From NCBI GenBank assembly GCA_016180645.1, contig JACPAV010000013.1, forward strand, positions 1-64,000: a stretch of DNA of 64,000 bases, in the 5' to 3' direction. Shown in pieces: positions 1 through 64,000 of this stretch (positions are counted from its first letter, which is position 1; each line of letters begins with the position of its first letter). This DNA comes from Nitrospirota bacterium (GTDB lineage Bacteria; JACPQY01). A model generated the notes under the pieces. The model was not told the DNA's origin, ran no database searches, and saw only the letters and a list, made by a program, of their open reading frames with translations. Made by a program: the position numbers and the translations under genes.

Positions 1-88
1 AGAGCCTCTGACAGAATGCCGATTCGTAGGGGAGCATCTTCAGATGCTCCCTCTTGTCGGGAGGGTCTGAAGACCCTCCCCTACGCAT
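1..88. repeat. Partial copy of a 103-bp MITE/REPIN-like element (GTAG-type REP doublet inside terminal inverted repeats)
   Basis: Near-identical to the reverse complement of 20521-20623; one terminal repeat AGAGCCTCTGACAGAATG present, the other absent. Confidence 0.85.
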
Positions 89-174
89 AATGACCAACAC
101 AAACCTTTCAAAGAATGGCAAAAGTCGAGCTGAGATGCCGAAACGAGTTCGGCATGACACCCAGGATTGCACTT

Positions 175-789
175 TCAATGCCCTCCGGCCTGAGCACCCC
201 AAACTTCCTGCAGCCGCCTGTCTCTCCCGCAACCGCTCCGGTAGTACCGATACCGGATGGGGTTCTTCTTGTAGTAGTCCTGATGGTAGTCCTCGGCCGG
301 ATAGAAGATGCCCGCCGGCAGGATTTCCGTGACCACGGGCCCATTGAAGGGCTTTACGCTCTCCAATTTGTGCTTGGACCCCTCGGCGACCGATTGTTGC
401 GTATCGTTCAGATAGAAGATTGCCGATCGGTACTGGTCGCCGTGGTCGCAGAACTGTCCGGACGCGTTGGTCGGATCGATGTTCATCCAGAAATGGTCCA
501 GGATCTGCGCGAAGGAGAGTTTCGCCGGGTCGTACAGGATACGGACCGCCTCGTAGTGGCCCGTTCCACCTCCCGAGACCTGTTTGTATCCCGGTCGGAT
601 GACATGACCCCCGGTGTATCCGGACTCCACGGACACCACGCCAGGGAGCTTCTCGAAGTCCGATTCCATACACCAGAAGCATCCTCCGGCGAGGACGGCT
701 TTCTCGATCCTGGAGGTACCGCCCTCCGGCGGGGTGGGAGTCGCACCTACGAGCCAGAGCGCTGTGATGAGGGACGTAAAGGTGCTCAC
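175..789 (-). CDS. msrA: Peptide-methionine (S)-S-oxide reductase with N-terminal signal peptide
   Basis: GGCFWC, GHYEAV, GQFCDHGDQYRSAIF and AEDYHQDYY motifs; GTG start overlaps the msrB TGA (GTGA). Confidence 0.95.
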   Translation of the reverse strand: MSTFTSLITALWLVGATPTPPEGGTSRIEKAVLAGGCFWCMESDFEKLPGVVSVESGYTGGHVIRPGYKQVSGGGTGHYEAVRILYDPAKLSFAQILDHFWMNIDPTNASGQFCDHGDQYRSAIFYLNDTQQSVAEGSKHKLESVKPFNGPVVTEILPAGIFYPAEDYHQDYYKKNPIRYRYYRSGCGRDRRLQEVWGAQAGGH

Positions 790-1355
790 GCCGATTTCTC
801 CCCCGGCGCGGGGACTGCATGGCGGTTCGATTCGCCGTCCTTGGAGCGGAGCGGAGAGGGCGGCGCCGGCGCGAACTTCAGGGCCACCCCGTTGTTGCAC
901 CAACGCTCGCCCGTCGGCTTGGGACCGTCGTTGAAGACATGCCCGTGATGTCCACCGCAACGTGCGCAGTGGTATTCTGTGCGCGGGAGAATCAGCTTGA
1001 AATCCTTTTTCGACTCCAGCCGGCCGGGCAGGTGGGTGAAGAAGCTCGGCCAGCCCGTTCCGCTGTCGAACTTCATGTCGGCGGTAAACAGGTCGAGATC
1101 GCAACCGGCGCAAACGTACGTTCCCTTCCGCTTTTCAGTGTACAGGGGGCTCGTCCACGCCCGCTCGGTCCCTTCTTTGCGGAGGACCGAGAACTGTTCC
1201 GGGGTCAGACGCTTGCGCCATTCATCCTCGGAGAGTTTGAGCTTCTCGATTTTTTCGGATGCGGCTTCGGCCCGACTCAATGCAACCGCAAGTCCGGTGA
1301 CCGCCAGCGGCACGAGGATGACGAATTCGCGTCTTGTCAGCATTTCGATGTCCAT
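786..1355 (-). CDS. msrB: Peptide-methionine (R)-S-oxide reductase with Tat-like signal
   Basis: KFDSGTGWPSF, two CxxC, GHVFNDGP, RWCNNG; N-terminal TRREF; GGAGG upstream of ATG 1355. Confidence 0.95.
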   Translation of the reverse strand: MDIEMLTRREFVILVPLAVTGLAVALSRAEAASEKIEKLKLSEDEWRKRLTPEQFSVLRKEGTERAWTSPLYTEKRKGTYVCAGCDLDLFTADMKFDSGTGWPSFFTHLPGRLESKKDFKLILPRTEYHCARCGGHHGHVFNDGPKPTGERWCNNGVALKFAPAPPSPLRSKDGESNRHAVPAPGEKSA

Positions 1356-1447
1356 TTTCCTACCTCCCATTCGAATTATACATCCGTGAGGTCCACAATA
1401 GGTTTTGTTACGGATTGGGAAGGAGTGGATGTGATACTCGTCACGTG

Positions 1448-2125
1448 ATGAAACGCTTCGCACTCGTGATCTTCGCAAAACAGCCGCGGCCGGGATCGGT
1501 CAAGACTCGCCTTTGCCCGCCGCTCACGTTCCATGAGGCAACAGCCCTCTACGAGGCTTTCCTGCTCGACCTGTTCGACGGGGTTCGAAAGCTGCGACGC
1601 GTGGATGTCTGGATCGCCTATGCGCCCCGGTCGGCCAAATCCTATTTTCATAAGGTGGTGCCGCGAAGATTCCGACTGATTCAACAGTCAGGCAAGGATC
1701 TCGGTCTGCGCATGGATCGGGCATTTCAGGGCGTATTCAAGACGGGCTACGAAGGGATCTGCTTGATCGGCTCGGACGATCCTCTCTTGAATGCGAGTGA
1801 TCTTCGCGAGGCGTTCGAGGGTCTCGAGAAGCGTGCGGTGGTCCTCGGACCGACGCTGGACCGGGGCTACTACTTGATCGGGCTCCGGCAGCCGAGACCG
1901 GAGCTGTTCGCGGGGGTCCCTTGGAGCACGAACCGAGTGTGGGCCGAGACGCTCCGCCGCGTGAGGAGACTGGGGCTGGACGGCCGCGTCCTTCCAAGGC
2001 GGCGGGATATCGACCATCCGGCGGATTTGAAATGGCTCGTGCGAATCCTCCGGCGGGATGCCGCGGCGCGCCGGAGGTTGCCACACACTTGGGAGGTTCT
2101 CAGGGAGCTGAAAGGTCACCTGTGA
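1448..2125 (+). CDS. DUF2064 / TIGR04282-type glycosyltransferase-like protein
   Basis: IFAKQPRPGSVKTRL, QSGKDLGLRM, IGSDDP, GPTLDRGYYLIGL, DIDHPADL. Confidence 0.85.
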   Translation: MKRFALVIFAKQPRPGSVKTRLCPPLTFHEATALYEAFLLDLFDGVRKLRRVDVWIAYAPRSAKSYFHKVVPRRFRLIQQSGKDLGLRMDRAFQGVFKTGYEGICLIGSDDPLLNASDLREAFEGLEKRAVVLGPTLDRGYYLIGLRQPRPELFAGVPWSTNRVWAETLRRVRRLGLDGRVLPRRRDIDHPADLKWLVRILRRDAAARRRLPHTWEVLRELKGHL

Positions 2126-2817
2126 TCAGCATCATCATTCCGGTCCTCAACGAAGCGGGTGGAATTCGGGATTGCCTGGAGCACGTACGCTCGCTCCGGG
2201 GCGGAAAGGAGATTGTCGTCGTTGATGGAGGGAGATCCGACGGGACGGCGGATATCGTTCGGAGGCTTGTGCGAACTCGAAGTGCGAAATTGAAGCTGAT
2301 AAGAAGCGAACCCGGTCGCGCCCGCCAGATGAACCGTGGGGCAAGTGATGCAAAAGGGGACATTCTGCTTTTCCTCCACGCCGATTCCCGGCTCCCGGGA
2401 AACGCGCTGTCGGTGGTGGAGAACGCATGCCGAACACCGGACGTCGTCGGGGGGCGATTCGACCTGCGTCTTGATGCGGCGGGAGTGCGGTTCCGTCTCA
2501 CCGAAAAGCTTATCAATATTCGCTCGCGCGCTTCCCGCCTCGCCACGGGGGACCAATGCATCTTCGTGAAACGCAAAATCTTCGAACGGATGGGGGGGTA
2601 CGCGGAGATCCCGCTCATGGAGGACGTCGAACTGTGCAGTCGCCTCCGGCAAATGGGGAGATTTGTCGCCCTGGCAGAGCGCGCAACCACCTCTGCCCGA
2701 CGCTGGGAGAAAAATGGCTTCGCGCGGACGGTCCTTCTCATGTGGTCCCTTCGTGGTTTGTACGCGCTTGGGGCGCCGCCGCCGACCCTCGCTCGGTGGT
2801 ACGTCCATATCAGGTAG
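2122..2817 (+). CDS. GT2 glycosyltransferase, TIGR04283 type
   Basis: ISIIIPVLNE, VVDGG, GRARQMNRGA, FLHAD, GDQCIF, LMEDVE, TSARRW; GTGA overlap with the upstream gene. Confidence 0.88.
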   Translation: MISIIIPVLNEAGGIRDCLEHVRSLRGGKEIVVVDGGRSDGTADIVRRLVRTRSAKLKLIRSEPGRARQMNRGASDAKGDILLFLHADSRLPGNALSVVENACRTPDVVGGRFDLRLDAAGVRFRLTEKLINIRSRASRLATGDQCIFVKRKIFERMGGYAEIPLMEDVELCSRLRQMGRFVALAERATTSARRWEKNGFARTVLLMWSLRGLYALGAPPPTLARWYVHIR

Positions 2818-2837
2818 CCCTGTACCCGGGTCAGGCC

Positions 2838-2862
2838 ACTATCGAGGCTTAGCCTCGATAGT
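2838..2862. repeat. Short palindrome ACTATCGAGGC-TTA-GCCTCGATAGT (terminator-like; apparent empty site for the 103-bp element)
   Basis: Perfect 11-bp inverted repeat; nearly the same arms flank the element at 20508-20636. Confidence 0.7.
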
Positions 2863-2865
2863 CAC

Positions 2866-2893
2866 TTGACAAATTAGCTGAATATGCTAAAAA
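2866..2893 (+). promoter_or_regulatory. Putative sigma70 promoter of the signalling island, with a TTAGC-N7-GCTAA dyad
   Basis: TTGACA at 2866-2871 and a weak TG-extended -10 near 2885-2893 in an AT-rich patch. Confidence 0.5.
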
Positions 2894-2903
2894 CGTCATA
2901 AAG

Positions 2904-3350
2904 ATGAAACACGACTCAACCCTGGCCGCTGAAGCAGGCCGACCGCTCACCCCCGAACCCAGGAAGAGTGCTTCCACCGTGCTGGTGATTGACGATGACC
3001 CGTCCTTCCTCCGAATGGCGTCGGTCTTGGCGGGGAAGAAGGGAGTGAAGATCGAAACGGCTTCCTCAGCCCGCGAGGCGGAAAAGCTCCTGAGATCGGG
3101 AACCTACGATCTGATCCTGAGCGACTACTTCATGCCGGGCGAATCCGGCGGAGAACTGTACCTTCACTTCGTCCAGTGGCATCCCGAACTGGCTGACCGC
3201 TTTATCCTGATGACAGGCGACGGGGTGACGACGGAGGCCGTGGATCGATTCCGGGCCCTCGGGCTGCGATGCATCTCGAAAGTGTTCTTCTATGAGGCGC
3301 TTGAAGGGTTCTTGGTGGGGGGACCGGGGACCTGCGGGGCCAAGACATGA
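2904..3350 (+). CDS. Single-domain response regulator (receiver)
   Basis: VLVIDDD, ILSDYFMP, ILMTG. Confidence 0.85.
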   Translation: MKHDSTLAAEAGRPLTPEPRKSASTVLVIDDDPSFLRMASVLAGKKGVKIETASSAREAEKLLRSGTYDLILSDYFMPGESGGELYLHFVQWHPELADRFILMTGDGVTTEAVDRFRALGLRCISKVFFYEALEGFLVGGPGTCGAKT

Positions 3351-3483
3351 CTCGCACCTGCCCCTCGCATGTGCGGCCCCCATTCCCAGGACGGGATGGG
3401 GCCACGAGCGGATTCGGGCCTGAGTGGCCCGCTTATGGCGTGGCCGTCCTTGGGTCGCTCGACCGGGCAGGTGCGCGACGTCC

Positions 3484-4107
3484 ATGATCCGTCAATCTCT
3501 ATCAACACGCGAAGCGGCGCGGGTGCTGGAGGTCGACATCAACACGGTGAAAAACTGGGTGGACTCGGGTGAAATCCGGGCCCACAAAACGGTGGGGGGG
3601 CACCGCCGCATCCTACGCCATGACCTCATGGCGTTCATGACCGCCCGCGGGTTTCCCGTACCACAAGCGGTGCTCCCCACCCCCACCGTCTTGGTCGTGG
3701 ATGACGAACAGGAATTCCTCGAAAGCTGCGTGAAGTACCTCCGAGCCAAGGCGCCCGATCTGGAGGTGGTGTCGGCTCGGGACGGCTTCGAGGCCGGACG
3801 GCTGGCGGAGCGCCATCGTCCGCAGATGATTTTTCTCGATGTGCGCCTGCCCGGGATCGACGGCGTGGAAGTGTGCCGCCGGATTTCCTCCGATCCCCAT
3901 TTGAGATCGAGCGTGGTGATCGGGATGACCGGGTTCAGGAGCAGTCCCGAAGTTCAACGCCTTCGGGACGCCGGCGCCCGAGAGGTTCTGTTCAAACCCT
4001 TCGAACTGCGGCGCCTCATCGAAATGGTTGAAATGTTCCTGGGGCGGGAGGAGCGCAGGCGCGTTCCCGTCGCCCCACTCCGCTCCGCTGCGGGGACGGC
4101 GATTTGA
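3484..4107 (+). CDS. Excisionase/MerR-like HTH plus receiver response regulator
   Basis: LSTREAA..TVKNWVDSG..KTVGGHRRI followed by VVDDE..FLDVRLPGIDG..KPF. Confidence 0.88.
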   Translation: MIRQSLSTREAARVLEVDINTVKNWVDSGEIRAHKTVGGHRRILRHDLMAFMTARGFPVPQAVLPTPTVLVVDDEQEFLESCVKYLRAKAPDLEVVSARDGFEAGRLAERHRPQMIFLDVRLPGIDGVEVCRRISSDPHLRSSVVIGMTGFRSSPEVQRLRDAGAREVLFKPFELRRLIEMVEMFLGREERRRVPVAPLRSAAGTAI

Positions 4108-4130
4108 TGCGCCATGCGGATACCCGCCGC
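4062..4130 (-). repeat. Inverted, diverged copy of the 57-bp repeat unit found at 7131-7381
   Basis: Reverse complement contains TCCGCATGGCGCATCAAATCGCCGTCCCCGCAGCGGAGCGGAG; spans a gene junction. Confidence 0.75.
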
Positions 4131-5324
4131 AGCCGGGGGCGGGCTCGGATGAGATCCACGCGCGGGGCGGGGAAGAACGGGTCCATGAACTGCTCTCATG
4201 CGTGCCGGTGGGCATTTTCATTCGTGGAGGCATCCCCCGAGGGTGTGGTGATGCTCGCTCGTGGAGGCCGAATTCAATGGGCCAATGCCGCCGCCGTGAA
4301 GCTTTTCGGTGTGGAATCAGGGGAGTTGAAGAATCGACGCTTCGGTGAACTCTTCCCCTACTGGGTCCGCGACACGGTCGAGACCTCACTGCAAACATGG
4401 ACGCATCGTGGGAATGGCGGTCCGGATCCCACCGAACAGGAGTGGACGGCCCTGCGCAACAACCGCTCGGAATGGCCGGTGGGCGTGGTGCCCATTTTCC
4501 ATTCGGCGGGGAAGTCGACCATCCTCTCGTTGCAACTTCGGGATCTCTCCACGGATCACCATCATGAGCGCCGCATGGCCAACGTTCGGCGCGAACTCTG
4601 GCAGAGCGCGAAGCTGGCCACGATGGGACAGATGGCGGCCAGCGTGGCCCATGAAATCAACAACCCACTCGGCATCGTCCGCGGCTATGCCCAATCGATC
4701 CTCAAGGATCTGTCTTCGGAAAGCGATCTACGCCCCATGCTGGATGAGGTGGTGGCCCAGTCAGGCAGGATGGCGCAAACAGTGGCCAGGCTCCTCGAAT
4801 TCTGCCGCGCGCCCGGCGAGGAATCCGTTCCTCTGCGCATCGGGAAGCCGGTTGAGATGGCGGTCGACCTGCTGTCCGAGCAGTTCCGACTGGCCGGCGT
4901 GGGACTGAGGCTCGACAAAGAGAACTGGAGCACGGTGGTGCGGGGAAATCTGAATGAACTTTCGCAGGTGTTCGTGAATCTGCTCGGGAACGCGTTGGAT
5001 GCGTCTCGAACCTCGGCGGTGTCCAGACCGCTGGTGGACGTCCAGGTCTACCTCCGGGGAGGGGCGGCGGTGGTGGGTGTGAGGGACCGAGGTCCCGGGA
5101 TTCGTCCCGAGGTGAAGGCCAAATTGGGCGAAGCTTTTTTCACGACGAAGCCGGTGGGCCGGGGCACCGGATTGGGCCTGGCCATCTCGATGGAGATCAT
5201 TCGTGCCCACGGCGGAACATTGAGCCTCGAGAATGCGGAGGACGTCGGGGCGGTGGCGGAGGTGGTTCTGCCAACCGAATCGACCCCATCGCGCGATGAG
5301 GCCCATCAAACGCGTGTCACGTGA
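4104..5324 (+). CDS. PAS-domain sensor histidine kinase (NtrB-like); start uncertain
   Basis: AHEINNPL H-box, NLLGNA, DRGPG, FFTTK, GTGLGL. Confidence 0.9.
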   Translation: MMRHADTRRSRGRARMRSTRGAGKNGSMNCSHACRWAFSFVEASPEGVVMLARGGRIQWANAAAVKLFGVESGELKNRRFGELFPYWVRDTVETSLQTWTHRGNGGPDPTEQEWTALRNNRSEWPVGVVPIFHSAGKSTILSLQLRDLSTDHHHERRMANVRRELWQSAKLATMGQMAASVAHEINNPLGIVRGYAQSILKDLSSESDLRPMLDEVVAQSGRMAQTVARLLEFCRAPGEESVPLRIGKPVEMAVDLLSEQFRLAGVGLRLDKENWSTVVRGNLNELSQVFVNLLGNALDASRTSAVSRPLVDVQVYLRGGAAVVGVRDRGPGIRPEVKAKLGEAFFTTKPVGRGTGLGLAISMEIIRAHGGTLSLENAEDVGAVAEVVLPTESTPSRDEAHQTRVT

Positions 5325-5356
5325 CGCATGACCCATGACGTAAAAGGAGAGGAACG

Positions 5357-6790
5357 ATGGTGAGACCAAGATCAAAAGCGGGGCAGGAAGTCCAGGGGGC
5401 GTCTCTCGGCGAGGCCCTCAGAATCTTGATTGTCGACGATGAGGAGCCGATCCGGAAACTCCTCAACCGGGAGTTCAAACGGCGGGGTTTGGAGAGCGAA
5501 GGGGCCGGGGACGTGCCTACCGCGTTGGAACTGCTTTCAAGGAAAGATTTTGATGTCGTTCTGACCGACATTCGGATGCCGGGACGCTCCGGCGTGGATC
5601 TGCTGCGCGAGTTGAAGAGCGCCGACCCCTCCCTGGAAGTCATTCTGATGACGGGCTACGCGTCGGTGGACACCGTGGTTCAGGCTCTCCGGCTCGGGGC
5701 GGCGGATTACGTCTGCAAGCCTTTCGATGACCTGGATGAGGTGTGCAACACCGTGGTCGCCGTCGGCCGTCGTCGGCGCTCGAACGCCCGCCCGATCCGG
5801 ATCCTGGTGGTGACCGACGACTTGAACACGCGCACCTGGCTGCGACGCCTCTTTCCGGAGCGTCGGCTGTTATTGGATGTTCACACGAAACTGGATACCG
5901 TGATGGATGCGCTGGCGTCGCCCGGAAAGGAATCGGGATATCACGCCCTGGTGTTGGACGGCGCCGTGGCCGAGGGCGCTGAGCTGGGCCGGTTGCTTTC
6001 CGACATGTGCTCCAAAGGAATCCAGGTGCCGCTGACCGTGATGCTGGACGGTCAGGAGGGGCAGGCTTTTCTGACCCAAACCACGCCGGCGGGAGCGGCG
6101 GCCGCGGCTCCGGGGGCCTGGGCCGACCTGGCCACCCACGAACTGAAACTTCCGCTCGCAGCCGCGCGCGCGGCGGTGGACAATCTGAACGAGGGGGTGG
6201 CGGGTGCCGTCTCCGAAGAGGGACGGAAAATCCTGGCGACCATATCGAGCAACGTGGATCGGATGGCCCGCCTCTTGGACGGCGTGGCGGACCTCTTGGA
6301 TCTGACGAGCGGGCGACGGTCGCTCGCGATGACTCCGACCAATCTCAACCAGGTGACGGAGGATGCCTGCGGAGCTTTCGCACCCGTCGCCGCTCGAAGG
6401 GGGCTCGCCGTCGAGAAAGTCCTCCCGTCGGCCGGCCCCGTGTTCTACGGTGATTCGCAGAAGATCTCCGAGGTCCTTTTCAACTTCCTGGATAATGCGT
6501 CGCGCTTTGCCCGATCGAGAATCCACGTTTCGGTCGGAGAGGAAGGACGGATCCCCTTCTTCCGCGTGGAAGACGACGGTCCCGGCCTGCCCGAGGAAGT
6601 CCTGGAATCGTTGGAGGACCGGATGCCGCTGAAGGGAGCATCGAGCCTTTCCGGGAGGAAGCGGCTCGGCCTGCTCATCGCGAAGGCGATTGTGGATGCC
6701 CACGGTGGGCGCATCGGGGCGACCACGGGCGGGCTCGGTGGCGCGGCGATCACGGTTCAGTTTCCGCAGAAGACAGGGGGGGCAGCGTGA
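5357..6790 (+). CDS. Receiver + degenerate receiver + histidine kinase hybrid
   Basis: IVDDE..LTDIRMP..KPF, then THELKLPL, NFLDNA, DDGPG, RLGL. Confidence 0.88.
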   Translation: MVRPRSKAGQEVQGASLGEALRILIVDDEEPIRKLLNREFKRRGLESEGAGDVPTALELLSRKDFDVVLTDIRMPGRSGVDLLRELKSADPSLEVILMTGYASVDTVVQALRLGAADYVCKPFDDLDEVCNTVVAVGRRRRSNARPIRILVVTDDLNTRTWLRRLFPERRLLLDVHTKLDTVMDALASPGKESGYHALVLDGAVAEGAELGRLLSDMCSKGIQVPLTVMLDGQEGQAFLTQTTPAGAAAAAPGAWADLATHELKLPLAAARAAVDNLNEGVAGAVSEEGRKILATISSNVDRMARLLDGVADLLDLTSGRRSLAMTPTNLNQVTEDACGAFAPVAARRGLAVEKVLPSAGPVFYGDSQKISEVLFNFLDNASRFARSRIHVSVGEEGRIPFFRVEDDGPGLPEEVLESLEDRMPLKGASSLSGRKRLGLLIAKAIVDAHGGRIGATTGGLGGAAITVQFPQKTGGAA

Positions 6791-7992
6791 GTGAAGATTC
6801 CCACCAAGTCCGGGATCTGCCGACAGGCATTCCTGATGCCTCGGGCCGCGGCGAGATTGCTTCAGCCCGGCCTGACAGGCCCGGGCTTCGCAATGACACC
6901 GGAGTGTCGTCATTGCGAGCGGAGCGAAGCAATCCCAATGGAATCCTCAGCCGCCGGGCGCGGATGATCGTCCACGACCTGCGCAACCCCCTTTCCGTCA
7001 TCCGCGGCTATCTCCAGGTCGCGGCGCGGGAAGTCGAAAGTATCGATGCGTGTAGGGGAGCAGCTTCAGCTGCTCCCAGGCAGGGAGGACCTGAAGGTCC
7101 TCCCCTACGGCTCCCGGAGCAAGCGGCATGGGGCGGCGGGGATCCCCATGGCGAATCAAATCGCCGTCCCCCATCGCCAGGAAGGCATGGGGCCATGCAA
7201 TGTCGCCGCGCCCAGGACGGCGCGGCATGGACCATGGCCCGAAGCGGAGCGGAGCGGGACGGGGGGGGTCCGCATGGCGAGTCCGATCGCCGTCCCCGAA
7301 GCGGAGCGGAGCGGGACGGGGGGGGTCCGCATGGCGAGTCCGATCGCCGTCCCCGAAGCGGAGCGGAGCGGGACGGGGGGGCCTCCGCAGAAGAGGAGTC
7401 GCTGAGAAGTTATCTAGATGGCGCGCTCGCGGCCACGACTGAACTGGACGAGATGATTCAATCCATGCTGGATCTGGCCGTCGTCGAAGAAGGATCCTTC
7501 GAGGCGAAACGCGTCGTCCTCGATGCCGCGGATCTTGTGAAGCGAATTGAGAAACGTCTTGGGCCGTGGGTCCGGCAAGAAGCCCGGGAGTTGGCGGTCA
7601 AGCCACCTGCGGGCCCAATCCACGTCCCCGCCGACCCCGTCTATCTGGAGCGGGCCGTGAAAAATCTGATCATGCACGCCGTGAGGCGGTCTCCGGTGGG
7701 AGGGAAGGTGATCGTGGAGTGCGAAACCCGGGATGGGAGCGTGGTGTTTTCCGTTCAAGATCAAGGTCCCGCCGTTTCCATCGGATCGGAGAAAGAGTAC
7801 TTCGATCCGGGGAGCGCGGAGGAGCACCGTGAACTGGGGTGGAAGGCCGATCGTGCTTTCGCCCTGGCCTGCGTGAAGAAAGTAGCCGATGGGCACGGAG
7901 GTTCCGTCGGCATCCAGTCGGGTATCGAAGGAACGAGTTTCTTTTTGCGCCTACCGGCGGAGGGGGGACCCAATGGGAATGCCAGCAAGTGA
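6787..7992 (+). CDS. Histidine kinase-like protein with degenerate ATPase motifs and large in-frame repeat-derived inserts
   Basis: VHDLRNPL H-box, DQGP, DRAFAL in place of the G2 box; GTGA overlap with the upstream gene; start could instead be ATG 6964. Confidence 0.8.
   Translation: MSEDSHQVRDLPTGIPDASGRGEIASARPDRPGLRNDTGVSSLRAERSNPNGILSRRARMIVHDLRNPLSVIRGYLQVAAREVESIDACRGAASAAPRQGGPEGPPLRLPEQAAWGGGDPHGESNRRPPSPGRHGAMQCRRAQDGAAWTMARSGAERDGGGPHGESDRRPRSGAERDGGGPHGESDRRPRSGAERDGGASAEEESLRSYLDGALAATTELDEMIQSMLDLAVVEEGSFEAKRVVLDAADLVKRIEKRLGPWVRQEARELAVKPPAGPIHVPADPVYLERAVKNLIMHAVRRSPVGGKVIVECETRDGSVVFSVQDQGPAVSIGSEKEYFDPGSAEEHRELGWKADRAFALACVKKVADGHGGSVGIQSGIEGTSFFLRLPAEGGPNGNASK
6853..6936. 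repeat. GAGATTGCTTC..CGCAATGAC / GTCATTGCGAG..GAAGCAATC palindromic doublet, inside an ORF
   Basis: Same arms at 12386-12526 and 25173-25322. Confidence 0.85.
7052..7108. repeat. GTAG-type REP doublet, in frame in the kinase
   Basis: GTAGGGGAGCAGCTTCAGCTGCTCCC..GGGAGGACCTGAAGGTCCTCCCCTAC; compensatory stem changes relative to 26-84. Confidence 0.88.
7171..7239 (+). mobile_element. 69-nt twin GGA-hairpin element, family A
   Basis: Interrupts CGCCGTCCCC^GAAGC; the uninterrupted site is visible in the adjacent 57-bp units. Confidence 0.8.
7241..7381 (+). repeat. 57-bp tandem repeat, about 2.5 units (encodes RSGAERDGGGPHGESDRRP)
   Basis: GAAGCGGAGCGG recurs at 7241, 7298 and 7355. Confidence 0.95.
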
Positions 7993-8752
7993 TTTTTCGT
8001 ATCCGGATGCCGCGAGCGATGTCGCCCCGCGCTTCCGGGTGGCGGTGGTGGACGACGACGTTCGCATCGGGCGGCTCCTGAAGGCCTTTCTGGAAGGGCG
8101 GGGGATCGAGTGCGTGCCCCTGGCCGATGCCCCGGGGCTGTTCAAGCTGCTGACCACGGAACGGATCGATGCCGTGGTGTCAGACATCGTCATGCCTGGG
8201 ATCACGGGTCTGGAACTCCTGCGATCCGTGCGGCGTATCGCTCCGCAAGTCCCCGTCGTCCTCATCACCGGTTTTCCAAGAATGGAGTTTGTTCGGGAGG
8301 CGATGAAAGAGGGTGCGGTCGATTTTCTTCAGAAGCCGGTGGACCTGGAGGAATTGGAAAAAGCGCTCGGGGCGGCGATGGAAAGCGCAGCCAAAGCGGC
8401 GGCCGCCGAAGAGAAATCCCCGCGTAGGGGCGAGCTTGCTCGCCCGCTGTCCCGTCAGGAGAAGCAACTCGCCCGGCGGGTTCGGAAGGCGATGCGGCAA
8501 AAGGAGTGGCGGGGATGGCATTGGCTGGATCGGATGGCTGTCCCGTTCCGATCGGCCGCGGAAGAGGTTCGGCTCCACCCATGGTTCTATGTTCTCGCGA
8601 TGGGTGTCGTCCTAGCTGCCAGCATGTTGACGCTCACCGGCATGAATACCGTCGTCGGAACGGCGCGTCGGCCGGGGATGATGGAACTTCTCGAACGCGC
8701 GGTGACGGCATTGGAAGAGGACAACCGGCTGGACCGTCAGAATCCGAGGTGA
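7973..8752 (+). CDS. Response regulator with a C-terminal membrane-anchored domain of unknown function
   Basis: VVDDD..SDIVMPG..QKP, then a basic helix and a TM segment; paralog of 17450-18139. Confidence 0.85.
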   Translation: MGMPASDFSYPDAASDVAPRFRVAVVDDDVRIGRLLKAFLEGRGIECVPLADAPGLFKLLTTERIDAVVSDIVMPGITGLELLRSVRRIAPQVPVVLITGFPRMEFVREAMKEGAVDFLQKPVDLEELEKALGAAMESAAKAAAAEEKSPRRGELARPLSRQEKQLARRVRKAMRQKEWRGWHWLDRMAVPFRSAAEEVRLHPWFYVLAMGVVLAASMLTLTGMNTVVGTARRPGMMELLERAVTALEEDNRLDRQNPR

Positions 8753-8761
8753 GTCAGAACG

Positions 8762-9733
8762 ATGCCCCAGGTTTCGCTTGAAGCGCGGGTAAGACAGGTC
8801 TTGAGCGAGGGAATGGACCTCCCGACGCTCCCCCAAGTGGCCGTGTCGGTTCTACAGGGAACCTCGAATGACGGCGCCTCGGTCCGCGAGGTGGCGGGCT
8901 ACCTGATGGTCGATCCTCCGCTCGCGGCACGAGTTCTGCGGGTGGTCAATTCCAATGTCTATGAACTCCGCGACAAAGTCGGCTCCATCTCTCAGGCGAT
9001 GATGGTGCTTGGACTGGAACGGATCCGCGACATCGTGTTGAGCCTGACCGTCATTCCGGCGTTCGACCTCGATCACGGACGGATCGGCCTGGATCGGGAG
9101 ATGTTCTGGCGTCACTCCACGGCCACGGCGTTTTTGGCGAGGACACTCAGTTGCGCTCTGGGGCTGCGCCGGGAAGGTGAGGCGTTTGCCGCAGGCCTCC
9201 TTCACGACCTCGGTTATCTTTTCCTCGACCATTATTTCCACCGCGAGTTGGCGCGAGCGTACGAGAAAGCCATGGTGGACCGCGTGTCACTCCTCACGGC
9301 CGAGCAGGTTCTGTTCGGCACCGACCACGCCGCGGCAGGCGGGCTGCTTGCCTCCACCTGGCAGTTTCCGGGAGGAATGGTGGATGTCCTCATCCATCAT
9401 CACCGGCCCGACCGGGCCAGAGTCGAAAAACGCCTATGCGCGATCGTTTCGCTGGCCGATCTCCTCGCCGAGCTTTCGGGAAAGGCCGGCATCGGGGAAA
9501 TCAGCGGGAGCGCCCGGTTGGAGGATCAGCCGGCGTGGCAGATGCTGAGAAAGCCGCTTTCGGAAATCGCCCACATCGGGCCGGACCAGTTCGAACGGAT
9601 CGTGGCGGACTCGATCCGTTCGGCCACCGAGTTCTTCAGCGTGATGGGGTCCGATGGTCTCCCGGGGAAGCTGAGCGCATCCGGGCCACGACTCGCCCGA
9701 TCCGCCGCAGATAGTACAGATATACATGTCTGA
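8762..9733 (+). CDS. HDOD domain protein
   Basis: LPTLP, DPPLAARVLRVVNS, FWRHS, AGLLHDLG, HHH. Confidence 0.92.
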   Translation: MPQVSLEARVRQVLSEGMDLPTLPQVAVSVLQGTSNDGASVREVAGYLMVDPPLAARVLRVVNSNVYELRDKVGSISQAMMVLGLERIRDIVLSLTVIPAFDLDHGRIGLDREMFWRHSTATAFLARTLSCALGLRREGEAFAAGLLHDLGYLFLDHYFHRELARAYEKAMVDRVSLLTAEQVLFGTDHAAAGGLLASTWQFPGGMVDVLIHHHRPDRARVEKRLCAIVSLADLLAELSGKAGIGEISGSARLEDQPAWQMLRKPLSEIAHIGPDQFERIVADSIRSATEFFSVMGSDGLPGKLSASGPRLARSAADSTDIHV

Positions 9734-12362
9734 CCCCAAGGCCCCCCCCAAGGCCCCCTCCAAGGCCCCCTTGGGCGCGGAGGCTGAAGGGATCCCGTCT
9801 GTGGCGCACTTGTTTGTCCTGGCCCTGCTTACCGTTTTCTTTACGGAAGTGGCCGTCATGTTCGTACTCGCCAGGACGGAGTGGTTCTCCGGATTCGTGC
9901 AGAACGCCTTGGCCGATGCCTTCCTCCTGACCTTGGTCGCATCTCCCTTTCTGGCGTATTTGATCGTTCGGCCTCTGAGATCCGCTCTCCTGGTGGAGCA
10001 GGACCGATCGGCGTTGGTGGTGAAGCATGCGCGGGACGCCATCATCGTGGCCGATGTGCGGGGGAGAATCGTCTCATGGAACCCGGAAGCGGAAGGCATG
10101 TTCGGGTACTCCGCGGGGGATGCCATAGGGAACCTGCTGACGATGGTCATCCCGGAACGGTTTCGCGCGGCGCACGAGGACGGCATGCGGCGCGCGGCCA
10201 ACAGCGTGTCGTCGGCGCTCCAGGATGGCGGCAAGCCCGTTGAAATGTGGGGAATGAAGCAGAATGGTACGGAGTTTCCGGTTGAACTCACCCTGGCGCG
10301 CGGAGGGTCCCATATTGTGGGCGTGCTGCGGGATATCACGAAGCGCAGGAAGGCCGAGGATGAATCGGCGCTTCTTAGGGATGTGGCCGTGGGAATCGCG
10401 GAGGCTGAATCCGTGGAGGACGCTTTTCGGGTCGTTTTGCGAAAGGTCATGGAGGCGACGGGATGGTCCTACAGCGAGGCGTGGAGCCTCTCGGATCACG
10501 GCGAATGGCTGGAGTGCCGGGCGGTATGGCCCATGGGCGACGATCGGTTCACTGCCTTGGAGAAAGAGGCGAGAGGGCTTCAATGCCGAATGGGGCGGGG
10601 GCTGCCGGGCATGGCGTGGGCATCGGCGGAACCGATCATGACGGAAGACCTCACCACGGATCCAGCATTGATTCGGATGAACGCTGTCACCGCGGCCGGT
10701 TTGAAAGGCGCGGTGGCGTTGCCCTCGCTTTCGGGAAACAAGGTGATTGGTGTGCTGGTCTTCTTTACGGCAGCCGGGGCGCGGCTGGATTCGGGCGAGG
10801 TGGAGAGTCTCCTTCCGATCGCGGCCCAGGCGGGGACGCTCATGGACAGGAAACGATCGGACGAGATGCTTCGGACACTCTCCGGCACGATGGCCCAGGC
10901 CGCGGACCCGATCGTCCTCACGGATCGGGAGGGAAGGATCGAATATGTCAATCCCGCCTTCGAGGAACTTACCGGTTGGAGCGGGGAGGAAGTGCTCGGC
11001 CAGACGCCCCGCGTATTGAGGTCGGGGAAGCATGATCTTCGGTTTTACGAATCCCTTTGGTCGACCATTCTGGCGGGCGGCGTTTTCCGGGGAGAATTCC
11101 TGAACAAGAAGAAGAACGGAGAACCTTACAACTACCAACAGACCATCAGCCCGGTCTTGAATTCGTCGGGCGAGGTCACGGGTTTCATTGCGACGGGAAA
11201 GGACATGACCCAGACCAAGCGCCTGGAGGGGGAGCGGGAGAGAGTGAGCAAGCTGGAGTCGGTCGGAGTGCTGGCGGGCGGGATCGCGCACGATTTCAAC
11301 AATATTCTGACGGCGGTGATCGGCAATATCTCGGTCGCCAAGCGCGAGGTGGGTGACGGGACGGACCTTCACGCGATCCTTTCCGAGGCCGAATCGGCCT
11401 CTCGGAGGGCAAAGGCCCTGACGCAACAGCTTCTCACCTTCGCTCGCGGCGGCGCGCCCGTGCGGCGAGTGGTGAATCTGGCCAAACCGATCCGTTCAAG
11501 TTCCGAATTGATGTTGTCGGGATCGAGTGCCCGATGCGAATTCAGCGTTCCGGCCGATTTGTGGCCGGCGGAAGTGGACCCAGGGCAGATCCAACAGGTC
11601 ATGCAGAATCTGGTGGCCAATGCCGTTCAAGCCATGCCGCCGGGAGGCACTGTCAGAGTGTCGCTGAGAAACGTGGAGGCCTCCGGAACGGTTGGAACGG
11701 GATTGGCGCCGGGCCGGTATGTGGAATTGGGCGTGAGCGACACGGGTTCGGGGATCGCCCCTGAACATTTGCCCAAGGTGTTTGATCCTTACTTCACCAC
11801 GAAATCCACGGGCAGCGGATTGGGCTTGGCCGTCTGCCACTCGATTGTGAAAAATCACGGCGGGCACATCGAGATCCAATCCGAGGTAGGTCGAGGGACA
11901 ACCGTGAAAGTCTGGCTGCCGGCGACCGACAAAATTCCCACACCGCATTCGCGGGCATCGGTTGAAGTGATGCGGGGGAAGGGCAGAGTGTTGGTCATGG
12001 ATGACGAGGCGCCTGTTCGCTCCGTCGCGGCCCGAATGCTGAAATCGCTTGGCTACGAGGTGGAAGTGGCGGCCGACGGGAAACAGGCGATCGAGTTGTA
12101 CTCGCGACATCTGGGCAACGGGGGATCGTTTGATGTGGTCCTGATGGATCTGACGGTTCCCGGGGGAATGGGGGGGAAGGAGGCGATGGCAAGGATTTTG
12201 GAAATCAATCCCGCGGTCACCGCGGTCGTCTCCAGCGGCTACTCTGAAGATCCCGTACTGGCGGAATTCAAGTCCTACGGTTTCCGCGGTCGTGTGGCCA
12301 AGCCATACACGCTGGAGGAACTGGGAAGGGTGCTGCATGAGGTCCAGAGGAATGTGAAGTAG
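9726..12362 (+). CDS. Membrane PAS-GAF-PAS hybrid histidine kinase (CckA-like) with receiver
   Basis: Two TM segments, PAS motifs, AGGIAHDFNNIL, FDPYFTTK, GSGLGL, VMDDE receiver. Confidence 0.93.
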   Translation: MSDPKAPPKAPSKAPLGAEAEGIPSVAHLFVLALLTVFFTEVAVMFVLARTEWFSGFVQNALADAFLLTLVASPFLAYLIVRPLRSALLVEQDRSALVVKHARDAIIVADVRGRIVSWNPEAEGMFGYSAGDAIGNLLTMVIPERFRAAHEDGMRRAANSVSSALQDGGKPVEMWGMKQNGTEFPVELTLARGGSHIVGVLRDITKRRKAEDESALLRDVAVGIAEAESVEDAFRVVLRKVMEATGWSYSEAWSLSDHGEWLECRAVWPMGDDRFTALEKEARGLQCRMGRGLPGMAWASAEPIMTEDLTTDPALIRMNAVTAAGLKGAVALPSLSGNKVIGVLVFFTAAGARLDSGEVESLLPIAAQAGTLMDRKRSDEMLRTLSGTMAQAADPIVLTDREGRIEYVNPAFEELTGWSGEEVLGQTPRVLRSGKHDLRFYESLWSTILAGGVFRGEFLNKKKNGEPYNYQQTISPVLNSSGEVTGFIATGKDMTQTKRLEGERERVSKLESVGVLAGGIAHDFNNILTAVIGNISVAKREVGDGTDLHAILSEAESASRRAKALTQQLLTFARGGAPVRRVVNLAKPIRSSSELMLSGSSARCEFSVPADLWPAEVDPGQIQQVMQNLVANAVQAMPPGGTVRVSLRNVEASGTVGTGLAPGRYVELGVSDTGSGIAPEHLPKVFDPYFTTKSTGSGLGLAVCHSIVKNHGGHIEIQSEVGRGTTVKVWLPATDKIPTPHSRASVEVMRGKGRVLVMDDEAPVRSVAARMLKSLGYEVEVAADGKQAIELYSRHLGNGGSFDVVLMDLTVPGGMGGKEAMARILEINPAVTAVVSSGYSEDPVLAEFKSYGFRGRVAKPYTLEELGRVLHEVQRNVK

Positions 12363-12385
12363 GCCGGGATGGTGCGATCTTGGCT

Positions 12386-12526
12386 GAGATTGCTTCGCTT
12401 CGCTCGCAATGACGGATGGCACGTGTCATTGCGAGGCCATGGTCCATGCCGCGCCATCCTTGGCGCGGCCACATATCATGGCCCCATGCCATCCGTGGCA
12501 AGGGGAGTCCTCGACGAAGCAATCTC
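12386..12526. repeat. GTCATTGCGAG-type palindromic doublet, interrupted by a 69-nt element
   Basis: Outer GAGATTGCTTCG / CGAAGCAATCTC inverted arms. Confidence 0.85.
12437..12505 (-). mobile_element. 69-nt twin GGA-hairpin element, family A
   Basis: Removal restores GTCATTGCGAGGAGTCCTCGACGAAGCAATCTC; GG duplicated at the ends. Confidence 0.8.
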
Positions 12527-15500
12527 ATGAATAGAGACGGTAAGCTGACCTCGCGCCGATTGGCCGAGCGGGCGTACACGTTCCTCTCCGAGAACGCCGT
12601 GGACGTGGCGGTGGTGGTGGATGCCGAGGGGCGCGTCAAATACGTCAGCCCGTGGATCAAGCGGCTGTTCGGCTACGACCCGGAAGCGTTGATCGGAGTC
12701 AGCGGTCTGTCGGTGGTGCATCCGGACGATCACCCCGTCGCCCTCACCGCTCTCCAACAGGGTGTCCGGAAGGTCGGACCGCAACCGCTCCTCGAACTAC
12801 GCGTTCGACGGGCGGATGGATCCTTCGCACACGTGGAGGTTGCCTCCCGCAACTGTCTGGACGATCCCGAGATCAACGGATTCGTGGTCCTGTTCCGGGA
12901 CATCTCACGGTACAGAGAGGCTCAAACGGGCGCGGAGCAGCAAGAGGCGGAGCGGAAGCGACTGTTGACCGCCCTCGAAATGACGGCGGACAGCGTGGTG
13001 GTCTCGGACATCACGGGAACGATTGTCTACGCCAACAAGGCCACGGCCGCCATGTGGGGAGCGGGAAACGCCTCAGAACTGATCGGGCGTAATTCGTTCG
13101 ATCTGATCGCCCCTGAAGACATTGAGTCCGCCCTCGCCGGGATGCAGGAGACGCTCAAACGCGGGATCCTTCTCAACCGGACCTACCGGGTGGTCACGAA
13201 ACACGGCAGTCGAGTCCCCGTTGAAATGACCGCCGCCCTGATCCGGGACGATTCCGGGAATCCCTCCGGCTTCGTCGGCATCAGCCGGGACGTGACCGAG
13301 CGGGAGACGGCGGCCGCCTCCCGGCGGGAGAGCGAACTGAAATACTGGCACCTATTCGAGACGATTCCTGACGCCCTGATGATCGCAGATGCGGCGACAC
13401 GCCGGATCGTGGAGGCAAACCCGGCCGCCGAATCACTGTTCGGCTATTCCCGGGAGGAGCTTGTCGGAATGAACATGACCGGCATCTCGGCCGAACCGGA
13501 GGCCACGACCGAGGCCATCGGGGCAATTTTGGAAGGCCGGTTGTCCCGAGTTCCCCATCGGATCTTTCAGCGCAAAGATGGCAGCCGGTTCGAGGCGGAG
13601 ATCGCCGTGGGAATGTTCGAATCGGCCGGGCAGAAGTATGTCCTCGGCCACTTCAGAGACATCAGCAGCCGCCTTCGGGCGGAGGAATCGCTGCGGCTCA
13701 GTGAAGCCCGGTTCCGCAGGATGGCGGAAACGGCGCCGGATATCGTGATGGAAGGGAATCCACTGTCCGGCATCGAGTACATCAACGGCCGGGTGTTCGA
13801 CGTCCTCGGTTACAAACCCGAAGAAATAATCGGACAGATCGGATTCCTGGCGTCGAAAATCCATCCGGACGACATACCGATCTTCATCGAATCGCTCCAA
13901 ACCTTGGGATCGAAATCGGAGAAAGAGAATGCCGTATCGCAACTGCGGGTCATGCGGAAAGACGGCGGATACGTCGTTGTCGAGCTCCGGTTCACCGCCC
14001 TCTGGGACGAACAACGGGAACGCCTGCTGATTCTCCAAGCGGTTGCCCGGGACATCACGGAGCGGAAGCGCGCCGAATCGGCGTTGCAGGAAAGTTCTAT
14101 CCAGTACAGGGCGGTCGTCGGCCAGTCCCGCGATCCCATCTATATCTACGAGCCGTCCACTCTGCGTGTCATCGACGCCAACGCGGCTTTTCTCCATCTT
14201 CTGGGATACACGGGCGAGGACTGCGGCGATCTCACGCTCCCCCATTTCGTGGATCACTCCGTGGAGAGCATCCGGGGATTTCTGGAGGTTGTTCTGAAAC
14301 GGGGGTCGCTTACCATCGGGGAGCGCACGTGGAAACGGAAAGATGGGAGTCGGGTTCCCGTGCACGTTTACATCAGCCGGATCCGGAGGGAGTCGGGGGA
14401 CCTGATTTTCGTGATGGCCCATGACCTGACCGAACAGAAACGTATGGAAGCCGAACGGATCAAGTGGAGCAAACTGGAGTCCATCGGCGTTCTTGCCGGC
14501 GGGATTGCGCATGACTTCAACAACGTGCTCACCGCGGTTCTGGGCAACGTCACCTATGCGAAGCGGGACTCCGTGGCGGGCAGTGAACAGGAGGACGTTC
14601 TCCTCGAAGCGGAACGCGCCTGCCTTCGCGCGAAACATCTTACCCGGCAACTTCTGACTTTTGCTCGGGGGGGCGCTCCCATGAAACAACCGACGGACAT
14701 TGCGCGCCTCGTCGAGGAATCCGCCCGAATGGCCGGAAGCGGATCCAGAGTGAAGCTTCGGACATGGTTGGAGCCGGGCTTGAATCCGGCGGACGCGGAC
14801 CCCGGCCAGATCGGGCAGGCGGTCCAGAATCTGGTGCTCAATGCGGTTCAGGCCACGCCCAATGGGGGAGTGGTGGAGGTCCGCGCGGAAAACATCCTCG
14901 GCCGGTCGCCCCTCGAGCCGGAGTCGGGGGAGAGGCCGTTTGTGAAAATCTCCGTTCAGGATTGGGGAGAGGGGATTCCGCCGGAGCATCGCGATCGGAT
15001 CTATGACCCCTATTTCACGACGAAGCCGGGCGGAACCGGATTGGGTCTGGCCACCGTCCATTCCATCGCGCAGCGGCACGGCGGGCACCTGGAAGTGCGT
15101 TCGGAGGTGGGCGCGGGGACCACCGTTGAGATGTTCATTCCGACCTCCACGGGCATGCCGGAGCCGGTGGAATCTTCCTCGCGCGAATTGAATCGCGGGA
15201 CGGGAAGGATTCTCCTCATGGACGATGAGCGCGATGTGCGGACTACGCTGAGTCGAATCCTGAAGCGTCTGGGCTACCGGGTGCGTCTCTCGCGGGAAGG
15301 GGCGCAGGCCCTGGAGATCTACCGAGGCGCGCTCGTCCGGGGGCGAAAGTTCGATGCGGTGATCACGGATCTCACCGTGCCGGGCGGCATGGGAGGCGCC
15401 GAGCTGATCGTTCAGCTCCTCCGGATGGATCCGTCGGCACGCGCCATCGTATCGAGCGGATATTCGGGGGATCCCGTTCTTGCCCGGTTCGGAGAGTACG

Positions 15501-15583
15501 GCTTCAAGGCGTTCCTCGCGAAGCCCTACCGGATGGAGGAGGTGGGGCGGACGCTCAAGGAAGTCCTGAGTGCTGGGGACTGA
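12527..15583 (+). CDS. Cytoplasmic multi-PAS (about 5) hybrid histidine kinase with receiver
   Basis: Repeated PAS/PAC (RDIT/RDIS) motifs, AGGIAHDFNNVL, GTGLGL, LMDDE; start taken after the repeat. Confidence 0.93.
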   Translation: MNRDGKLTSRRLAERAYTFLSENAVDVAVVVDAEGRVKYVSPWIKRLFGYDPEALIGVSGLSVVHPDDHPVALTALQQGVRKVGPQPLLELRVRRADGSFAHVEVASRNCLDDPEINGFVVLFRDISRYREAQTGAEQQEAERKRLLTALEMTADSVVVSDITGTIVYANKATAAMWGAGNASELIGRNSFDLIAPEDIESALAGMQETLKRGILLNRTYRVVTKHGSRVPVEMTAALIRDDSGNPSGFVGISRDVTERETAAASRRESELKYWHLFETIPDALMIADAATRRIVEANPAAESLFGYSREELVGMNMTGISAEPEATTEAIGAILEGRLSRVPHRIFQRKDGSRFEAEIAVGMFESAGQKYVLGHFRDISSRLRAEESLRLSEARFRRMAETAPDIVMEGNPLSGIEYINGRVFDVLGYKPEEIIGQIGFLASKIHPDDIPIFIESLQTLGSKSEKENAVSQLRVMRKDGGYVVVELRFTALWDEQRERLLILQAVARDITERKRAESALQESSIQYRAVVGQSRDPIYIYEPSTLRVIDANAAFLHLLGYTGEDCGDLTLPHFVDHSVESIRGFLEVVLKRGSLTIGERTWKRKDGSRVPVHVYISRIRRESGDLIFVMAHDLTEQKRMEAERIKWSKLESIGVLAGGIAHDFNNVLTAVLGNVTYAKRDSVAGSEQEDVLLEAERACLRAKHLTRQLLTFARGGAPMKQPTDIARLVEESARMAGSGSRVKLRTWLEPGLNPADADPGQIGQAVQNLVLNAVQATPNGGVVEVRAENILGRSPLEPESGERPFVKISVQDWGEGIPPEHRDRIYDPYFTTKPGGTGLGLATVHSIAQRHGGHLEVRSEVGAGTTVEMFIPTSTGMPEPVESSSRELNRGTGRILLMDDERDVRTTLSRILKRLGYRVRLSREGAQALEIYRGALVRGRKFDAVITDLTVPGGMGGAELIVQLLRMDPSARAIVSSGYSGDPVLARFGEYGFKAFLAKPYRMEEVGRTLKEVLSAGD

Positions 15584-15603
15584 GGGCCGAGGGGGAATCG
15601 AGG

Positions 15604-15726
15604 GTAGCCGCAGGCCATGTTAAATGCCGCGCCGTCCTGGGCGCGGCGACATCGCATGGCCCCATACCCTCCGTGGCATGGGGCTTCAGCCTGCGTTTCG
15701 GACGCGGGCATAAAGCCCGCGCCTAC
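15604..15726. repeat. GTAG-type REP doublet (second subfamily), interrupted by a 69-nt element
   Basis: GTAGCCGCAGG..CTTCAGCCTGCG..CGCGGGCATAAAGCCCGCGCCTAC; sister copy at 32691-32814. Confidence 0.82.
15615..15683 (-). mobile_element. 69-nt twin GGA-hairpin element, family A
   Basis: Removal restores the perfect hairpin CGCAGGC-TTCA-GCCTGCG. Confidence 0.82.
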
Positions 15727-15801
15727 CCAGATGGATGATCTCAGGGCCCAGGACTGAGTAGCCTCGTTGAGTTTTCACATCGGAATGGTTACTCTCTGTC
15801 C

Positions 15802-16491
15802 GTGCCTTTCGACGACTCGGTGATCCCTCACATTGCCCACGATCTCCAGAACCCACTCACTTCCATTCAAGGCTACGCACAGATGATTCTGATGACACAA
15901 GGGGATCAACTGCCTGCGGATGCGCACCGGAACTTAGAAACCGTCCTGCTCTCGTGCGCACAGCTCCGGCGGATGATTCTGACTTTCTCCTACCTTTCTC
16001 AGATCCAATCGGCGGGATTCGAGCTCCAATGGGCCGAAACATCGGCCGACGGCCTGGTGAACAAGGCTGTGGAGGCGATGGCGGGCTACGCCGAAATGCA
16101 AAAAAAGCGCTTGCTCACGGAAACGTCCGCCCCGAACCCGCTTCGAGTCGATGTGGTGCTGCTGGATCTGGCTCTTCAGAACGCGATTGCCAACGGCCTC
16201 GCGCGGGTGAGAGGTGGAGGGGAGGTGCGGGTCCGATCCTGCGAGAAGGCGGGAGGGGTGTGCGAGATCTCGATCGAGGAGGCCGGCCCGGTGATTTCCG
16301 CGGAATTCCGCGATGCGATGTTTGACGCGGCGCAGGTGGATCGAATCAAGCGGGCGGGACTTAAGACGGATCGTGCGCTTGGCCTCGTCCTGTTCAAGAG
16401 GGTGGCCGAGTTGCACCGCGGCTCCGTCGGCATCGAGTCGAGCGAAACGCAGACGAGAATCTGGATGTTCCTTCCGGTGAAGAGGGATTGA
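15802..16491 (+). CDS. Sensorless histidine kinase-like protein with degenerate ATPase motifs
   Basis: AHDLQNPL H-box; EEAGP and DRALGL replace the canonical G1/G2 boxes. Confidence 0.8.
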   Translation: MPFDDSVIPHIAHDLQNPLTSIQGYAQMILMTQGDQLPADAHRNLETVLLSCAQLRRMILTFSYLSQIQSAGFELQWAETSADGLVNKAVEAMAGYAEMQKKRLLTETSAPNPLRVDVVLLDLALQNAIANGLARVRGGGEVRVRSCEKAGGVCEISIEEAGPVISAEFRDAMFDAAQVDRIKRAGLKTDRALGLVLFKRVAELHRGSVGIESSETQTRIWMFLPVKRD

Positions 16492-17436
16492 ATGGGCGGT
16501 GCGCCCCAATTATCGGTTCATGGCTCGCCAGCACCTTCGGTGCTGGTGGCGGACGACGACGAATCCGTTCTTACCCTTCTGGGCGACGTGCTCACGCAGA
16601 TGGGGCTTCGGGTGGTGAAAGCGCGGGGCGGGATCGAGGCGATGGCCATGTTCCGAAAGGAGCGGCCGGATCTCGTGATCCTGGATATCGACATGTCGCC
16701 GCCGGACGGCGTGGAAATCTGCCGTCGAATTAAGTCCGACCCGGTGACCGCCCTGACCCCCGTAGTCATGGTGACGGGGGTGGGGACGTCCAAGGAGAAG
16801 CTCAAATCCTTCGAGTACGGCGCAGATGCATACTTTGAGAAGCCCGTGAATCTGTGGGAGTTGCAGGCCCGACTCAAAGGACTGCTGAGGACGAAGAAAT
16901 TGACGGATCATTTGCGGGAGCGCAAGGGTGGGGGCGATCTTGGCCCAAGAGTCCCGGTTCCATCACCTGTCCTCCTGACACCCTCTCCCGCCGGCGGGAG
17001 AGGGGGAGGGGTGAGGGTGTCCACGGCGCGAGGTGAATCCAGCGCGGCGTCTTCCGGGGAATCGGGATTGAAAATCCTCATCGCCGAGGACGAAGCGGCC
17101 ACCTTGGATCTGCTTCGTTCGTTTTTCCAGACCAAAGGGTATGAGGTGGCTCTGGCGGAAGACGGCAAGGAGGCGCTGGCCCGGTTCAAGCCGGGAACGT
17201 TCGCCGCCGTTCTTCTGGATGTGAACATGCCGGGCTTGAGCGGCCTCCAGGCGCTCGAAGAAATCCGCCGCCAGGACGCGCACGTGCCGGTGGTCATGCT
17301 TACCGCGGTGCGGGACAGGACGGTGGCTCATAAGGCGATCGACCTGGGGGCGAATGACTACATCCTCAAACCGTTCAACCTCGAGGCCCTGGAGAAAAAC
17401 CTCATCGTCAAGATCTTGATGAATGAATTTGCGTGA
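16492..17436 (+). CDS. Tandem receiver-receiver protein with a repeat-derived linker
   Basis: Two receiver domains (VADDD..LDIDM..EKP; IAEDE..LDVNM..LKP). Confidence 0.88.
   Translation: MGGAPQLSVHGSPAPSVLVADDDESVLTLLGDVLTQMGLRVVKARGGIEAMAMFRKERPDLVILDIDMSPPDGVEICRRIKSDPVTALTPVVMVTGVGTSKEKLKSFEYGADAYFEKPVNLWELQARLKGLLRTKKLTDHLRERKGGGDLGPRVPVPSPVLLTPSPAGGRGGGVRVSTARGESSAASSGESGLKILIAEDEAATLDLLRSFFQTKGYEVALAEDGKEALARFKPGTFAAVLLDVNMPGLSGLQALEEIRRQDAHVPVVMLTAVRDRTVAHKAIDLGANDYILKPFNLEALEKNLIVKILMNEFA
16981..17019. repeat. CCCTCTCCC..GGGAGAGGG..GGGGTGAGGG palindromic repeat, in frame
   Basis: Related copies at 44492-44538 and, inverted, 48553-48592. Confidence 0.7.
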
Positions 17437-17449
17437 AGGAGCGAACCTT

Positions 17450-18139
17450 ATGAGACGAATCATGGTCATCGATGACGATCCACAGATTGTGGATATGCTG
17501 AAACAGTTTCTCCTGGCTCGGAACTACGACGCGGTGGGGTATGACAGGGCTCTCGACGGCATCCGCGCCCTTGCCGATGTTAAGGTCGACGCGATCATCA
17601 CGGACATCGTCATGCCCGGAATGGACGGGATTGAATTCCTGCGCGCCGTGCGCAATGTGGCGCCCGAGATTCCGGTGCTCCTGATCACGGCCTTTCCCAA
17701 GATGGATTTCGTGCGCAAGGCGCTCGAACACGGCGCGGTTGATTTCCTGTCCAAGCCGCTCAATCTGATCCAGCTCGAACAGGCCGTCAAGAAAATGCTG
17801 GAGCGCACCGATGTGCCCGAGACCGCCAAGCTGTCCTGGAAGGAAAAGAGACTCTCCAAAAAGATCCACAAGCGGATGCAGGAGAAGGAAATCCGCAATC
17901 TGGAAGTTCTCGCCCGGATCAAATGGAAGCTCTGGGATGCCACGGAGGATTTCAGGAAACACCCCGTGTTCTACCTGGGCGCGGTCCTCCTTAGCGCGAG
18001 CCTCCTCTGGGTGGTGGCGGAGGTGACGCAGCGGGCGTCGGCAGCGCGTCAGGACCCCAATTCCCTACCGAGTCTGCTCCGCCGTGCGGTGGAGGCCCTG
18101 GAAAAGGACAACGAGCTGGATTCGACCCGGCCCCGGTAG
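17450..18139 (+). CDS. Response regulator with a C-terminal membrane-anchored domain of unknown function
   Basis: VIDDD..TDIVMPG..SKP; AAGGAG RBS; paralog of 7973-8752. Confidence 0.87.
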   Translation: MRRIMVIDDDPQIVDMLKQFLLARNYDAVGYDRALDGIRALADVKVDAIITDIVMPGMDGIEFLRAVRNVAPEIPVLLITAFPKMDFVRKALEHGAVDFLSKPLNLIQLEQAVKKMLERTDVPETAKLSWKEKRLSKKIHKRMQEKEIRNLEVLARIKWKLWDATEDFRKHPVFYLGAVLLSASLLWVVAEVTQRASAARQDPNSLPSLLRRAVEALEKDNELDSTRPR

Positions 18140-18166
18140 CGCACGCGGCCGGCCGAGACGACGACG

Positions 18167-19153
18167 ATGGCCCATCAACCCTTGGCTCAATCCGGTCGCG
18201 TGCTGGTAGTGGACGACGAAGCACAGGTTCGCGAATTGACCGCCCGACTCCTGCGTGGCGCCGGCTGGCTGGTGGATGAGGCCTCAAGCGGGGAGCAGGC
18301 TCTGGAGCTGCTTGTGGCGACGCCGCCGGATCTCGTTTTGCTGGACATCCAGATGCGGGGGATGAGCGGCCACAAGGTTCTTGAGGCCATCCGCTCGTCC
18401 GCGGCAACGCGCTTGTTGCCGGTGATCATGTTGACGGGCGCGGGGACGCGCGACGACAAGCTCCGGGCGATTCAGGAAGGGGTCACTGACTTCATCACCA
18501 AGCCATTTGATACGGAGGAACTTATCGCGCGTGTTGGCTCACTCATTCGGATCAAGTGGTTCACGGACGAGCTGGAAGAGGCGGAACGCGTCATCATCAC
18601 GCTGGCCCGAACCATCGATGCGCGCGACCGCTACACGGCCGGGCACAGCGAGCGTGTGTCGCGATTCGCGGGACTGCTGGGAGAGCGGATCGGTTTGAAC
18701 GACATGGAACTCCGGGCGGTGCGCCGCGGGGCGTTGTTTCATGATCTGGGCAAGATCGCCGTCCGAGACGACGTCCTTCTCAAGAAGGGTGCCCTTACCC
18801 CCGAGGAACAGAATCACATGAAAATCCATCCCGTGGCCGGCCGCGAATTGATTCAGCCCATGAAAAGCATGTCCTACGCCTTGGACGTGGTGTATCACCA
18901 CCACGAACGGATGGACGGATCCGGATACCCCGCGGGATTGAGCGGCGAGGCGATTCCCTTGGCGGCGCGCATCACCATGACGGCCGATATCTACGATGCG
19001 CTCACCTCGGATCGGGTGTATCGGCCCGCGGTGACCCGGGAGCGGGCGATCGAGATGATGACGGAGGAGGCCCGCAAGGGTTGGAGGGACGCGCGGCTGC
19101 TGGACGAATTCAAGGGCGTGTTGGAAAAAATACCGGAAGGGCTTCCCGGCTGA
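18167..19153 (+). CDS. Receiver + HD-GYP cyclic di-GMP phosphodiesterase (RpfG-like)
   Basis: GHSERV, HDLGK, HHERMDGSGYP, ADIYDALTSDRVY. Confidence 0.95.
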   Translation: MAHQPLAQSGRVLVVDDEAQVRELTARLLRGAGWLVDEASSGEQALELLVATPPDLVLLDIQMRGMSGHKVLEAIRSSAATRLLPVIMLTGAGTRDDKLRAIQEGVTDFITKPFDTEELIARVGSLIRIKWFTDELEEAERVIITLARTIDARDRYTAGHSERVSRFAGLLGERIGLNDMELRAVRRGALFHDLGKIAVRDDVLLKKGALTPEEQNHMKIHPVAGRELIQPMKSMSYALDVVYHHHERMDGSGYPAGLSGEAIPLAARITMTADIYDALTSDRVYRPAVTRERAIEMMTEEARKGWRDARLLDEFKGVLEKIPEGLPG

Positions 19154-19157
19154 AGTC

Positions 19158-20531
19158 ATGGCCCGGCCGCGAGTGCTCTGGTTCGGTCCGAGGCTGTTCG
19201 GCCCGGAGAAGTGGGGAAGCCTCGACGTGGTGCGCGCGGGCCCGGACGAGGGGAGTGACATTCAGCTTCCATGGCAAGCCCTCTATTTTCTCGATCCCAT
19301 CGCGAAAGAGGTAAAACCGGACCTCCTTGCGGTGGAAGCCGCCTATGGCTTTCGCATCGCCGACCTCCACCACCTGGGGATCCCGAAGGTGTACACCGTG
19401 TGGGACCCTCAAATCTCCTGGGAATATGAGCGATACTACGTTCCGCTTTTCGACGCGGTGGCCGTCTCTCAACGGGAGTATCTTCGCGACGCCGAGTCGT
19501 CGGGCGCCCAGGCCGTCTGGTTTCCGCACTACTCCTCGCTGACGCCGGAGGAGTGCGATGGGCGCCCCCCGGGCGGTTTCCGGCCGACGGACGTCTGCTT
19601 CGTGGGCAACGTCGAAAGCCCGTTCAGATTCGACCGCTCCCGGCATGATTTCCTGCAATCGGTGGCGGGAAGCCTCCCCAAGGAGGTCACGCACCATTTC
19701 GGCCGGGGCGATTGGAAAGAGATCTACTCCAGGTCCAAGATCGTGCTGAACCATTCCCTGAAAGGGGAAATCAACTTGAGACTGTTCGAGGGGATGTCGT
19801 GTGGCGCCTTGGTGCTGAACCCCGCCACCGGGGCATCGCTCGGAGGGGCGCTCCAATCGGCGGTCCATTTCGCGGAGTACAAACCGGGCGACGCGGACAG
19901 CGCGGTGGAATCCATCCGCTCGTGGCTGGCGCGGAAGGAGGATCTGGACCGGGTGGCCCGGGAGGGACATGCCGCCGTGCGGCACGGACATCTCCTTTTC
20001 CACCGTATGGGGCAGTGGAGCGGGTGGGTGAACGAGTGGAGCGCTCGCGGGCCGAGACCCATTGATCCCGGCCATGGCAACATCCACACCGCGCTCTCAC
20101 TCCTGAGCGTCATTCTGCTGCGCGCGTTTCCCATGGAAGGCGACCACCTTGAAGCGTTCGAGAAGATCGCCAATGTCTACCTGGAGGCGGCGCTGGCTGC
20201 GTGTGAACAAATTCCCTCCGCCTCGCCGTCATTCGCCGCGGCGCAGTTCATTACGGCGATGGTGCAAACCCTGAGGGGGGATGTCTTCGCGTCCCACGCG
20301 GCATTGGAGTCAGTGTACGGCCATCCGGATTTCGAACGCTTGGCGCCGGTGATCGGGGAGTGGGTGGATTCCGGGTCGGGAACGGCGAAGGCGACGGTGC
20401 CGGCGAGCGAAGCGGGCGGGCTCGGCTATCTCGTCCAGATGGTGAGCCGGATCGTCCACTCCGGCAAAGGCCTGATCGGCTTCCGGCTGGATCAGACGCG
20501 GGCGGCTCCTATCGAGGCTAAGAGCCTCTAA
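19158..20531 (+). CDS. GT-B glycosyltransferase-like protein (CgeB type)
   Basis: DVCFVG, IYSRSKIVLN, INLRLFEGMSCGAL; stop codon lies inside the downstream repeat. Confidence 0.75.
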   Translation: MARPRVLWFGPRLFGPEKWGSLDVVRAGPDEGSDIQLPWQALYFLDPIAKEVKPDLLAVEAAYGFRIADLHHLGIPKVYTVWDPQISWEYERYYVPLFDAVAVSQREYLRDAESSGAQAVWFPHYSSLTPEECDGRPPGGFRPTDVCFVGNVESPFRFDRSRHDFLQSVAGSLPKEVTHHFGRGDWKEIYSRSKIVLNHSLKGEINLRLFEGMSCGALVLNPATGASLGGALQSAVHFAEYKPGDADSAVESIRSWLARKEDLDRVAREGHAAVRHGHLLFHRMGQWSGWVNEWSARGPRPIDPGHGNIHTALSLLSVILLRAFPMEGDHLEAFEKIANVYLEAALAACEQIPSASPSFAAAQFITAMVQTLRGDVFASHAALESVYGHPDFERLAPVIGEWVDSGSGTAKATVPASEAGGLGYLVQMVSRIVHSGKGLIGFRLDQTRAAPIEAKSL

Positions 20532-20623
20532 CAGAATGCATAGGGGAGGGCCTTCAGGCCCTCCCGACAAGAGGGAGCATCTGAAGATGCTCCCCTACGA
20601 ATCGGCATTCTGTCAGAGGCTCT
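20521..20623. mobile_element. 103-bp MITE/REPIN-like element
   Basis: Terminal inverted repeats AGAGCCTCTRACAGAATGC, internal REP doublet, TA on both sides, inserted in the CTATCGAGGC palindrome. Confidence 0.85.
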
Positions 20624-20696
20624 TAGCCTCGATAGGGAATCGAAGCGGCCGCGCCAACGGCGGGCGGTCCGGCAGGAGGCCGGCCGTCCTCTCGAC

Positions 20697-21704
20697 TTAT
20701 TTGGCGGGCAGGAGGGCCGCGATCCGGGGAGAGGGCGGGTCGGAGTAGACCGGGAAACCGGCGAGTTCCGTGACGCGGCTGAAGCTCAGGGGGGCTTCCT
20801 CCTCTCCACGGCAACTGTACCAGCACGCTTTGCAGCCGTTGATGACGTCCGCCCCGGGCTCGAAATCCTTGTAATGAGTCAGGAGGGGAAGCTCGGCGCA
20901 GGGCTTCACCATTCCGGCCGGAGTGATCTGGAACCAGCGGATACCCGCCTTGCACCCATCGATGCCGCCGCCGAAAAAGAAATCCGGGATCCGACTCAGG
21001 TAGTAGTCCGAGCTGAGGATGTTTCGCATCTCGCGCTTGGCGAGGAGGAGCTGCCGGATCGTCCCCAGGAGTTTTTCGCGCGAGGCCTCCGAGATGAAAT
21101 GCCTCGTCTGGCCGTTCTTGGCGGAGGAGTAGGTGCTGAAATTGACGTACATCTCCCGCTCCTTCGCGAAGCGGACGATGGGCAGGAGATCGTCCAGGTT
21201 GTCTTCCATGATGATGGTGTTGAAGGCCACGCGTTCGTAGCCCATCGGTGGGAGGGCCTGGGTAATCTCGGCAATGTGTTCGAACAGATTCTCGCAACCG
21301 CGCGATTTCGTGTGGCGCTCGCCCATGTAATCGAGGGAGATACAGAGTTGATCGAGTCCCGCCTCGCGAAGCGCGCGCGCCTTGTCGAGCGTGAGAAGGG
21401 AGCCGTTCGTGACCATGGAAAGATGAACGAAGAAAGCGGCCTGCTTGATGCTGCGGACGATGTCCGGCAAATCTTTGCGGAGCATGGGTTCGCCGCCGGT
21501 GAGGGTGACGACCATCGGCTTGAACTTGCGCACGATCTCCGCGTAGTCGTCGAGCCGCAGTTCTTCCTCCGTCTTCCAGTAGTCGCAGAAGTCGCAGGTG
21601 GCGTTGCAGAACTTGGTGACCTCCAGGTTGAGATGGACCGGTCGGTTCTGGAGCCTTCCGGTCGCGAAGTGCGCGACACCTTTGACCGCTTTGACGAGTT
21701 GCAT
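20697..21704 (-). CDS. Radical SAM protein with a SPASM/twitch-type C-terminus
   Basis: CNATCDFC, TGGEP, CKAG..GMVKPC..CKACWYSC. Confidence 0.92.
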   Translation of the reverse strand: MQLVKAVKGVAHFATGRLQNRPVHLNLEVTKFCNATCDFCDYWKTEEELRLDDYAEIVRKFKPMVVTLTGGEPMLRKDLPDIVRSIKQAAFFVHLSMVTNGSLLTLDKARALREAGLDQLCISLDYMGERHTKSRGCENLFEHIAEITQALPPMGYERVAFNTIIMEDNLDDLLPIVRFAKEREMYVNFSTYSSAKNGQTRHFISEASREKLLGTIRQLLLAKREMRNILSSDYYLSRIPDFFFGGGIDGCKAGIRWFQITPAGMVKPCAELPLLTHYKDFEPGADVINGCKACWYSCRGEEEAPLSFSRVTELAGFPVYSDPPSPRIAALLPAK

Positions 21705-21783
21705 GGATCGCTCTGGTATTGAAGCGAAGTTATTTTACATCGAGCGCAATCGAGTTGAAAGACAAATCCGTTTCTTGCGACCA

Positions 21784-21886
21784 AGAGCCTCTAACAGAAT
21801 GCGTAGGGGAGGGTCTTCAGGCCCTCCCGACAAGAGGGAGCATCTGAAGATGCTCCCCTACGAATCGGCATTCTGTTAGAGGCTCT
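21784..21886. mobile_element. 103-bp MITE/REPIN-like element
   Basis: Near-identical direct copy of 20521-20623. Confidence 0.85.
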
Positions 21887-21900
21887 AGAGAGGCCGAACC

Positions 21901-21969
21901 CCATGCCGAGGATGGTATGGGGCCTTGAAAGGTCGCGGTGCCACGGATGGCACGCCACGGAACATGGCC
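21901..21969 (+). mobile_element. 69-nt twin GGA-hairpin element, family A
   Basis: Removal restores the 15-bp stem GAGGCCGAACCTCGA / TCGAGGTTCGGCCTC; CC duplicated. Confidence 0.82.
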
Positions 21970-22008
21970 TCGACAGCAACTATCGAGGTTCGGCCTCGGA
22001 CACCTGAG

Positions 22009-22998
<990 letters not shown>

Positions 22999-23043
22999 TC
23001 AGAATTTCATCCCGTACCCGGACGGCCCGGCTCTCACGGGAGC

Positions 23044-24321
<1,278 letters not shown>

Positions 24322-24329
24322 GGCGGCGG

Positions 24330-24358
24330 ATGTTATAGAGTGAATATCCACGTGTCAA
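24330..24358 (-). promoter_or_regulatory. Sigma70 promoter of icd-mdh
   Basis: TTGACA-N17-TAACAT, 8 nt before the ATG. Confidence 0.75.
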
Positions 24359-24449
24359 TGACGGGGAATATTCGAATGACGATTCTGCCGGTCCTGAAAC
24401 GGACTTCGCGCGTTGCGCGGCCCGGAAGGAGTGGGTAAACTGCTTTTTC

Positions 24450-25148
24450 ATGGATTCACGAAACACGTGGATGTCGTATGCTTTGCTGGTGGTTGGCGCG
24501 CTTGTGCCGTGGCTCGCCACGTACGTGGAGAGCGGCCGGCTCCCGCGCACGCCTGAGGAGACCACTTCCGAGTTGATCACCACCGTGTTCATTCTGTTCC
24601 TCGGGTATGCCGGACTCTCCATCATCCGCAAACAGAACACCGTACTGCAGGAACAAAACCAGCTTCTCGAGACACAATCGCGTACCGACGGCCTGACCGG
24701 GTTGTACAACCACCGCTCGTTTCTGGACGCGCTCAGGGCCGAGGTGAAATCCGCGGAGCTCCGCGGCAATCAACTTTCTCTCGCGTTTCTGGACCTGGAC
24801 GGTTTCAAGGAACTCAACGACTCCCTCGGACATGTGGAAGGAGACCGCATCTTGAGGGAGGTGGCCAAACTTCTGCGCACGCATCTGGGGCGGGTGACCG
24901 AATGGGTGTTTCGCTATGGCGGAGATGAGTTTGCCGTGATCGTGCCGGGGAAATCGAGCGCTCAGGTGGCCCAGATGATCGAACCTCTGGTGGGCGATTT
25001 GGAACTGAGCAGCCACGGGCGCTGTTCGGTGAGCGCCGGCGTGGCGCAGTGGAAGCGGGGGATTTCCGCCGGTGATCTGGTGAAGATGTCGGACAGCGCC
25101 ATGTACCGGGCGAAGGACAATCAAGAGAGCCGGGTGGTGGAGGCGTAG
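24450..25148 (+). CDS. Membrane diguanylate cyclase
   Basis: Two TM segments, DGLTGLYN, DLDGFK..ND..GH..GD, RYGGDEF. Confidence 0.95.
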   Translation: MDSRNTWMSYALLVVGALVPWLATYVESGRLPRTPEETTSELITTVFILFLGYAGLSIIRKQNTVLQEQNQLLETQSRTDGLTGLYNHRSFLDALRAEVKSAELRGNQLSLAFLDLDGFKELNDSLGHVEGDRILREVAKLLRTHLGRVTEWVFRYGGDEFAVIVPGKSSAQVAQMIEPLVGDLELSSHGRCSVSAGVAQWKRGISAGDLVKMSDSAMYRAKDNQESRVVEA

Positions 25149-25172
25149 GAATGAAGTGCGCACGGGTCGAGC

Positions 25173-25322
25173 GAGATTGCTTCGGTCGGTCGTTGCGACC
25201 TCCCCCTTGCCCAGGATGGCATGGGGCCATGCAATGTCGCCGCGCCGAGGACGGCGCGGCATGGACCATGGCCTCGCAATGACCACACCCCACCGTCATT
25301 GCGAGCGGAGCGAAGCAATCTC
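25173..25322. repeat. GTCATTGCGAG-type palindromic doublet, interrupted by a 69-nt element
   Basis: GAGATTGCTTCG / CGAAGCAATCTC and CTCGCAATGAC / GTCATTGCGAG arms. Confidence 0.85.
25205..25273 (+). mobile_element. 69-nt twin GGA-hairpin element, family A
   Basis: Nearly identical to 7171-7239. Confidence 0.8.
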
Positions 25323-25334
25323 AAGTGCTACAGA

Positions 25335-26780
25335 ATGACCGCTCAAATCCCCCTCGAACAAATCGACGACGTCCGCTGGCGGATTCCCGCGTATGGCGAC
25401 ATGCGTGTGGACGGCATCGTGTTCGCGTCGAAGCAGCTCATGGATGCGATCCGCACGGATCAGAGTCTCCAGCAGGTGGCGAACGTGGCGACGCTGCCCG
25501 GAATTCAGAAAGCCTCCTACGCCATGCCGGATATCCATTGGGGTTACGGTTTTCCGATCGGGGGAGTCGCCGCCTTCGACATGGACACCGGCGTCGTTTC
25601 GCCGGGCGGGGTCGGATACGACATCAACTGAGGAGTGAGACTCCTGCGCTCCGGTCTGGAGCGCGAGGAGGTCGAAGCGCGAAAGCGCGATCTGATCCCG
25701 GCCCTGTTCAGTCGCATCCCCACCGGCGTCGGCTCCCACGGCGCCTATGACCTGAACGCCCGCGAAGAGGACGAGGTCTACTCCCGCGGTGCCCAGTGGG
25801 CCGTGAGCAAAGGGATGGGACTCCACGAGGATCTCCAGCATATCGAGGAGAACGGCTGTTTTCCGAATGCGGAGCCGTCCGAAGTGAGCGATCGCGCGAA
25901 GAAGAGGGGTCGTCCCCAACTCGGCACGCTCGGATCGGGGAACCATTTTCTCGAAATCCAGTACGTGGAAGAAATCTACGACGATCCCGCCGCGAATCAG
26001 ATCGGCCTGTTCAAGAATCAGGTGGTGGTGCTCATTCACACGGGGAGCCGGGGGTTCGGACATCAGATTTGCGACGATTCCATCCAAGCCATGCTCCGTG
26101 CCTCGCAAAAATATGGAATCCAACTGGCCGATCGCCAACTGTGTTGCGCGCCGATCCGAAGCGCCGAGGGCCAGAGCTACCTTCAGGCGATGGCCTGCGG
26201 TGTGAACTATGCGTTCGCCAATCGACAGCTCATCACGCACGGCGTTCGGGAAGTCTTCAGGGAGTTCTTTGATAAATCCGAGAAAGATATCGCTTTGTCC
26301 GTTGTCTACGATGTGTGCCACAACATTGCCAAGATGGAGCGGCACAAGGTGGGGAGCGTGGAGAAGGAGTACTGCGTGCACCGGAAGGGGGCGACTCGGG
26401 CCTTTGCGCCGGGACACCCGAAGGTGCCGCAGGACTATCGCAAGATCGGCCAACCGGTGCTGATCCCGGGGGACATGGGCCGGTACTCCTACGTGCTGGT
26501 GGGCACCGAAGGGGCGATGGGAGAGGCATTCGGCTCGACCTGTCATGGCGCGGGCCGGCAGATGAGCCGGACGAAGGCCAAGCAGGTGGCGCGAGGGCGG
26601 AATATCGAACACGAGCTCGAAGGGCGCGGTGTCGTCGCGCATTCGGCCACACGAGCGGGTCTCGCGGAGGAGATTTCCGAGGCCTACAAGGACGTGGCCG
26701 ATGTGGTTGACGTCGTCCACCGTGCGGGTCTTTCCCGCAAAGTCGCCCGGCTCCGCCCGATGGCCGTCATCAAGGGGTAG
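25335..26780 (+). CDS. rtcB: RNA 3'-phosphate/5'-OH ligase RtcB, 481 aa, with predicted selenocysteine at codon 99 (TGA 25629-25631)
   Basis: [59 protein letters not shown] all in one frame across the TGA. Confidence 0.93.
25641..25670 (+). promoter_or_regulatory. Candidate bacterial SECIS element
   Basis: CTCCTGCGCTCC-GGTCT-GGAGCGC(G)AGGAG hairpin starting 9 nt after the TGA; loop resembles the GGUCU apex of the E. coli fdhF SECIS. Confidence 0.8.
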
Positions 26781-26791
26781 GGACAAGTTTC

Positions 26792-28237
26792 TTGGATTGG
26801 CGATTTCTTCCTTCCGCCATTCAGGGCTTGGGGGGCGTTCCAAGGCCGATACGAGTTCTCGTGTTTCTGCTGATGGCAGTTGCCGTTGGATGCGGTGGCT
26901 CTGAAAAGCCCAAGCCTCCCTGTGGGGAGGACGAACTGAGCGTTATCCATCCCGAAATCGTCTTTGCCAATGTGGGCCGGGGCGCCGCCTTTACCACCTC
27001 CGCGAAGTATGTTCGGGCCGATTGCGAGGAGACGGCTCTACCGGTGAATCTGGAGGCTGATTCAGGCGTCGAAATTCGGCGCGTTGGGGATGAGACCTCC
27101 CTCGTCCCGAAGGTTGAAGGCACGCACACGATCCTTGTGTCGGCGACTTACGAGGGGATGGAAGTCCAGGCCACGGTCAAGCTGGTGGCGCTTGGGAACG
27201 CTACAGTCGAGGGAGCGTACGTGGTCCGAACAAGAAACGTCGTGCGAAGGCTCGATTCACCTTTCAGCGAGGGCTTGGATTGGTTCTTCGGATGCTACGG
27301 AGAGATGGTAGCCACTTCTCACTTCGTGTCATGTATTGGCGCGCCATTGATGGGGACACAGGTAGTTAGCCCGCGACTCGATCGGCTGCTGGTTGATTCG
27401 GGCGTCGGCGTAATCTTGCTCCCTTACATCTGGGGACTGGGTGGCGACGGCCCACTCTTGGGGAGAGCCAGCTCGCTTTCGCCGGTACTGATGGTTGATG
27501 AAATCTCACCGGACGCAGGCATTTTGAGAACCGCCACGTATGAACCTCCGCCGAATCCGATCCGGGAAAGACTAGACGAGGAATCTTGTTCCCTCCGCAA
27601 AAAAACAATGTGCCCCGGTCGGCTTGCGAATCGTCCGAACAACGTTGCTATCGAAGGCAACCTCGTCGCGATGACCGATCTCCTGGGCGGCCTGTACCTC
27701 CTTCGATACGTCGACGGGACTCTTGTCGAACTCGCGCGCACGTATCCGACTTCCGAATTGAAGGTGCGCGGAGAGTCCGAACACCCCATCCCCGTGGTCC
27801 TGGATGGAACGTCATTGTGGATGTTCTACGGGGGAAACTTTGTCGTTCACGACATCTCGGAGGTGGCATCACCACGCATGATCGCAAAAGGAACGCTTCC
27901 CCGCGGCAGCCTTCCGATCACGGCTCGTTCGGGCCGCCTCTGGCTGATCGATGGGAGCAGGTTGGAGGTCGATCGGCTGGAAGGGGGAATTCCGGTCAAG
28001 AGAGATGAATTTGATCTGGGTAGCCGGGTAGCAGGTTTGGCCGTTCTCCGTTCGCGTGTCGTCCTGCTCGGGGACACTTCTTTGGTCGAATTGGAGGCCG
28101 ACGAAAGCGACAAACTGAGACCTCTTCGCAAGATCGCCCATTATGGGGCTGGAATGGGTGGAATCGCCTATGCGCCGGACGGTTCGATTCTCGCGGGCGG
28201 TTACGGCTTCATCCTCCGGATCGCCTCCGCGCCATGA
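26792..28237 (+). CDS. Hypothetical lipoprotein, beta-rich or propeller-like; start uncertain
   Basis: Long ORF with a hydrophobic stretch and AVGC lipobox. Confidence 0.6.
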   Translation: MDWRFLPSAIQGLGGVPRPIRVLVFLLMAVAVGCGGSEKPKPPCGEDELSVIHPEIVFANVGRGAAFTTSAKYVRADCEETALPVNLEADSGVEIRRVGDETSLVPKVEGTHTILVSATYEGMEVQATVKLVALGNATVEGAYVVRTRNVVRRLDSPFSEGLDWFFGCYGEMVATSHFVSCIGAPLMGTQVVSPRLDRLLVDSGVGVILLPYIWGLGGDGPLLGRASSLSPVLMVDEISPDAGILRTATYEPPPNPIRERLDEESCSLRKKTMCPGRLANRPNNVAIEGNLVAMTDLLGGLYLLRYVDGTLVELARTYPTSELKVRGESEHPIPVVLDGTSLWMFYGGNFVVHDISEVASPRMIAKGTLPRGSLPITARSGRLWLIDGSRLEVDRLEGGIPVKRDEFDLGSRVAGLAVLRSRVVLLGDTSLVELEADESDKLRPLRKIAHYGAGMGGIAYAPDGSILAGGYGFILRIASAP

Positions 28238-28262
28238 GCGTGAACAAGGGTTGACTCTGCGG

Positions 28263-28631
28263 TCAGGAGGGCAGTTCCAAAAGGCGCCGGAGTTGCTCTC
28301 GAAGGATTGATACCTCATCGGCCAGCGCCTTCACCTGCTCAGGCGTGAGCCACCCTTCGTAAAAATTGATGTGGAGGGCGCTTGCGTCGGCAAAGAATTT
28401 CTGGAGGTCTTTGAGGCCGGTTTCCTGCGCAATTCTCCCGATGATCTTGAAAAGAGTGGCGTGTCCGTCGTGAGGCCACCCACGCTCTTCGGCCAAGGCC
28501 TTGACCAGTTCAGCGGCGCATCCCCAGAGCTTCTCGGAGGCTTGAGGCCAATCCTCTTCCGAGATCAATTTCTGGGAATGCTGCCAATACTGATCGCTCA
28601 GGGCAACGTAGTGATCGGCCTTTGGCGACAT
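28263..28631 (-). CDS. PaREP1-family (HEPN-like fold) protein
   Basis: QASEKLWG.AA..VKALA..GW.H..H and LHINFYE. Confidence 0.8.
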   Translation of the reverse strand: MSPKADHYVALSDQYWQHSQKLISEEDWPQASEKLWGCAAELVKALAEERGWPHDGHATLFKIIGRIAQETGLKDLQKFFADASALHINFYEGWLTPEQVKALADEVSILREQLRRLLELPS

Positions 28632-28693
28632 GTTCGTATCCCGATTTGGATGCTACGCCGGAGGAGGAGTTTCCGCAACCTGCCGGCCCGAAC

Positions 28694-29788
28694 TCAGACG
28701 GGCTGAGTCTTTGCGCTTCCCTCGCGAACCGAAAGGATGTTGTTGGCGAGGAAGAGGAGGATGGCGAGGGCGTTGATGAGTCCGGCGTAGTAACGCAGGT
28801 GGGGCCAAGTGCTCAGATCCGCGAAGACTCGGAGGAGAAGGGAGAGATGCAGAAGAGCGAAGTGGGCGTAGAAGCGTGGACTGTAGGGCATGGCCTTGCC
28901 GGTGACGGCGGGGAACATGATCGGGGCGTGACCGAAGATCATCGAGAAGACAAACCCCAACAGGATCGAGTGAAGAATCGCATCATGGGATAGCCCGGCT
29001 GGGACATCACCGTAAAGCACGAGGAGCAGCCCGCCGAGGGCGAGCCAAGGGTAGCCCGACAAAATACACGTGGCGGTGAAGCGGGGCAGGCCCGTCTGCT
29101 GAATCGTTTTCCGGGCGAGGTCGTAGCGGAAGAGCCAAAGCGCAAGACCTACGAAGCCCGCACCGAGGAGTCGCGATCCGAGATTGAACAGGTGGTGGGA
29201 GATGCCCGCCGCCGCAATCAGAAATACCGCGAGAAGAGTAAACAACACATTCCGCAGCCAGGATCGGGCGGTTGAAGCGCCGCCGAATCGGGAGAGTTCA
29301 AGCCGTTCTCCGGCGATGGTGAAGACCAGGAACAGGATCCACGCATGGATGGCTTCCGCCAACGGCGCTCCATGCAGCCACAGCACGCATCCGAGCAGCC
29401 AGTGCGCCGCACCGGCAACCATCACGCCCGTGTGGAGGCCGGGTTGCCGCTTGAAGATGAAAAGCATGACCAGAACGAGTCCCCCCGACGCTGCAACGGA
29501 GAAGGCAGCCGGGAAGACCGGTGGCGCTCCACCCACGAGGGTGATCACGCCGGCGAGATTGAGGACCGGAAACACGTAGGCCCACTTCTTTCGGATGCCG
29601 ACGGCCCGTTCGAGGCCGATGAGCGTGCCGAGGAACCCGGAGAGCAGGAGGGGACCGTGGAGACTCGGCCAGTCCACGCGTGGAGCGGGCAGCTCCCAGC
29701 CGAGCCGGACCAGACCGGTCCATAGGCCGGCGAGGAGCGTAAGAAGTCCTCCCGCCATGATCGGAATTTTCAGTCGCGATGAAATCAT
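28694..29788 (-). CDS. Polytopic membrane protein, NnrS-like
   Basis: HGPLLLSGFLGTLIGLERA, TIAGERLEL, HSILLGFVFSMIFGHAP; many TM segments. Confidence 0.7.
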   Translation of the reverse strand: MISSRLKIPIMAGGLLTLLAGLWTGLVRLGWELPAPRVDWPSLHGPLLLSGFLGTLIGLERAVGIRKKWAYVFPVLNLAGVITLVGGAPPVFPAAFSVAASGGLVLVMLFIFKRQPGLHTGVMVAGAAHWLLGCVLWLHGAPLAEAIHAWILFLVFTIAGERLELSRFGGASTARSWLRNVLFTLLAVFLIAAAGISHHLFNLGSRLLGAGFVGLALWLFRYDLARKTIQQTGLPRFTATCILSGYPWLALGGLLLVLYGDVPAGLSHDAILHSILLGFVFSMIFGHAPIMFPAVTGKAMPYSPRFYAHFALLHLSLLLRVFADLSTWPHLRYYAGLINALAILLFLANNILSVREGSAKTQPV

Positions 29789-29799
29789 CAGGTTCGATT

Positions 29800-30501
29800 C
29801 TACAGGAGCGAAACCCAGCGGCGGTAGACGATGTCGCCGATCGCCTGCAAAGCCGTCAGGTGTGTTTCGATGCCCTCCAGAATTCCTGCGGATGGAATTC
29901 CGGCCTCGGCCAGTTCGACCTCGAACGCGCGGGTCCATTCCCCAATCATGGGAGCCGTGACTTCCATGTGGAAAAGGAAACCGTAGGCGTTTCCGCCGTA
30001 TCGGAAAGCTTGGTGCGTCGTGAGGTCGGAGGACGCGAGTGAGACGGCCCCCTTCGGAAGCGTGAAAACGTCGCCGTGCCAGTGGAACCCCGTGAAGCTC
30101 GATGGAACGTCCATCCAGAGCGGGTCGGCGACCGCTTCGCCTGAGAGGGTCACGGGATACCATCCGATTTCCTTCTTCTTTCCTTTGCGAATGTCAGATC
30201 CAAGGGCCGAGGCGAGAAGTTGGCTCCCGAGGCAGGTGCCGAGAATCGGCTTGCGGCTCTTGAGGGCAGCCTGGATCAATCGGATTTCATCCGCCAGATG
30301 GGGGTACCGATCCTGCTCGTACACTCCCATGGGACCGCCCATGACGATCAGTCCGGATGCGTCGCCCAGATCGGCCGGCACCGGATCCCCCAGGAATACG
30401 CGCACGATCGTGGGGGATGCGGAAACGCTTTCGAGAGCGCCCGCGATTCGGCCCACCGGCTCCGGTTCAACGTGCTGAAGAACGAGGACGGATTTCGTCA
30501 T
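29800..30501 (-). CDS. Type 1 glutamine amidotransferase-like protein
   Basis: MGGPMGV, GTCLGSQ, HWHGD, FHME. Confidence 0.9.
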   Translation of the reverse strand: MTKSVLVLQHVEPEPVGRIAGALESVSASPTIVRVFLGDPVPADLGDASGLIVMGGPMGVYEQDRYPHLADEIRLIQAALKSRKPILGTCLGSQLLASALGSDIRKGKKKEIGWYPVTLSGEAVADPLWMDVPSSFTGFHWHGDVFTLPKGAVSLASSDLTTHQAFRYGGNAYGFLFHMEVTAPMIGEWTRAFEVELAEAGIPSAGILEGIETHLTALQAIGDIVYRRWVSLL

Positions 30502-30523
30502 TCGTGCCCCGCACACTCCCTTC

Positions 30524-30584
30524 GTGATCCGGCCATCGTGGCCGGCATCAAAGGTTGGGAGTGCGGCGAGCGTCATGCCCGCCG
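30524..30584 (-). mobile_element. Twin-hairpin element, family B; supplies the stop codon of the hemerythrin gene
   Basis: Closely matches 33849-33910. Confidence 0.75.
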
Positions 30585-31111
30585 CATGCGCAGTGGCATT
30601 GACCATGCCCGGTCGGCGCTTCAGCGGAGGGATCCACCTCCGCGGCCGAATGCATCCGTTCGAGAATGTCACGCTGGGCCTCGTCCGACATGTGCCGTTC
30701 CATAATGGGAAGATAGCCCTCTTCTTCCTTCCTAACGTGGAGTGTTACTACGGCCAGGAGTTGCAGGGCAAGGCGCGAAAGCCGTTCCCGCAGGACTGGG
30801 CGATCGACTTCCGGCGCGAGTGGAACGGTGCGGGCGATTTCGTCGATCTGCCGGATCGTGTTCTCGATCCATTGGTGATCCATCGACATCGTGGCCGTGG
30901 CATCCGCGTGATCCCGAAGAATGGGATTCAGCGCCGGGTAGAGGTGAAGTTCTTCGCCCTGGGCGTGCGGCAGGAGCTCCTCGTTGAGAAAGGCCGCCAG
31001 ATCTCTTGCGGCCCCCCCCTGGGCTCCGCTCAGCACATGGTCGGTGTATCCAGCCAGACTGTTCAAAAGGCTGCGGTGATGATTTCGAATGGCGTCGGTG
31101 GTGGTGCTCAT
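30548..31111 (-). CDS. Hemerythrin-domain protein
   Basis: HH, HAQGEE..LYP, DH, HVRKEE. Confidence 0.87.
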   Translation of the reverse strand: MSTTTDAIRNHHRSLLNSLAGYTDHVLSGAQGGAARDLAAFLNEELLPHAQGEELHLYPALNPILRDHADATATMSMDHQWIENTIRQIDEIARTVPLAPEVDRPVLRERLSRLALQLLAVVTLHVRKEEEGYLPIMERHMSDEAQRDILERMHSAAEVDPSAEAPTGHGQCHCACGGHDARRTPNL

Positions 31112-31122
31112 GGGTTATCTCC

Positions 31123-31434
31123 TTATTCGTTCCAGCCCAATTGCTGTCGGGCGATCGGCGACATCATCATGGGGTTCCAGGGCGGGTCCCAGACCAGGTC
31201 GACGCTGATCTCCGGGGATCCCGGCACATTCGCTTCGATGGCGTTTCGAGCCATTTCGAGCAGATGCGTTCCCATGGGGCAGCCCGGCGCGGTTACCGTC
31301 ATCTGCACGTGCACTCGGTCCGCATCCGCCTCGATGTGGTACACGAGGCCGAGGTCGACGATGTTGACCCCCAGTTCGGGATCGACGACGTGGCTGAGGG
31401 CGCCCATCACTTCCTCTTTGATGTCCTTTTCCAT
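31123..31434 (-). CDS. DUF59 / SufT-like Fe-S assembly factor
   Basis: VVDPELGVNIVDLGLVY, TAPGCP, VWDPPW. Confidence 0.92.
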   Translation of the reverse strand: MEKDIKEEVMGALSHVVDPELGVNIVDLGLVYHIEADADRVHVQMTVTAPGCPMGTHLLEMARNAIEANVPGSPEISVDLVWDPPWNPMMMSPIARQQLGWNE

Positions 31435-31436
31435 GA

Positions 31437-32132
31437 TCAGTAAGCCCGCATCCGATGGACCAAGTCATCGCGTTCGCCTTGGGAGAGCGATTGGTCGGAC
31501 ATCGGATAAAGGATCTGCTCTTCCTTGCGATTGTGTCCGGTCAGGATCTCGACCAATTCGTCGGCCGGGCCGGCGATCTTCGATGCTGCAATCGGCGCAT
31601 CGTTCGAAGAAAGCGCCGATTCAATTTCGGCCATGCAGCTTTGGATCCCGCGGTGCTCCTGGCGCATAACGGCGGTGGGTCCGGCAGCGTGCATCCCCGT
31701 GCGCTCCTCGAAGATCGGGAACAGGATTTCCTCCTCGATGCGGATGTGTCGACGGAGCCCCAGCGCGAATTCGGAGAATCGGGCGCGTCCCTCGTTGAGT
31801 TGGCTCTTTTCCACATGATCGCGAAAGGCTGCCCAAAGTACATCCAGGCGTCGATGATCCCTTTGGAGCAAGTCGGTGATCGAAGCGGGCGCCGTTCGGC
31901 CGCGCTTGGCGATCAGGACGCGCCAGATCGCGGGACCCTGTTCGAGGGGCCACCATTCGAACCCATCGCGGCGTTCGAAGTGGAATTGGTGCAAGAGCGG
32001 CACGGGGTTGTGGTCGTTGACGAGCTCGAAGGCTCCGTCCGGGGGCAAATCGTCGAACGTTGTGAAGATTCGGGGGTGGCGCTCCCGAGGGGGGATGGCG
32101 CGCACGTCCATGATCGATCCGTTGTTGTTCAT
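31437..32132 (-). CDS. DUF2249 + hemerythrin domain protein
   Basis: DVRAIPPRERH..NDHNP..GP.IWRV, then DH, HIRIEE, EH, HNRKEE. Confidence 0.87.
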   Translation of the reverse strand: MNNNGSIMDVRAIPPRERHPRIFTTFDDLPPDGAFELVNDHNPVPLLHQFHFERRDGFEWWPLEQGPAIWRVLIAKRGRTAPASITDLLQRDHRRLDVLWAAFRDHVEKSQLNEGRARFSEFALGLRRHIRIEEEILFPIFEERTGMHAAGPTAVMRQEHRGIQSCMAEIESALSSNDAPIAASKIAGPADELVEILTGHNRKEEQILYPMSDQSLSQGERDDLVHRMRAY

Positions 32133-32614
32133 GAGACCTCCTTTTGAAGTGGATCAGCCGAGCGTGGATGCGTGGGTGACCGGTCAACCCGAAGCATGGC
32201 GGAGAGGGCCTTCCGACGACGCAAGACGTCCTCCAGAGTGTACCCGTCGAGCACGGCGTAGAAACTGGAGAGGGCCTTGCCGATGGCTTGTTTCAGAGAG
32301 CAGACGGGATCGATCCGACAGGTGTTGGAGGCGAGGTCGAAGCACTCGACGAGCGTCCAATTTTCCTCCGTCTTTCGAACGACCTCGCCAAGCCGAATGT
32401 CGGCGGCCGCCCTGGAAAGTCGAATGCCCCCGCCGCGACCCCGGAGTGTATCCACATATCCGAATTGTCCCAGTCGGTGGACCACTTTCATCAAGTGATT
32501 CCGCGAAATACCGTAACTCCGGGCGATCTCCCGGATGGTGGACGGATGATCCCCGCGGAGCCCGAGGTAGATCAGGACCCGAAGCGAGTAGTCCGTGTAC
32601 TGTGTCAGTCGCAT
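32129..32614 (-). CDS. nsrR: Rrf2-family NO-sensing repressor
   Basis: MRLTQYTDYSLR, SRNHLMKVV, RGRGGG, C-x7-C-x5-C. Confidence 0.85.
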   Translation of the reverse strand: MRLTQYTDYSLRVLIYLGLRGDHPSTIREIARSYGISRNHLMKVVHRLGQFGYVDTLRGRGGGIRLSRAAADIRLGEVVRKTEENWTLVECFDLASNTCRIDPVCSLKQAIGKALSSFYAVLDGYTLEDVLRRRKALSAMLRVDRSPTHPRSADPLQKEVS

Positions 32615-32633
32615 GTGTGAGCCGTCTCCGCTA

Positions 32634-32656
32634 AAGATGTACACAATATACATCTT
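32634..32656. promoter_or_regulatory. NsrR operator overlapping the -10 region of the nsrR promoter
   Basis: 23-bp dyad AAGATGTACAC-A-ATATACATCTT; minus-strand TTGACA at 32672-32667. Confidence 0.85.
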
Positions 32657-32690
32657 TATGGCTTCTTGTCAAGAGGCTGCGGCCATGGAG

Positions 32691-32814
32691 GTAGGCGCAC
32701 CCCCATGCCAAGGACGGTATGGGGCCATGAGATGTTGCCGTGCCACGGATGGCACGGCATGTAACATGGCCTTTACGGGTGCGTCCGCAGACGCGGGCTA
32801 AAGCCCGCGGCTAC
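32691..32814. repeat. GTAG-type REP doublet, interrupted by a 69-nt element
   Basis: GTAGGCGCACCC..TTTACGGGTGCG..CGCGGGCTAAAGCCCGCGGCTAC. Confidence 0.82.
32703..32771 (+). mobile_element. 69-nt twin GGA-hairpin element, family A
   Basis: Removal restores CGCACCC-TTTAC-GGGTGCG. Confidence 0.82.
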
Positions 32815-32835
32815 CTGGCCAAACGTGGCGAGGGC

Positions 32836-34296
32836 CTACGCGTTCCAGCGGCCGAGGGCGTCGTACGCCGCGTACTTGTACGCGTCGCAGAGTGTCGGGT
32901 AGTTGAACACGGAGGCGATGAAGAAATCGACGGTCCCTTGGAACATCAGGCAGGAGACGCCGACGTGCACGACCTCGGCCGCGTTCTCGCCCAGGATGTG
33001 AACGCCGAGGAGCTTGCGGGAGTCCCGGTCGAAGATCAGCTTGAGGAATCCGTCCGTCCCGGCGATCTGGCCCCTGGGGTTGTTGCTGAATGCGACGCGA
33101 CCCGTGACCGGCGCCCGGCCCTTCTTCCCTGCCTCTTCTTCCGACAGGCCGGCGCACGAGACCTCGGGAATGGTGTAGATGCCATAGGGGAGGACGGGGG
33201 AGACGCGGTCCTTGTACTTCAAGTCAAAGGCGTGGCACATGGCCACGCGCCCTTGTTCCATGGACGTGGACGCGAGGGCGGGGAAGCCGATGACGTCTCC
33301 GGCGGCGTAGATGTGAGGAACGGTCGTCTGGAAATGTTCATTCACGGCGAGCTGCCCTCTCGAATCGGCCCGGATGCCGAGCTTATCCAGCCCGAGTTCG
33401 TGCGTAACGCCGGACCGTCCGGCGGCGAACAGAAGTTTGTCGGAGGCGATGGACCGTCCGTCTTCAAGGGTGGTGACAACGCCGCGGGCCGGGTCGCGCC
33501 CAACACTCTTGACCTTCGCGTTGAAGACGATGTCGATGTGGAGGCGTTGCTTCATGCTTTCACTCAGGCCGTTAGCCACATCTCCGTCGAGAAACGGCAG
33601 GAGCCGATCCCGGCCGTCCACAAGGGTCACGTGGGCGCCGAGCGCGGCGAAGAGGCAGGCGTACTCGCACCCGATCACGCCCCCGCCGATCACGGTCAGG
33701 CTTTTCGGTATGGCGTCGAGCTGGAGAATCGTATCGCTGTCGTAGATGTGGGTGTCGTCGAACGCGATATTGTCCGGGCGGTGAGGGCGGGAGCCGGTGG
33801 CGATCAGGATGACGTCGCCTCGAATCGCTCGTCCGCCGCGCTCCCTCGGTGATCCGGCCATCCTGGCCGGTATCGAAGGTTGGGAGTACGGCGAAGCGTC
33901 CTGCCCGCCGTTGATTTCGGACACGCGCAGGGTGTGGGCGTCCTCGAACACCGCCGCCCCGGCCACGCGCTCGATCTTGTGGCGTGCGATGTTACGGTCG
34001 ATCTGCTCGCGCTGCACGCGCTGGATCTCGTCCTTTCGATGCATGAGGTCCTGCACCGTTACGCCGTCCTTGATCTTCCAGTCGACGTGATAGATCTCCC
34101 GCGCCTTCAGCCCCGAGAAAAAAATCGCGCTTTCGCGGAGAGTCTTGCTGGGGAGCGTGCCCGTATTGACACAGGCGCCGCCGAAATACGGCTCCTTCTC
34201 GATGATCGCAACTTTCTTTCCGAAATAGGCGGCCTGGGCGGCTCCCTTCTCCCCGGCCGGCCCGCCACCGATGACAACCAGATCAAAAGAATCCAC
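32836..34296 (-). CDS. sthA: Soluble pyridine nucleotide transhydrogenase, with a 24-aa insert
   Basis: GGGPAG, GGACVNTGTLPSKTLRE, GDVIGFPALASTSMEQGR, FNYPTL. Confidence 0.92.
   Translation of the reverse strand: MDSFDLVVIGGGPAGEKGAAQAAYFGKKVAIIEKEPYFGGACVNTGTLPSKTLRESAIFFSGLKAREIYHVDWKIKDGVTVQDLMHRKDEIQRVQREQIDRNIARHKIERVAGAAVFEDAHTLRVSEINGGQDASPYSQPSIPARMAGSPRERGGRAIRGDVILIATGSRPHRPDNIAFDDTHIYDSDTILQLDAIPKSLTVIGGGVIGCEYACLFAALGAHVTLVDGRDRLLPFLDGDVANGLSESMKQRLHIDIVFNAKVKSVGRDPARGVVTTLEDGRSIASDKLLFAAGRSGVTHELGLDKLGIRADSRGQLAVNEHFQTTVPHIYAAGDVIGFPALASTSMEQGRVAMCHAFDLKYKDRVSPVLPYGIYTIPEVSCAGLSEEEAGKKGRAPVTGRVAFSNNPRGQIAGTDGFLKLIFDRDSRKLLGVHILGENAAEVVHVGVSCLMFQGTVDFFIASVFNYPTLCDAYKYAAYDALGRWNA
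33839..33910 (-). mobile_element. 72-nt twin GGA-hairpin element, family B, in frame in sthA
   Basis: CCGCCG direct repeat at 33833 and 33905; AGGAC and AGGAT loops on the minus strand. Confidence 0.78.
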
Positions 34297-34342
34297 GTGT
34301 GCGATTCTGGATGGCCCAAATCATGAAGTCAACTTCCATCGA

Positions 34343-34482
34343 GGCCATGTTCCATGCCGCACCATCCTGGGCGCGGCGACATACGTGGCCCAGGAGGGCC
34401 TGGTACTGCGAGTGGAGGCAGCGCCAGGACGGCGCTGCACATGACCGCTGTATCATGGCCCCGTACCCTCCATGGCACGGGG
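34343..34482 (-). mobile_element. Family A element carrying a second, unrelated 69-nt element (34384-34452, opposite orientation)
   Basis: Family A halves separated by 69 nt with TA duplicated; inner loops CAGGAG and AGGAC. Confidence 0.75.
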
Positions 34483-34619
34483 TTCGGCATCGGCTCCGGT
34501 GCTGTCAGATTTGATACTGTGGCGGAGGCGAACCGTCTACCGGCATCCTGTCTGAATTATTTTGTAATTTCAGGTAAGTCTCTTGCGGGCTTGGCCTCGG
34601 AGTTGCGCGTTAGCGGCGC

Positions 34620-35996
34620 GTGACGCCCCAAATCGCTCTCGTATTGATCAGTGCCGTCAACCCTTTTGCGGGGACGACCGGGCTTGGGGCGGCGGACTAC
34701 CTCAACCCTGCCTTGACCATTTCCGAGGAAATCCAGGATCGCCATCTCCCGACCGACACGGTGGCCGATCCGATTTTCGACTCCCCGGAGGGCTGGACGA
34801 TTACCGGGTATCGCCGATTTGCCGACTCCGCGATCTGGTCTGGCCACGCCCTGGCAGCGGAAGCGTATCGATATGCCGTCACGAAGAGTCCCGAAGCAAA
34901 GGCGAACGTCACGAGGATCCTCCATGGCGTGACGCGGCTCATTCACGTTTCCGGAAAGCCCGGCCTGCTCGCGCGATTCGCCTGGCCGGTCGGGGACGCC
35001 GCGATGACCGAGAATGTGAAGCGGGAAGAGGGGGACCCGATCTTCACCGGGAGCTTTGAAGGCCAATCCTACAACTGGCTCGACAACGTGAGCCGCGATC
35101 AATACTCCGGCGTGATGTTCGGCCTCGGTGTGGCGTACGAACTTCTGGACGACCCGGCCATGAAAGACGAAATCCGAAAGGACGCCTCCGCCGTGGTGGA
35201 TTTCCTTTCGAGCAATTTGTGGAACGTCGTTCATCCGGACGGCCATATCAGCACGACGTTCATCGGCCGGAACGATCAGATCCTCTCGTTTCTCCAAGTA
35301 GGGAAGCTCGTGGACACGGCGCGATTCGGGAAGTCTTATAACACGCAGGCGGCGCTCTGGTCGGGCACGGTCGAAACGCCGATCGTCTTCGAGCTGATCG
35401 ACAAGCACAAGTCGTACTACAAGTTCAACCTCGACCACATCAATCTCTTCAACTTGACGCGCCTGGAAAAAGATTCGGGGCTCCGTGGAAAGTATCTCAG
35501 TGCGTTCATGAAGCTGCGTGACGGTCTCCGTGATCATCCGAATGCTCACTTCCTTGCGATGGAAATGGGTGTCACCGGGAACACGGCGTACTCCGACTCC
35601 ATTCGCGGCTATCTGGGTGAGTGGCTGGAAAGGCCGCGGCGCGATGTATGGGTGCAGAACAGCGCGCGAACAGACCTAGCCATTTCGGGTGGACGCGCCG
35701 TGGATCCGCTGCCCGTACCCGAGCAGTGCACCACCGATTTCCTCTGGCAACGCAGCCCAACCATCCTCGATTGCGGCGGCGACGGCCGCGTGGAGGGTCC
35801 GGGCCTCGACTACACCCTCCCGTACTGGATGACGCGGTACTACACGGAGAAGACTTCTTCGTCACCTCCTCCTCCGGCCGGTGACGGGAACGCCGGTGGC
35901 TGCGTACACTTTCCAGGCTCCAACGGTTCGTTCAGCGAGCTGCTCGTATTAGTGCTCGTGGCATTCTCCTTCCTTCTGAGAACTCGAATCGCCTGA
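34620..35996 (+). CDS. Secreted helical (alpha/alpha toroid-like) protein with a C-terminal GGC-TM-basic tail
   Basis: Signal peptide, DSAIWSG, SRDQYSG, DYTLPYW; Ser/Pro linker then GGC..LLVLVLVAFSFLLRTR. Confidence 0.7.
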   Translation: MTPQIALVLISAVNPFAGTTGLGAADYLNPALTISEEIQDRHLPTDTVADPIFDSPEGWTITGYRRFADSAIWSGHALAAEAYRYAVTKSPEAKANVTRILHGVTRLIHVSGKPGLLARFAWPVGDAAMTENVKREEGDPIFTGSFEGQSYNWLDNVSRDQYSGVMFGLGVAYELLDDPAMKDEIRKDASAVVDFLSSNLWNVVHPDGHISTTFIGRNDQILSFLQVGKLVDTARFGKSYNTQAALWSGTVETPIVFELIDKHKSYYKFNLDHINLFNLTRLEKDSGLRGKYLSAFMKLRDGLRDHPNAHFLAMEMGVTGNTAYSDSIRGYLGEWLERPRRDVWVQNSARTDLAISGGRAVDPLPVPEQCTTDFLWQRSPTILDCGGDGRVEGPGLDYTLPYWMTRYYTEKTSSSPPPPAGDGNAGGCVHFPGSNGSFSELLVLVLVAFSFLLRTRIA

Positions 35997-36046
35997 CCCT
36001 CGGTTCTCCCCTTGCCAACCGCCAACGGCCTGCGCATGATGGGGGC

Positions 36047-37234
36047 GTGATCGGATACCTGAGAAGTCCCCAACGGTTCGCGTGGGTCGCTTCCCTGACC
36101 GTCATCCCTTCGCTGGCGGTTCTCTGCGGCGGAAAGAGCGAGAAGGGTACACCCGTCACAACGGCGGGCAAGGGAAGCGGCGAATCTGCCGTGCGCGTGG
36201 AGACGCTCATCACGGGGCTGGAAATCCCTTGGGAAATCGAATTCGCTCAGGATGGACGCGCGTTCATCACCGAGAGGCCGGGGCGCGTGAAAATCTTCGA
36301 CATGGCCTTCTCGCCGCTCGCCACCCAATCCATTCCCGGTGTGAAGGCCGTCGGCGAAGGTGGACTTCTGGGCATGGCTCTCCATCCGAAGTTCGCCGAG
36401 AACCACTGGGTGTATCTCTACCTCACTTACGAGGGGCCGGACGAAAAGATATTCAATCGCGTCGTGCGGTTTGTGGAATCGGGAAACGCGCTCGAACCCG
36501 AAAGTGGAGATACGCCCAAGGTGATCTTCGATGCGATGCCCGGCAGCGGGGTCCACAACGGGGGACGCATCAAGTTCGGTCCCGATGGGAAACTGTACAT
36601 AGCGGCAGGAGACTCGGCCAGGAAGGAGCTGGCGCAGGACCTCACCTCGCTTGCGGGGAAGATTCACAGAATCAACGACGACGGCACAATTCCGGCCGAC
36701 AACCCGTTCCCCGATTCCAGTATCTGGTCGTACGGTCACCGGAACCCCCAGGGACTGACATGGGATTCGAAGGGCCGAATGTATGAGGCTGAACACGGCC
36801 CATCAGGATTCGACGGTCCCGGTGGCTACGACGAGGCCAATGCGATCCGGTCCGGCAAGAACTACGGCTGGCCGAAATACGGAGAAACGGGCAATCCGGC
36901 CCTGGTCGATCCGCTTTTCCTGTCGATCGATGCGGTGGCGCCATCTGGGTGCGTCCTGTACACCGGTGACCGAATCCCGTCATGGAAGGGCAACTTGTTC
37001 CTCGCCATGCTGAGGGGGCAACATCTCCGCCGTGTGGTTCTCGAACCCTCAGACCCCACGCGCCGCAAGTCGGATGAGATCCTTTTTAATCGCGAATTCG
37101 GCAGGCTTCGAGATATCGTCCAAGGACCGGACGGCCTCATCTACATCCTCACGAGTAACCGCGACGGCCGAGCGCAGACCCCATTTCCGACGGCCGAGGA
37201 CGACCGTCTCCTTCGGATAGGCGCCTCGGAATAG
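36047..37234 (+). CDS. PQQ-dependent soluble sugar dehydrogenase (GSDH family)
   Basis: GEGGLLG, HNGGRIKFGPDG, GHRNPQG, NYGWP, GRLRD. Confidence 0.9.
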   Translation: MIGYLRSPQRFAWVASLTVIPSLAVLCGGKSEKGTPVTTAGKGSGESAVRVETLITGLEIPWEIEFAQDGRAFITERPGRVKIFDMAFSPLATQSIPGVKAVGEGGLLGMALHPKFAENHWVYLYLTYEGPDEKIFNRVVRFVESGNALEPESGDTPKVIFDAMPGSGVHNGGRIKFGPDGKLYIAAGDSARKELAQDLTSLAGKIHRINDDGTIPADNPFPDSSIWSYGHRNPQGLTWDSKGRMYEAEHGPSGFDGPGGYDEANAIRSGKNYGWPKYGETGNPALVDPLFLSIDAVAPSGCVLYTGDRIPSWKGNLFLAMLRGQHLRRVVLEPSDPTRRKSDEILFNREFGRLRDIVQGPDGLIYILTSNRDGRAQTPFPTAEDDRLLRIGASE

Positions 37235-37281
37235 GCCCAACCCGATTGGCCCAGCCGGGCGTGATCTGCTACCATGCGAGG

Positions 37282-40158
37282 ATGAGTTGGTGGGCGCTCG
37301 CCGCGTCATGCGGCCATCCTGGCCGCGGGCTGTGGACGCGAGCACGGGGAACCGTCCTGGCCCCCGCGCTCGCCGCGTCATGCGGCCATCCTGGCCGCGG
37401 GCTGTGGACGCGAGCACGGGGAACCGTCCTGGCCCCCGCGCTCATCCTTCTTCTTCTGCCGCTCGCCATCACCGCCTGCGGCAAACTGAAGAAAGAAGAT
37501 CTCAAACGTGTGGGGATCTCCGGCCGTGTGGTGGACGGCTCCCAGGATACTCCCCTCCGGCAAGCCACCGTCAAACTCTACAAGCCGGGCGACACGCAGG
37601 ATCCCTTGGATGAGACTCAATCCGGCGAAGACGGCAAGTTCTCGTTCGCAACCGCATTCCCCGGGGAATATGAGATCGTTGCATCGGTCCAAGGCTACGC
37701 GCCGGCCACGACAACCGTCGTCGTCAATCCCGGCGAGGCCTCCGAGGTCACCGTCCGCCTTTACCTGACCTCCGACAAGTTCCCCGAGTGGTCCAGCTAC
37801 ATGACCCGGAAGCTGGCGCGAGCCTTTCTATCCGCCAACGGTGAATTCTGGATCGGCACGGAGGGCGGTCTGCTCCGCTACCCCTCCAACGGTTCCCCGA
37901 TCGCGTACACCACTTCGGAAGGCCTTCCTTCGAGCGTTGTGCTCTCGCTCGCCGCCACGGACAAGCACATCTTGATCGGGACGGACAGCGGACTCGCGCG
38001 ATTCAACATCAAGACCGAGGAATGGGACGTGCTCACGAAGGAGAAGGATGGCCTGCCGGGCAATCGCATCAATGGAATCGGAATCGATCCGAAAGACAAG
38101 CGACTTTGGGTGGTGACGGACGGGGGGGCCGGCCGCCTCGAAGGACACTACTGGACCACCTATCACGCGGGAACCTCGGCGGGCACCGCCTGTTCGTCCA
38201 ACGGCCTGCCGGACAACGATGTGCGCTCGTTCGTGTTCGATGTGGACGGGCGCGCGTGGTTCGGCACGGCCAAGGGCGTGGGCGTCTTCTCGAACAACGC
38301 GTGGTGCTGGTACTCGAAAGGGAACGCGGATTCCGGGCTGCTCGATCCTTCCGTGAACGGAATGGCAATGACAGCGGCAGGCGTGGACGGCAAGACGTGG
38401 AAATGGTTTGGGACCGATCGCGGCATCAGCACCACCGATGGCTGCAAGTGGGTATCGTACAGCAGTTTTGAACCTGCCTCGGTGGAATGGCCCCCCGTGG
38501 GGGAATCCAGGTGCACCATGGCCGAACAGCTCTGCGACACGTCCACCTTGACCTTTGGGTGCACGGTGGACGGGAGCGCATGCTTCGACGACCCGGCGCC
38601 ATGCATCGAAAAGGGAGGATATTGCAGGGCCAGTTGCCCGCTGCCGGCGCCGAGTTGCGAACTGTCCGCCTCAAAATGCAATGCGCCCCCGGCCAACTGC
38701 ACCAAACCGGCCAAGGTGTGCGACAAAACCGGGCTCGCCTGTACGTCGGACGACAGCACCTGCAAACCCGCCGGAGGGAAATGCGTGGATCAGCCCGTTA
38801 AGTGCGAAGCGATCGCCACGGGCTGCTCGCTCCCCGAACGATCGTGCCTGCAAGGGGGCGCGGCGTGCGGAGCATTGGAAGGTCAGTGCGTTACCCCCGG
38901 TGTGATGTGCACCATCCCGGATCGCGGATGTGGTCTGGCGGCCACCTCCTGCACGGGGTCGAACGGCTGCCGCGTGCCGGCTCGAGAGTGCAAATACGCC
39001 GCGGCCAGGCCGTGTGCGCAAGTGTATCTCAAAGTGGATGAGGCGAAGATGCCGACCGCGGCTGCCCTCTCGATCTACCTTCCGTCTTCCAATGAAGCCT
39101 GGGTGGGAACGCCGGCCGGACTCGTTCGTTATTCGCAGGGCACCTGGGGCCACGAGATCATCAACGTGCCGCTCGGAAAGGTCTCCGGCGTCGGAAGCGA
39201 CGGGACAAGCATAATCGTCGGACATGAAACGGGACTCAGGGCCTACACGGGAACGGAGTGGAAGGATTACCCGGCTCCAGGGGGTCCGATCAGCAGCCTG
39301 ATCCGGGACGTTCTCCTGGATGCGGATGGGGCGGTGTGGGTGGCAACGGACAAGGGCGTCAGCCGGTTCAAAGCCGGCGAATGGAAGCACTTTCGCAAGG
39401 CGGAGGGGTTGCCGGACGATGATGTTCGCTCCCTGACGCTGGACTCCGAGGGCAAACTTTGGGCGGCGACCAAGATCGGCCTCGTCAAACTGGAGGGCGA
39501 AAAGTTCGCCGGTTTGCCGGACACGTTGGTCGACGAGGATGTTCGCAAGTTGGCGGGGGATGGGAATGGCGGGCTGTGGGTGGGCACGTCCAAGGGGCTT
39601 GTCTACCTCCAAAAGACCCAGGTGAAACGGATGGGCCGCAGTGAGGGTCTGCTTGGAGAAATCGTCACCTCTCTTTTTCGCGACGGCTCCGGCGCCCTTT
39701 GGGTGGCCACCGGCCCCGCCTACGATCCGGCCTGTCTCTGCTTCAACGGCGGAGGGGTGAATCGAATCGAATCGGGTAAGATCTCCGCGGCCCAGGGTCT
39801 CAAGGCCGGTTTGGTGAACGATCTCGGGGTCGATTCGCGCGGATTGTTGTGGGCGGCCACCAGCCAGGGTTTGAGCCTCTTCGATGGAGTCAACTGGAGG
39901 TCGATCCTTCCGAATTCCGCCGACAAGACGGCGGGGCCTCTCAGCGCCAGCGTCACCGCGCTGGCCTTCGAACCGAGCGGCAAAGCATGGGTGGGAACGG
40001 ACAAAGGACTGAGTTCAACCGATGATCCCTCGGGGAAGTGGACCCATTTTGCAACGAAAGATGGACTCGGTGACGTGCGGGTGACCGCTCTCGCCGTACG
40101 CGAGAAGGAAATCTGGATCGGCACGAAGAACGGCCTTTCCGTCTACCGCCCCCAATAG
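37282..40158 (+). CDS. Lipoprotein: carboxypeptidase-regulatory-like domain + beta-propeller repeats + Cys-rich insert
   Basis: ITAC lipobox; repeated W.GT..GL / GLP motifs. Confidence 0.8.
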   Translation: MSWWALAASCGHPGRGLWTRARGTVLAPALAASCGHPGRGLWTRARGTVLAPALILLLLPLAITACGKLKKEDLKRVGISGRVVDGSQDTPLRQATVKLYKPGDTQDPLDETQSGEDGKFSFATAFPGEYEIVASVQGYAPATTTVVVNPGEASEVTVRLYLTSDKFPEWSSYMTRKLARAFLSANGEFWIGTEGGLLRYPSNGSPIAYTTSEGLPSSVVLSLAATDKHILIGTDSGLARFNIKTEEWDVLTKEKDGLPGNRINGIGIDPKDKRLWVVTDGGAGRLEGHYWTTYHAGTSAGTACSSNGLPDNDVRSFVFDVDGRAWFGTAKGVGVFSNNAWCWYSKGNADSGLLDPSVNGMAMTAAGVDGKTWKWFGTDRGISTTDGCKWVSYSSFEPASVEWPPVGESRCTMAEQLCDTSTLTFGCTVDGSACFDDPAPCIEKGGYCRASCPLPAPSCELSASKCNAPPANCTKPAKVCDKTGLACTSDDSTCKPAGGKCVDQPVKCEAIATGCSLPERSCLQGGAACGALEGQCVTPGVMCTIPDRGCGLAATSCTGSNGCRVPARECKYAAARPCAQVYLKVDEAKMPTAAALSIYLPSSNEAWVGTPAGLVRYSQGTWGHEIINVPLGKVSGVGSDGTSIIVGHETGLRAYTGTEWKDYPAPGGPISSLIRDVLLDADGAVWVATDKGVSRFKAGEWKHFRKAEGLPDDDVRSLTLDSEGKLWAATKIGLVKLEGEKFAGLPDTLVDEDVRKLAGDGNGGLWVGTSKGLVYLQKTQVKRMGRSEGLLGEIVTSLFRDGSGALWVATGPAYDPACLCFNGGGVNRIESGKISAAQGLKAGLVNDLGVDSRGLLWAATSQGLSLFDGVNWRSILPNSADKTAGPLSASVTALAFEPSGKAWVGTDKGLSSTDDPSGKWTHFATKDGLGDVRVTALAVREKEIWIGTKNGLSVYRPQ
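37294..37443. repeat. Two exact tandem 72-nt twin-hairpin elements (family C) in the signal-peptide region
   Basis: GCGCTC at 37294, 37366 and 37438; minus-strand loops CAGGATG and CAGGACG. Confidence 0.92.
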
Positions 40159-40161
40159 CGG

Positions 40162-42297
40162 ATGAAACGACCGAACGGGATGCGTCGCCTTTTCTCCTTA
40201 CCTCTTTCCTCTTTTCTCTTTTCTCTGGTTCTCATCTCCTGCGCTGACGTGACCCTCAAGGATAAGGAGAAAGACAAGCTCTCCCAAGGGCGTCAGCAAT
40301 TGGATGCGGGCAACTTCGACGAGGCCCAGAAGGCCCTCCGTGAGATCGTCCAGGGAAATCCAGAAGCGGGTCAGATTCCACTCAACCCGAACAATTCTGA
40401 AGCTCGATTCTATCTTTTCGTAGCCCAGTTGCAGGGTTCCCTCAATGCACTCAGCACGCAACTCGGCCCGATCATCGATCTCCTCGGTGGCTCGGGCGAC
40501 AGCGCCTCCAAAACGTGCGTGCCCGGTTCTCCGACGGGAACGAGTCTCTTCGGGGTCAGCCACCGGGCGCCGGGGTCTCCGGCAGTCGGCGCGCATCGCC
40601 CGCGAAGATCGACGGCTCGCCTCCAGTCCGGCGAACTGAACGGTCTGAATTACCTGGTCCTCTCCATTGTGAAGGGACTTCTCATCGATCAAATGCGCTC
40701 CATGGGCGACAACCTCCGTGCCATCACGGAGGATCGGGATTTCGAGATCGTGTACGACCCGTTCCCGATCAAGCTGGGCGACACGACGCTGATCGACCTC
40801 GGCGGCCGGTTTGATCTGGGTGAAATTCATCTCTTCATCGCCGTCACGGAGCTGCTCGAAGCGCTGGGCCACGCGCTCCTCACGATCAATCTGGACATGG
40901 ACCTCGGCCCGATCCTCCAGCTCGTGGCGGATCCCTGCGCCTCCACCGATCTGGGCAGTGTCATGAATACGGTCGTTCAACTGCTCAACCGAAGCCCGAA
41001 TTTCCTGACGCTGTCGCCGGTCGGCGCGGGTGAGATGCGGGATTTTGTGGACATGACCTTTGCGAGCGTGGGCGAGATCGTCAACGCCGTTTTCGTCACG
41101 GCCACACAGAAGGCCAGGCCCGATGACTTCTTCGCCATTGACACCCGGCTGGTCCTGCCCACGGACCCCACCTGCACTCCCGCTCCGCCCGATTCCGCAA
41201 CGAAGCCGGTGAAACGGATGTGCATCATCATCCATCTTAAGGCAGGAGATGGAACGCCCGTGGAACTCGGTTTGCCTCTCACTAAAGATTTGGTGGTCGC
41301 CGCCGCCGGAATGGGAGATGCGCTCTTTCAAACCTGCTCGAACCGGGTGGTGGACGCGAATGGGAAGGTCGTCATGGGCGCGAACGGATTGCCGCTGGTG
41401 ATCGAACCGCCCGGATGCCGGATTTCCTGGGCGCGCCACATCGTTCCTCTGATCGCGAATGTCGTCCCGCCGCTCCTTTCCTCGGGCGCGCTGTTTGCCA
41501 TACTCGGGCCGATTATCTCCGGGAGCAGCGCCGAGGCCACCGTGAATCAGCTCGAAGGCGTGCTTACCGATTGCGCCCCCGTGCTCAACGCGGACATGCT
41601 CGGCTGTACGATGCTCAAGTTCATCCCCGATGCGATCGAGATCGACGCACAGGCTCTGCGGGGCATGGTGGATGCCACGCCGCAAGGCTACATTCGCGAC
41701 ATCCTTCCGTGCTGGACCTCGGGTTCGGACCGGAAAACGAATGGAGGGACCTACGGTTGTCACATCACGCCAGTGATGGGAGAAACGGAGTTCATCGACT
41801 CGCAGGGAATCGTGAATGAACGCTTCCTGTTCGAGTCGGAATGCGAGGCGAATCCGCTGACGATCCCGAGCGGACTCGTCTGTAAGAGTACATCCAACGA
41901 CTACGCGCATTTTGATCACGCTGTTTTCGGCCGCCTGGGAATCGGACGCATCGAACGGGACGGGTTGACCAGTCCCTTCCCGTACATGCCGATGCGCGAT
42001 CCGTCGATCTTCGGACTTCTCTGGCTCAATCCGGGCCCCTTCGGAGATGCGTACGCCGCCACCGCCACGCCTCTGGCGTTCGAGGTGGAGAATCGATATA
42101 CCAAAGCCACCGTGAGAGACCTCAATCTGCTCGTGGCGCATCTCGGAATCATCCTGGGTCCGGCGCTCGGAGGAGACGTGACCTCGGCCGCGGGGCCGGT
42201 GGTGGAGTGTTTCTCCAAACAATTCGGCAAGGTTCCTCCGGCCCAGATCAACAAATGTATCGGGAGCGTGAGCGTACTCATCCCGACCTCTCTGTAG
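40162..42297 (+). CDS. Hypothetical lipoprotein with an N-terminal TPR-like segment
   Basis: LISC lipobox; 711-aa ORF in operon context. Confidence 0.7.
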   Translation: MKRPNGMRRLFSLPLSSFLFSLVLISCADVTLKDKEKDKLSQGRQQLDAGNFDEAQKALREIVQGNPEAGQIPLNPNNSEARFYLFVAQLQGSLNALSTQLGPIIDLLGGSGDSASKTCVPGSPTGTSLFGVSHRAPGSPAVGAHRPRRSTARLQSGELNGLNYLVLSIVKGLLIDQMRSMGDNLRAITEDRDFEIVYDPFPIKLGDTTLIDLGGRFDLGEIHLFIAVTELLEALGHALLTINLDMDLGPILQLVADPCASTDLGSVMNTVVQLLNRSPNFLTLSPVGAGEMRDFVDMTFASVGEIVNAVFVTATQKARPDDFFAIDTRLVLPTDPTCTPAPPDSATKPVKRMCIIIHLKAGDGTPVELGLPLTKDLVVAAAGMGDALFQTCSNRVVDANGKVVMGANGLPLVIEPPGCRISWARHIVPLIANVVPPLLSSGALFAILGPIISGSSAEATVNQLEGVLTDCAPVLNADMLGCTMLKFIPDAIEIDAQALRGMVDATPQGYIRDILPCWTSGSDRKTNGGTYGCHITPVMGETEFIDSQGIVNERFLFESECEANPLTIPSGLVCKSTSNDYAHFDHAVFGRLGIGRIERDGLTSPFPYMPMRDPSIFGLLWLNPGPFGDAYAATATPLAFEVENRYTKATVRDLNLLVAHLGIILGPALGGDVTSAAGPVVECFSKQFGKVPPAQINKCIGSVSVLIPTSL

Positions 42298-42302
42298 CTC
42301 GC

Positions 42303-43736
42303 GTGCGAAAAAGCCTGCCGGTCCTGACGTTGCTCGTGTCCCTTGCGGCTCCGCCGGCCGCTCGGTCCAATCCCATCGAACACTTCGGGTTCGGGTCGCG
42401 CAACTCCGCCCTTGGACTCGCGGGGATCGCCGCGGCCAATGATTCCTCCGCCGTTTTCTACAATCCGGCCGGACTGCTTCTGTCCCCCGGGAACGGCTAC
42501 AATCTCGGCTACACCTTCACGCAGCCGGTCATCGAGTTTCAGAAGGGGGATGAGGAGTATCGACGCCTCCGCTCAAACATCATCCAAGGCTACCACTTCG
42601 GTTTCACCACCGTGTACGGCGGTTGGTTCCGAAGGAGAGCGGCACTCGGGTTGGGCATCTACATCCCCACCACCACGCTCCTTCGAGCCATCGTGCGTGG
42701 GGAGCAGGAGCCGAACTTCTACGTGTACAGCAACACGGAGGGCATCTACATCGGCCTCAGCGGGGCCGCACGGCCGACGAAATGGCTGCTGGTGGGAGCG
42801 GGTATCCAGGCGTTGGCAAGTTTGAAGGGTCCGGTGTTTCTCAACCTCCCGCCCATCAAGGTGAACATCAGTTCCCTCTCGGATATTTCCCAGTCGCTGG
42901 AAATCCGGGGCGAGATCAAAGCGGATCTCGATGTGGAGATCGATCCAAAGATTGCACCGATCGCAGGGGTCATGGTGTATCCGTTCGATTGGCTGCGCGC
43001 CGGAGCCGTCTATCGCGGAGCACTGTGGGTCCCCATTGAGCTGGCGCTCCGATTGAAACTCCAGGCGGAGATCACGGGGCTCGGGTCGCTCCAGATCTCC
43101 GAGTTGGAGCAGGCCCTGTCGGACCTTCCGCTCGCCGTGCGAACGAATGTGCAGTACCACCCGGAACAGTTTGGCGGGGGCCTGATGCTCCTGCCTCTCC
43201 GTGAGTTGGTTCTGACGGGGGACCTGACTTACAAGCGGTGGTCCAAGCTCAAGTCGAATTACGCCTCGCTCGGGGATGCGAGCAGCGGCGACAGCGTCGG
43301 GTTGAATGACCTCGTGCAGAGTCTGACGGCGATCTTCGGCGGGAATGTGGATCTGACCATTCCGCACTTGCCTGAGTTGAATCTGAAGGACACGGTCAAT
43401 TTCTCGGGAGGGATCGAGTGGATGGTGATCTCCTGGCTCCGGCTTCGAGGAGGGTACAACCTGCGGCCGAGTCCGGCCCCGGCCCAGACCGGCAAAACCA
43501 ACTTCCTCTGGCCGCATGAACATCTTCTCACCGGAGGTCTGGGTGTGACGTTCAAGGATCCCTTCGCCGCTCTCAAGCGGATTGCCGTGGACGGACACGC
43601 GCAGACCATGATCATGCAACCCTTGGATGCCACGAAAGATGCCCAAATCGTGCCCGTTGAAAATCCCGGTTACCCCTCATTCAAGACACGAGGCGGATTC
43701 CTGGGCGTCGGCTTGACGCTGACGGGGGTCTTTTGA
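42303..43736 (+). CDS. FadL/OmpP1-like outer-membrane transporter
   Basis: GSRNSALGLAG..AVFYNPAGL hatch motif, beta strands, C-terminal Phe. Confidence 0.8.
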   Translation: MRKSLPVLTLLVSLAAPPAARSNPIEHFGFGSRNSALGLAGIAAANDSSAVFYNPAGLLLSPGNGYNLGYTFTQPVIEFQKGDEEYRRLRSNIIQGYHFGFTTVYGGWFRRRAALGLGIYIPTTTLLRAIVRGEQEPNFYVYSNTEGIYIGLSGAARPTKWLLVGAGIQALASLKGPVFLNLPPIKVNISSLSDISQSLEIRGEIKADLDVEIDPKIAPIAGVMVYPFDWLRAGAVYRGALWVPIELALRLKLQAEITGLGSLQISELEQALSDLPLAVRTNVQYHPEQFGGGLMLLPLRELVLTGDLTYKRWSKLKSNYASLGDASSGDSVGLNDLVQSLTAIFGGNVDLTIPHLPELNLKDTVNFSGGIEWMVISWLRLRGGYNLRPSPAPAQTGKTNFLWPHEHLLTGGLGVTFKDPFAALKRIAVDGHAQTMIMQPLDATKDAQIVPVENPGYPSFKTRGGFLGVGLTLTGVF

Positions 43737-44479
43737 GCGAGGAACCACAGGGAGTCCTCCCGCGAGAGTGCGAACTGGCCCTCGAAGGGGCGGTCGCGGA
43801 TCTCCGCGGCCTTTTCGACACCGATCTTCTGAGCGTAGTGCTTTTCGGGAGCGGGGCGAGAGGTGATTTCGACCCGAAACGATCGGATCTCAATCTCCTG
43901 GTCGTCTTGAAGCAGGCCGATTTCGCGCGGCTGAAACGGATCGTGCCAACCCTGAAATCCTGGCGGAAGCGGAGGATCAGCACACCGTTGGTCATGGACC
44001 CGGCCTACATCCAAACGGCTCAGGACGTTTTCCCTCTGGAGTTCCTTGAAATGAGATGGGCGCATCGAGTGCTGCATGGGCCGGACCCCCTTGCAGCGAT
44101 CGAGCCTCCGCGGGAGGCGCTTCGGCGCCAGTGCGAGCAAGAGGCACGGGGCAAGCTCCTCCATCTGAGAAAAATACTTCTGGAGACGGATCTTGATTCG
44201 AAGCGGCTGATGGACGCGGTCCGCCTCGCCGCGCCTGCCTTTGTTCGCATCGGCCGCACGCACTTGTATCTGAAGTTCTCAAAGGTTTCTCTCCAGGCCG
44301 ATGAAGTGCTGAAAGGGCTCGAACAGGATCTCGGTCTCCCCTTGCAAGGTCTTGCCTCAGCCTGGGGATCGCGATCGCGGGTGAGCGGGCAAGGCGCCGA
44401 TGCGGACAAGCTTTTCGCCGAACTCCTCGCCGATGTGGAAGCCCTCGTTGCCGCCGTGGATTCTCTCCACACTTCGTGA
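43733..44479 (+). CDS. Pol-beta-type nucleotidyltransferase domain protein
   Basis: LFGSGARG..SDLNLLVV, DVFPLE. Confidence 0.8.
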   Translation: MSEEPQGVLPRECELALEGAVADLRGLFDTDLLSVVLFGSGARGDFDPKRSDLNLLVVLKQADFARLKRIVPTLKSWRKRRISTPLVMDPAYIQTAQDVFPLEFLEMRWAHRVLHGPDPLAAIEPPREALRRQCEQEARGKLLHLRKILLETDLDSKRLMDAVRLAAPAFVRIGRTHLYLKFSKVSLQADEVLKGLEQDLGLPLQGLASAWGSRSRVSGQGADADKLFAELLADVEALVAAVDSLHTS

Positions 44480-44491
44480 GGCAGGGCACAA

Positions 44492-44538
44492 ATCTCCCCC
44501 TCCCCCTTGACGGGGGAGGGCTCGGGTGGGGGTGAGAT
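44492..44538. repeat. CCCCTCCCCC..GGGGGAGGG..GGGTGGGGGTGA palindromic repeat
   Basis: Same family as 16981 and 48553. Confidence 0.7.
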
Positions 44539-44565
44539 CTGGCGACGGGGAATTCCTGGCTTGGC

Positions 44566-45312
44566 ATGGGTGCTCTTCTCTTGGTGGCGGCCTCCGCAGC
44601 TCTCGCGGACGTCGTCCCCTTCACCGACTACGTCAGCGACTACGCCGAGGTGGTGCCCGACTCCACCGAGCGCGGTCTAAATTCGCTCCTGAAGGAACTC
44701 CAGGACAAGACGGGCGCCCAGGTCGCTGTCGTCACGCTCGGGACGACAGCGGGTGTCCCCGCAGCCGACTACGCCGTCGAGTTCGGACAGAAATGGGGAG
44801 TCGGGAAGAAGGGGAAAGACAATGGTGTGGTGTTTCTCGTCGCCGTCTTCGATCGGGAAATGTTCATGGCCACGGGTTACGGCGTCGAGGGCATTCTCCC
44901 GGATGGAAAAGTGGGCCGGATTCGCGATGAGGACGTGCTCCCACATTTCCGCTCGGGCGATTTTGGATCGGGTATTGCGGCCGGAACGTTGCGAATCGCC
45001 CAGGAAATTGCCCAAAGTGAACATGTGACCCTGGAAACGGTGGTGCAGGGGGTCGCGCCGGCGAGGGCGAGACCGCGCGCGACCGGGGGGATCGGGCCGG
45101 GGGCGATTCTTGTCGGCATGGTTCTGTTCATGATTTTCGTACGGCCGCTCATGCGTCGGCGGATGCTCGGGGCGTACGGAGGGCGTGGATCGGGATGGGG
45201 CGGGGGATTCGGCGGATTCGGGGGTGGTTTCGGCGGCGGGGGGTTTGGCGGCGGTTTCGGGGGAGGGCTGGGAGGTGGATTTGGTGGAGGCGGAGCGGGC
45301 GGAAGATGGTAA
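44566..45312 (+). CDS. TPM-domain protein (YgcG-like) with a Gly-rich tail
   Basis: WGVGKKGKDNG, TGYGVEGILPD, GGFGGGGAGGRW. Confidence 0.92.
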   Translation: MGALLLVAASAALADVVPFTDYVSDYAEVVPDSTERGLNSLLKELQDKTGAQVAVVTLGTTAGVPAADYAVEFGQKWGVGKKGKDNGVVFLVAVFDREMFMATGYGVEGILPDGKVGRIRDEDVLPHFRSGDFGSGIAAGTLRIAQEIAQSEHVTLETVVQGVAPARARPRATGGIGPGAILVGMVLFMIFVRPLMRRRMLGAYGGRGSGWGGGFGGFGGGFGGGGFGGGFGGGLGGGFGGGGAGGRW

Positions 45313-45339
45313 GATGAAGCGCTTTGGAAGGAGCGATGC

Positions 45340-45915
45340 ATGAAGAATGGTCCATCCATAGGATTGATCCTGCTGGGACTGATCGCCGTCGTCGGGATCG
45401 GGAGCTGCGGCTACGTGGTCAGCGTACGCAACCGCTTCGTGACGATGGAAGAAGGCATCAAGGGCCAATGGGCGCAGGTGGAGAACGTTCTGCAGCGCCG
45501 GAGCGATCTCATCCCGAATCTGGTGAACACCGTGAAGGGCTACGCATCGCACGAAAAGGAAATCTTCGAGAATATCGCCGCCTCGCGCGCGAAGCTCGGC
45601 GGTGCGGGGACGATCGACGACAAGATCAAAGCGGCGAACGAAATGCAGTCGGCTCTGTCGCGCCTGCTCGTCGTCGTGGAGCAGTATCCCGACCTCAAGG
45701 CGAATCAGAACTTTACGGCGTTGCAGGATGAACTGGCGGGGACCGAAAATCGAATTGCCGTCGAGCGGAAGCGGTACAATGATGTGGTGCGCGACTTCAA
45801 TGCCGCGATTCGGCGATTCCCGGGAAGCTCCATCGCGGGCTACATCGGCGCGAAGGCGTACCCCTACTACGGGGTGCCCGAGGAGAAAAAGGCCGTCCCG
45901 GAAGTGAAGTTCTGA
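45340..45915 (+). CDS. lemA: LemA family protein
   Basis: QRRSDLIPNLV, YPDLKA, GTENRIAVER. Confidence 0.95.
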   Translation: MKNGPSIGLILLGLIAVVGIGSCGYVVSVRNRFVTMEEGIKGQWAQVENVLQRRSDLIPNLVNTVKGYASHEKEIFENIAASRAKLGGAGTIDDKIKAANEMQSALSRLLVVVEQYPDLKANQNFTALQDELAGTENRIAVERKRYNDVVRDFNAAIRRFPGSSIAGYIGAKAYPYYGVPEEKKAVPEVKF

Positions 45916-45934
45916 AATGGGAAGGAGAAGTTCA

Positions 45935-46408
45935 ATGCGAACACGGGTGATCGCGATCATGATCGGTCTGTGTCTGGCGGATGTGTCCTGCACGAAGAAA
46001 GTGAGCACGCCTTCCATCCCTCCGGAAGGGATCCAATCCAATGACATCCTCTCCCGGTCGCCGGTAACCGACCGGTCCGAGGTGAAGCACGTTCTGGTGG
46101 GATGGCGCGAACTGGCCGCGGCGTATCGGGGCCAGATCGATCCGCGGGCCTCGGCTCGAAACAAATCGGATGCAGAGCAACTCGCGTTCCAACTCCTCGG
46201 GCAGGTCCGCGGCGGCGAACCGATCGAGAAACTCATGTCGGAGTTTTCAGAAGACCCGGGGAGCGCGAAGAATGGTCAATCGTACACCGCCACGCCCGAC
46301 GCTCCCCTGGTTCCACCGTTCAAAGATTTGTCCCTCAGGCTGAATGTCGGCGAGGCGGGCATCGTTGAAACGGTCTTCGGCTGGCACATCATCAAACGGG
46401 TTCAATAG
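45935..46408 (+). CDS. Parvulin-type peptidyl-prolyl isomerase, exported
   Basis: VKHVLV, FSEDPGS, VETVFGWHIIK; AAGGAG RBS. Confidence 0.87.
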   Translation: MRTRVIAIMIGLCLADVSCTKKVSTPSIPPEGIQSNDILSRSPVTDRSEVKHVLVGWRELAAAYRGQIDPRASARNKSDAEQLAFQLLGQVRGGEPIEKLMSEFSEDPGSAKNGQSYTATPDAPLVPPFKDLSLRLNVGEAGIVETVFGWHIIKRVQ

Positions 46409-46415
46409 TATATAA

Positions 46416-46460
46416 GGTGACAGTATACTGTTATTACTTCAAATAAAGTATACTGTCACC
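46416..46460. repeat. AT-rich inverted repeat GGTGACAGTATACT-N17-AGTATACTGTCACC (terminator, operator or mini-element)
   Basis: Perfect 14-bp arms between parvulin and pckG. Confidence 0.7.
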
Positions 46461-46480
46461 GAATATAGACGGGGGTCGCC

Positions 46481-48313
46481 CTGAGATTATCGGATTATCC
46501 ACATGTCACGCGATGGGTGGACGACGTTGCCCGGTTGACCCTGCCGGATCGCGTGGTTTGGTGCGACGGAACCGACGAGGAGCGGATCCGGTTGACGGCG
46601 CAAGCCGTGGCCGAGGGGGTACTGATTTCCCTGGATCAGAAACGTCTACCCGGCTGCACCCTCCACCGGTCCCATCCAAACGACGTCGCACGAAGCGAAC
46701 ACCTTACGTTCATCTGCACACCGACATCGGAACAGGCGGGGCCGACCAACAACTGGATGGCCCCCGAAGAGGCCTACGAAAAATGCGGCGCGATTCTCCG
46801 GGGCGCCATGAGGGGACGCACCATGTACGTGGTGCCGTATCTGATGGGTCCTCCCGGCTCGCCCTTCAGCAAAGTGGGAATCGAACTCACGGACAGTATC
46901 TACGTCGTTCTCAACATGCGGATCATGACCCGGATGGGGAGGATCGCGCTGGACGAACTGGGGGCCTCCGAAGCTTTTGTACGCGGGGTGCATTCTCTTG
47001 GCGATCTGGATCCGCAACGGCGAATGATCTGCCACTTCCCGCAGGACCGGACGATTTGGAGCGTAGGCTCCGGGTATGGAGGCAATGCGCTCCTGGGCAA
47101 GAAGTGCTTTGCGCTGCGTCTGGGGAGTTGGATGGCGCGAGAGGAAGGCTGGCTCGCGGAGCACATGCTCATCATGGGGCTTGAAGATCCGCGGGGGCAC
47201 ATCACCTATGTGGCCGGAGCGTTCCCGAGCGCGTGCGGGAAAACGAACTTTGCCATGATGCAGCCGAGCGGACGATTGGGCGGCTACAAGATCCACACCA
47301 TCGGCGACGATATCGCTTGGCTGCGGTTCGGTTCCGACGGGCGTCTGTGGGCCATCAATCCTGAAGCAGGATTTTTCGGCGTGGCGCCGGGGACAGGCAG
47401 GTCCACCAATCCCACCGCCTTGGAGATGGTATCGCGCAATACGATCTTCACCAACGTGGTGGCCACGCCCACGGGGACCGTCTGGTGGGAGGGAATGGAA
47501 CCCCTGCCGGTGGGAAACGGTTACTACGACTGGAAAGGCCACCCGTGGAATCCAGATCTGAAGACCCCCGGCGCGCATCCCAATGCGCGCTTTACCACCC
47601 CGATCACGCAGTGCGCCACCTACTCGCCCAAGTGGGAGGATCCGCAGGGCGTGCCGATCTCGGCCATCCTTTTCGGGGCACGGCGGTCGAATTGTGTGCC
47701 GCTCGTGATCGAGTCCTTCGATTGGGCCCATGGAGTCTATCTGGGAGCCACGCTTGCCTCGGAGACAACGGCGGCAGCCGAAGGGAAAACCGGCCAAATC
47801 CGGCGCGACCCCATGGCGATGCTGCCGTTTTGCGGCTACAACATGGCCGACTATTTCGCGCACTGGCTGAAGATGGGGAAGGGCCGTGACCGTGAGGGGA
47901 ACGGTCCTTCCGACCTTCTCGGCAGACAGGAAGTCGGCGATACGGGGAAGGGCCGCGCGAACATGCCGAGGATTTTCAGAGTGAACTGGTTTCGGAAAGA
48001 TGAGAACGGGCGATTCGTCTGGCCGGGATTCAGCGAGAACATCCGGGTGCTCAAATGGATCGTGGACCGATGCGAGGGAAGGGCCGACGCGATCGTTTCC
48101 CCTCTGGGGCGATTGCCGGCGCCGGGCGCCATTGATATCGAGGGGCTCCCATTGGCGAAGGACACGATGGAAAATCTCCTCGCGGTGGACCGGGCGGGAT
48201 GGACCGAGTTCGCCAACGCCGAACAGACATTCTTTGACCGCCTCGGATCCCGCATGCCCGCCGAACTACTTTCCCAAAGAACCTCCTTCCTGTCGCGCCT
48301 CCGGCCATCGTAG
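46481..48313 (+). CDS. pckG: GTP-dependent phosphoenolpyruvate carboxykinase; start CTG 46481 or GTG 46517
   Basis: GSGYGGNALLGKKC, FPSACGKTN, GDDIAW, NPEAGFFGVAPG, PMAMLPFCGY. Confidence 0.95.
   Translation: MRLSDYPHVTRWVDDVARLTLPDRVVWCDGTDEERIRLTAQAVAEGVLISLDQKRLPGCTLHRSHPNDVARSEHLTFICTPTSEQAGPTNNWMAPEEAYEKCGAILRGAMRGRTMYVVPYLMGPPGSPFSKVGIELTDSIYVVLNMRIMTRMGRIALDELGASEAFVRGVHSLGDLDPQRRMICHFPQDRTIWSVGSGYGGNALLGKKCFALRLGSWMAREEGWLAEHMLIMGLEDPRGHITYVAGAFPSACGKTNFAMMQPSGRLGGYKIHTIGDDIAWLRFGSDGRLWAINPEAGFFGVAPGTGRSTNPTALEMVSRNTIFTNVVATPTGTVWWEGMEPLPVGNGYYDWKGHPWNPDLKTPGAHPNARFTTPITQCATYSPKWEDPQGVPISAILFGARRSNCVPLVIESFDWAHGVYLGATLASETTAAAEGKTGQIRRDPMAMLPFCGYNMADYFAHWLKMGKGRDREGNGPSDLLGRQEVGDTGKGRANMPRIFRVNWFRKDENGRFVWPGFSENIRVLKWIVDRCEGRADAIVSPLGRLPAPGAIDIEGLPLAKDTMENLLAVDRAGWTEFANAEQTFFDRLGSRMPAELLSQRTSFLSRLRPS
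47887..47955 (+). mobile_element. 69-nt in-frame insertion (family D) in pckG
   Basis: 12-bp direct repeat GGGGAAGGGCCG at 47875 and 47944; two hairpins with GGA-containing loops. Confidence 0.75.
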
Positions 48314-48320
48314 CGTCAAG

Positions 48321-48365
48321 GGGGCCAATGCTGAATGTTGAATGTCAACATTCAGCATTGGCCCC
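48321..48365. terminator. Hairpin between convergent genes
   Basis: Perfect 21-bp stem with a 3-nt loop. Confidence 0.75.
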
Positions 48366-49769
48366 TTATGACTTTGGGTGGGAGGGAAAGCGGGCGGGCA
48401 TGGAGGAACGGAGCTCGGTCATCAGATCGGTGGTGATGACACGCAAGCCGCGGGAGCGGGCGGCAGATTCGACGGCGTTGCGGACGATGCCGCGAGCGAA
48501 AAAGGGGACGTGATCGAGGCGGGCGAGGGCTTCGGGGGTCCATTGGACAGCGTCACCCCCACCCTGACTCTCCCCCTTCAAGGGGGAGGGGGATGTTGTT
48601 TCTCCGTGAATTGATGTCGTCGCTCCATAGAAACGATCGGTGGCGAGTGAGATCGTTTGGCCGCCGTGCGTGCCGGGCTGGTAGACGCACGAGGGGTCTT
48701 CCGCCAGGATATCGCCGGTCGCTGCGAAGGCTCGACATCGGCAGCCGCCGCAGAACTCGGTGAATTCGCATGAGCCGCAGCGGCCGCCGGGGCGTTCAGT
48801 CCGAAAGCGCGCGAGGAGTTCGGAGGAATTCCAAATCTGCCCGAAGGGTTGCTGTCGCACGTTACCGGCCGATACCGGCATGTACGGGCAGGGCGTGACA
48901 TCTCCGGTCGGTCCAATTCGACAGTAGTAGGTTCCCGCGGGGCATCCACCCCCCCGGAACGTGCGGACGAAGGGCGAATCCTGATTCCGCTCCCACAGCA
49001 CGCGCCGGTAGTGAGGCGCGCACTTCGCATTGATCAGAAGTGATCCTGCGTGAATCTCCTGCAAACGGGCCAGCTCGCCGAATGCCTCCTCATACTCCTC
49101 TGGGGAGAGGTCGCCCAGTGCAGCGCCTCGACCGGTTGGAACAAGAAAAAATGCGTTCAGCGCCGTGGCGCCTTGTTTCAGACAGAAGTCGGCCAGCGCT
49201 GAAAGCTCGCCGACGTTCGCGCGTGTCAGAGTGGTCTCGATGAGAAAAGGCAGTCCTTCAGCCCGCATCACTTCCACGCCGGCCATCGTATTCTCCCACG
49301 CCTTGGGAATTCCCCGAAACCGGTTGTGCTTCCGGGGATCGAGCGAGTCGACGCTCACGCCGACACCTTTCAGTCCGGATTGGACCAGTCGTCGGGCGAC
49401 GTCACGGTCCATCAGGCCGCCATGACTCCCCAGGACCGGCCAGAAGCCGATGGCGGCCGCTTCACGGATCAGATCGAAGATGTCTTTTCGGAGGAGCGGT
49501 TCACCGCCCGTGAGGATCAGAAAGGCTTCGGGATTGAGCTCGGCCAGTTGCGAGAGGACGTCCCGGCACTCCTCCGTGGTGAGTTCGTCGGCACCCGATT
49601 CCTTCCCGGTGGCGTCGATGTAGCAGTGGACGCAGGCGAGATTGCACCGGCGCGTGAGATTCCAGGAGACGGTGAGCGGAAGGAACGGCGGCGACGTGAC
49701 GCTACTCAGGATTCTCGGTCCCTGGGTCTTCGCTTCGGCGGGGCAATTCTCCGATCCCCGAAGTCTCAC
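48366..49769 (-). CDS. Radical SAM/SPASM protein (NirJ/AhbD-like) with a C-terminal PCP_red-like domain; start uncertain
   Basis: WNLTRRCNLACVHC, CAPHY, GCPAG..TPCPY..CGSC..CGGCRCRA..DPSC, WTPEA..L..VP.F.R. Confidence 0.88.
   Translation of the reverse strand: MRLRGSENCPAEAKTQGPRILSSVTSPPFLPLTVSWNLTRRCNLACVHCYIDATGKESGADELTTEECRDVLSQLAELNPEAFLILTGGEPLLRKDIFDLIREAAAIGFWPVLGSHGGLMDRDVARRLVQSGLKGVGVSVDSLDPRKHNRFRGIPKAWENTMAGVEVMRAEGLPFLIETTLTRANVGELSALADFCLKQGATALNAFFLVPTGRGAALGDLSPEEYEEAFGELARLQEIHAGSLLINAKCAPHYRRVLWERNQDSPFVRTFRGGGCPAGTYYCRIGPTGDVTPCPYMPVSAGNVRQQPFGQIWNSSELLARFRTERPGGRCGSCEFTEFCGGCRCRAFAATGDILAEDPSCVYQPGTHGGQTISLATDRFYGATTSIHGETTSPSPLKGESQGGGDAVQWTPEALARLDHVPFFARGIVRNAVESAARSRGLRVITTDLMTELRSSMPARFPSHPKS
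48553..48592. repeat. CCCCTCCCCC-family palindromic repeat, in frame in the radical SAM linker
   Basis: Inverted relative of 44492-44538; encodes SPSPLKGESQGGGD. Confidence 0.7.
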
Positions 49770-51648
49770 CCGTGCTGAGACCGGGGAGGCGGCGCTCCAC
49801 CCGTTTCAGGTCATCTGCAATGTTGTCCAGCGCGGCCTTAACCACCTCGAAGGTCACGTGCTTGATGCCGGTCTTCTCGGCGTGGCTTTCCACGGCCTCC
49901 TTGATCCGTTTCCGAAGGAATCCCTCCGGGTAGGCCTTGATCGCCTCGAACGCATCATCGGTCCACTTGCACTGGTACCCGCCGAGCAGATCCCCGAACC
50001 CTTCCTCCCTGAACATCTCCTCAACAAACTCTTTAGGTATGATGGATAACTCTCTGATTCTTGCATTTTTCTCTATGCGAGCGCGGAGTCGGCGCTTGGT
50101 GTACCCCTGCGGGGCCTTCGCGAGGGTATTCCATGCTTCATAGGACCATCGCATCCGGGCGCCGTCAAAGGTTTCCTCCACCTGCGGTTCACCCTGGCCC
50201 AGGGCGAGTGCTTCCAGTGCCTCCTTGTCCAGCGGACCGAACTCCTTCGCGGAACAGACGGGGCATTGAACGGGAGATTCCATTTTCGACACGTATCCGC
50301 AGTTCGCGCAGACTTGGAGGCTGACCTTGCCTGTGGCGACGGCTTGGTAGACCATCTTGACCGCTGCATCCGCCAGCATCCGGGCCGCCTGTTCCGGAAA
50401 CATCTGTCCCATCGCCTTGTTGATGACGCTGTCCGTAATGACCGTGTGGCCCATTTCGAAAGCGTATCGGGCCACCACCATGCGGATCAGGTTCCGGCGC
50501 ATTTCAGGCACACGCTCGAGCCGCTTTTCGGCCTCCGGCGACCACGTGAGGTACTGTTTGGTGCGCAGGTCCAGCGGCGGAAGGTATTTCTGCGTGCTCA
50601 CGAAGACGTTGCAGGGGGCCATCCGCAGAAGGTTTTCCGTATTGTTCCCGATGTCGAGATCCTCTCCGCCGTGGTAGCCGACCTTGCCCAGAACGAGGAG
50701 CCAGGGATTGGACTCTTTCGCGTATTTCAGAATTTTCGGGTAAGCCTTGCCGTCGAGGAGCGTGGTTTTGAGCGTCACGCCCTTTTCCTGGGCGACCTCC
50801 TTCGCCACCTGGAGATGCGTTTGATAGATCCGTCCCAGCCCGGTGTCGATGATTTCTTCATGGAGTTTTTCCTGTTCCTTGAAACGGAAGACCTTCGCGC
50901 CTTCTTCCGACAGGACCTTGGAAATCATGTGGAAGAGAACGTAGTGAAGATAGGGATCGTACACCGCGACGGCCTCGACTTCCTTGTTGAACACCTCGGC
51001 GAGTTTGAAGGCGGTCAGGAGTGCCGCGAAAGAATGAGGAGAACCGTCGATGCCGACGAGGATTCGACGCCCATGGCCGTTGGCATGCGCGCCTTCCCGC
51101 GTCGCTTCGCTCCCGGGACGGCGAAAGGATTCGTTATCCGGAATGACGCCGCCTCCCTCCGTTTCCCGCACGAGGAGGAGATCCGCCTGAGTCCGCCGCG
51201 CGACGCGTTCGCACACGCTTCCGATCATGCTGTCCTTCGTGGCGCCCATGCCGAGCGTGCCCATGACAACGAGGTCGTATTGACTCTCGCGGATGTCCTT
51301 GACGAGGGAGCGCCAGTGCAGTCCGTCGATGATCTTGCCCGAGTAGGGCACCGATTCCTTCTCACACAGGAGCTTGACTTGGTCGAGGTAGGAATCGGAG
51401 ATGAGCCGGAGGCCCATGGTGATGAGCGTGTCGTGCAATTTCCTCTGCCGCTCCATCTCCTTCTCGTTCAGGAACTCCTCCGGCAAGGTGTATTCCATCT
51501 GGCGGAAGCGGACATCATGCAGGGCGGCGGCATAAACGTGAGAACCGACCACCGTGGCGCCGGTACCCTTGGCGATCCGAACCGCCATGTGCGCGGCGGC
51601 CATCGAATGGTCGCTCTGGTCGTGAGGAACGCAGATATTACGCCACAT
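49702..51648 (-). CDS. Tandem universal-stress-protein domains + PCP_red-like repeats + rubredoxin-like CxxC/CxxC
   Basis: Two USP motifs (VMGTLG..IGSV, VLGKVG..IGN), three W(S/T)xxA helices, CANC..CPVC. Confidence 0.85.
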   Translation of the reverse strand: MWRNICVPHDQSDHSMAAAHMAVRIAKGTGATVVGSHVYAAALHDVRFRQMEYTLPEEFLNEKEMERQRKLHDTLITMGLRLISDSYLDQVKLLCEKESVPYSGKIIDGLHWRSLVKDIRESQYDLVVMGTLGMGATKDSMIGSVCERVARRTQADLLLVRETEGGGVIPDNESFRRPGSEATREGAHANGHGRRILVGIDGSPHSFAALLTAFKLAEVFNKEVEAVAVYDPYLHYVLFHMISKVLSEEGAKVFRFKEQEKLHEEIIDTGLGRIYQTHLQVAKEVAQEKGVTLKTTLLDGKAYPKILKYAKESNPWLLVLGKVGYHGGEDLDIGNNTENLLRMAPCNVFVSTQKYLPPLDLRTKQYLTWSPEAEKRLERVPEMRRNLIRMVVARYAFEMGHTVITDSVINKAMGQMFPEQAARMLADAAVKMVYQAVATGKVSLQVCANCGYVSKMESPVQCPVCSAKEFGPLDKEALEALALGQGEPQVEETFDGARMRWSYEAWNTLAKAPQGYTKRRLRARIEKNARIRELSIIPKEFVEEMFREEGFGDLLGGYQCKWTDDAFEAIKAYPEGFLRKRIKEAVESHAEKTGIKHVTFEVVKAALDNIADDLKRVERRLPGLSTGETSGIGELPRRSEDPGTENPE

Positions 51649-51757
51649 CGGCTGTGAACCTCTCAGGCGCAGGGATCGATAGAGACTTCGCGAGTCCAGT
51701 TAACACGTCGCCGATCACCATGATGAAAGACGGGTCGTGAGGGGGGGTCCCCAACGC

Positions 51758-52471
51758 CTATTTTTTCCCCAAGGAGAAGTCGGCCATGACTGTCTTTCCG
51801 CCATCCACGGTTACCTCTTTTATGGCCTTGCCGAGTTTCTCGTGCCAGACCTCCACGGAGTACTTTCCCGGGGGAACGTCGGGTAGCGCGAAGGAGCCGG
51901 AGGGGTCCGTGACAGCGTAGTAGGGATGCTCCACCACTTGCAGCCAGCCGTGCATCCATTCATGGGCGTCGCAACGCACCTCGATCGTTTCCGCTTCGGC
52001 GAAGTTCGAGCCCTCCACCGTCATCTGTTTCTTGAACTTGGGCATGGCCTTGTTGAAAGACGGATTCTTCGCGGCGAAGGTATGAACGTTGTGAAGAATG
52101 CCGTCCGAATTCAGAATGTCGAGCGGCGCGCCCTTGGGCACGAGCACGACGTGTGGTGTGTATTCGCACGCTTTCTGGTCCAGCGCCTGCTTCGGGAGCG
52201 CCATTTTCTTTCCCTTGTCGATGTTGACGATGCGGACCACGGCGTTCTGAAGCCCGCCGTCCTTCGTAGCCAGCACATCCGGGGCCGTCTTTTCCTTGCC
52301 ACAGACCTCCTGGTCCTTGCTGGTCGCAATCTTCTTCGCCGCCGGGACCGGACCTGAGATTTTGACTTTCCCCGAGATCGCCCCACCGCCGGAGACCGCT
52401 ATCTCCTGATAGGCGAGAGCCGGGGACATGATGCACGCCGACAAGATCAGTGCCGCTAACCATCTGCTCAT
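51758..52471 (-). CDS. Exported cupredoxin-like protein with a carboxypeptidase-regulatory-like domain
   Basis: Signal peptide; HNVH..CDAHEWM. Confidence 0.75.
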   Translation of the reverse strand: MSRWLAALILSACIMSPALAYQEIAVSGGGAISGKVKISGPVPAAKKIATSKDQEVCGKEKTAPDVLATKDGGLQNAVVRIVNIDKGKKMALPKQALDQKACEYTPHVVLVPKGAPLDILNSDGILHNVHTFAAKNPSFNKAMPKFKKQMTVEGSNFAEAETIEVRCDAHEWMHGWLQVVEHPYYAVTDPSGSFALPDVPPGKYSVEVWHEKLGKAIKEVTVDGGKTVMADFSLGKK

Positions 52472-52529
52472 TGGAACCTCCTTAGCCTCTCTGATGACGC
52501 CTGAAAATTAGTTCCGAATTTCGGTGGTG

Positions 52530-54827
52530 TCAACCCCTTGTCCGCTTGGCCACCCAAACTTCCGCCGCGAGGGCGAGGAGCCCGAACAACACGGAATAGG
52601 CATACGACTTTTTCGACGGCTTCTCTTTCAACATCAGGTGGTACCATGCGGAGAGGGAACATTTCCCTTCCGTTTCCCCCTGGGATCCATCCCACGTGAG
52701 GAACCCGACCGGAATGTACTCGCCGGAGGGAAAATCAAGATCTATCTCGTCATCGGATTGGAGTGGACGGGTGAACACGACCTTGTAGCGTCCGTTCAGG
52801 TAGGACTGACTGCCCGTCACGTCCTGTTTCTCCTGCTTGACCCACGTCCCCACACCGTTGGCCGTGTATTCGCCGATCTCTTTCGATTCGGAGTCCCACG
52901 ACCAGAGGTTCACCGCCTTCTGCGGGTCACCCATCACGAAATGGGGCTTCTCCATTCCTTTCATCAACGTCTCCGGGAATTGGAGTGCCGCGCGGTCCGC
53001 GAAGACGGGTGCGGGAGGCGCGGGCGGCGCCGACGAATCCGTGCCGGGTTTGGGCTCGATCGGCGTCTTGGGATCGCTCAGGGTAGGATCGTGCCACTCC
53101 AGGAGAAAAGCGATCGACTTGCCGTCATGGAAAGCCTTCACGGACACGGAGTCGTTGGCCGGCTTGGTGTTTCTCGGCGGGATCACCATTTGGCCGAGGA
53201 GGGGAAAGCGCGAGTACGTCACTTTGTCCCACTGGGGATCATCGAGGGTCGTCGGCAATTGGGTCGAAAACTCCGCCAGGAGCAAAGTCGCCGGTTTGGA
53301 CTTCGGCTCCATGGACAACGTTTCCACATAACGAGCCACATCCCATAGATCCTCCGGTTTCTCGACGGATTCGGCGAAGGCCGGCATGGGGGTGCCCTGA
53401 ATGCCGGTATAGAGAGTGGTGAAGATGCTCTGGGCGGAGTGGCCCCGGCGGAAATTCCAAGGCTTGGAAAGATTCGCCGGGGAGATCCGCTCGCCCCAGT
53501 CATCCTTCAAATCTTTCGCCGAGGGGCCATCCGCGAGTCCCTCCCGGCCGTGGCACTTCCAGCACTCGATATCCTCGTAGAGCTGCTTGCCGCGGGTGAG
53601 GCTTTCGGGCGTCGAGGGTGTTTCGGCAACCACCGGAATCGCCTCGGGCTTGGAATCGGAGAAACGGGGCGAGAAGGCCTTGATGTAGGCGACCAGATCT
53701 TTCATCTGTTTCTCGGTGAGCGAGTCCCTCCAGCCGGGCATGGTGGTGCCGGCCAGACCTTTCGCGATGGCGAGAAAGAGATCTTCATCCGAAGGAACCA
53801 TGCCTTCTTTGGTGTGCCTGATTTTGTACAGGCCGCGGGTGAAATCGCGCGCGACGGGGTAAATGAACTCTCGGGCGGGGCCGTGTCCGTCGCCATTCAC
53901 GCCGTGGCATCCCGAGCACTTGCGATCGTACAGGATCTTGACCTCCGAATCGGCCGCCGAGGCGGGCGCAGCCGGCTCTGCCGGAGTCGGTTCGGCGTAA
54001 GCGCTCTTCATGCCGAAGGATTTGTACATGGCGTGACGTCGCGATCGCGCATCGCCGCCGGAAGCATGCTCGTGCTCTGCCGCCTCCCAAGTCCGCGGTT
54101 GGTATCCGGACGCATCGTAGATGAAGAGGATGGCTTTCCAAATCTCGTCCTCGGTGAGTGTGTCCTCCCATGCGGGCATGGCCGAGTTCCAGGGTTTGCC
54201 GCCGCTCGGGAGTCCGCGCCAACCCAGCGAAACGCGCCAGAAGACGAACGACTCCTGGAGCTGGGCGATCGTGCCGGCGTCGCGGAAGTTGGCCGGGATG
54301 GGGTTCAGCGCGCCCGCGAACGGTCCGTTTCCATCGAGATTGTCGCCGTGGCAGTAGAAGCAATTCTTGAAATAGATCTCCTGTCCTTCGGTGATGTGTT
54401 TGGGCAGGTTTTCCTTGTCCTCGCGCAGGGGATTGGCCAGGCCCTGGATATTGAACGGTCGGCCCTTGAAGGTGATTTCGAGCGGCGGCTCAGGATGAAT
54501 GGTCCGCGATTCGGCGGGTGGGAGGTATTGGGGCGTGAGTTTCTGGAAGACGAAGGTGCCTGCGCCCAAGGGAAAGAGAATGAATAGCACAAGGCGGACC
54601 GCCTTGAGGGCGGCGGTCCGCCCGGACAGTGTGTCCAGGATCGGCGTGTAGAAGCGTTTGAACCGTTCCTCATCGGAGGACACGTAGAGCAGAAGGGCCG
54701 CGAAGAGGAGCGCGCGGTACATGTTCATCACGAAACCTGGAATCGGCGGCCGGACGAGACCGAGGGCGAAGAGAGCCAGCGCGTAGATCAGGGCGAATTG
54801 AAGGAGGGGAGATTTCAGAAGTTTCAT
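52530..54827 (-). CDS. Membrane-anchored triheme cytochrome c fused to an ethylbenzene-dehydrogenase-gamma/DOMON-like heme domain
   Basis: CFYCH, CSGCH, CWKCH; DRAALQFP..MGD..WDGS..GK; TM segments at both ends. Confidence 0.85.
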   Translation of the reverse strand: MKLLKSPLLQFALIYALALFALGLVRPPIPGFVMNMYRALLFAALLLYVSSDEERFKRFYTPILDTLSGRTAALKAVRLVLFILFPLGAGTFVFQKLTPQYLPPAESRTIHPEPPLEITFKGRPFNIQGLANPLREDKENLPKHITEGQEIYFKNCFYCHGDNLDGNGPFAGALNPIPANFRDAGTIAQLQESFVFWRVSLGWRGLPSGGKPWNSAMPAWEDTLTEDEIWKAILFIYDASGYQPRTWEAAEHEHASGGDARSRRHAMYKSFGMKSAYAEPTPAEPAAPASAADSEVKILYDRKCSGCHGVNGDGHGPAREFIYPVARDFTRGLYKIRHTKEGMVPSDEDLFLAIAKGLAGTTMPGWRDSLTEKQMKDLVAYIKAFSPRFSDSKPEAIPVVAETPSTPESLTRGKQLYEDIECWKCHGREGLADGPSAKDLKDDWGERISPANLSKPWNFRRGHSAQSIFTTLYTGIQGTPMPAFAESVEKPEDLWDVARYVETLSMEPKSKPATLLLAEFSTQLPTTLDDPQWDKVTYSRFPLLGQMVIPPRNTKPANDSVSVKAFHDGKSIAFLLEWHDPTLSDPKTPIEPKPGTDSSAPPAPPAPVFADRAALQFPETLMKGMEKPHFVMGDPQKAVNLWSWDSESKEIGEYTANGVGTWVKQEKQDVTGSQSYLNGRYKVVFTRPLQSDDEIDLDFPSGEYIPVGFLTWDGSQGETEGKCSLSAWYHLMLKEKPSKKSYAYSVLFGLLALAAEVWVAKRTRG

Positions 54828-55615
54828 CTGAGGGTCATCAGGAAGGCCACGATGTCATCGATCTCTGCCGGCGTGAGACGGGTTGCGAAATCGGGCGGCA
54901 TGACGCTTGGAGGATATCCAACCGCGATCTCGGCGTTCGGTTCCAGGATCGATTTATGGATGAATTCCTCTCCCTTCGCCGAGATCTTGCTGAGATCCGG
55001 TCCGAGCACCGCGGCGGCATTTGGATTTCCGGGCACGATGTGGCAAGCGCCGCATGCGGCCTTGGTGAGGAATAGCTGCTTCCCGCGTTCTTCAGGAGTG
55101 AGGGGGGTGAGGTCGACCGGCTTTTCTTCCTTGGCCGCTGCGCGGAGAAGGGTCTTGAGGTGTTCCATGTCGCATCCCGGTTGGGCGCCGAGGCTCTCCA
55201 TGTAGTTGACCACGGCCCACATCTCGAACTCATTGAGCATGGCCGGCGGCTTGTTCGCGGGCGGCATGATGGGGGGAAAACCTTCGACCACGAAGGCCTG
55301 GGGTTCGGCAAGGGACTGATACAGATATTCCGAGGCTGTCTTGCCCGGGATTCGCTTGGCCGCGCGCACCCCGATGCCCGAGTAGGCCGGACCGCGGCCG
55401 TCCGGTGGATCGATGGTGTGGCAGACCAGGCATTGTCCTTTTCCCGTAAGCGTTTTCTTCCCGGCCTCGATCACCTGGGCGCACGTCAGCGTATCGGGAT
55501 TGAGCTTGATCTCCTCCGGTGGGAGGGATTCGCTCTGGGGGATTTTCGTGACGAACCAGGCATAGAAACCGGTCACGGCGACGACGAAAAGCAGGATGCG
55601 TCCGATCACCTTCAT
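54824..55615 (-). CDS. Diheme cytochrome c, membrane-anchored
   Basis: CLVCH and CGACH, each followed by a downstream MP. Confidence 0.9.
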   Translation of the reverse strand: MKVIGRILLFVVAVTGFYAWFVTKIPQSESLPPEEIKLNPDTLTCAQVIEAGKKTLTGKGQCLVCHTIDPPDGRGPAYSGIGVRAAKRIPGKTASEYLYQSLAEPQAFVVEGFPPIMPPANKPPAMLNEFEMWAVVNYMESLGAQPGCDMEHLKTLLRAAAKEEKPVDLTPLTPEERGKQLFLTKAACGACHIVPGNPNAAAVLGPDLSKISAKGEEFIHKSILEPNAEIAVGYPPSVMPPDFATRLTPAEIDDIVAFLMTLR

Positions 55616-55624
55616 GCGGTCACC

Positions 55625-57400
55625 TCAGAGCGATACTTCGACCTTCTTGTTGATCTTGCTTCCGAGGAAGAAGACCAGGCCGATGAACAGGAAGAAAACG
55701 ATGACGCACAAGGAGACCATGCCCCCTGAGAAACCGTGGGTGGGAAGATAGGCGCCGGCCGACGTATCCTTGAGCGATCCATACACATGCCAGAACTGGC
55801 GGATGCCGGAGCGGATGTAACCCATCAGGCCCATCAACCAGATGAAGGAGATGGTCAGGAACAGGAGAACGTACTGGGATCGCGCGGGCATCTGCCCCCA
55901 GCGGATCGGACCGATGATGCGGGCCCCACGATAAAGGAGGACGTCGATCAGCGTTCCGAAGATGAGGACGGCCGCGACGGCTTCCACTTGGTAGACCGAA
56001 AAACCGACTCGGACGATCGCCGGAACGAAATAGCCGTATACGCCGAGGAATATCACAATACCGGCCGCGCCGATGACCAGCAGGGCAAGCAGGGAGTTGC
56101 CCAAGGCCTTCCATCCGGCCATACATTCCTTGTTGGCGCGCCGGTAGAATAGGAAGCTCAGGTAGGTCGTGAGGATCATGAGGTTCACGGCGGTGTTCTT
56201 GGCCGACATGACTCCGAGGACGCCGAGCACCGGGTGGTGCGATCCGCCGAGCGCGCGGGCTTCCTCCAGGGAGGCAACCAACGAGTGCGGCGTGAGCCAA
56301 ACGGCGTAGCAAAGCGTCAGGACGATCAGGAGTGGAGGGATGGCTCTTTTATATCGCCGGGCGCCTTCGATCTTGCCCATCGCCATCCAAAGGTAGTAAT
56401 TCAGACCCATGAACAGGGCGCCGATGATCGTGGCCTGAACGATCCACAGCCACGAGAAGCTCCCGCCCATCATGGACACGCCCATCTGCTCCGAATACGC
56501 GTAGATTTCCCTCGCCAAGTAATAGCCCATGAAGGGCAGCGGGATGAGCGCCGAGATCATGATGAAGTTGCCGATGTAGCCCATCCAGTCGAAGTAGGCG
56601 CGATCCTCATCGGTCTTGGCCGAGAGGAATCGGAAGGCGGCGTAGGCGGAGGCGACGGCGCCCCCGAAGGCGACGTTGGCGACCATGCGATGGAGGTTGA
56701 GGGGCATCCAGGCGTACGTTTGGATCACCTTCGACATGCTCTCGCGCACGCCGGCATCGGACACGCCCTGCGGCGTCATCGTGTAGGCCACCCATGCGTT
56801 GGTCAGGAACACGATCGTCGTCCCCACGAGATTGAGGAGCACTCCGATCAGGATGTGCAAACCTTTCCTCTTGGCCATCTTGTCCCACGTCAGGAAGTAG
56901 ACTTCGACAAGAATGACCTCCGCGAAGAGCAGGCCGATGTAGACAAACCACGTCGGCTCGAAAATGTTCTTCATATGAACGAAAAACTTCGGGTAGAAGA
57001 TGGCGAAGGCGACAAGCATGCCGCCGCCGGTGAGAGAGGTGATCGCGCCGGCCAGGGCGAACAGTTTGGTGAAGTCCCATGCCAGGAGATCCATCTTGGC
57101 GTCCTTGGTCCGCCAGCCGATGACCTCCACGATGACGGCGAAGATCGGCACCCCAAGCATGAATGCGCCAAGCATGAGGTGAAGCTGCGCTACAACCCAG
57201 ATGATGAGCCGCGAGCCGCCGCGGCCAAAGTCCCGGTAGTCCGCATGGGGGAGCGTTTCGTTGAGGACGTAGATGACAAGGTAGGAAACGACGAGGATGG
57301 CGAGAGTCTTGAAGACGCCCTTGAACACCCCCCCCCCGACACTGTGGTGGGCGTCAGAATTCATTCGACGGGCAACAAGTCCCTGTCCCGGCAAGCGCAT
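55625..57400 (-). CDS. Cytochrome bd-like oxidase subunit I (CydA superfamily, non-canonical)
   Basis: AQLHL and LNLHR histidines at CydA-equivalent positions, many TM segments, MG.IRSG.RQ.W C-terminal motif; no obvious Q-loop. Confidence 0.8.
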   Translation of the reverse strand: MRLPGQGLVARRMNSDAHHSVGGGVFKGVFKTLAILVVSYLVIYVLNETLPHADYRDFGRGGSRLIIWVVAQLHLMLGAFMLGVPIFAVIVEVIGWRTKDAKMDLLAWDFTKLFALAGAITSLTGGGMLVAFAIFYPKFFVHMKNIFEPTWFVYIGLLFAEVILVEVYFLTWDKMAKRKGLHILIGVLLNLVGTTIVFLTNAWVAYTMTPQGVSDAGVRESMSKVIQTYAWMPLNLHRMVANVAFGGAVASAYAAFRFLSAKTDEDRAYFDWMGYIGNFIMISALIPLPFMGYYLAREIYAYSEQMGVSMMGGSFSWLWIVQATIIGALFMGLNYYLWMAMGKIEGARRYKRAIPPLLIVLTLCYAVWLTPHSLVASLEEARALGGSHHPVLGVLGVMSAKNTAVNLMILTTYLSFLFYRRANKECMAGWKALGNSLLALLVIGAAGIVIFLGVYGYFVPAIVRVGFSVYQVEAVAAVLIFGTLIDVLLYRGARIIGPIRWGQMPARSQYVLLFLTISFIWLMGLMGYIRSGIRQFWHVYGSLKDTSAGAYLPTHGFSGGMVSLCVIVFFLFIGLVFFLGSKINKKVEVSL

Positions 57401-57408
57401 CGCGCGTC

Positions 57409-57436
57409 ACTCTATTCAAACGAGGCGGCAAGTCAA
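57409..57436 (-). promoter_or_regulatory. Putative sigma70 promoter of the oxidase operon
   Basis: TTGACT-N16-TAGAGT, 8 nt before ATG 57400. Confidence 0.55.
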
Positions 57437-57512
57437 GCCATTTCGGAGCGACATTCCATGATCCACGTCAGTGGAAAAAGGTGAAGCACTAATCTAGAGT
57501 AGTCAGGTCACG

Positions 57513-58151
57513 ATGAAGAGAAAGCAATTCCGGACGTTCCTGGGGCTCCAGAGAAATCGCTGGATCTATAGGCTGTTCTACCTTCGAGGGGTCCGAAATA
57601 CTCCGTGGCACGATGAGGAACCGATGCCGACGCTCTTGAAATGGCATCGTGAACGGAAGCTGCCGCGTCGAGGGCGGGCATTGGACCTGGGATGCGGCGG
57701 AGGAACAAACACGCTCTGGCTTGCACGGCAGGGGTTCGACGCCACGGGAATCGACATGACTCCGCGAGCAATCGAGTACGCGCGGGACAAGGCGGAGAAA
57801 GCGAACGTGAAGGTCCGCTGGATCCTGGGGGATGTGTTGGCTTCGGAAGTGGGCGACGGCTTTGATGTGATCCTCGATCGCGGGTGTTACCATTCGCTGC
57901 CCGAGGAAGCGCGAGAAGTCTATGCCGAACGCATCCGCTCCTGGCTCCGTCCTCGCGGCGCCTACGTGCTTGGCTGCTTCGTGTGGAGCGGATTCGGCGA
58001 GTGGTCGAGACCGTGCCCCGCGCCTCGCGTGCCCGAGGGGGAGCCGGTCCGCCTGTTCGTCCCGCCATTCGTCCTTCGGGATCGGGAGGAGTTGAGGGAC
58101 AGGGTGGGTGCCGTGAAGACTCGATTTGCGATCCATCTCTTCACTCGTTAG
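57513..58151 (+). CDS. Class I SAM-dependent methyltransferase
   Basis: LDLGCGGG, GID, FDVILDRGCYH. Confidence 0.9.
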   Translation: MKRKQFRTFLGLQRNRWIYRLFYLRGVRNTPWHDEEPMPTLLKWHRERKLPRRGRALDLGCGGGTNTLWLARQGFDATGIDMTPRAIEYARDKAEKANVKVRWILGDVLASEVGDGFDVILDRGCYHSLPEEAREVYAERIRSWLRPRGAYVLGCFVWSGFGEWSRPCPAPRVPEGEPVRLFVPPFVLRDREELRDRVGAVKTRFAIHLFTR

Positions 58152-58160
58152 CATGCGCGA

Positions 58161-58772
58161 GTGAATCGGAACGATCTGGCGACGGAGATCGAGCGCGCGG
58201 CGTCGATTCTCCCCCGGCGTGGTTTCTTGAAGCTCGCGGGAGGGGCCGCGGTGGCCGGTCTTCTGCCGACGTCCTGCGCGGATCTCCCGAGGCATCTTCA
58301 GGTTCCGCCGAGCCGGCCACTCAAAGTGCTGAAGCTTTGGGAGTACGCTTTCATCACCGCGATGACCCGGCGAATGTTGGGACGGCGACCCGCCGAAATG
58401 ATCGATGCCCGCGAAGTCGATCCGGCGGTGTACCTCGACGATATTCTTCCGCTCCTTGATCCCGGAATTTATGAGCCTCTTCGGTATGTGTTCGGTCTCG
58501 TGGAATATTTTCCTTGGCCCATTCTCCCCAAATGGGGCCGGTTCACCCGTTCCTCGGAAGAGGTGCAGGACCGCGTGCTCCTGGATATGCAGGATTCGAG
58601 ATCTGAGGTTCTTCGGGCGGCGTTTACAGCCTTCAAACTTTTGTCCGGCCCGTCGTTCTACGCCCATCCTGCGGCGTGGAAGCTCATGGATTATCCCGGA
58701 CCGCCGTGGCGGGCGCCCGAGCGTCACGCCGAATCGATGAGATATCCGGCCTCCTGGCCTGCGATTCATTGA
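58161..58772 (+). CDS. Tat-signal partner subunit of a GMC oxidoreductase (gluconate dehydrogenase subunit 3-like)
   Basis: RRGFLK, RFT..Q..VL, FYAHP..W..YPGP. Confidence 0.7.
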   Translation: MNRNDLATEIERAASILPRRGFLKLAGGAAVAGLLPTSCADLPRHLQVPPSRPLKVLKLWEYAFITAMTRRMLGRRPAEMIDAREVDPAVYLDDILPLLDPGIYEPLRYVFGLVEYFPWPILPKWGRFTRSSEEVQDRVLLDMQDSRSEVLRAAFTAFKLLSGPSFYAHPAAWKLMDYPGPPWRAPERHAESMRYPASWPAIH

Positions 58773-58806
58773 ACATGGATCGCTGCTGAATGATCCATTT
58801 CGTTCC

Positions 58807-60339
58807 GTGATTATCGAGGCCCGCGACCTCAAGGGTGACTTCGTCCAGTCGGCCGATGCCGTGGTCGTCGGAACCGGTGCCGGTGGCGCGCCTGCCGCGG
58901 CCGTTCTCGCCGAAGCGGGAATGAAGGTGGTGGTCCTCGAAAAGGGCGGCTACTACCTCTCGAACGAGTTCAACGGCGATCAAACCGACATGACGCGCCG
59001 CCTCTGGGTGAACGCCGGATTCAACTCGACGAAGCATGGTGTGGTTACGCTCCTCCAAGGGAGCTGCGTGGGGGGATCGACGCTCATCAACATGTGCCTC
59101 TCGTGGAAGACTCCCCCGGAAACCTTTGAGCGGTGGAAAGAAGAAACAGGTGTGGAAGGATGGACGCCTGAGACGCTGGCCCCGTATCTGGACGAGGTCT
59201 GGCGGGCGATCCACGCGGAAACGGCGACGCGCCCTTACATCAATCGAAACAATCGAGTGTTCGAAATGGGCGCTCAGTCACTCGGATGGGACGTGGTTCC
59301 GATGGCGCGCAACGTGAGCAACTGCCAGAATCTGGGCCTCTGCCTGTACGGCTGCCCGGTGAACGCGAAGCAGTCGACCCTCCTCACCTACATCCCCAAG
59401 GCGGACGCCGCGGGAGCGACGATCCTCGCGGGAGCGGACACCCAGCGGGTGCTCACCGAGAACGGGCAGGCGGCGGGAGTGGAAGGGATCCTCCGGGATC
59501 GCGATACGCGAAAGCCGATTGGAAGCTTCAAGGTGAAAGCGCCGATCGTCTGCCTCGCGGCCGGCGTGATCGAGACCCCCGGCATCCTTCTTCGGAGTCG
59601 GTTGGAAGGGCGTCATGACACCGCGGGGAAATTCCTCACCATGCACACGCACACGTTCTGCTACGGCATCATGGATGAGCCCGTGCATCTCTACTACGGC
59701 GCCCCGCAGACGATCGCCATCATGGAGTTTGCCGACGTGCTGGGGAGGCGAGGTCCGGGTTTCATCATCGAAGCCCTCGGAGTCCATACGGTGAATTTCG
59801 CGATGCTTGGTTATGGGATCGGGGAGATGCACGCCGAGCAGATGAAAAAACTGGACCATCTTGCGATGGCGGATGCGATCCTTCGGGATCGAACGCGCGG
59901 TTACGTGGAGCTGACGGATGCGGGCCTGTCCATGGCCGTTTACGAATACACGGCAGGAGACTTGGCCCTGATCCGGGAATCGGTAAAACGAACGGCGGAA
60001 TGCCTGCTCGCCGCCGGCGCGCAGAACGTGGTGCTTCCAGGCTCACGTCTCGGTCCCATTTCGAGCCGGGACCTGCTCGATGAAGCGGCGGAAGCAGTCA
60101 GCCTCCATCCGGAGCACCAGGCCCTGGCCACGGCCCATTTGTTTTCGACGGCCAGAATGGCCGGCAGTCCCGAACTCGGCTACTGCAATTCGATGGGTGA
60201 GGCGTGGGCGACCAAGGGGCTCTACATTACGGATGCTTCCGCGCTCCCGGCCAACGTCGGCGTGAACCCGCAAGTCACCATCATGGCCGCCGCCCTGCGG
60301 ATCGCTCAGGGGATCGTCGAACAGCGCAAACGGGGCTAG
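58807..60339 (+). CDS. GMC family oxidoreductase
   Basis: GTGAGG, VGGSTLIN, C..LG.C..GC..AKQS, GVNPQVTIMA. Confidence 0.92.
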   Translation: MIIEARDLKGDFVQSADAVVVGTGAGGAPAAAVLAEAGMKVVVLEKGGYYLSNEFNGDQTDMTRRLWVNAGFNSTKHGVVTLLQGSCVGGSTLINMCLSWKTPPETFERWKEETGVEGWTPETLAPYLDEVWRAIHAETATRPYINRNNRVFEMGAQSLGWDVVPMARNVSNCQNLGLCLYGCPVNAKQSTLLTYIPKADAAGATILAGADTQRVLTENGQAAGVEGILRDRDTRKPIGSFKVKAPIVCLAAGVIETPGILLRSRLEGRHDTAGKFLTMHTHTFCYGIMDEPVHLYYGAPQTIAIMEFADVLGRRGPGFIIEALGVHTVNFAMLGYGIGEMHAEQMKKLDHLAMADAILRDRTRGYVELTDAGLSMAVYEYTAGDLALIRESVKRTAECLLAAGAQNVVLPGSRLGPISSRDLLDEAAEAVSLHPEHQALATAHLFSTARMAGSPELGYCNSMGEAWATKGLYITDASALPANVGVNPQVTIMAAALRIAQGIVEQRKRG

Positions 60340-62081
60340 ATCTCGGAGGGAGAAACCTTCCCGTAGCGGAACATTGCGTCGAAGTGCTTGAGCGCGGCCT
60401 GCTCGATGGCGCGGGGCGCGGAGCGGGCAGGGGGAGCCAGCCGATTCTCACAATACATTCGGGCGATGAGGGCCTTTCGTCCGGACCCCGCCTTCGAAAT
60501 CTCCTCCGATGCCTCCTCCACGAGAAGCGCGCCTTGAACCAAATCACAGAACAGATCGGCCAGGTGCTTCGACATCGCGAGCGCCTCTTCTCCATCGGCG
60601 GACGCCATCCGAGTCAGGGCGTCCCGGGCGACACCCAATCCCGCCTCGATGGCTTTTCGGGGGCCTTGGAGCGACGAATGCTTGGCCTGCCCCGCGATGG
60701 AAGCGACCCGCTGAAGGAGCGGTTCGTGTGATTGATGCTTCGCCATGGCCCGGAGGGAATCCAGCACCATGATATTGTCGGCGCCTTCCCAGATCGTGTG
60801 GCATTGGGCGTCCCGGAACTGCCGCGCCATCGGCCAATCCTCGATGTAACCATTGCCTCCGACGACCTCAAGGCTCTTCGAGGCGCACTCGATGCCCTGT
60901 CGCGTGGCGCGCATCTTGGTCAACGGCGCCAGGATCCGGAGATAACTCGCGGCGTTCTCGTCGCCCTTGTTCCGGGCCTGATCGGCCACGCGGGCGCATT
61001 CGAAGACCATCGCGGAGGCGGACTCCGATTCCATCTGAATTTTGAGGAGATCCTCGCGCATCAACGGCCAGTCGGTCAGCCTCCGCCCGAACGCATCGCG
61101 CCGCGAAGCGTAGATGGAGGCTTCGAAAAAACTTCTCCGGGCGATGCCGGCGCCCATGATCCCCACGCCCACGCGGGAAAGGTTCACCATCTCCATCATC
61201 CGGTTGATGCCGTGCTCCCAAGGGTCCTGGGCGTTGCCCTGAAGGATGTAGGCCTCGGCATCGACGAAATCGACTTCGGCCGTGGGAACCGCGCGCGTTC
61301 CGAGTTTGTCCTTGATTCGGCGGATGTGAATGCCGTTCCGCGTTCCGTCGCGCTTCGTCTTGGGAACGGCGAAGAGGCCGATCCCCTTGATGCCTTCGGG
61401 CGCGCCCACGGGCCGGGCCACGGTCATGATGACTTTGGCGTCGACGTTCGAGCAGAACCATTTCAAACCATTGAGGAGCCACGTATCGCCGCTCTTGCGG
61501 GCCGTGGTGGTGAGGACGCCGAGGTCGGAGCCGCCGGTGCGCTCGGTGAGAAACATCGCGCCGTCCCACGCTTCGTCATAGTTCATCGAGCGCATTCGGG
61601 GGAGGAATTCGGCCTTTACGCGATCGTCGCCATACCGTTCAATCAATTCCGCGGCGCCCGCCGTCATCCCGATCGAGCACAGCATGCCGGTCTCCGCCTC
61701 CGCCAGGAAATAGGAGAAGGCGGTCATCATCGAGGCGGGAACCGGCCGGCCCCGGCGCTTCGCCTCGTCGCTCCAAGGAAGACCGTTGAATCCGTTGTTC
61801 CACAAATCGCGTTTCGTCTCGATGGCCGTGGGGTGGTGGACGACTTCGTTGATCTCCATGCCGTTGCGGTCGTACTTGACCAGCTTCGGCGGGTTCTTGT
61901 CGGTGATTTCCGCCCGCTGGGCGATGGGTCCGCCGCACACGGCGCCCCATTTCTTGAGCCAGCCCTCCGACCACGCAAAGTCCTCGGGGGGGATGGACTG
62001 GCGCATCAGGAGCTGCAGATCGGGATCGATCTCGTACCAGTTGAGGCCGATGGCGGATTCGTACTTCGAATAATCAATCAT
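60336..62081 (-). CDS. Acyl-CoA dehydrogenase family protein (AidB-like)
   Basis: MFLTERTGGSD, KWFCS, KDKLGTR, GGNGYIE, TIWEG. Confidence 0.9.
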   Translation of the reverse strand: MIDYSKYESAIGLNWYEIDPDLQLLMRQSIPPEDFAWSEGWLKKWGAVCGGPIAQRAEITDKNPPKLVKYDRNGMEINEVVHHPTAIETKRDLWNNGFNGLPWSDEAKRRGRPVPASMMTAFSYFLAEAETGMLCSIGMTAGAAELIERYGDDRVKAEFLPRMRSMNYDEAWDGAMFLTERTGGSDLGVLTTTARKSGDTWLLNGLKWFCSNVDAKVIMTVARPVGAPEGIKGIGLFAVPKTKRDGTRNGIHIRRIKDKLGTRAVPTAEVDFVDAEAYILQGNAQDPWEHGINRMMEMVNLSRVGVGIMGAGIARRSFFEASIYASRRDAFGRRLTDWPLMREDLLKIQMESESASAMVFECARVADQARNKGDENAASYLRILAPLTKMRATRQGIECASKSLEVVGGNGYIEDWPMARQFRDAQCHTIWEGADNIMVLDSLRAMAKHQSHEPLLQRVASIAGQAKHSSLQGPRKAIEAGLGVARDALTRMASADGEEALAMSKHLADLFCDLVQGALLVEEASEEISKAGSGRKALIARMYCENRLAPPARSAPRAIEQAALKHFDAMFRYGKVSPSEI

Positions 62082-62298
62082 GGGCCGACCTTATCGCGGT
62101 GAAATTGGCAAGTCAATAGTAGGAGAGAGTGACTATCCGTCAGTGCGGACCGGCTGCTTTCAGTGAACGTTGCCGCTCTCGTAGGGAAACTATGACGGTG
62201 GTCAGAAATACTGGGGGACGCGGAAAGACGGGTTGTATCGGCTCCTTTTTTCTTGAATTGGCCCCCAAAGCAAGCTACGTTACCCGCTGCAATCGGCT

Positions 62299-62796
62299 AT
62301 GGCGAAGTATCTTTTTGCGCTTCTCGGCTCCCTCGCAACGCTTGGTGCGCTGGGGACCATCTTCCTCCCAAATCCGGTACACGCGGCGCTCGCCCTGATC
62401 GTGGCCCTCGTGGCCACGGCCGGTGTCTACGTCGTTCTCTCCGCCCCGTTCGTGGCGGTGCTCCAGGTGGCCGTGTACGCCGGCGCGATCATGGTGCTGT
62501 TCCTATTCGTGGTCATGTTGCTCAATGTTCAAGGCCGGGCCGGCAAACGCACCGTCTGGATGGGGCTGGGTGTTCTTGGGGGGGGGCTCATGATGGTCCA
62601 GATTCTCCACTTGGTGCGCATGCTGCGGATGCCGTCCGCGTCCGTGACTGTTCCAGGTTTCGGCTCGCCGCAGGCGGTGAGCGAATTCCTTTTTGCGAAG
62701 TACGCGATTCCGTTCGAGTTGATCTCGGTCCTGCTGCTCGTGGCCATCGTGGGCGCGGTGCTGCTCGGACGCAAGGAGGCACCCAGTGGGCGGTGA
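62299..62796 (+). CDS. nuoJ: NADH-quinone oxidoreductase subunit J
   Basis: QVAVYAGAIMVLFLFVVMLL, PFELISVLLLVAIVGA. Confidence 0.95.
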   Translation: MAKYLFALLGSLATLGALGTIFLPNPVHAALALIVALVATAGVYVVLSAPFVAVLQVAVYAGAIMVLFLFVVMLLNVQGRAGKRTVWMGLGVLGGGLMMVQILHLVRMLRMPSASVTVPGFGSPQAVSEFLFAKYAIPFELISVLLLVAIVGAVLLGRKEAPSGR

Positions 62797-63103
62797 GGCC
62801 GGAGTGCCACTCTCTTATCCCCTGATCCTCTCCGGTGTTCTCTTTTCACTGGGAACGATCGGCTTCTTCATTCGCCGGAACGTGGTGACGATGCTGATGT
62901 GCGTTGAGCTGATGCTCAATGCCGCGAACATTGCTTTCGTGGCCTTCGCCCGGCATCACGCGGAGATGGCCGGACAGATCTGGGTCTTCATCGTGATCAC
63001 TCTTGCGGCGGGTGAGGCCGCGATTGGACTGGCGCTGGTGGTGACGCTGGCGCGCCATCATGGAACGATGGAAGTGGACGACCTCCGTTCGCTCCGAGGA
63101 TAG
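62786..63103 (+). CDS. nuoK: NADH-quinone oxidoreductase subunit K
   Basis: RRN..ELMLNAAN, AAGEAAIGLAL; AAGGAGG RBS. Confidence 0.95.
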   Translation: MGGEAGVPLSYPLILSGVLFSLGTIGFFIRRNVVTMLMCVELMLNAANIAFVAFARHHAEMAGQIWVFIVITLAAGEAAIGLALVVTLARHHGTMEVDDLRSLRG

Positions 63104-63105
63104 GC

Positions 63106-64000
63106 GTGCCGCGCATCTGGCTGATTCCGCTCGTCCCGCTCGCGGGGTTCGTCGTCCTGGGTCTGTTCCATCGGTGGATTCCCAAGAAGGCCATCTCGTG
63201 GATCGCTTGCGGCACGGTGGCGGTCTCGTTCGTCCTTTCGTTCAAGTCCTTCCTCCCTCTCATGCGCGGCGGCGATCCGATCCACTCGGTGTTCTTCACA
63301 TGGCTCACGATTGGGGACTTCAGCGTCGTCTTCGATTATCTCTTTGATCCGCTCTCCTCCGTCATGGCCCTCGTGATTTCCGGAGTCGGCTTCCTCATCC
63401 ATGTGTTTTCGGTGGGCTACATGGGTCACGACAAAGGCTTCGGGCGGTATTTCGCCTACCTCAATCTTTTCATCTTCTTCATGCTCACGCTCGTCCTGTC
63501 GAACTCGCTCCTGCTGACGTTCGTCGGCTGGGAAGGCGTAGGGTTGTGTTCCTATCTCTTGATAGGTTTCTGGTACGACAAGCCTGATCCGCCCCCGGCC
63601 GCCGTGAAGGCGTTTGTGGTCAACCGGATCGGCGATTTCGGGTTCATCACGGCGATGGTGCTTCTGCTGGCGCACCTCCACACCCTTTCGATCTCGGAAA
63701 TTCTGAACATGGCTCCGGAGTACTACGCCGGCCTGCCGGCGGTGGCGGGGCTCATCGGCCTGCTTCTGTTCCTTGCAGCCACGGGCAAGTCGGCCCAAGT
63801 GCCCCTCTACGTGTGGCTTCCCGATGCCATGGCGGGTCCCACTCCCGTGAGCGCCCTCATCCATGCGGCCACCATGGTGACGGCGGGCGTCTATCTCATG
63901 GCGCGATTCCGGCCGGTCCTCGACATTGTGCCGGACGTGACCGCGCTGATTTGCACCATCGGCGCTGTCACGGCGCTCCTCGCGGCCCTGATCGCGCTTG
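63106..64000 (+). CDS. nuoL: NADH-quinone oxidoreductase subunit L, truncated by the window end
   Basis: Hand translation from GTG 63106: WEGVGLCSYLLIGFW, KAFVVNRIGD, GKSAQVPLYVWLPDAMAGPTPVSALIHAATMV. Confidence 0.95.
   Translation, partial: MPRIWLIPLVPLAGFVVLGLFHRWIPKKAISWIACGTVAVSFVLSFKSFLPLMRGGDPIHSVFFTWLTIGDFSVVFDYLFDPLSSVMALVISGVGFLIHVFSVGYMGHDKGFGRYFAYLNLFIFFMLTLVLSNSLLLTFVGWEGVGLCSYLLIGFWYDKPDPPPAAVKAFVVNRIGDFGFITAMVLLLAHLHTLSISEILNMAPEYYAGLPAVAGLIGLLLFLAATGKSAQVPLYVWLPDAMAGPTPVSALIHAATMVTAGVYLMARFRPVLDIVPDVTALICTIGAVTALLAALIAL

Follow-up and report, generated by a model that had tools for sequence, protein, structure and literature searches.

A candidate selenocysteine-containing RtcB RNA ligase encoded by a TGA-interrupted rtcB gene in a Nitrospirota bacterium

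The rtcB locus and its in-frame TGA codon

The window, i.e., the whole stretch of 64,000 nucleotides analysed here (contig JACPAV010000013.1 of assembly GCA_016180645.1, from a Nitrospirota bacterium), carries on its forward strand an rtcB gene with a single in-frame TGA, followed by a hairpin and by the codons of further active-site residues (Table 1). Under translation table 11, this gene appears as two open reading frame fragments, one ending at 25631 and the other starting with a GTG at 25635. The earlier note on this DNA had read these two fragments in one and the same frame, as GVGYDIN-TGA-GVRLL, and this is indeed what is found: once the TGA is read through, the frame runs from the ATG at 25335 to the TAG at 26778-26780, i.e., 481 codons, with neither another stop nor a frameshift. 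The translation matches the RtcB profile PF01139 at 593.7 bits (cut-off 27), with residues 47-481 spanning profile positions 1-426 of 426, and it aligns with both TTHA1785 of T. thermophilus (2epg; 597 bits) and PH1602, the RtcB of P. horikoshii (1uc2/4dwq; 561 bits). In a genome-wide profile search, it is the sole RtcB match of the whole genome.

Table 1. Coordinates of the rtcB gene, the proposed selenocysteine codon, the hairpin and the active-site codons in the window
Feature	Position	Strand	Basis
rtcB CDS, 481 codons including UGA99, then TAG stop	25335-26780	+	single frame and Pfam RtcB profile
In-frame TGA, codon 99, proposed Sec codon at the Mn-bridging Cys position	25629-25631	+	
Asp96 codon, equivalent to metal ligand Asp95 of P. 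horikoshii RtcB	25620-25622	+	structure-sequence alignment
bSECIS-type hairpin	25641-25670	+	fold, published model and covariation
Hairpin, lower stem	25641-25645/25666-25670	+	
Hairpin, upper stem	25646-25652/25658-25664	+	
Hairpin, loop GGUCU	25653-25657	+	
Hairpin, bulged G	25665	+	
His204 codon, equivalent to metal ligand His203 of P. horikoshii RtcB	25944-25946	+	alignment
His235 codon, equivalent to metal ligand His234 of P. horikoshii RtcB	26037-26039	+	alignment
His329 codon, equivalent to metal ligand His329 of P. horikoshii RtcB	26319-26321	+	alignment
His404 codon in STCHGAGR, equivalent to His404 of P. horikoshii RtcB	26544-26546	+	alignment

The position of the TGA within the active site is as the earlier note had proposed, namely at the metal-bridging cysteine, since the alignment places codon 99 opposite Cys98 of P. 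horikoshii RtcB. The codon found there is TGA and not TGC or TGT, and its reading as selenocysteine (Sec) would give a selenolate analogue of the thiolate. The other RtcB motifs had been said to be kept and without further lesion, which also holds, as the remaining metal and GMP ligands all align, down to His404, which is taken here to be the guanylylated histidine of RtcB. This residue is located in the active-site pocket (PMC10630183), where the first Mn2+ ion is liganded by Cys98, His234 and His329 and the second by Asp95, Cys98 and His203 (PMC10630183). The cysteine binding both Mn2+ ions has been termed “invariant” (PMC12263435), and the replacement of equivalent cysteines by alanine gives ligase-dead RtcB proteins (PMC10630183).

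Respective to current annotation, the expectation that standard pipelines would call a pseudogene did not hold: the database protein for this locus is a 381-aa fragment as delivered by the gene callers, and it bears no pseudogene flag. Archease, the activator of RtcB, is encoded by an intact gene on another contig (C44; 110 bits). A scan for promoters and terminators gave nothing useful near rtcB, and no tRNA gene was found within the 64-kb window.

The hairpin downstream of the TGA

The hairpin reported in the earlier note, with 12 bp, one bulge and a GGUCU loop, was recovered as described, the bulge being a single G and the upper stem counting 7-8 bp. Folded alone, it reaches -21.0 kcal/mol (z = -3.76, with 1 of 200 shuffles as good); folded in a 57-nt context, it gives z = -2.03, with 7 of 200 shuffles as good. 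The published bSECIS model is defined by a loop of 3-9 nt, an upper stem of 4-16 bp and a G in the first two loop positions (PMC13188914), together with a spacing of 16-37 nt between UGA and loop and a minimum free energy of at most -7.5 kcal/mol (PMC13188914, Fig. 2 legend). With its GGUCU loop, a spacing of 21 nt and -21.9 kcal/mol, the window hairpin passes all these constraints when scored with our own script, which implements the published model and is distinct from bSECISearch. By the same script, 82 of the 93 TGA forms pass versus 7 of the 34 Cys forms; two of the passing Cys forms (L172 and L179) still bear the ancestral hairpin, and 8 of the 11 TGA forms that fail come from the Nitrospirota clade.

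When the 67 distinct TGA sequences from outside the Nitrospirota clade were submitted all together to ungapped RNAalifold, no consensus structure was obtained; as their hairpins fall in three registers, the register of the window type was tested separately. Most TGA forms from the delta group and the Acidobacteriota present a GCGCUCA-GGUC-UGAGC(C)GC hairpin, and a version with a 7-bp stem and a 5-nt loop is shared by the window and 12 others. The Binatia-type hairpin reads GAAGACC-GGUCU-GGUCUUC, where several pairs differ from those of the window on both sides and where the encoded peptide changes too. Across the 15 sequences with a register of the window type, 91.4% of cells are paired versus 68.2% upon shuffling, a level reached by 0 of 500 shuffles; sliding the partner lowers pairing to 30-45%. 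How well the sequences pair had partly guided their assignment to registers, and this assignment favours a high paired percentage. Of the seven pairs of the upper stem in these 15 sequences, five are changed on both sides. The Nitrospirota clade (20 sequences) exhibits a different and longer hairpin, with 95.4% of cells paired versus 48-58% when slid and with compensatory changes at 5 of 12 pairs, the loop of which mostly lacks the G required by the bSECIS model.

As for the Cys forms, the mean fold energy over positions +12 to +44 is -5.2 kcal/mol versus -10.2 kcal/mol for the TGA forms, a comparison between related, i.e., not independent, sequences that also differ in GC content (0.58 for the Sec set versus 0.48 for the Cys set). 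Among close Cys relatives, the hairpin is kept in L172 and L179 and has one arm mutated in L180 and L186-L188, whereas more distant Cys forms are without it. All in all, the hairpin is conserved and covarying in TGA forms and mostly absent in Cys forms.

Selenocysteine machinery, genetic code and authenticity of the TGA

The draft genome amounts to 4.72 Mb on 65 contigs, with a completeness of 97%. The search for the machinery of Sec insertion suggested by the earlier note found every component, namely (i) selA (556 bits), (ii) selB (369.8 bits), (iii) selD (356.9 bits) and (iv) a tRNA-Sec, i.e., selC (73.3 bits), with the anticodon tca as given by ARAGORN, all four being above the curated cut-offs. 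A single TGA also interrupts selD itself, at CAG-U-AGK, and a hairpin comes after it; the Sec motif tabulated for selenophosphate synthetase is UxxK (PMC13188914). As such, at least one gene in this organism already belongs to an established selenoprotein family. Among the 57 open frames of the window that reach 300 codons or more, 28 end with TGA, from which it follows that this codon is an ordinary stop in the organism and that the code is not reassigned.

The possibility that reads would show TGC or TGT instead was addressed with contigs built independently from four public runs, which show 0 differences at the three nucleotides of the codon, although these runs belong to one study and three of them may be the source of the present assembly, so that the reads are not independent. 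The word depths over the codon are 37.7, 9.13, 10.3 and 4.3 for the four runs.

The TGA in other bacterial genomes

A degenerate DNA pattern for G-[YF]-D-I-N-TGA-G-V, run on a collection of species genomes, returned at least 120 stretches versus about 13 expected by chance, according to our own estimate. Among the pattern matches listed, 80 loci were fetched, of which 79 encode an RtcB with TGA at the Cys site, the last one (L084) being a chance match. In most of these loci, the frame stays open for 381-383 codons past the TGA unless the locus itself is cut off earlier; three of them (L089, L116 and L118) have further early stops. The titles of the matching records refer to Thermodesulfobacteriota, “Deltaproteobacteria,” Nitrospirota, Acidobacteriota, Binatia, Gemmatimonadales and Eisenbacteria, amongst others. 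Thermodesulfovibrio, Syntrophorhabdus and Desulfarculaceae relatives are among the TGA forms. Within the phylum of one carrier, 326 of the 401 genomes gave an RtcB match at E <= 1e-60, and exactly one TGA was counted by hand in 44 of the 150 RtcB rows among the matches listed (seed genome included, 184 further rows standing outside this count). In all 14 of the TGA rows fetched from this set, the TGA stands at the Cys codon; the G045 match contains four TGAs.

An unbiased view was gained from the 80 best metagenome relatives, which were found by peptide patterns lying away from the Cys/TGA site. The site codon was TGC in 61, TGT in 12 and TGA in seven of them, and nothing else, with 383 open codons after the TGA in each of the seven. 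The homologue search thus brought out TGA/Cys pairs at the site of codon 99.

No close relative of the window rtcB was encountered among the relatives and metagenomes searched, the best matches being 64-65% identical, and selection on the TGA is accordingly evident for the family and not for the lineage of the window itself. The 30 relatives in which RtcB was matched all lacked the TGA, at identities of at most 58% apart from a remnant in G001. The latter, 84% complete, is the only genome of the same family and retains a C-terminal rtcB remnant with a TAA; since it keeps a mere remnant, rtcB may be dispensable in the lineage or group of the window.

Distribution of Sec and Cys forms on the tree

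A FastTree phylogeny was computed from 96 complete rows, i.e., 64 Sec and 32 Cys forms, with 32 incomplete loci excluded; as the Sec rows were obtained for the most part by scanning for the TGA pattern, these proportions are meaningless. On this tree, Sec forms are intermingled with Cys forms, which requires no fewer than 10 changes between the two states, at least four of them imposed by branches with good support. Cys clades lie within grades of Sec forms, e.g., from L092, L170 and L171 (Sec) to L173, L177, L182 and L176 (Cys). Such interleaving is the usual signature of a genuine Sec/Cys family. The window protein groups loosely (support 86) with a Sec form from the Acidobacteriota (L102).

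Proposed decoding of UGA99 and competing explanations

Considering that the TGA sits at the site of the metal-holding cysteine, that a SECIS-type hairpin comes after it and that the same arrangement recurs in many bacteria, UGA99 of this intact rtcB very probably encodes selenocysteine. The view of the earlier note, i.e., a candidate selenocysteine RNA ligase, has thereby gained the support of the machinery, the homologues, the hairpin, the SECIS model and the contigs. During translation, SelB with Sec-tRNA(Sec) would bind the hairpin, the GGUCU loop of which lies 21 nt past the UGA, and Sec would be inserted in place of termination. By homology, the product would be a 481-residue 3'-phosphate/5'-OH RNA ligase, where a selenolate would replace the Cys thiolate bridging the two catalytic Mn2+ ions, alongside Asp96, His204, His235 and His329. 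The rest of the catalysis would proceed as in other RtcB, namely archease-assisted guanylylation, activation of the RNA 3'-phosphate and sealing.

The most obvious competing explanation is that of a pseudogene, where a nonsense mutation from TGC or TGT to TGA would have killed rtcB and where the hairpin would be incidental. The decayed rtcB remnant in the only same-family genome would fit such a history, as would the split gene with its 381-aa fragment given by the gene callers and the z-score of merely -2.03 in the 57-nt context. This explanation is nonetheless very improbable, because no second lesion has accumulated across the 481 codons, because the TGA is shared by 79 of the 80 fetched loci, which represent several phyla and stay open past this codon, and by seven of the 80 metagenome relatives of the unbiased set with 383 open codons each, because the hairpin covaries and because the genome possesses the complete Sec machinery. 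A sequencing or assembly error for TGC or TGT can be entertained on account of the draft state of the genome (65 contigs), but is hardly conceivable given the agreement of the contigs from the four runs (even if from one study, with three possibly the source) and the recurrence of the TGA across many other assemblies.

Two further explanations accept the TGA as a functional codon. In the one, UGA99 would be read as another residue, i.e., as Cys via the Sec pathway at low selenium, as Trp by a near-cognate tRNA or through a decoding switched by selenium, in line with the Cys found at this site in 73 of the 80 metagenome relatives. The conserved SelB-type hairpin at a fixed spacing, together with the full set of selA, selB, selC and selD, points instead to Sec, and a product with Trp would probably be inactive since Ala at the equivalent cysteines is ligase-dead (PMC10630183); read-through with such other residues appears quite improbable. 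In the other, the TGA would be a programmed stop separating a 98-aa N-terminal piece from a 381-aa piece re-initiated at the GTG found 3 nt past the TGA, both pieces perhaps assembling, and the 381-aa fragment does stand as a called database protein. Such a split product, however, would be without the essential metal-bridging residue (PMC10630183), and it leaves unexplained why the break always hits that very codon with a SECIS-type hairpin after it, which makes a split gene extremely improbable. Set against all four explanations, the decoding of UGA99 as Sec is retained in what follows.

What the enzyme would gain from Sec is a distinct question. In eukaryotes, RTCB needs PYROXD1 and thioredoxin against metal-induced oxidative inactivation of its active-site Cys. 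The proneness of this Cys to metal-induced oxidative inactivation, as well as the protection exerted by PYROXD1 in animals, is documented (PMC12263435, PMC10630183). As the Cys of RTCB is oxidation-sensitive, a Sec ligand could resist irreversible oxidation or change the metal affinity, and the most likely benefit of Sec would be the protection of an oxidation-sensitive active site or an altered metal affinity. That Sec at the Mn-bridging position arose as an adaptive answer to this weak point of RtcB, either because an oxidised selenolate can be re-reduced or through the tuning of metal affinity or choice, is proposed here tentatively and could well prove wrong. An engineered P. horikoshii RtcB with Sec98 spontaneously cleaved a nearby peptide bond (PMC4150793); as such, Sec at the site of Cys98 is not automatically benign. 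Considering that the natural TGA genes recur widely, natural Sec-RtcB presumably tolerates Sec.

Relation to known RtcB and selenoproteins

Compared with RtcB of the Cys type (TTHA1785, PH1602 and human RTCB), the window protein is alike in length, fold family and other active-site residues, and its gene differs by a UGA and a SECIS hairpin where theirs has the Mn-binding cysteine. While archease is found within 79 of 111 other RtcB loci, the archease gene of the window genome is not adjacent to rtcB. Compared with genes of the E. coli fdhF type, the window gene likewise combines an in-frame UGA with an immediate 3' hairpin inside the open reading frame, a small GG(U) loop at 21 nt and Cys homologues, and the GGUC loop of its hairpin presumably resembles that of fdhF. 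In contrast to the fdhF type, the encoded protein belongs to the GTP-dependent RNA ligases and not to the oxidoreductases, and its Sec would serve as a bridging ligand of two Mn2+ ions and not as a ligand of Mo/W or Ni. Haruna et al. (2014; PMC4150793) engineered a U98 variant of P. horikoshii RtcB that has Sec at the identical active-site position, but, unlike the natural UGA genes, it was made at a UAG codon via EF-Tu and without a SECIS.

The earlier note had further presented Sec as a metal ligand in RNA repair as a departure from the redox role of most selenoproteins. Part of this stands, as both the enzyme class and the Mn-bridging role would be new, but Sec as a metal ligand has precedent: for about 20% of the families of selenoproteins, binding to atoms or moieties, in most cases metals, has been predicted (PMC13188914). 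Table 1 of the same publication, dated 2026, lists 119 prokaryotic selenoprotein families and subfamilies in what is self-described as “the most comprehensive inventory” (PMC13188914), and its main text, the 119-family table included, contains none of the terms RtcB, ligase, splicing, PF01139 and UPF0027. RtcB, ligase and splicing are likewise absent from the main texts on deep-Sep and BSepDB, whose supplementary family lists may differ, and the literature search returned no report of a natural Sec-containing RtcB. Sec-RtcB is thus apparently undescribed so far. As judged from the sequences gathered here, the Sec variant of RtcB is most likely a genuine selenoprotein family, of which the window gene is one well-formed member.

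If so, a family of non-oxidoreductases would be added to the prokaryotic selenoproteome, and it would offer a natural experiment opposing Sec and Cys as ligands of a binuclear Mn site. Were the adaptive reading to be true as well, this would be the first selenoenzyme in RNA repair and nucleotidyl transfer and the first Sec ligand of a binuclear Mn site. For genome annotation, current gene calling truncates the TGA-containing rtcB genes, and more than 100 species genomes carry the same TGA.

Proposed Sec sites, hairpins and their variants

In the genome that holds the window (G000), the selD gene carries a TGA within ...ALARCAG-U-AGKIGPG..., followed on the 3' side by a hairpin, GUCCAGG-GGA-CCUGGAC, and, judging from these sequence features, this gene is itself a selenoprotein gene. 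As for the RtcB genes of Sec type, the hairpin of the Nitrospirota members (a subset of loci L059-L129, alignment A2) is longer and two-part, and may represent a distinct SECIS class. The hairpin is also found in some Cys-type RtcB genes near the Sec forms, either retained (L172 and L179, with TGC) or altered by mutation in one arm, from UGAGC to UUCGC (L180, L186, L187, and L188, with TGT); taken together, these six loci appear to capture stages of a recent change from Sec to Cys.

Additional lesions occur in a small number of the RtcB genes with TGA: a Gemmatimonadales match has four TGAs (L089), and two genes have early stops beyond the Sec site, at 86 codons (L116) and 324 codons (L118). 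These genes may be degenerating, or the lesions may stem from misassembly. In the only same-family genome (G001), rtcB is reduced to its last ~115 codons, with 78% identity, a TAA in frame and unrelated sequence upstream; from its sequence, the gene is decayed there.

Gene neighbourhood

Of 111 further RtcB loci, counting Sec and Cys types together, 79 include archease, which mostly adjoins rtcB directly; the archease gene of G000 lies apart from rtcB, on a different contig.

Coordinates of the features considered
Feature	Location	Remark
GGDEF-like ORF	window 24450-25148	flanks window rtcB
rtcB	window 25335-26780 (+)	
481-aa ORF	window 26792-28237	flanks window rtcB
archease	G000:C44:89310-89804	
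selD	G000:C25 (L008, about 1531)	
rtcB remnant	G001:C1:20849-21193 (L042 1501-1845)	
Gemmatimonadales RtcB match	G045:C3:2772-4202 (L089)	

Other observations

Against residues 98-481 of the window RtcB, the NCBIfam profile of intein-containing RtcB (NF038162) aligns in two stretches with a break at residue 98. The splice junction of the archaeal RtcB intein is Cys98 (PMC4150793), and the Sec site of the window RtcB occupies the same position as this intein insertion point.

In sequencing run X1, several short contigs of the same community (records 2-5) match nothing but the conserved stretch immediately ahead of the TGA, with 1-2 differences across window positions 25590-25630 and divergent sequence beyond, and are probably RtcB genes from other organisms in the sample.
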